DNA of 20,792 bases, taken from assembly GCA_963817525.1 (NCBI GenBank), contig CAWFOU010000005.1, forward strand, positions 1 to 20,792. Reading direction: 5' to 3'. Shown piece after piece: positions 1 through 20,792 of this stretch. Under the pieces are notes generated by a model. The model did not search any database and was not told the origin of the DNA. It saw only the letters and a program-made list of their open reading frames with translations. This stretch comes from an uncultured archaeon. Its GTDB lineage: Archaea; Thermoproteota; Nitrososphaeria; Nitrososphaerales; Gagatemarchaeaceae. A program made the position numbers and the translations under genes. The first letter of the stretch is position 1, and each line of letters opens with the position of its first letter.

Positions 1-164
1 TCTCGTTTTTCATCTTACTTCATTGGGTTCCGTATTGCTCGACCAAGAGTTCGCCTCCTCGCTTGGAGGTCGGCTTCAGAACCTGACAGAATTTATTCGC
101 CGCCCTGGTATTAAAATTATTGAATATAAGGCCGTGGTATTGGTGGTTCTTTCCACCATACCCG

Positions 165-477
165 ATGCCCCAGCAGGATAAAAGCCGGCCTTCGCAGCCC
201 GCGTCGTGCAGCCCATACCCCCCGGCCCGACGTGTCAGAGCTGCGGGATGCCCATGTCCGGGACGAGAACGGCGGAGGGACCGAGATGGACGGCACTACG
301 AAGTCGATAGAGTACTGCTCGCACTGCTACAGGGAGGGGATGTTCGTCGAGCCCGACCTGACGGTCGACGAGATGATAGCGAGGGTTCAGGCAAGACTGC
401 GGGCCGAGGGTATGCCCGAACCCGTAATCGAACGGAACCTGATGGCGGTCTACGGGCTGGCCCGCTGGGCCGACTAG
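165..477 (+). CDS. Putative zinc-ribbon protein (Zn_ribbon_2-like), reconstructed across two indels
   Basis: CQSCGMPM is encoded at 233-256 in a different frame from the ORF-track part (DENGGGTEMDGTTKSIEYCSHCYREG...LARW). Joined, they give the CQSCGMP...GTExDG..S.EYCxxCY pattern. ATG 165 follows a TATA-like AATATAAG at 123-130. Start is inferred. Confidence 0.8.
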
Positions 478-1379
478 CCCTTGGTGTCTTCTTCGCCCAT
501 CAACGACCTGAGGGGCTTTATCAGTTCTGTGAACTCTGCGGGGATGATGTACTTGGTGGACGGGCTGTTGCCTATGGTCTTCAGGGTGTCGAGGTACTGC
601 AGCGTCATCGTCTTAGCGTCTATGGTCTTGGCGGCGCCGAAGATCACGCTGAGCGACTCTGCGTATCCCTGAGCCCTGAGTATGACGGCCTGCCTGTCTC
701 CCTCCGCCTTGAGTATCGCCGACTTCTTGTCTCCCTCCGCGACGAGTATGGTAGACTCCCTCTTTCCGTCGGCCTCGAGCACCATGGCTCTCCTGGTCCT
801 CTCCGCAGCCATCTGCTTGACCATCGACTCCTGGACGTCCTTCGGAGGCTTGATCTCCCTGATCTCTACGTTCGTGACTTTGATGCCCCACCTCTCCGTC
901 ACCTCGTCCAGCTTGGTCCTCAGTATGCTGTTAATTTCTCTCTTGGCGAGGAGCTCGTCGAGCGGGATGTCTCCCACCACGGACCTCAGTGTTGTCGTCG
1001 CAATGCCCACGGACGCGCCCGCAAAGTTCTGGACCTGGACGATGCTCTGGGCGGCGTCCACGACCTTGTAGTAGATCAGAAAGTCAATGTCCGTCGGCGC
1101 ATTGTCTTTGGTGATGCACGTCTGGTGCGGCACCTCGATGTACCTCTCCCTGAGGTCGACCTTGTTGACCCTGTTGATGAAAGGGAGCACGACCACGATG
1201 CCTGGGCCCTTCGCTCCGACGAGCCTGCCGAGCGTGAATAGCACGACCCTTTCGTATTCCCGGACTATCTTGATCGTCGAGCTGATGAAGGCGAGGACTA
1301 TGATGACGAGTATTATCAGTGCGGCGTACCCAGCGTAGTCTGAGATCGCCTGGAGAGGAAGTGACGAGATTATGGTCAA
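474..1379 (-). CDS. SPFH/Band-7 stomatin-like membrane protein
   Basis: N-terminal TM helix, then IKIVREYERVVLFTLGRL, GPG, KVDLR, ITKDN, TTLRSVVG, WGIKVTNVEI and coiled-coil AERTRRA...AEG repeats. Intact ORF with TTG start overlapping the nfeD stop (TTGA). Confidence 0.95.
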   Translation of the reverse strand: MTIISSLPLQAISDYAGYAALIILVIIVLAFISSTIKIVREYERVVLFTLGRLVGAKGPGIVVVLPFINRVNKVDLRERYIEVPHQTCITKDNAPTDIDFLIYYKVVDAAQSIVQVQNFAGASVGIATTTLRSVVGDIPLDELLAKREINSILRTKLDEVTERWGIKVTNVEIREIKPPKDVQESMVKQMAAERTRRAMVLEADGKRESTILVAEGDKKSAILKAEGDRQAVILRAQGYAESLSVIFGAAKTIDAKTMTLQYLDTLKTIGNSPSTKYIIPAEFTELIKPLRSLMGEEDTKG

Positions 1380-2678
1380 GCGGTAGTCGCTTCTACTTTG
1401 AGCGTGAAGCCCTGTACCTCTTTAACCTTTCACGCGTCCCTTTTGGCAGGTCTACCAGTGATGTGACCGACCAGTCCTCCGAGTCGATGTTCGCGGAGCC
1501 GGTCATGCCTCCCTTTACATCAGAAGTGAGCACGCCCTCCTTGCCTATCATGTTCTTCAGGTCGAACCTTCCCTTGCTCCTCTTGTAGAGGTCCTTCCTC
1601 AGCCTGTAGAGATAGATGCTCCCCACGACCACGACGAAGCTGAGTATCGCCAGGAGGCCGTACTCCAGGGGGCCCGGGCCGATGAAGTTCGCCACGGGCG
1701 CTCCGGTGGTGGTCGTCGAGAAAGGAGTCTGGTAGATCAGCAGCGCCCCGATGATGAATATCACGATGCCGCCGATCGCGCTCACGCCGTGGTGCGTCTT
1801 AACCTCGAGGAATATGAATGCGGCGCCTATGAACATGAGCAGTATCGCCGTGAGCGACGCTCCGAAGTAACCGAAGCCGATCAGGGCCAGTACGATGGCG
1901 GCCGCACCAGCACCAGACAGGATGAAGGTCGGGTGGAAGAGGTCGACCATTATCGCGAGCACCCCGGCCAGGAAGAGGACGGTCGATAGCGTGGGGTCGC
2001 TCAGCAGGCTGATGAGCTGGGACCTTATTCCCTCGGTCTGGACTGGGGTGTTCGCCGGCGCACCGATCACGGCCAGCGCTCCTGAAACGGTGGAGGCGTT
2101 GATCACTCCGTTGATGACGTGAAGGCTCAGCGCCTGGTCCGACGAGGAACGACGCGTCGCTGCTGACCATCAGGCCGGCCGCCGTCGTGTTCCTGCCGAA
2201 CTGCGAGGCGAGCGCCTGCATGTACGCCGTGAACGCCGCCGTCGTGTTGGTGTCCTCCGTCGGCAGGGTGCTGAGCACAGGGGTGGCCGAGCCTATCGCC
2301 GTTCCGTTCATCATGTATACCTGCGTCGAGGCCTCGGCCAGGTAAGCGCCTGCGCTGAACGCGTTCGCGCCGTACGGACCCACCAGGGTGATGAAGGTGC
2401 CGCCGCCGGCCTCGTAACTCGGAGATCGCCTGAACGATGCTGTCCATGCTGGTGCCCTCTCCCCCGATGGTGTTGAGCACCAGGACGAAGTGTTCCATGC
2501 CGCCCGACTGGGCGCTGCTGATGGCGTTAGTGAGGAAGTCCTGCGCGCCCGGGTCTACCGGCGAGTTGAGGGAAGCGACGAAGTAGGCCGAAGACGATGT
2601 CTGGGCGTGCGCCACCGCTGGCATCATCGAGATAGCAAACGCAGCAACAAGCAACGCCAGACCGACCCTGCTCGCCAT
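1376..2678 (-). CDS. nfeD: NfeD-family membrane-bound ClpP-class protease (long form), three indels
   Basis: Signal peptide; LNTIGG (DTPGG equivalent), AFSAGAY, GTAIGSA.P and GRN motifs; multi-TM domain with FLEVKT.HGV..IGG; C-terminal OB domain (MIGKEG...SEDWSV...KGT-RVKVKEVQGFTLKVE). Pieces lie in ORFs 2127-3434, 1799-2383 and 1393-2106. Adjacent to stomatin, as expected for this family. Confidence 0.92.
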
Positions 2679-2843
2679 CTTCAAACAAGAGTGCCTTGAA
2701 GCGCGACCCGATGTCTTGGTAATTAAGGTTCCTTGTTCCCGCAGGAGACCTGGCGTTTCCTGATGGTTCTCGGACGTCAGGCGCTTGCCGGGACTCGGAC
2801 ATCTTTTAATGTGACAGAGAGGGTTGGTGAGAATCAGACCTCG

Positions 2844-3782
2844 ATGAAACCTCTCACACGTGTGGACCTCCGCGGTAACTGGGCAACGCTCCTGCTCCCC
2901 ATCAGGTCTGACGATTCGATAGACTATGACATTCTCGGGGCCGAGCTGGACGTCTTTGCAACTGCGCTTGTGAGCGGAGCGTACTCGAACGGCACGGCTG
3001 GTGAGTTCTTCTCCCAGAGCGAAGCCGAATTCGACAGAATCAACCGGATGCTCGCGGAGTCGTGTGAGCGTTCTGGCATCCCCTTCCAGGTCGGGGTCTC
3101 TCAGATGAGCCCGCAGCTCTCCCTCGAACGGTTGCGGAGGTCTCGTGCCCTGGAGCCGTCTGGGTTCCAGCTCATCCTTCCGGACTGGTATCCTCCGACG
3201 ATGGATGACGTCCATCGTTTCCTGGATGTGATGGAGTCGACAGCCGACCCGATACCGCTCGTAGTCTACAATCCCCCTCACGCGAAGCGAAGGCTCGTCC
3301 CGGCCGAATGGGCCGAGATTGTGGAGCGCCACCCTGGGGTCGTCGGCATCAAGGTGGCCGACGGAGACGCCGACTGGTATGAAGCGATGCGGCCGGTGAG
3401 TGACAAGATATCGGTCTTCGTGCCGGGTCACCACCTGGCGACGGGCCTGAGCAGGGGAGCGCGTGGCGCATACTCCAACGTCGCGTGCCTGAGCCCACGG
3501 CGGGTGCGCAGAGGTGGTACGAGCTCTGCCTGCGGGATTCCAGCGGAGGGGCTCAAGCTGGAGGCCAGGATCGTCAGCTTCATCAATGAACAGGTCATGC
3601 CTCTCATAACCATGAGGAAGCTCCCGAACATGGGCGCGGACAAGGTGATGGCGGTCGCAGGAGGCTGGCTCCCCGGGATGAGCACCCGGATAAGGTGGCC
3701 CTACGAGGGCGCCCCTATGGACGAAGCGAAGCGTATCGGCGCGGAGGCCCGCTCCTCGTTGCCGGAGTTATTTCACGAGTAA
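2844..3782 (+). CDS. Dihydrodipicolinate synthase/N-acetylneuraminate lyase family aldolase (DapA-like), substrate unknown
   Basis: GTAGE phosphate/carboxylate-binding motif, VYNPP tyrosine, VVGIK Schiff-base lysine. Two compensating indels near 3498-3540 (alternative frame reads AGAQRWYELCLRD). TATA-like TTTTAAT at about 2804-2810. Confidence 0.88.
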   Translation: MKPLTRVDLRGNWATLLLPIRSDDSIDYDILGAELDVFATALVSGAYSNGTAGEFFSQSEAEFDRINRMLAESCERSGIPFQVGVSQMSPQLSLERLRRSRALEPSGFQLILPDWYPPTMDDVHRFLDVMESTADPIPLVVYNPPHAKRRLVPAEWAEIVERHPGVVGIKVADGDADWYEAMRPVSDKISVFVPGHHLATGLSRGARGAYSNVACLSPRRVRRGGTSSACGIPAEGLKLEARIVSFINEQVMPLITMRKLPNMGADKVMAVAGGWLPGMSTRIRWPYEGAPMDEAKRIGAEARSSLPELFHE

Positions 3783-3787
3783 AGCGC

Positions 3788-4136
3788 TCAGAGACCGCAC
3801 AGGAAACACGTGAGCGCCGAGCCAACAGGGGGCGTCGGGTGCGTCTTGTTGTCGATCTGCGCCTGGAAGCCGTGGAACTGGGCGCACTCGAGCTCGTATG
3901 CGTTCCTGGGGCTGGATATGCTGAACTTGAAGAAAGGATACGGAACCTTGCCCAGTTTGCTCACGAATTCCGCCCAGAGGTCCGTGTCCGACCTCCCGAC
4001 GTACTTGGGTATGAACTCGCCGGAATCATCCTTCGTACCCAAAGCGTAGTTGCCGGACTCGCCGGGCTTGATCGAGCCGATCGATGACCACCGGCTCAAA
4101 CCTGAAGGCGTTTGACTCCATGTAGAGCTTCGGCAT
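3788..4136 (-). CDS. Small GIY-YIG-superfamily-like protein with C-terminal CxxC, one indel near 4073
   Basis: Reconstructed as MPKLYMESNAFRFEPVVIDRL-IKPGESGNYALG...YVGRSDTDL...FKFS...AYELEC..FH...IDNKTHP...CFLC. TATA-like TATAATTA lies about 26 bp upstream of ATG 4136. Confidence 0.65.
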
Positions 4137-4200
4137 TCTTGACGGTGCGTCCCGAGGGTTGTAATTATAGTTGTGGTCACGGGATGGCCGTCCGGCTTCT

Positions 4201-4932
4201 TCAGTCGTCGAGGCTGTCTTCGCCCAGCGCGGAGACCCTTACGTAGTACGGCGCCTCCCCGGAAACCGAGGTCTTGGCGATGAGGCCCTGTGCGACCAGC
4301 TTCTCGCAGGCCGCTTCCACGTCGTCGGGCTCCAGCTCGATGTTGTACCTCTTCTCGATCTCGTTCTCGATCGTGAGCGGGCCCCTCTCCTCGAAGTCTC
4401 CCAGCTGGTGGTAGATGCGGCCCTCAAGCGAGGCCGGGTCCGGCGCCGAAGGCAGCGCGGTGAATTTCTGCGTCCTTTCCTTCAGGCGCAGGATGACCGG
4501 CGCCCAATCGTTCAGGTTCTTCTTCCTGGACCCTCCTGTTATCTGCTGCACGAACTCCGTCTTCCTCTCCCTGCCGGTGTTCCAGGTTATCTCCAGCTTC
4601 GGGTTCTGGCCCATGCGCTTGTGTCCCGTTGCCGAAGTAATCGACTTCAGCTCGATCCAGAGGTTCGCCGGGTCGTTTTTGATGTCATCCAGGTCGTCTG
4701 CGTCCATGAATATGATCGCCTTCGAGCCCGGTGCGAGACCCCCGACGATCGGCAGGTTCTCCTTCGTGTCCCCCCTGGCATAAATGACGCGCTTGTTGGT
4801 CAGGATGAGCGTCCCCTCGCTCTCGGTCTTGGAAGCGTCAAACCCGGCCTCCACGTCCTGCACGAATCCTGCGCCTCGGTTGATCACGCCCTGCTCCTGG
4901 GCAAGTATAGTCTCGTCTGGCAGCTCGGCCAA
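4201..4932 (-). CDS. Hypothetical protein: N-terminal PH/GRAM(GLUE)-like domain plus C-terminal winged helix
   Basis: Intact 243-aa ORF. ETILAQEQGV...EGTLILTNKRVIY is a PH/GRAM-type strand pattern. The C-terminus (RIYHQL...EPDDVEAACEKLVAQGLIAK...YYVR) fits a winged helix. TATA-like TTTTAATA on the minus strand at about 4958-4965. Confidence 0.8.
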   Translation of the reverse strand: MAELPDETILAQEQGVINRGAGFVQDVEAGFDASKTESEGTLILTNKRVIYARGDTKENLPIVGGLAPGSKAIIFMDADDLDDIKNDPANLWIELKSITSATGHKRMGQNPKLEITWNTGRERKTEFVQQITGGSRKKNLNDWAPVILRLKERTQKFTALPSAPDPASLEGRIYHQLGDFEERGPLTIENEIEKRYNIELEPDDVEAACEKLVAQGLIAKTSVSGEAPYYVRVSALGEDSLDD

Positions 4933-5021
4933 AGCTGGCCCCGCATCATCTGGGCCGTATTAAAAGATAGGATGGACTCTCACAGGCCCCGACCTAGTAG
5001 ATTCTTCTCCGATGGTCGTAC

Positions 5022-6779
5022 CTATCCGGAGATTTTCTTGTTCTGGCTACTGTACATCTCCACGATCTCCTTCACGGTCGTGGCGTCCTCGGGCCCTTTC
5101 TCGTCTCTCACCTTGCCGGTAAACTTCGGAAACCTGAGGGCGAGTCCGCTTCCGGGCCTTATGCTGTTGAGGCCGGCGGGATAGTTAGGCGAAAGGGTGA
5201 TCTCGGATGCGATGGTCTCTATCACGATTGCGGGACGATACCACATGTCTGGTACCAGCATCGACTCGACTTTGGGTGGTTTCACTTCGCTTTCGTATGG
5301 TTTCAGCAGCTTCGGCAGCCTCTCGAGGTCCTCATCCGAGAAACCCGTCCCTATCTTGGTGATGGTCGGGAAGACGTCTTTCTTCTTGTCGTAGGCAGCG
5401 AGCAGGTAGGCACCATAGACGCCTGCCCTTCGTCCCCTTCCGTGGAGGGCGCCTACTATTACCAGGTCGATGGTGTCGGTCAGCTCGCTCCGGTACTCCC
5501 TCTTCAGCTTGATCCACGCGAAGCCCGTCGCGCCCGCGATGTAGGCCGCCTTCGGGTCCTTGATCATCAGGCCCTCGCCTCCCTGCGATATCGCCTCCTC
5601 CATATATCGCTCGACCTCCTCTGGGTCGTCCGTCCTCTTCGCCGGGACGAGCCTGGCGTATTCGTTCTCCTCGACGATGGCCTCGAGCTCCTTCCGCCTC
5701 GCGGTGTAGGGCTTCCCGGTGAAGTCGACCCCATCGACGAACATTACGTCGAAGAAGTTGATGGCGACCGGATACTTCTTCATCATCTCGGCGATCCCGT
5801 GCTTCCTCCTCCTGTGCATCAGTTCCTGGAACGGCAGGTATTCACCCGTCACCGTGTTGACGGCGACGACCTCACCCTCCAGGATCGCCTGTTTGGCTTT
5901 CACAAACTTCTTCGCGTATTCCACGACGTCCGGATAGGTGGGAGTGATCAGCTCCAGCCTGCGTGAGAATATCTCGACCTTGGTCCCGTTCTTGTGAATC
6001 TGGGCCCTCTCGCCGTCCAGCTTGTACTCCATGACGACGTCGCCTCCCATCGAATCGAGGATCTCCTTAGCGGTCGGGAGCCTCTCGGCGAGCATCGGCC
6101 GGATGGGCTTCCCTATCTGCACCCTGACCTGCTCGACCCCCTTCAGCCCCTTCTCTGCAGCCAGCTCGACCACGTAGCCGAGGTCCGAGGTTACGTTGTA
6201 GGCCCTCTCCAGCACCTTCCTGTGACTCTTCTCGCCCAGCAGGGCGATCGCGCACACGTCCAGGATGGTATAGTCGGCGACCCCCAGTCTGAGGACACCC
6301 ATCGCCGTCCTCAGGATGTACTTCGCCTCCCTCGGGGTGGCATCCGCGATTATGTTTACGAGCTCCTTGAGCTTCGACTCGAATCGAGCCTTCCCCGCTG
6401 ATGCGGGAGATGTCCATCAGCGTTTCGTAGACCCTCTGCAGGGTCAGCGACTCCGAGACCAGCGCGCCCTGCCGACTCTCTGTGAGGAGCTTCTCTGCGG
6501 CGGTCCCGATGTCTCCGGCCCGGACGTACGCGTCGCTGGACCTGCTCGACGGGCTTTCCCGAAGCTACGTGAAGCACCCTGAGCGCATACTTCTCGGCGA
6601 TGCCTAGCTCGATGCCCTCGTAATCGGGGCGCAGTTTGCCCTGCGTGAGGTAGACGAGCATAGGGAGCTCTGCTTTCGGCGTCTCTTTGAGGAGCTGGGC
6701 GAGTACCTCGGTGATCGCTATCCTTCCCCTGAATCCCTTCGAGCTTCTCGTATGCGTCAACGACGACGGAGAACTTCAA
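5022..6779 (-). CDS. lig: ATP-dependent DNA ligase (archaeal), about three indels in the N-terminal domain
   Basis: Motif I EYKLDGER, RPMLAERL, ILEGEVV, FFDVM, EGLMIK, WIKLKREY, DLVIVGA.HGRGRR, KIGTGFSDE, LRFPKF. N-terminal pieces (MKFSVVVDAYEKLE; YLTQGKLRPDYEGIELGIAEK) are in shifted frames. Confidence 0.97.
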
Positions 6780-6834
6780 GCGCCTCTTTGAAGACCCGCC
6801 GTCTATTTATCCTCCCACGGGGCACGGCCGTCTT

Positions 6835-8365
6835 CTACTCAGGCGGTATCTCTTTGAAGAGCATAGACAGGTCGAGCCCACGCCTTTTGTGATAGCCGTT
6901 TGATACGAGATAGATGACTATCCCCGCGGCGAGGGTGGTCAGGATGTAGCCATAGGCCAGATAGTTCCCTCCCCAGACTCCAGGCGCTGCGAGGAACTCG
7001 TATGAGAGGTACAGGAACGCCGCGGCCATGAGGACGCCCGCCGTTGCCAGGGTCGCCCGCCGCGGCCCTTCTCCTTCCTCAGCCCATAGACCGCCGCGCC
7101 AACGCCAACGAAGAGGAAGTAGACCATGGCGGCGAGCACCGCGCCGTACAGGGACATGACCGTTCCATAAAGGAACGCGGCGAGACCTATCAGCGTGACC
7201 GTCACGACGAGGTCGAAGAGGTGGGCGAAGACGGGCGAGCTCCCACTTCTCGCTGACGTATGCGAACCTGGACGGCAGGAACCTGTCGAATGACTGCGCG
7301 AGTAGGTACCGCGGAGATCGTGATTATCCCGAAGGCCAGGATGGCGACCTCCCACAGGATCCATCCCGCCCCGATGAAGAGCTTCAGGGCGGTCAGCTGG
7401 GTCACTCCCATCGCCAGCGTCCAGAAGTTGAAGCCGGCGTCGTAGACCAGGCTGGCGTTAGACAGGGCCGCGTTGGTGAATCCGAAACCTCCGACGTAGT
7501 ACATGGTGGCGAGCGGGATGGTCACGACCAAGAACGCCAGGACCGCTGAGATCGGCGCGTTCCATGCGATTGTCTTCCTGTCCCTGAGCTCTGAGCCCAC
7601 CGACGCTGACGCGTTGAACCACGGGTAGACGAAGATGGCGAAGAAGGGGAGGACCGAGAGCGTCGCGCCCAGGTCAAAGGTCGAGCCCTGATAGGAGGCC
7701 TGGACCGATAGGAAGGTGACGCCCGACAATCCTAGCCCGTTGACATAGTTCGTGACGCCCCCTCTCCCCGCCTCGAGGAGCGTAACGACAGAGACGACCA
7801 GCGCAACCACACCGACGACCATAAGCGAGGAGATGAGCTTGAACCCTAGCTTCGGCCTGACGATGTTCACGACGATCAGTGCCCCGAAAAGGGACGAGCC
7901 GACGACGAACTGCGAGAGCGGGTTCGCCCCCGCGGCCGCGAGCGCGCTGAACGAACCGTCTCCCAGGGAGGTCCCCACTGACCCTATGGCGAAGACCGCC
8001 GAGAGGGCAATGAGCGCCAGGTAGGGCATCGTCTCCATCGTCATGCCCATGAATGTTATCGCGCTCCCTGTGAATCCTCCGAGAGACCTGGACATCCACA
8101 CGTAGTCTCCCCCCGTCCTGGAGGTGCGCTTGGACATCATCGAGTAGACGACCACCTGGGGTATCGAGATCAGGAAGCCGATGAAGGAAGCGTAGACAAG
8201 GTTGACACCTGAGACGGAAGGGAGGAGGATGACGGTGAAACCGATCAGGGAAAGCGCGGCGCCGGTCGACATATAGCTCACATTCAGCGCGATGGCGTCG
8301 AACAGGGAGACGTTCTTCACCAGACCTGTGGCCTCGCGCGTGAACCCGACCGCCTTCGAGGTCAT
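6835..8365 (-). CDS. APC-family amino acid/polyamine permease, about three indels near the 3' end
   Basis: F.REATGLVK start, RTGGDYVWMSRSL, about 12 hydrophobic segments, reconstructed SRYLLAQSFDRFLP, and the C-terminal G.DL...FKEIPPE typical of archaeal APC permeases. Confidence 0.9.
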
Positions 8366-8414
8366 GTTGACCCTTTTGGAAGCTGCCGGATAAGTGTTGA
8401 GGAGTGCCCAGTGA

Positions 8415-9734
8415 CTAGGCCGTGACCCTGCGGCGTGCAGGGGAAGCTGAAGTCGTCGAGCCACCCTTGATGCTGGACGGTTCCTTGGTCTTGGTGAACC
8501 TCCTCCACACCATTGCGTAGGCGCCGAGCGCGACCAGACCCAGAGGAATCACCACCACGGCCACCTCGATTATCCCTTCGATCACACCGGAGAAGAGGGC
8601 CCACACGGAGCCAGCGAAGCCGGATAGCCCGCTCGTCGCAGGCGGCGCCGTCACCTTGATGATCACCGAGGCCAGGGTGACGTTGCCTGTCTGGTCCGTC
8701 GCGCTCACCGTGACGTTGAAGGTCCCGGCCTGGTTGAACTGGTGGATGAGCTGCTGTCCCTCCGCGGATGTTCCGTCCCCGAAGTTGTAGTTCACAACGT
8801 ACGGACCCACTCCTCCCGTCACTATCGCGTCGAACGTCACGCTGAGCGGGCTCAGGCCGGTTCGCGGCGTCGCTGAGAGCTTCATCGTGAGGGGCGCTGG
8901 GACCGTTGGTTTGGCGGCCGTTTCAAGGGTGACGGCGATCGTCGCATAGTTGACCAGCTGCGCGGTCTGGAGTATCTGGCTCTCTACCGAGTTGATCTGT
9001 GCGTCCGTCTGCTGGAGGATCGACTCGATCTGGATGGTGGAGTTTATGGTGGCAGACTGGTTGAGCAGTTTGAGCAGGGATTCCTGCTCCGTGAGGAGCG
9101 ACCCAAGCGTGGCGTTGAGGTCTTGGTACTGCACTGTCACGTCGTCGCTCGAGCTCTGAAGGTTGACGACGGTGCCGAGAGCCTGGAGCTGCACGATTGC
9201 CGTCTGGAAGTTCTGCGCGGGTACCATGACCGTTATCGATGCCGAGCCGTTCTCCGCAGAGTCATAGCTTGTCGCTGATACGTAGCCGCCCAGCCCCGCC
9301 GCGACCGCGCTGACCTGCTGGATGCTCGCTGACGGATTGGAGACGTCGATCGCGATGTTGCCGAAGAACTCTATGGAGTGCCCCGAACCACTTGTGCTGT
9401 TGGGCGAAGAGACGGAGCTGGATTGCTGGCCGTTGTCCTCGGTTGTGGTGGTTGATGCCGCGATAGTGGCGGTCGAGGACTCGGTCTGGGTGATTCCGGG
9501 TTCCGTCCCGAGGATGACCGTGGAGGGGACCGAATTCCCCGATGGATTCAGACTGCCTATCGCTGCTTGAGAGCCAGCGCCGTATCCCTGCGAATTGTCC
9601 AATGCCGTGGTAGAGGCTGCACTAAACCCCCCTAGCAGCGAGTGCTGGCTGAAGACCGCGGCGCCCACCCCTCCGACTATTATCAGCGCGACCATTACAA
9701 TCATGAACCTGCCTAGAAGCTTTCTCTGTCCCAT
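8415..9734 (-). CDS. Membrane-anchored DUF4349-domain protein with an S/T-rich linker and a PKD domain
   Basis: N-terminal TM and S/T-rich stretch; DUF4349-like GGYVS...ASITVMVPAQNF...LG.V....SSDDVTVQYQDL...QINS.ESQ...V.YATIAVTL; PKD motif P.SVTFDA.VTGG..PY...YNFGDG......HQF.QAGTFNVTVSATD; C-terminal TM and basic tail. Confidence 0.85.
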   Translation of the reverse strand: MGQRKLLGRFMIVMVALIIVGGVGAAVFSQHSLLGGFSAASTTALDNSQGYGAGSQAAIGSLNPSGNSVPSTVILGTEPGITQTESSTATIAASTTTTEDNGQQSSSVSSPNSTSGSGHSIEFFGNIAIDVSNPSASIQQVSAVAAGLGGYVSATSYDSAENGSASITVMVPAQNFQTAIVQLQALGTVVNLQSSSDDVTVQYQDLNATLGSLLTEQESLLKLLNQSATINSTIQIESILQQTDAQINSVESQILQTAQLVNYATIAVTLETAAKPTVPAPLTMKLSATPRTGLSPLSVTFDAIVTGGVGPYVVNYNFGDGTSAEGQQLIHQFNQAGTFNVTVSATDQTGNVTLASVIIKVTAPPATSGLSGFAGSVWALFSGVIEGIIEVAVVVIPLGLVALGAYAMVWRRFTKTKEPSSIKGGSTTSASPARRRVTA

Positions 9735-9765
9735 GTGGGGAATGAAGCATCGCTGATGTGATGAC

Positions 9766-9815
9766 CTTTTGTCATATGAGTCGGACAAAAGTATTTAACA
9801 CAAAAGCGGTCTTTT
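9766..9815. promoter_or_regulatory. Divergent promoter region: central TATA-like TATTTAA flanked by inverted repeats
   Basis: CTTTTGTC (9766-9773)-N10-GACAAAAG (9784-9791); TATTTAAC (9792-9799); AAAAG (9802-9806)-N4-CTTTT (9811-9815). Confidence 0.55.
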
Positions 9816-9831
9816 CCCACACGGCCCAAAA

Positions 9832-10681
9832 ATGCGGTCGACAATCGCGTTCGTCGCTCTCGTAGCCTTCGCGCTTGTCAACACGGGCTTCCTCGGGTAT
9901 TATCTCGTCTCCAGCGCCGGCTCTCTCAGCCCGATGAGTGCCGAGACCACTACCGCGACAATAAGCGCCACGGTCACTCCCCCGTCGGGCACTTCAACCA
10001 CTCTCTCGTCAGTTCAGAATAGCGTTACCACGACCTCCGCGGCATCTACGGCCACGACGACGCAGTCGCAATTCTCCGCCAGTACCACGACCATGGCTGT
10101 GCAGTCTGCCTCGAGCAGCGTGGCATCATCCATGCCCGCTAGCTCGACGACGCAGGCCGCCATCACTTCCTCCTCGAGCAATACGAGCGGGAACGAGGCA
10201 TTGTACACGGCCACAGGTGCGCTGAACGCGTCCTCCATCACAGTGGGGTTGATCGCTTTCTTCGAGAGACATTCTCTGATACTCGCGCCGGGGAGCTGGG
10301 TCGCTGTCGGAGGCATGTGGATATGGAGGGGCAGGATGAGGTCCAAGTGGACCGACCTGGGTTTCGATTCCGATGTCTTTACCTTGTTCGTGAGGATGAA
10401 GGGCGCCAAGACCAGGATCAGGCTGCTCGACCGCGCTCTCGGTCCCCAAGGACCGTCTGCAGCTGGCAGAAGAACTCGGTCTCGATTGGAAGTCGGTGGA
10501 CAGGCACGTTGCGGTGATGAAGAAGTATGGTTTCCTCGATGACAAGCTAGCATACGGACACGTGAAGATGTACCAGTTGACTCCCGTAGGCGTCTCGCTC
10601 CTCAAGCTACTGCAGGAGCTCAGCAGGGAGGAGAAGCGGGAGGGAATTGCTCCCGCGCCCCTGTTGGAGGGGCAAGGTTAA
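9832..10681 (+). CDS. Membrane-tethered ArsR-like winged-helix transcriptional regulator, one indel near 10431
   Basis: N-terminal TM, about 100-aa S/T/A-rich linker, second hydrophobic segment, then the reconstructed wHTH RMKGAKTRIRLLDALSVPKDRLQLAEELGLDWKSVDRHVAVMKKYGFL....YGHVKMYQLTPVG (joins ORFs 9832-10542 and 10496-10681). Confidence 0.82.
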
Positions 10682-10718
10682 TTATTCACCCGAAATCGCG
10701 GCAGCTCGCGTGATATAG

Positions 10719-11069
10719 TTGGGCGGAACCAAGAAGAAGACCCTAGCCTCGATGGAAAAGACTCAGAACGAGGAAGGAGAGACTCAGCAGGACGGCAGCA
10801 AGGTCAAGAAGGCGACTAAGGAAGCGAAGCCAGTCGGCGAGAGGAAACGGGTCGAGGTTCTCATGCCCAAGCTTAGCGACCAGGAATTCATGAAGACGCT
10901 CTCTTCACAGAAGGCCATCACGGTCTATTCGGCCGCGAGGACCCTGAACGTCAGCGCATCGATAGCCAGGGTGATACTCGGGACTCTGGAAACGAAGGGC
11001 CTTGTCTCAAGGGTCGGGGGCTTCAGCGGGCACTACGTCTGGGCGCCTGCCTCGATTTCCCGGACCTGA
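10719..11069 (+). CDS. rps25e: 30S ribosomal protein S25e
   Basis: MGG.KKK start, basic N-terminal tail and the wHTH core KAITVYSAARTLNVSASIARVILGTLETKGLV..VGG.SGH.VW. TTG start. Confidence 0.9.
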   Translation: MGGTKKKTLASMEKTQNEEGETQQDGSKVKKATKEAKPVGERKRVEVLMPKLSDQEFMKTLSSQKAITVYSAARTLNVSASIARVILGTLETKGLVSRVGGFSGHYVWAPASISRT

Positions 11070-11433
11070 ACTATCTCCATAACGTCTCCCGGAGACAGTT
11101 TCTCCAGGATATCTCCGGGTTCGAAGCCAACTTGCCAACGGGATTGAGCGGGCTCTGACTCTTTACGGCGCTGGTGAAGAAGCACAATGAACCGTTGGCG
11201 GCGAGGAAGGCGATCTCGCCCTTGCTGTATTCTAGCCTCTGCTTCTCCACGCCGGTCTTCAGCCCCGTGAGGATGCAGACCATGGCCTTCGGGTATATGG
11301 TCACTCTCGAGCTCATCGGTAGCGCCCTGAGGATGCTGCTCACGGTCACCGGCGCGAGGTGCTTGTAGAGGTCCACCATGAACTCGCCTTTCCCACGTAC
11401 AGACACCTTGCATTCCACCTTTGAGACGGACAT
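11033..11433 (-). CDS. Cyclophilin-like fold protein (DUF369/DUF3830-like), one indel near 11125
   Basis: HLAPVTV..ILRALP, GVEK....YSKGEIAF....GSLCFF, PLNPVGK; the C-terminus (LEKLSPGDVMEI) continues in the adjacent frame. Confidence 0.8.
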
Positions 11434-11605
11434 GCTATTTTGACCCCGCGGAGAGCGCCTTCGGCAAGTTTCGGGATGGGCTTCCCTTCCCACTATTTCA
11501 TCATTGTTGTCCGTTCCCTCGGGAGATTGCGGTCGCGCTGTTCCGCGGCGCGCTTATTTACCAAACGGGTAACGGTGCTCTTGCTGCTATGGACGAGCTG
11601 ACGCG

Positions 11606-11854
11606 ATGATGGTGGCTGACGATACCGGTACCGGAGACTTCAGCAAAAAGGAGACTATATTCGGAATAGCCTCCGGTGTCACTTTCATAGGGTTCTGGGG
11701 TATAGCGATAGATGTGGCCCTGAGGTCGTACATCTATCAGGCAAACGTGTACTTCCATACGGGGTACGAGCTCTGGGTCTTCTCGGCGATATTCGTCATC
11801 GGGCTGCTGGCGATGGGCATCTCGTCACTGAAGAGGGTCGGCTCCAGAAGATGA
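11606..11854 (+). CDS. Small two-TM membrane protein
   Basis: Two hydrophobic segments and a basic C-terminus. TATA-like TTATTTA at about 11554-11560. The true start may be ATG 11589 with an indel. Confidence 0.65.
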   Translation: MMVADDTGTGDFSKKETIFGIASGVTFIGFWGIAIDVALRSYIYQANVYFHTGYELWVFSAIFVIGLLAMGISSLKRVGSRR

Positions 11855-11872
11855 TTCGTAGCGAGTCGAGGG

Positions 11873-12028
11873 CTAACGGCTCGTCGCCAGGAGTTCCATC
11901 ACGCGGCGGTCGATGTAGTCGTTCAGCGTGACGAAGTAGGGACCTCCCTTGTAGCCGTCCAGTATCTTTTTCATGCTCAGCAGCTCAAACAACTCGTGGG
12001 TCTTCTCGGCGCTCATGTATTCCGCCAT
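11873..12028 (-). CDS. Small hypothetical protein (51 aa), not in the ORF track
   Basis: Translated by hand: MAEYMSAEKTHELFELLSMKKILDGYKGGPYFVTLNDYIDRRVMELLATSR*. GC3-rich codon usage like its neighbours; fills the gap between two genes. Confidence 0.6.
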   Translation of the reverse strand: MAEYMSAEKTHELFELLSMKKILDGYKGGPYFVTLNDYIDRRVMELLATSR

Positions 12029-12079
12029 CGACCGAGCAAAGGATGAGTACTTTTCCGTTTGGCAATCTGCGATGTTGCA

Positions 12080-14013
12080 TCAGGGAGCTGCGAGCCCGAC
12101 CGAAGCAAGGAGCTGGTTGAAGCGGGGGTCCTTCCTGACGCCCGCGAAGAGAGGGGAGTACATGAGGTCGGTCGCCGGGAGGTAGTGGCCCTTCGTGGAG
12201 AAGGTCATGTACTCGAAGAACTTGTCGATGTCGCCCAGCGCGAGATAGATGTAACCCGCAAAGATCGACCTTACGTATCCCTGTTCGTGGGTCGCGTCCA
12301 GCTTCGCGATCATCTCCGTCGCCGTCTTCTTGTCTCCCTTGAGCGCGGCGACGAGCCCGCGGTTGAGGTGCGTGAATTCATTTTCGGGCGCAACCCTCTC
12401 CAGCTCCTTCACCATGGCGTCCGCGTTTTCCAGATCGTCCTTGGAGAGGTAATAGTCTGCCATCAGGCGGTACGAGTCGATGGGATCGAGGTGAAGCGTC
12501 CTCTTCCAGTGCTCAAGGGCTTCCCGCTCCCGGCCCGAGTAGAAGTAGGCCGTACCGAGACGCCTTATCGCGCGATGTGAAAGTGGGTCCAGCTGGTAGG
12601 CCATCTCAGCATTGCTCACATACCCCTTCAGGTTGCCCTTCTCGGCTTCGATTGAGCCCAGCACCACGTAGGCATCCGCCAGGTTGGGGTTCAGCTCCAG
12701 TCCCTTCCGCGCCTCCTTCTCCTGAACGGGGAGCGGCTCGTCACCCATGAAGTAGAGCTCAGACAGCAGGAAGTGTGCCTCCGCCAGATCGGCGTTTATC
12801 TCGAGCGCTCTGCCGCGCTGCCGCCATCCCGAGTTCCAGTGTCTCGGACCAGGGGATGAGGCCCATTGTGCCCAGCTGAATGTAACACGTGGCAATGCCG
12901 GTGTACGCCCGTGAGAGGGACGGATCCCGCTGGATCGCCTGCTGGAAGAAGCTCAGCGACTGCCTGAGGGGCCCCTCTTCCCGCTCGTGCATGAGGGCCT
13001 GACCCTGGAGGAAGCTCGTGTAGGCTTCGATGTCCGCGGTCTCCTTTTGCACAGTAACCGGTGGCCGGCCCATCGGAAGGCTCACAGGAATGGACTTGGC
13101 GACGCTGTCAGCGATGTCGGTCTGGATGGCGAAGATGTCGTCAAGGTTCCGAATCGTACTTCTCAGCCCAGAGGTGTTCCTCGGTGTTCACGTCGATGAC
13201 CTGCACCGCGACCCTTATCCTGTTCCCGGCCTTCCTGACACTACCTTCCACGACCGTCCCGACTCCCAGCTCCCTCCCGATCTCCGAGACGTTCTTCTTC
13301 TCATTCTTGTAGTTCATGACGGACGTCCTCGCGATGACCTTGAGGCCCTTCACAAGCGCGAGACTGCCTATCAGCTCCTCGGTCAGTCCGTCGGCGAAGA
13401 ACTCGTCCTGCTGGTCCAGGCTCATGCTCACGAAGGGGAGGACCGCGATCCTGTCTGCGGGGAGGTTCGCGGCTCTCATACTCATGGCCTGAGCTTCCCA
13501 TGGAAGTTCGACCCTGTAAACGTCTATCGGTATCGCCACGTTCTTGAGCTGGTGCGGGGCGAGCTTGATGAGCTTGAAGGGGACCTTGTTCCTGACCTGG
13601 TCGAAGACCTGCTCGGAGATGCAGACCTCACCTCCCTTGGCCAGCGGCTCTATCCTTGATGCGATGTTGACGGCGTCCCCGTAGACGTCCTGGCCGCTCT
13701 GCACCACATCGCCGACGTGGATCCCGACCTTCATCGCTAGTGTGTCGCTGGCCGGTCTGCTGTGGTTGTGGACGGCTTCCTGCATCTCAACAGCGCATTC
13801 GACGGCGGCGAGCGCGCTGTCGAACTGTATCATGAACGCGTCGCCGATGGTCTTTACCTCCCTGCCGCCGTGCTTGGGGAAGATCGGGCGTAGCAGAGCC
13901 TGGTGGCGTTCGAGGAGCTGCAGCGCGAGGGCTTCGTTCCTTTGCGAGAGCGAGGTGTACCCAACGATGTCGGTGAACATGATGGCCGCCAGCCTCCGCT
14001 CCCCTGAGACCAA
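12080..14013 (-). CDS. Class III adenylate/guanylate cyclase with TolB-like domain and TPR repeats, several indels
   Basis: ERRLAAIMFTDIVGYT, VKTIGDA, KVGIHVGDV, DVYGDAVNIASRIE; IAVLPF...FFADGLTEELI..L....LKVIARTS; TPR repeats (ALEINADLAEAH, LELNPNLADAY, LDPLS); end motif P.F.GVRKDPRF. TTG start. Confidence 0.92.
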
Positions 14014-14186
14014 CTGATTCAGAACCAAGGCGGTTTGCAATAAAACCCTTTGGTTATCAGACATCGACTAGTTGTCGAGTACCGAATACATTTGACGTCA
14101 GACCAAATTGGGCCTGGAAAGCATTTTGAAGCAGAGAACCTTTATACAACCGCTTAAAAGGGCGCCTCGTCCTTCGAGGTATTTGT

Positions 14187-14482
14187 TTGGCCCCTATAGC
14201 TGCTTCTAGAGAAAGAAAAAGACTCGACGCGCCGTCGAGGAAGGTTTTGAGATAAAGATAGGGCCGCCTAAGCTCACCCGGTTCGAAAGAGCACGCATCA
14301 TAGGGGCGCGGTCTCTACAGCTCGCGATGGGTGCTCCTTTCTTCGTCCCTCTCGACGAGACGACCAAAGACCCGATTGTCTTGGCGATGGTAGAGCTCGC
14401 CTCCGAAGCGCTCCCGCTCTCGATTAGGCGCTCACTGCCCAACGGCGAATTTCAGGACATCCCCGTCCGCTATCTGCTCTAG
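14187..14482 (+). CDS. rpoK: DNA-directed RNA polymerase subunit K (Rpo6), not in the ORF track; indel near the 5' end
   Basis: Hand translation from about 14234: [38 protein letters not shown]...[37 protein letters not shown]. Probable TTG start at 14187 after GAGGT. Confidence 0.95.
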
Positions 14483-14555
14483 TCCCGCGATTTCAGCCAG
14501 TGGACGATTGGTCAGTCATCCATAAATAGTCACGGGACTCCGCCGGCGACTCATC

Positions 14556-14913
14556 ATGTCAGCCAAACCAGCAAGGAAACAAGATTCAGCCCCCGCTGCC
14601 GAAGAGGAAGTAGTAGAAGCAGTATCAGAGAGGAGCGGAGCACCACAGAACCACATCTACGTCGGCAAGAAGCCAGTCATGAGCTACGCGATGTCTGCGC
14701 TCATCCAGTTGTCGCAGGCGGGCGAAGTCGTCATAAAGGCCCGAGGTCTTGCAATAGGAAGAGCAGTGGATGTCGCAGAGATAGTGACCAAGAGACTCGG
14801 CAACGGAGCATTCGCAGTGAAGAACATCGCAATCGCGACCGAGCAGGTCAAGAGCGTCGACACAGGCGAGATGAGGAACGTCTCTTCAATACGAGATCCT
14901 CGTCGGCAAGTAA
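14556..14913 (+). CDS. albA: DNA/RNA-binding chromatin protein Alba, with an acidic N-terminal extension
   Basis: IYVGKKPVMSY, EVVIKARG.AIGRAVDVAEIV, RNVSSI. An indel at about 14892 restores the canonical end EILVGK*. Confidence 0.95.
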
Positions 14914-14947
14914 GTAGCGACTAGCCCGGGCATCTGTCGAAGGATAG

Positions 14948-14988
14948 GAGTTCCCTCACTCAAAGTGGGAACTTCGCCGTTGTTTTTT
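14948..14988 (+). terminator. Putative terminator after alba: hairpin followed by a T-tract
   Basis: GAGTTCCC(T)CAC-TCAAA-GTGGGAACTT followed by GTTGTTTTTT; further T-tracts up to about 15008. Confidence 0.55.
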
Positions 14989-15070
14989 CATCCGTCCGTT
15001 TTCTTTTGATTCAGGCCGTCAAGTCAATCTTTGTCCTAAGGATTCTGTCTTCCGTCGCGGCTGCGAGTGT

Positions 15071-15150
15071 CGAAAAACATTTCGCGCGACGGGAGTTTGC
15101 TGGCGAAAAATATTTTGCGCGGGGATAAATTTTTAAGCGAAACGATTTTG
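15071..15150 (+). promoter_or_regulatory. Decarboxylase promoter with three phased CGAAA-N3/4-TTTYG boxes around a TATA box
   Basis: CGAAAAACATTTCGCGCG (15071-15088), CGAAAAATATTTTGCGCG (15104-15121), TATA TTTTTAAG (15130-15137), CGAAACGATTTTG (15138-15150). Confidence 0.6.
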
Positions 15151-15169
15151 ATGCTATGGCCACAAACAA

Positions 15170-16504
15170 TTGCCTGAAACTCGGGCGCATCCGGTCACTA
15201 AGGTCCGGAATCTGACAACACCAAAATTCGACGACCAGGAATTATATAATCTGGCACGAGAAATTTGGCACACCATACTTCCTCATAGACGAGGGAGTGC
15301 TGAGGAAGAACGTAAGCGAAATCGAGCAGGCTTACCAGACGTTCAAAGGACCGTTCAGAGTCGCCTACTCGATCAAGGCGAACTTCAACCCCGCAGTGAT
15401 AAAGACCTTCGTCTCCGAAGGTATCATGTTCGACCTCACGGCGTCAAACGAGCTGTACTTCCTGTTGAGGTGCGGCGGCTCGCCGGAGAACGTGATCTAC
15501 ACCAGCATAACGGAGACGGCGGCAGAGTACGAGAGCGTAATCAAGGGTGGAGTCCGCAAGATAGTAGTCTCGAGCTACAACGGGTTGCTGAACCTGATCG
15601 AGGCTGCGGGCAAGGCGGGCGGACCCGTGAACGTGCTCATCAGGGTCAACCCAGAGGTCCACGTCAAGGCGGAGCTCAGGTTCTCCATAAGCCACGGGAA
15701 GTTCGGCGTCCCGCTCGACTCTGTCAGGCGAGGACAGCGCGATGTTCATGCTGAAGAAGATACTCGACGACTCCGTCGCTGAAGTTCGACGGATTCCACT
15801 TCCACCTGGGGAGCCAGATAGAGGACCCGTCGTGCTACTCTGAGGCGCTGGAGAAGCTCGAGAGCTTCATCCTGGACGCGAGGAGGTCTATCGGCGACTT
15901 CCCGATCAACACGCTCGACATCGGGGGCGGTCTCCCGACATCCTACGGCAAGGGGGTACCGGCGCCCGCGGACTTCTCGGCGACGATACTCGAGCAGCTC
16001 AGCAGCCTCGCCGAGAGCTTCGGAAGCAAGTTCACGCTGATCGTCGAGAGCGGCAGGTACCTGTCCGCCGACTCGACGATAATGGTATCAAGGGTGGTGA
16101 ACGTCAAGAGGTTCGGGGAGAATAAGTACGTCTACCTCGACGCTGGCTACAACAACCTCGCCGACTCTGCGCTGCTCAGGCACGAGTACCCCGTGGAGGT
16201 CGTGCCCGGAGGGAGCACCACCCACCAGAAGACGGTGCTGGTCGGTAGGCTGTGCGATTCGCTGGACGTCTTCACCACCTCCAGCAGGTCCAAGCTGGGA
16301 GGTGCCGAGGTGGGCAAGCTCGTGGTCTTCAGAGGCGTGGGCGCATACTCCATCGTCCTGGCTTCGCCGTTCCACTGTCAGCCCAGGCCATACGTCCACA
16401 TGAGGGACGCGCAGGGCAAGTATCTGGTGGTCAGGAAGGGTCAGAGCGTAGAGGAGCTCTTCGAAGAAGAAGGCGGAGACCCGAGCCTGATGTCACCGGC
16501 CTAG
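15170..16504 (+). CDS. PLP-dependent Orn/DAP/Arg decarboxylase family (fold type III; would usually be annotated lysA), about three indels
   Basis: Reconstructed motifs: FGTPYFLIDE, AYSIKAN (PLP lysine), IRVNP, KFG, GFHFHLGSQI, LDIGGG, IVESGRYL, GRLCDSLD, VGAYS. Confidence 0.92.
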
Positions 16505-16534
16505 ACCGGCGCGCCGCCTATTCGATGATCGGAG

Positions 16535-17109
16535 GTGGGGCCGGCCTCGTACAGCAGCCTGCCGCGTGATTTCGTAACCAGTGACGGGAGGAAGGGCCTC
16601 CTGCGCCCGCTCAGTTGGGAGGACCTGGACGGTTGTCTAGAAATTCGCGAGGGGTTTGGCCGAAGAGTATGCCTCCGACATCAATCACGGCACGCTAATG
16701 GCCCAGGCCCCATCGAGGGAGGAGGAGATGGAATGGCTGGAAGGAAGGCTGACCTCGATTGAAAGAGGGATGATGGTCAGTGTCGCTGCGGAGCTCGAGG
16801 GCGCCTTCGCAGGAAACTCTGAGGTCACCCGCGGCGCCGTCCACGACCTGAGCGATCACGGCAGTCTTGGCATCGCGGTCTCGAAGCAGTTCAGGGGCAT
16901 CGGGGTCGGGAGCGCCATGCTGACTACGCTTATCGAAGAGTGCAGAGCCGCCGGCCTGAAGACCATTGAGCTCGCAGCCCTAGCGTCGAACGAGCGGGCC
17001 GTCAGTCTGTACGAGCGCGTGGGGTTCAAGCGGGTCGGAGTCATCCCGAAGAAGATTCGAAGGAGAGGAATAGGTTTCGACGAGCTCGATCATGAGCATG
17101 GAGCTCTGA
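16535..17109 (+). CDS. GNAT-family N-acetyltransferase, two indels
   Basis: LGIAVSKQFRGIGVGSAML (acetyl-CoA motif A), SNERAVSLYERVGFK. N-terminus (DGRKGLLRPL) is in ORF 16535-16762. Reconstructed end DELIMSMEL*. GGAGGT RBS-like sequence overlaps the GTG start. Confidence 0.9.
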
Positions 17110-17114
17110 GCAGC

Positions 17115-18347
17115 TCAGCTCAGCGACATGGCTGTCGCGAGGACGTCCGCCCCTCGCAGCACCCCCAGCGACCCGGCCGCCGCGTCCGACTCTGTGAACC
17201 TGCAGCAGTCCGGGTCGCGGTGCTTCGTCGTGATCAGCAACGGCACGGGGTCGCTCGAGTGCATCTTGAGGGCGGATGGCGTCGAGTGGTCGCAAGAAAC
17301 GGAAAGCCTCGCGTCCCTGGTCCGCTCGGAGACCTTCCCGAAGAAGACCTCGTCGATGGTCTCTATGTTCCCCTTCTTCCCGGCCGCGTCGCCGTCGTGT
17401 CCGAATTCGTCAGGACCCTTTATGTGGGCGTAGACGACAGTTCCCTCTGCCATCTCCTGGTTGAAGAGCCCGGCCTTCCTAGCCAGGTCGCGGTGGTCGG
17501 TAAGCATCACTTCCTTCATCCCCAGAAGCCTAGCGATTCCTATCTCGGCCGGCATTTCGACCAGCGCAACGCCCTTCATGCCGTACTTCTCCCTGAAAGG
17601 CGTGACGACCGGCAGGTGATCGCCGGCGTCCCTGAGAAGAAGTAGGTTGGCAGGCTTCTTGCCTTCCCTCCTGCGGACGGCGTTGACCTGTGCGTCTTCG
17701 AGCGCCTTGGAAGCGCCATCTAGGAACTCGTTCACGAGCTCGGCAGCCCTCCTCGAGGCTGGGCTTCGATCAGCGGCTTGCATCGCTGGATCTTCTCAGC
17801 TCCCTTGACCTCCCTCGCAGCCCCAAAACCCCTGGTGCGGACGTAGGCGGGGTCTGTGTTAGAAACCTCGGCGGAGAGTCTTCTCTCTCCCCTTATCACC
17901 AGCACACCTCGGTAGCCCACCGTGCTCCTGAACTCGAACTGGGCCCCTCTCAGCTTCGTGTCGTTGATGACGCCTTCGAGAGCCTTCGCTTCTTTCTCGG
18001 TCAGGTCCCTGCCCGCCCGTCTGTCCGCGATGAACCCGTCTTTGGATGTGGCGAAGTTGGCCCTCAGGGCGAGCTCGCCGTCTTTGAACTTGAGACCCGC
18101 TCCGATGGACTCCACCACTCCCCTGCCCGGGTAACCACTCGCGAACGAGTAGCCGAGCATGTTGAAGACCGCTATGTCTGACTCGGGCGCGATTCCCTCG
18201 CCGACCGTGATCGACGGTGCCCATCTTGCTCCTCCTTGCTATCGGGTCCAGGTTGGGCGTGTTGGCCGCCTCGAGCGGCGTGGTGAAGTTGAGAGAGGGG
18301 TTGGGCCTGTCTCCGCATCCGTCGAGGAGCACGTAACCGAACTTCAA
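17115..18347 (-). CDS. apgM: 2,3-bisphosphoglycerate-independent phosphoglycerate mutase (archaeal), several indels
   Basis: LLDGCGDRP...TPLEAANTPNLD, ESDIAVFNMLGY (catalytic Ser), GRGVVESIG, RANFAT, DRRAGR, HIKGPDEFGHDGD, DHSTP...HSSDPVP. Confidence 0.95.
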
Positions 18348-18419
18348 GTGATTGCCCCTGGGACTTTGATCATGGGTTATTATCCTTAATTGTGAAATCC
18401 TCGCGAACGCCTCCAGGCC

Positions 18420-18687
18420 ATGGACGGCGCGTCCAGACCGGCAGTTCCCGGAGGCTATAAGCCGCCAGCGGGTCCGAATCTTCATGTCGCGGAAGAGCGG
18501 TGAAGAATATCTCTCCCTTCTGGAGTCGTGGGTGGTGGCCAGCGGGCAGTCCGCAGCCGATCTTCGCTTTCTTCACAGCCTACCTGCTCTTTTGAAGCGT
18601 ACCGGTCCGGGAGCGTCGGAGACGTCCCCTGCCGGAACGCGTCACATCCGCTATCCTCGGAGAAACGATATATCCGAACCCCGATGA
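18420..18687 (+). CDS. Possible small hypothetical protein
   Basis: The frame of ORF 18484-18687 extends upstream (PDRQFPEAISRQRVRIFMSRKSGEEYLSLLESWVV...). It could join ATG 18420 through one indel. TATA-like CTTAATT lies about 30 bp upstream. Confidence 0.35.
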
Positions 18688-18701
18688 AGCGACGGCCATC
18701 A

Positions 18702-19737
18702 ATGGTGGAGATTAGAAAGGACTACTTCACCGACAAGACTCTCGATTGTCACGGGAGAGCGAGGCTCCAGGATTCCCGTCAAACACCTAGACCACGGCAA
18801 GTGCCCCTTCTGTCCCGGAAACGAATCCATGACGCCGCCAGCCGACCTGGTGCTGGTCAAGATGGGAGAGACGCTCGTCAAGCAGACCGACGCTGAGGGC
18901 GAGCTCGTCACCGGATGGGTCGTGCGCGCATTCCCCAGCAAGCACCCCATCGTCACCCCGAACGCACCGGCCTCGTACGGCGAGTACCCTCACTACAGCG
19001 AGCCCGCCGTAGGATATCACTACGTCGTCGTTGCGACGCCGAAGCACGACCAGCCGTTCTCGCAGATGGACATCGAGCAGTGGACCAACGTCCTCGCGAC
19101 GGTACAGGACAAGGTGAGGTGGCTGTACGCGCAGAGGGGAGTCAGCTACGTGGTGACTTTCATCAATCACGGGAAAGGGTCGGGCGAGACCATCGAGCAT
19201 GCCCACCTGCAGATAGTCACAGTCCCTCGGCTGCCTCCTCACCTCGAAGCTGGAGGCGGTGACGGTTCAGAACTCCCTGAACGAGCTCGGGGTCTGCCCG
19301 ATGTGCCAGATAGTTGCGTCCGAGAGCGGGGGGCCGAGGCAGATAATCTCGACCGAGTTCTACATCGCGTTTGCGCCGTGGGCCTCGTCTCACTCCTACG
19401 AGTTCTGGATCTACCCGAAGAGGCACCAGACTAGCATGCTGAAGCTCTCGCAGAAGGAGCTCATGGACCTCGCACTGATGCTTCGCAGCACCCTGGGAGG
19501 GCTGTCGAAGGTGCTGCCGGGACGTGGGCTTCAACCTCGCCTTCCACAGCTCCTCGGAGAAGAAGACGACCAAGCAGATACACTGGCACATCGAGGTGTA
19601 CCCGCGGTCTTCGAACTGGGCAGGCCTGGAGCTCGGCACGGGCGTATTCGTGAGCGAACGTCTCCCGAGGCGGCGGCGGAGCAGCTCTGGGCGCGGCGAG
19701 CAGGAAGGAGCTCGCCCAGCTCGTCGGGATTACCTAG
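18702..19737 (+). CDS. galT: Galactose-1-phosphate uridylyltransferase (GalT)-family nucleotidyltransferase, multiple indels
   Basis: EIRKD, CPFCPGNE..TPP, GYHYVVVATP.H, FINHG..SG..IEHAHLQ (HxHxQ), CPMC, FAPWAS..SYE.WIYPKRH, HWHIEVYPR....AGLELGTG. Confidence 0.88.
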
Positions 19738-20775
19738 ACTTCTTCAGTCTCCTCGATGAGGGCAATCTCGAAGGGTTCCACGCCGTTGAGGATCGCGGTG
19801 TAGTAGGACGCGAAGTCAAGCGTGTAGCACAGGCTCATCAGCTGCGAGAGGTTGCCCTCCCCTGTCGCGTCGAAACCTGGGTCGGATCATCGCGTGGTGA
19901 TGCGAGCAGGGCGCAGAAGGCATCGAAGGCCTCGACTCGAACGTCGGGTCGTTCGCCCGCCTCAGAAGCACCGGTGCTGGGCTGATGTCGTTGCCCTCCC
20001 AGGCCTCCACCTCGTTGTGGAAGATGTCCGGGGCGGAGTCGAAACTGGCGTGCGATCTTGGCGTTCTCGTTCAGGCTGTTCTTGAACCGCCTCGCGACGC
20101 TCTTGGTCACGGAGGATGCGTAGATGCAGGGTTCCTTCCGTGGTCTATCGCCAGGGCGACCTTTTGGCAGGGTTCTGCCAAGCGGGCCGGCGCTCATCGC
20201 GATCAGCTCGTCCCACCTTCTTCAGGTGTGGAGACGGCTCGTCGAGCTCCCACTCTATGCCGTCGAGAAGGGACGCGCTCCTCAGCACCGCTATCGACGC
20301 GAAGAGGCTGTAGGGGAGGCTGAACCTCGGCGCCTCGGCGAGACTCTATCTCGACGTGCGTGATCGCCTCTCTTCTCGGCCATCTCCTTGAGCTTCCCGT
20401 CCGTGCGATATCGTGACGATGTCCGCGTTGCGTCTTGCGGACCACCTCGGCCATCCTGAGCGTCTCGACTGTGTCTCCCGACGTGCTGCAGATGATCACT
20501 AGCGTGCCTTCGAAGCTTGATCTTCGGCAGACCGCCCCTGAAGACCGAGACCTCGACCCCGCCGGAAGAGAGGAACCAGTCGGAGATGATGTCGCCCGGC
20601 TGTGGCCGAGCCGCCGACGGCAAGATAAGCGACCCTCTCGTACTTTTTCGGCGTCATCGCTGGCTTCTGCTTCAGCGTCTCCTCGGCCCGTGCGCCGGCC
20701 AGCTTTCAAAGAGTTCGTAGACCTTATTGGGGTCAGACTCACGATGTTCTCTCGCGATAGTTTCTCATCTGCCAT
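19730..20775 (-). CDS. Bifunctional phosphoglucose/phosphomannose isomerase (SIS family), heavily frameshifted
   Basis: Reconstructed motifs: AVGGSATAGDII, ICSTSGDTVETL, ARRFKNSLNENAK, PDIFHNEVEAW, DFASYYTAILNGVEP...IERLKK. Confidence 0.88.
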
Positions 20776-20792
20776 GATGGTTTCTGTCGTTC

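Follow-up and report, generated by a model that had tools for sequence, protein, structure and literature searches.

A conserved PH–winged-helix protein of soil thaumarchaea and its likeness to Vps36

The gene and its product

Within the window, by which we mean the whole stretch of 20,792 nucleotides analysed here, a minus-strand gene encodes a protein that joins a PH domain to a winged helix and that we call PH-wH. The gene and the two features beside it are as follows.

4201–4932, minus strand: PH-wH ORF, TTG start at 4932, TGA stop at 4201–4203, 243 aa
3788–4180, minus strand: small co-directional ORF, 20 nt downstream of PH-wH, about 115 aa in relatives
4958–4965, minus strand: TATA-like TTTTAATA, about 29 nt 5' of the TTG start, read by eye

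The original prediction took this ORF to be intact, and the reading frame (243 codons, uninterrupted from 4932 to 4201), the homologues and contigs of short reads from a single soil study (four DNA runs) all confirm it. These contigs cover the ORF except for 4686–4747 and 4915–4932, and over 4193–4685 and 4748–4914 they agree with the window letter for letter (0 differences, 0 gaps). Outside the ORF they depart from it by single-base indels at 4074, 5525/5529, 6382, 6537 and 6732, which indicates that the contig carries assembly indels and that the PH-wH gene is free of them wherever it could be checked. Because of the indel at 4074, the N-terminus of the small downstream ORF is probably frame-shifted in the window; this ORF, which has no Pfam match at E ≤ 5, neighbours PH-wH in 6 of the 7 loci belonging to the same clade as the window copy. 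The TATA-like box is a possible promoter of the PH-wH gene's own, from which a leaderless transcript would start.

An AlphaFold2 model built on an alignment of 45 family members (mean pLDDT 89.9, pTM 0.85) divides the protein into the following parts.

4480–4911, minus strand: PH domain, residues 8–151, a beta-sandwich closed by capping helix 140–151
Residues 9–23, 38–45, 48–53, 56–61, 70–75, 91–94, 98–104, 112–118 and 122–129, minus strand: strands of the PH domain in the AlphaFold2 model
4783–4821, minus strand: beta2-beta3 hairpin EGTLILTNKRVIY, residues 38–50; G40, L42, L44 and T45 invariant
4504–4530, minus strand: basic motif SRKKNLNDW, residues 135–143, at the entry to the capping helix
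4429–4479, minus strand: linker of 17 residues (152–168) without predicted helix; P164 invariant
4237–4428, minus strand: single acidic winged helix, residues 169–232, with helices 169–179, 185–196 and 202–215
4204–4236, minus strand: acidic C-terminal tail, residues 233–243, VSALGEDSLDD in the window, family consensus S-P-L-G-x-D-D-L-S

PH domains are marked by a seven-stranded beta-sandwich and a C-terminal closing helix that bears a conserved tryptophan. The hallmark of the superfamily is present here as a beta-sandwich, a C-terminal helix and the conserved W143, which is invariant in the alignment together with L140 and D142. R48 of the hairpin is nearly invariant, and R136, K137 and K138 are basic in 98–100% of members. 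The C-terminal half has the winged-helix fold, with two wing strands (218–221 and 229–232) besides its three helices. In the tail S234 never varies, P235, G237 and L241 hardly do, and the mean charge is −2.2. The model and the fold searches described below thus uphold the original description of a PH-like half followed by a winged-helix half, the former being of the GLUE/GRAM kind, along with the caveats entered with that description: there is one winged helix, the model has no long helical linker and the window holds no ESCRT gene.

Family, genomic setting and relatives

A word-indexed search returned 78 homologues at E ≤ 0.001, 213–280 aa long and 36–74% identical to the query over 85–100% of its length; all those that carry a name are labelled hypothetical. 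An exhaustive HMMER search of 1.84 billion cluster representatives gave 73 proteins at E ≤ 0.001, 23 of them at E ≤ 1e-30, counted at the 50% clustering level. For the alignment, 45 of the 78 homologues were picked by hand for their spread of identity, leaving out near-duplicates and short fragments; mean column identity is 47% and 18 columns are invariant. NCBIfam has no family that matches the protein at E ≤ 10, and in the ESM Atlas it falls into its own cluster (0.95), with low scores for others (wHTH-PRTase_assc 0.78, CheF 0.77). Among proteins of 491–2000 aa no longer fused form appeared at E ≤ 1e-5, which is weak evidence, and in open-access and bioRxiv full text we found no paper on a PH-plus-winged-helix protein of Nitrososphaerota or on a Vps36-like protein outside Asgard archaea. 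PH-wH is a genuine gene, conserved among soil thaumarchaea.

A pattern scan with one genome per species located 33 further loci, labelled as Nitrososphaerota/Thaumarchaeota (20), Bathyarchaeia (5), unspecified archaea (7) and a single Methylomirabilota MAG, whose copy groups with those of Bathyarchaeia in the tree and thus probably sits on a mis-binned contig. The family spans two families of Nitrososphaerales as well as Bathyarchaeia, with one to four copies per genome. The source genome (2.82 Mb in 15 contigs, completeness 95%, contamination 8.75%) has four: the window copy, two on contig C1 (at 1057880 and 545984) and one on C13 that is a 99% identical twin of the copy at C1:545984. In the tree of 41 rows, from which the C13 copy and three loci with an ORF shorter than 200 aa were omitted, the window copy clusters with loci L001–L003, L005, L006 and L019 (support 93/64 and 91/84), both C1 copies fall in a clade apart from it, and forms with a zinc ribbon make up the starred clade.

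We compared neighbourhoods by clustering with BLASTP all ORFs of at least 70 aa, five genes to each side, in the window and the 33 other loci. No neighbour cluster is common to more than 10 of the 34 loci. The window's clade has a DNA ligase, an amino-acid permease and NfeD as neighbours, the ATP-dependent DNA ligase lying directly upstream of the PH-wH gene; the second clade has a cytidylyltransferase, riboflavin kinase, translin and Hjc, with opposite-strand genes on both flanks; the third has a GH38 mannosidase, an MFS transporter and a glycosyltransferase; and the Bathyarchaeia loci have a thermosome, PNPOx and an M20 peptidase. Since the neighbours vary by clade and lie mostly on the opposite strand, the small downstream ORF is the only evidence of an operon, and PH-wH is a stand-alone gene set in several different neighbourhoods. 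Snf7, Vps4, MIT and CdvA are all missing from the recurrent neighbours annotated with Pfam, and in none of the 34 loci does a Cdv gene lie within 6 kb; gene order therefore provides no link to ESCRT-III or Vps4.

Relatives with other architectures surround the family. An N-terminal zinc ribbon is present in 4 of 24 distant representatives, and one such sequence, compared with the family profile by hhalign, aligned over both domains with a probability of 99.5% (E 1.3e-22). In genomes of another family of the order, f55, the two zinc-ribbon genes that were read encode 277 and 308 aa, and genomes of the family f2 encode PH-only proteins of 163 aa with the same hairpin and the same D-W in the capping helix. 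These comparisons show that the zinc-ribbon form is a sister subfamily of PH-wH and that the PH-only proteins are distant relatives in other Nitrososphaerales families. A zinc-ribbon protein encoded beside PH-wH in Bathyarchaeia loci (L016:4699–5382) was considered as a paralogue and ruled out, with an hhalign probability of 0.1%.

Comparison with Vps36 and other PH classes

The original prediction read PH-wH as an ESCRT-II-like relative of Vps36, on the strength of four colinear blocks shared with human VPS36. The blocks could not be reproduced: the Pfam model Vps36_ESCRT-II (PF11605) picks out only the second of them, the hairpin EGTLILTNKRVIY, with 18.6 bits over residues 35–59 against a cut-off of 24.1, and for the C-terminal block the EAP30 model (PF04157) finds no match to the protein at E ≤ 10. 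The same hairpin is the only stretch that the Vps36, bPH_3 and GRAM models recognise at all. Across the 45 members, matches at E ≤ 1 number 39 for Vps36_ESCRT-II, 9 for bPH_3 and 8 for GRAM, with best scores of 23.5, 19.9 and 19.4 bits, all below their cut-offs; no member reaches the 24.1-bit gathering score of PF11605, and bPH_3 matches the window protein itself below threshold (E 0.1). In a six-frame search of the source genome the Vps36 model matched all four PH-wH copies with 14–18 bits, and at E ≤ 1 it also matches Escherichia coli, Bacillus subtilis and Lactococcus lactis. The EAP30 model, searched in the same way at E ≤ 1, touched two other places in the genome below threshold (15.5 and 11.7 bits), one of them in the gene for ribosomal protein eS25. 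By its own account the original prediction would lose its footing if Vps36 profiles scored no better than generic PH profiles, and with Vps36 barely above bPH_3 and GRAM, and all three sub-threshold, this is largely what was found.

Residues 1–158 gave 0 matches at E ≤ 10 by phmmer against all PDB chain sequences, and at the same threshold the profile of the 45 sequences found no PH chain, whether of Vps36 or of another protein, even though human EAP45 was present in the PDB copy searched, as its Foldseek match 2hth attests. Searched by fold, the model came closest to the Taenia antigen KETc7 (8ujw, E 1.8e-5), on whose fold we found no literature, followed by the GLUE domains of yeast Vps36 (2cay, rank 2, E 3.1e-4) and human EAP45 (2hth, 1.3e-3) and then by MTMR6 and BBS5; PH modules of FACT/Spt16 and Rtt106 came at E 5e-3 to 2e-2. 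Ranked by VIA Z, Vps36 is absent from the best 50 rows. The Pfam and fold searches together place the N-terminal half as a PH domain of the GRAM/GLUE/p62 class, within which the Vps36 GLUE domain is one of several near-equal matches, beside TFIIH p62, the myotubularin GRAM domain and BBS5. The AlphaFold and Foldseek comparison proposed earlier thus bore out the PH fold and a match to the Vps36 GLUE domain, but other PH classes match almost equally well. The weak Pfam signal and the second rank in Foldseek leave room for a specific kinship of PH-wH with GLUE.

The likeness to Vps36/EAP45 lies in the domain order, with a PH domain from one and the same structural class standing ahead of a winged-helix fold, and in a beta2-beta3 hairpin that matches the Pfam model weakly in most members. 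In Vps36, however, tandem winged helices (EAP30) are preceded by a helical domain, whereas PH-wH has one winged helix behind a helix-free linker of 17 residues. With a sub-threshold profile, no EAP30 match, no tandem winged helix and no link in gene order, the Vps36-related reading is not sustained: PH-wH lacks a PF11605 match at the gathering score, the tandem winged helices behind a helical domain and a genomic or phyletic association with ESCRT-III/Vps4, all of which are defining features of Vps36. The PH-GRAM, p62 and BBS5 domains (MTMR2 1lw3/1zvr, p62 7bul, BBS5 in 6vbu) share 15–19% sequence identity with PH-wH; unlike it they are eukaryotic and joined to other partner domains, none of them with a fused winged helix. 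The bPH_3 domain (PF14470) is a prokaryotic PH fold with weak matches in 9 of the 45 members, but every match, the best at 19.9 bits, lies under its 23-bit cut-off, and there is no bPH structure among the best fold matches listed.

To our knowledge, eukaryote-like PH domains of the GRAM/GLUE class have rarely been described in archaea outside Asgard. A conserved multi-copy family in soil Nitrososphaerales and Bathyarchaeia, with zinc-ribbon and PH-only relatives, strengthens the case that the PH fold and its use in adaptors predate eukaryotes. For ESCRT evolution the family mainly counsels caution, as the domain order of Vps36 can arise from common building blocks with no link to ESCRT. The zinc ribbon of the sister subfamily invites two further comparisons, both drawn from excerpts of Makarova et al. 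2024 (PMC10936438): zinc fingers are present in yeast Vps36 too, and in the archaeal (Asgard) protein Znr_PH_CC_SB zinc ribbons stand together with a PH domain for which membrane binding is expected. Compared by description, the zinc-ribbon sister subfamily begins like the Asgard protein, whose further parts, in those excerpts, are a coiled coil and a steadiness box and whose gene belongs to ESCRT loci, whereas PH-wH continues with a winged helix and occupies other loci.

The Cdv system and possible roles of the protein

The source genome has a Cdv locus at C1:682–686 kb, with a CdvB1/B2-like protein of 215 aa, a CdvB of 307 aa and a CdvC-like ATPase of 793 aa (MIT at residues 12–74, AAA from 562, Vps4_C at the end); the PH-wH copies lie more than 130 kb away or on other contigs. 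NCBIfam CdvB models find five CdvB paralogues in the genome. Snf7 (PF03357) has no match there, from which it follows that this model is insensitive here, and the E2 enzyme model PF00179, which matches neither the source genome nor any control genome, is uninformative. The search of the genome for ESCRT partners urged earlier therefore succeeded for CdvB, while EAP30 appeared only below threshold and away from PH-wH, revealing no partner of the Vps22 or Vps25 type. No CdvA was found in the source genome with NF041007 or PF18822 at E ≤ 0.01, and eight CdvA queries (four from the same genus) found none by tblastn either (E ≤ 1e-3). PF18822 scores above its cut-off in 192 of the 301 genomes sampled from the order; as the source genome contains no match to it, the PH-wH ORF is not a match either.

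In TACK archaea CdvA is the membrane recruiter of CdvB, and Samson and colleagues reportedly found in 2011 that the winged helix of Sulfolobus CdvB is bound by the C-terminal peptide of CdvA. By eye, the C-terminal tail of PH-wH has no resemblance to the CdvA tails of related genomes. Were PH-wH linked to ESCRT, CdvA would be its only functional analogue, both being candidates for a small cytoplasmic bridge between membrane and ESCRT-III; CdvA, however, consists of a PRC barrel and a coiled coil, as described in excerpts of PMC10936438, in place of a PH domain and a winged helix. The same excerpts describe thaumarchaeal CdvB as being without fused winged helices. In the structural model of the 307-aa CdvB (pLDDT 68.8) the protein ends in three short helices at 250–292 that look like a winged helix.

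We then counted these genes across 301 sampled genomes of the order, where f1 denotes the family of the source genome. The counts are raw, related genomes are not independent of one another, and one unpublished genome is included in each of f55 (G397, among the 12/13 for PH-wH), f62 (G517, among the 71/73 for CdvA) and f2 (G528, among the 72/73 for CdvA).

Full-length PH-wH: f1 31/74, f55 12/13
Weak PH-only matches (E 1e-6 to 1e-8): f2 24/73, f62 2/73, f52 4/9, f57 3/11
CdvA (PF18822): f1 27/74, f55 0/13, f2 72/73, f62 71/73
CdvB C-terminal tail (68 aa, single query): f1 61/74, f55 1/13, f2 0/73, f62 0/73, f61 7/15, f66 5/6

Within the 74 genomes of f1, both PH-wH and CdvA occur in 16, PH-wH alone in 15, CdvA alone in 11 and neither in 32, so that the two genes are not complementary. 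The pattern in f55, where PH-wH is nearly universal and CdvA absent, would fit a CdvA substitute, and is that of one lineage. With the single query used, the putative winged-helix tail of CdvB is found in most f1 genomes but in only one of the 13 from f55, and PH-wH therefore does not track it. Overall, the presence of PH-wH follows neither CdvA nor CdvB.

The distribution of charge bears on what the two halves might bind. All of the conserved basic residues (R19, R48, R136–K138 and K151) are in the PH half, whereas the net charge of residues 165–243 averages −10.0 (from −14 to −4 across the 45 members) and that of the recognition helix, negative in 45 of 45, averages −3.4 (range −6 to −2). 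In classical PH domains the beta1-beta2 loop carries the canonical basic motif that binds phosphoinositides. That motif is absent from the loop of PH-wH, where residues 24–37 are acidic and the model is of low confidence (pLDDT <50 at residues 29–31). As the RKK motif lies at the entry to the capping helix, which is not the classical phosphoinositide site, lipid binding is uncertain. DNA binding by the winged helix is unlikely, given its mean net charge of −10, and the domain probably binds protein instead. The original prediction had counted a DNA-binding winged helix against itself; here it was spared, the winged helix being strongly acidic.

PH-wH most plausibly works as a binding adaptor. 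We judge it on balance likely that it is a soluble two-module adaptor of an undescribed archaeal family and no member of ESCRT-II, with a mechanism that we infer solely from its fold, charge and conservation. Through its conserved basic residues (R19, R48, R136-K137-K138 and K151) the PH module would recognise an anionic ligand, either the head group of a lipid or a peptide that is acidic or phosphorylated; the winged helix and the tail, both acidic, would dock on a basic protein partner; and each half may cover the other as long as no ligand is bound.

If PH-wH were instead a membrane adaptor of the ESCRT system, its PH domain would anchor it to the membrane and its winged helix or tail would recruit CdvB or the MIT domain of CdvC, and the protein would act like ESCRT-II, or like CdvA in lineages that have none. 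A PH domain that is GLUE-like by Foldseek, Vps36_ESCRT-II as the commonest weak Pfam match and an acidic winged helix better suited to protein than to DNA all speak for this, as do a Cdv locus that encodes CdvC beside two CdvB paralogues in a genome where CdvA was not found, the f55 pattern, and the proposal, in excerpts of PMC10936438 (Makarova et al. 2024), that ESCRT-III ancestrally had a winged-helix protein as its partner. We nonetheless hold it unlikely: no Cdv gene lies within 6 kb of it in the 34 loci, its copies in the source genome sit far from the Cdv locus or on other contigs, PH-wH complements CdvA in f1 no more than it follows the CdvB tail, EAP30 is without a match, and the gene is absent from many near-complete f1 genomes, which would be odd for a core division factor. 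Nothing was found that ties PH-wH to an ESCRT-II complex or to cell division. The acidic C-terminal half, at net charge −10, could recall FACT, Rtt106 and TFIIH p62, in which case a PH fold with an acidic module would hold basic DNA-binding or chromatin proteins, as a chaperone, or bridge repair enzymes, as a scaffold. Nucleic-acid enzymes do neighbour the gene in two clades (DNA ligase in one, translin and the Hjc resolvase in the other), the small ORF downstream is conserved in the window's clade, and FACT/Spt16 and Rtt106 are in the Foldseek list; they rank there below many unrelated PH domains, however, and with neighbours that change from clade to clade and mostly face the other way, such a role appears improbable.

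That PH-wH might be a transcription regulator, its PH-like domain sensing a small molecule and its winged helix binding DNA, is suggested by weak MarR_2 matches in 8 of the 45 members (best E 0.0064, none above the Pfam cut-off) and by the family profile, whose PDB matches are weak and to winged helices only (E 0.06–0.25), RosR chains among them at E 0.22–0.25. We regard this as most unlikely, because the recognition helix is net negative in every member, no regulator family scores above its Pfam cut-off and there is no conserved divergent target gene; the marks of a winged-helix regulator, namely a basic or polar recognition helix and a family-level match, are lacking in all 45 members. The two-module adaptor thus remains the reading that we prefer.

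If a link to CdvB were nevertheless true, PH-wH would fill a recognised gap, that of a winged-helix partner of ESCRT-III. It is quite improbable, in our estimate, that PH-wH is this missing free-standing partner in thaumarchaea without CdvA, a recruiter in the manner of ESCRT-II or CdvA outside Asgard archaea and a candidate relic of the joining of PH domain and winged helix that gave rise to Vps36. A protein of that kind would have a GLUE-class PH domain as its membrane anchor, fused to a winged helix that binds protein.

Cdv proteins in the genome and across the order

The Cdv division proteins were examined in the window's own assembly (G000), where the gene for a CdvB, an ESCRT-III homologue, adjoins that for a CdvC-like ATPase:

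G000:C1:684617-685540 (L048:8617-9540), minus strand, CdvB
G000:C1:682239-684620 (L048:6239-8620), minus strand, CdvC-like ATPase, 793 aa

Residues 245-300 of this CdvB are predicted to form a terminal three-helix module that is winged-helix-like. The passage of the literature that bears on this point describes thaumarchaeal CdvB proteins as lacking a fused winged helix (PMC10936438). Given that the winged-helix-like tail occurs in 61 of 74 genomes from the family to which G000 itself belongs, that statement may not be valid for the whole order. The tail was found in none of the genomes of the two largest Nitrososphaerales families (0/73 and 0/73).

A search of the 95%-complete assembly for CdvA, by two profile models as well as by eight CdvA query proteins, gave no match. 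Across the order, the CdvA model PF18822 matched 72/73 and 71/73 genomes of the two largest families and 0/13, 0/9 and 0/10 genomes of families f55, f52 and f59, respectively. CdvB may be recruited in some Nitrososphaerales without a recognisable CdvA.

The CdvC-like ATPase is about double the length that is usual for CdvC, with an MIT domain at residues 12-74, an AAA domain from residue 562 and ~480 residues in between. The NCBIfam CdvC model matches it in three stretches, and an intein or other insertion within the protein is possible.

The small downstream ORF and the apparently disrupted genes of the window

The window's clade comprises 7 loci, and in 6 of them a conserved ORF of ~115 aa lies directly downstream of the gene that encodes the PH domain and single winged helix (PH-wH); examples are:

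window 3788-4180, minus strand, the ORF in the window
L002:6765-7112, the ORF in a relative
L005:6782-7129, the ORF in a relative

Its product ends in C-x-x-C-G and also carries a G-N-Y...G-R-S-D stretch, which, judging by eye, we take to be reminiscent of GIY-YIG nucleases; no Pfam match was obtained for the ORF at E ≤ 5.

In the window, the DNA ligase is in two pieces, of 426 aa (5022-6302) and 134 aa (6356-6760). The ligase has 584-605 aa in relatives, and comparison of the window with short-read contigs from 1 to 3 of four runs shows single-base indels at 4074, 5525-5529, 6382, 6537 and 6732. The broken ligase, like the unusual N-terminus of the small ORF (3788-4180), is therefore probably an assembly error and not a sign of a pseudogene. 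Three further genes appear truncated:

7202-8464, permease
16082-16504, C-terminal piece of a decarboxylase
17859-18485, metalloenzyme piece

Other genes of the window look ordinary, and the weak match to the EAP30 model of ESCRT-II winged helices in this contig falls on the winged helix of eS25:

10719-11069, plus strand, ribosomal protein eS25
13141-14064, minus strand, adenylate/guanylate cyclase domain protein
14556-14924, plus strand, Alba

Composition of the bin and a bacterial-labelled copy

Within the assembly, the window contig (C5) is colinear with two stretches of another contig, C1 (407946-417082 and 442406-444337), at a DNA identity of 69-75%. A separate ligase gene, intact and encoding 605 aa, lies in the colinear region of C1, where no PH-wH gene stands beside it. 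Contig C13 bears a twin, 99% identical, of the family copy at C1:546k. Since the contamination of the assembly is 8.75%, the bin may contain pieces of a second, related organism.

A full-length family copy also occurs at L014, a locus in a MAG labelled as a Candidatus Methylomirabilota bacterium. In the tree this copy clusters with those from Bathyarchaeia (support 99/91), and L014 is most simply read as a mis-binned archaeal contig.
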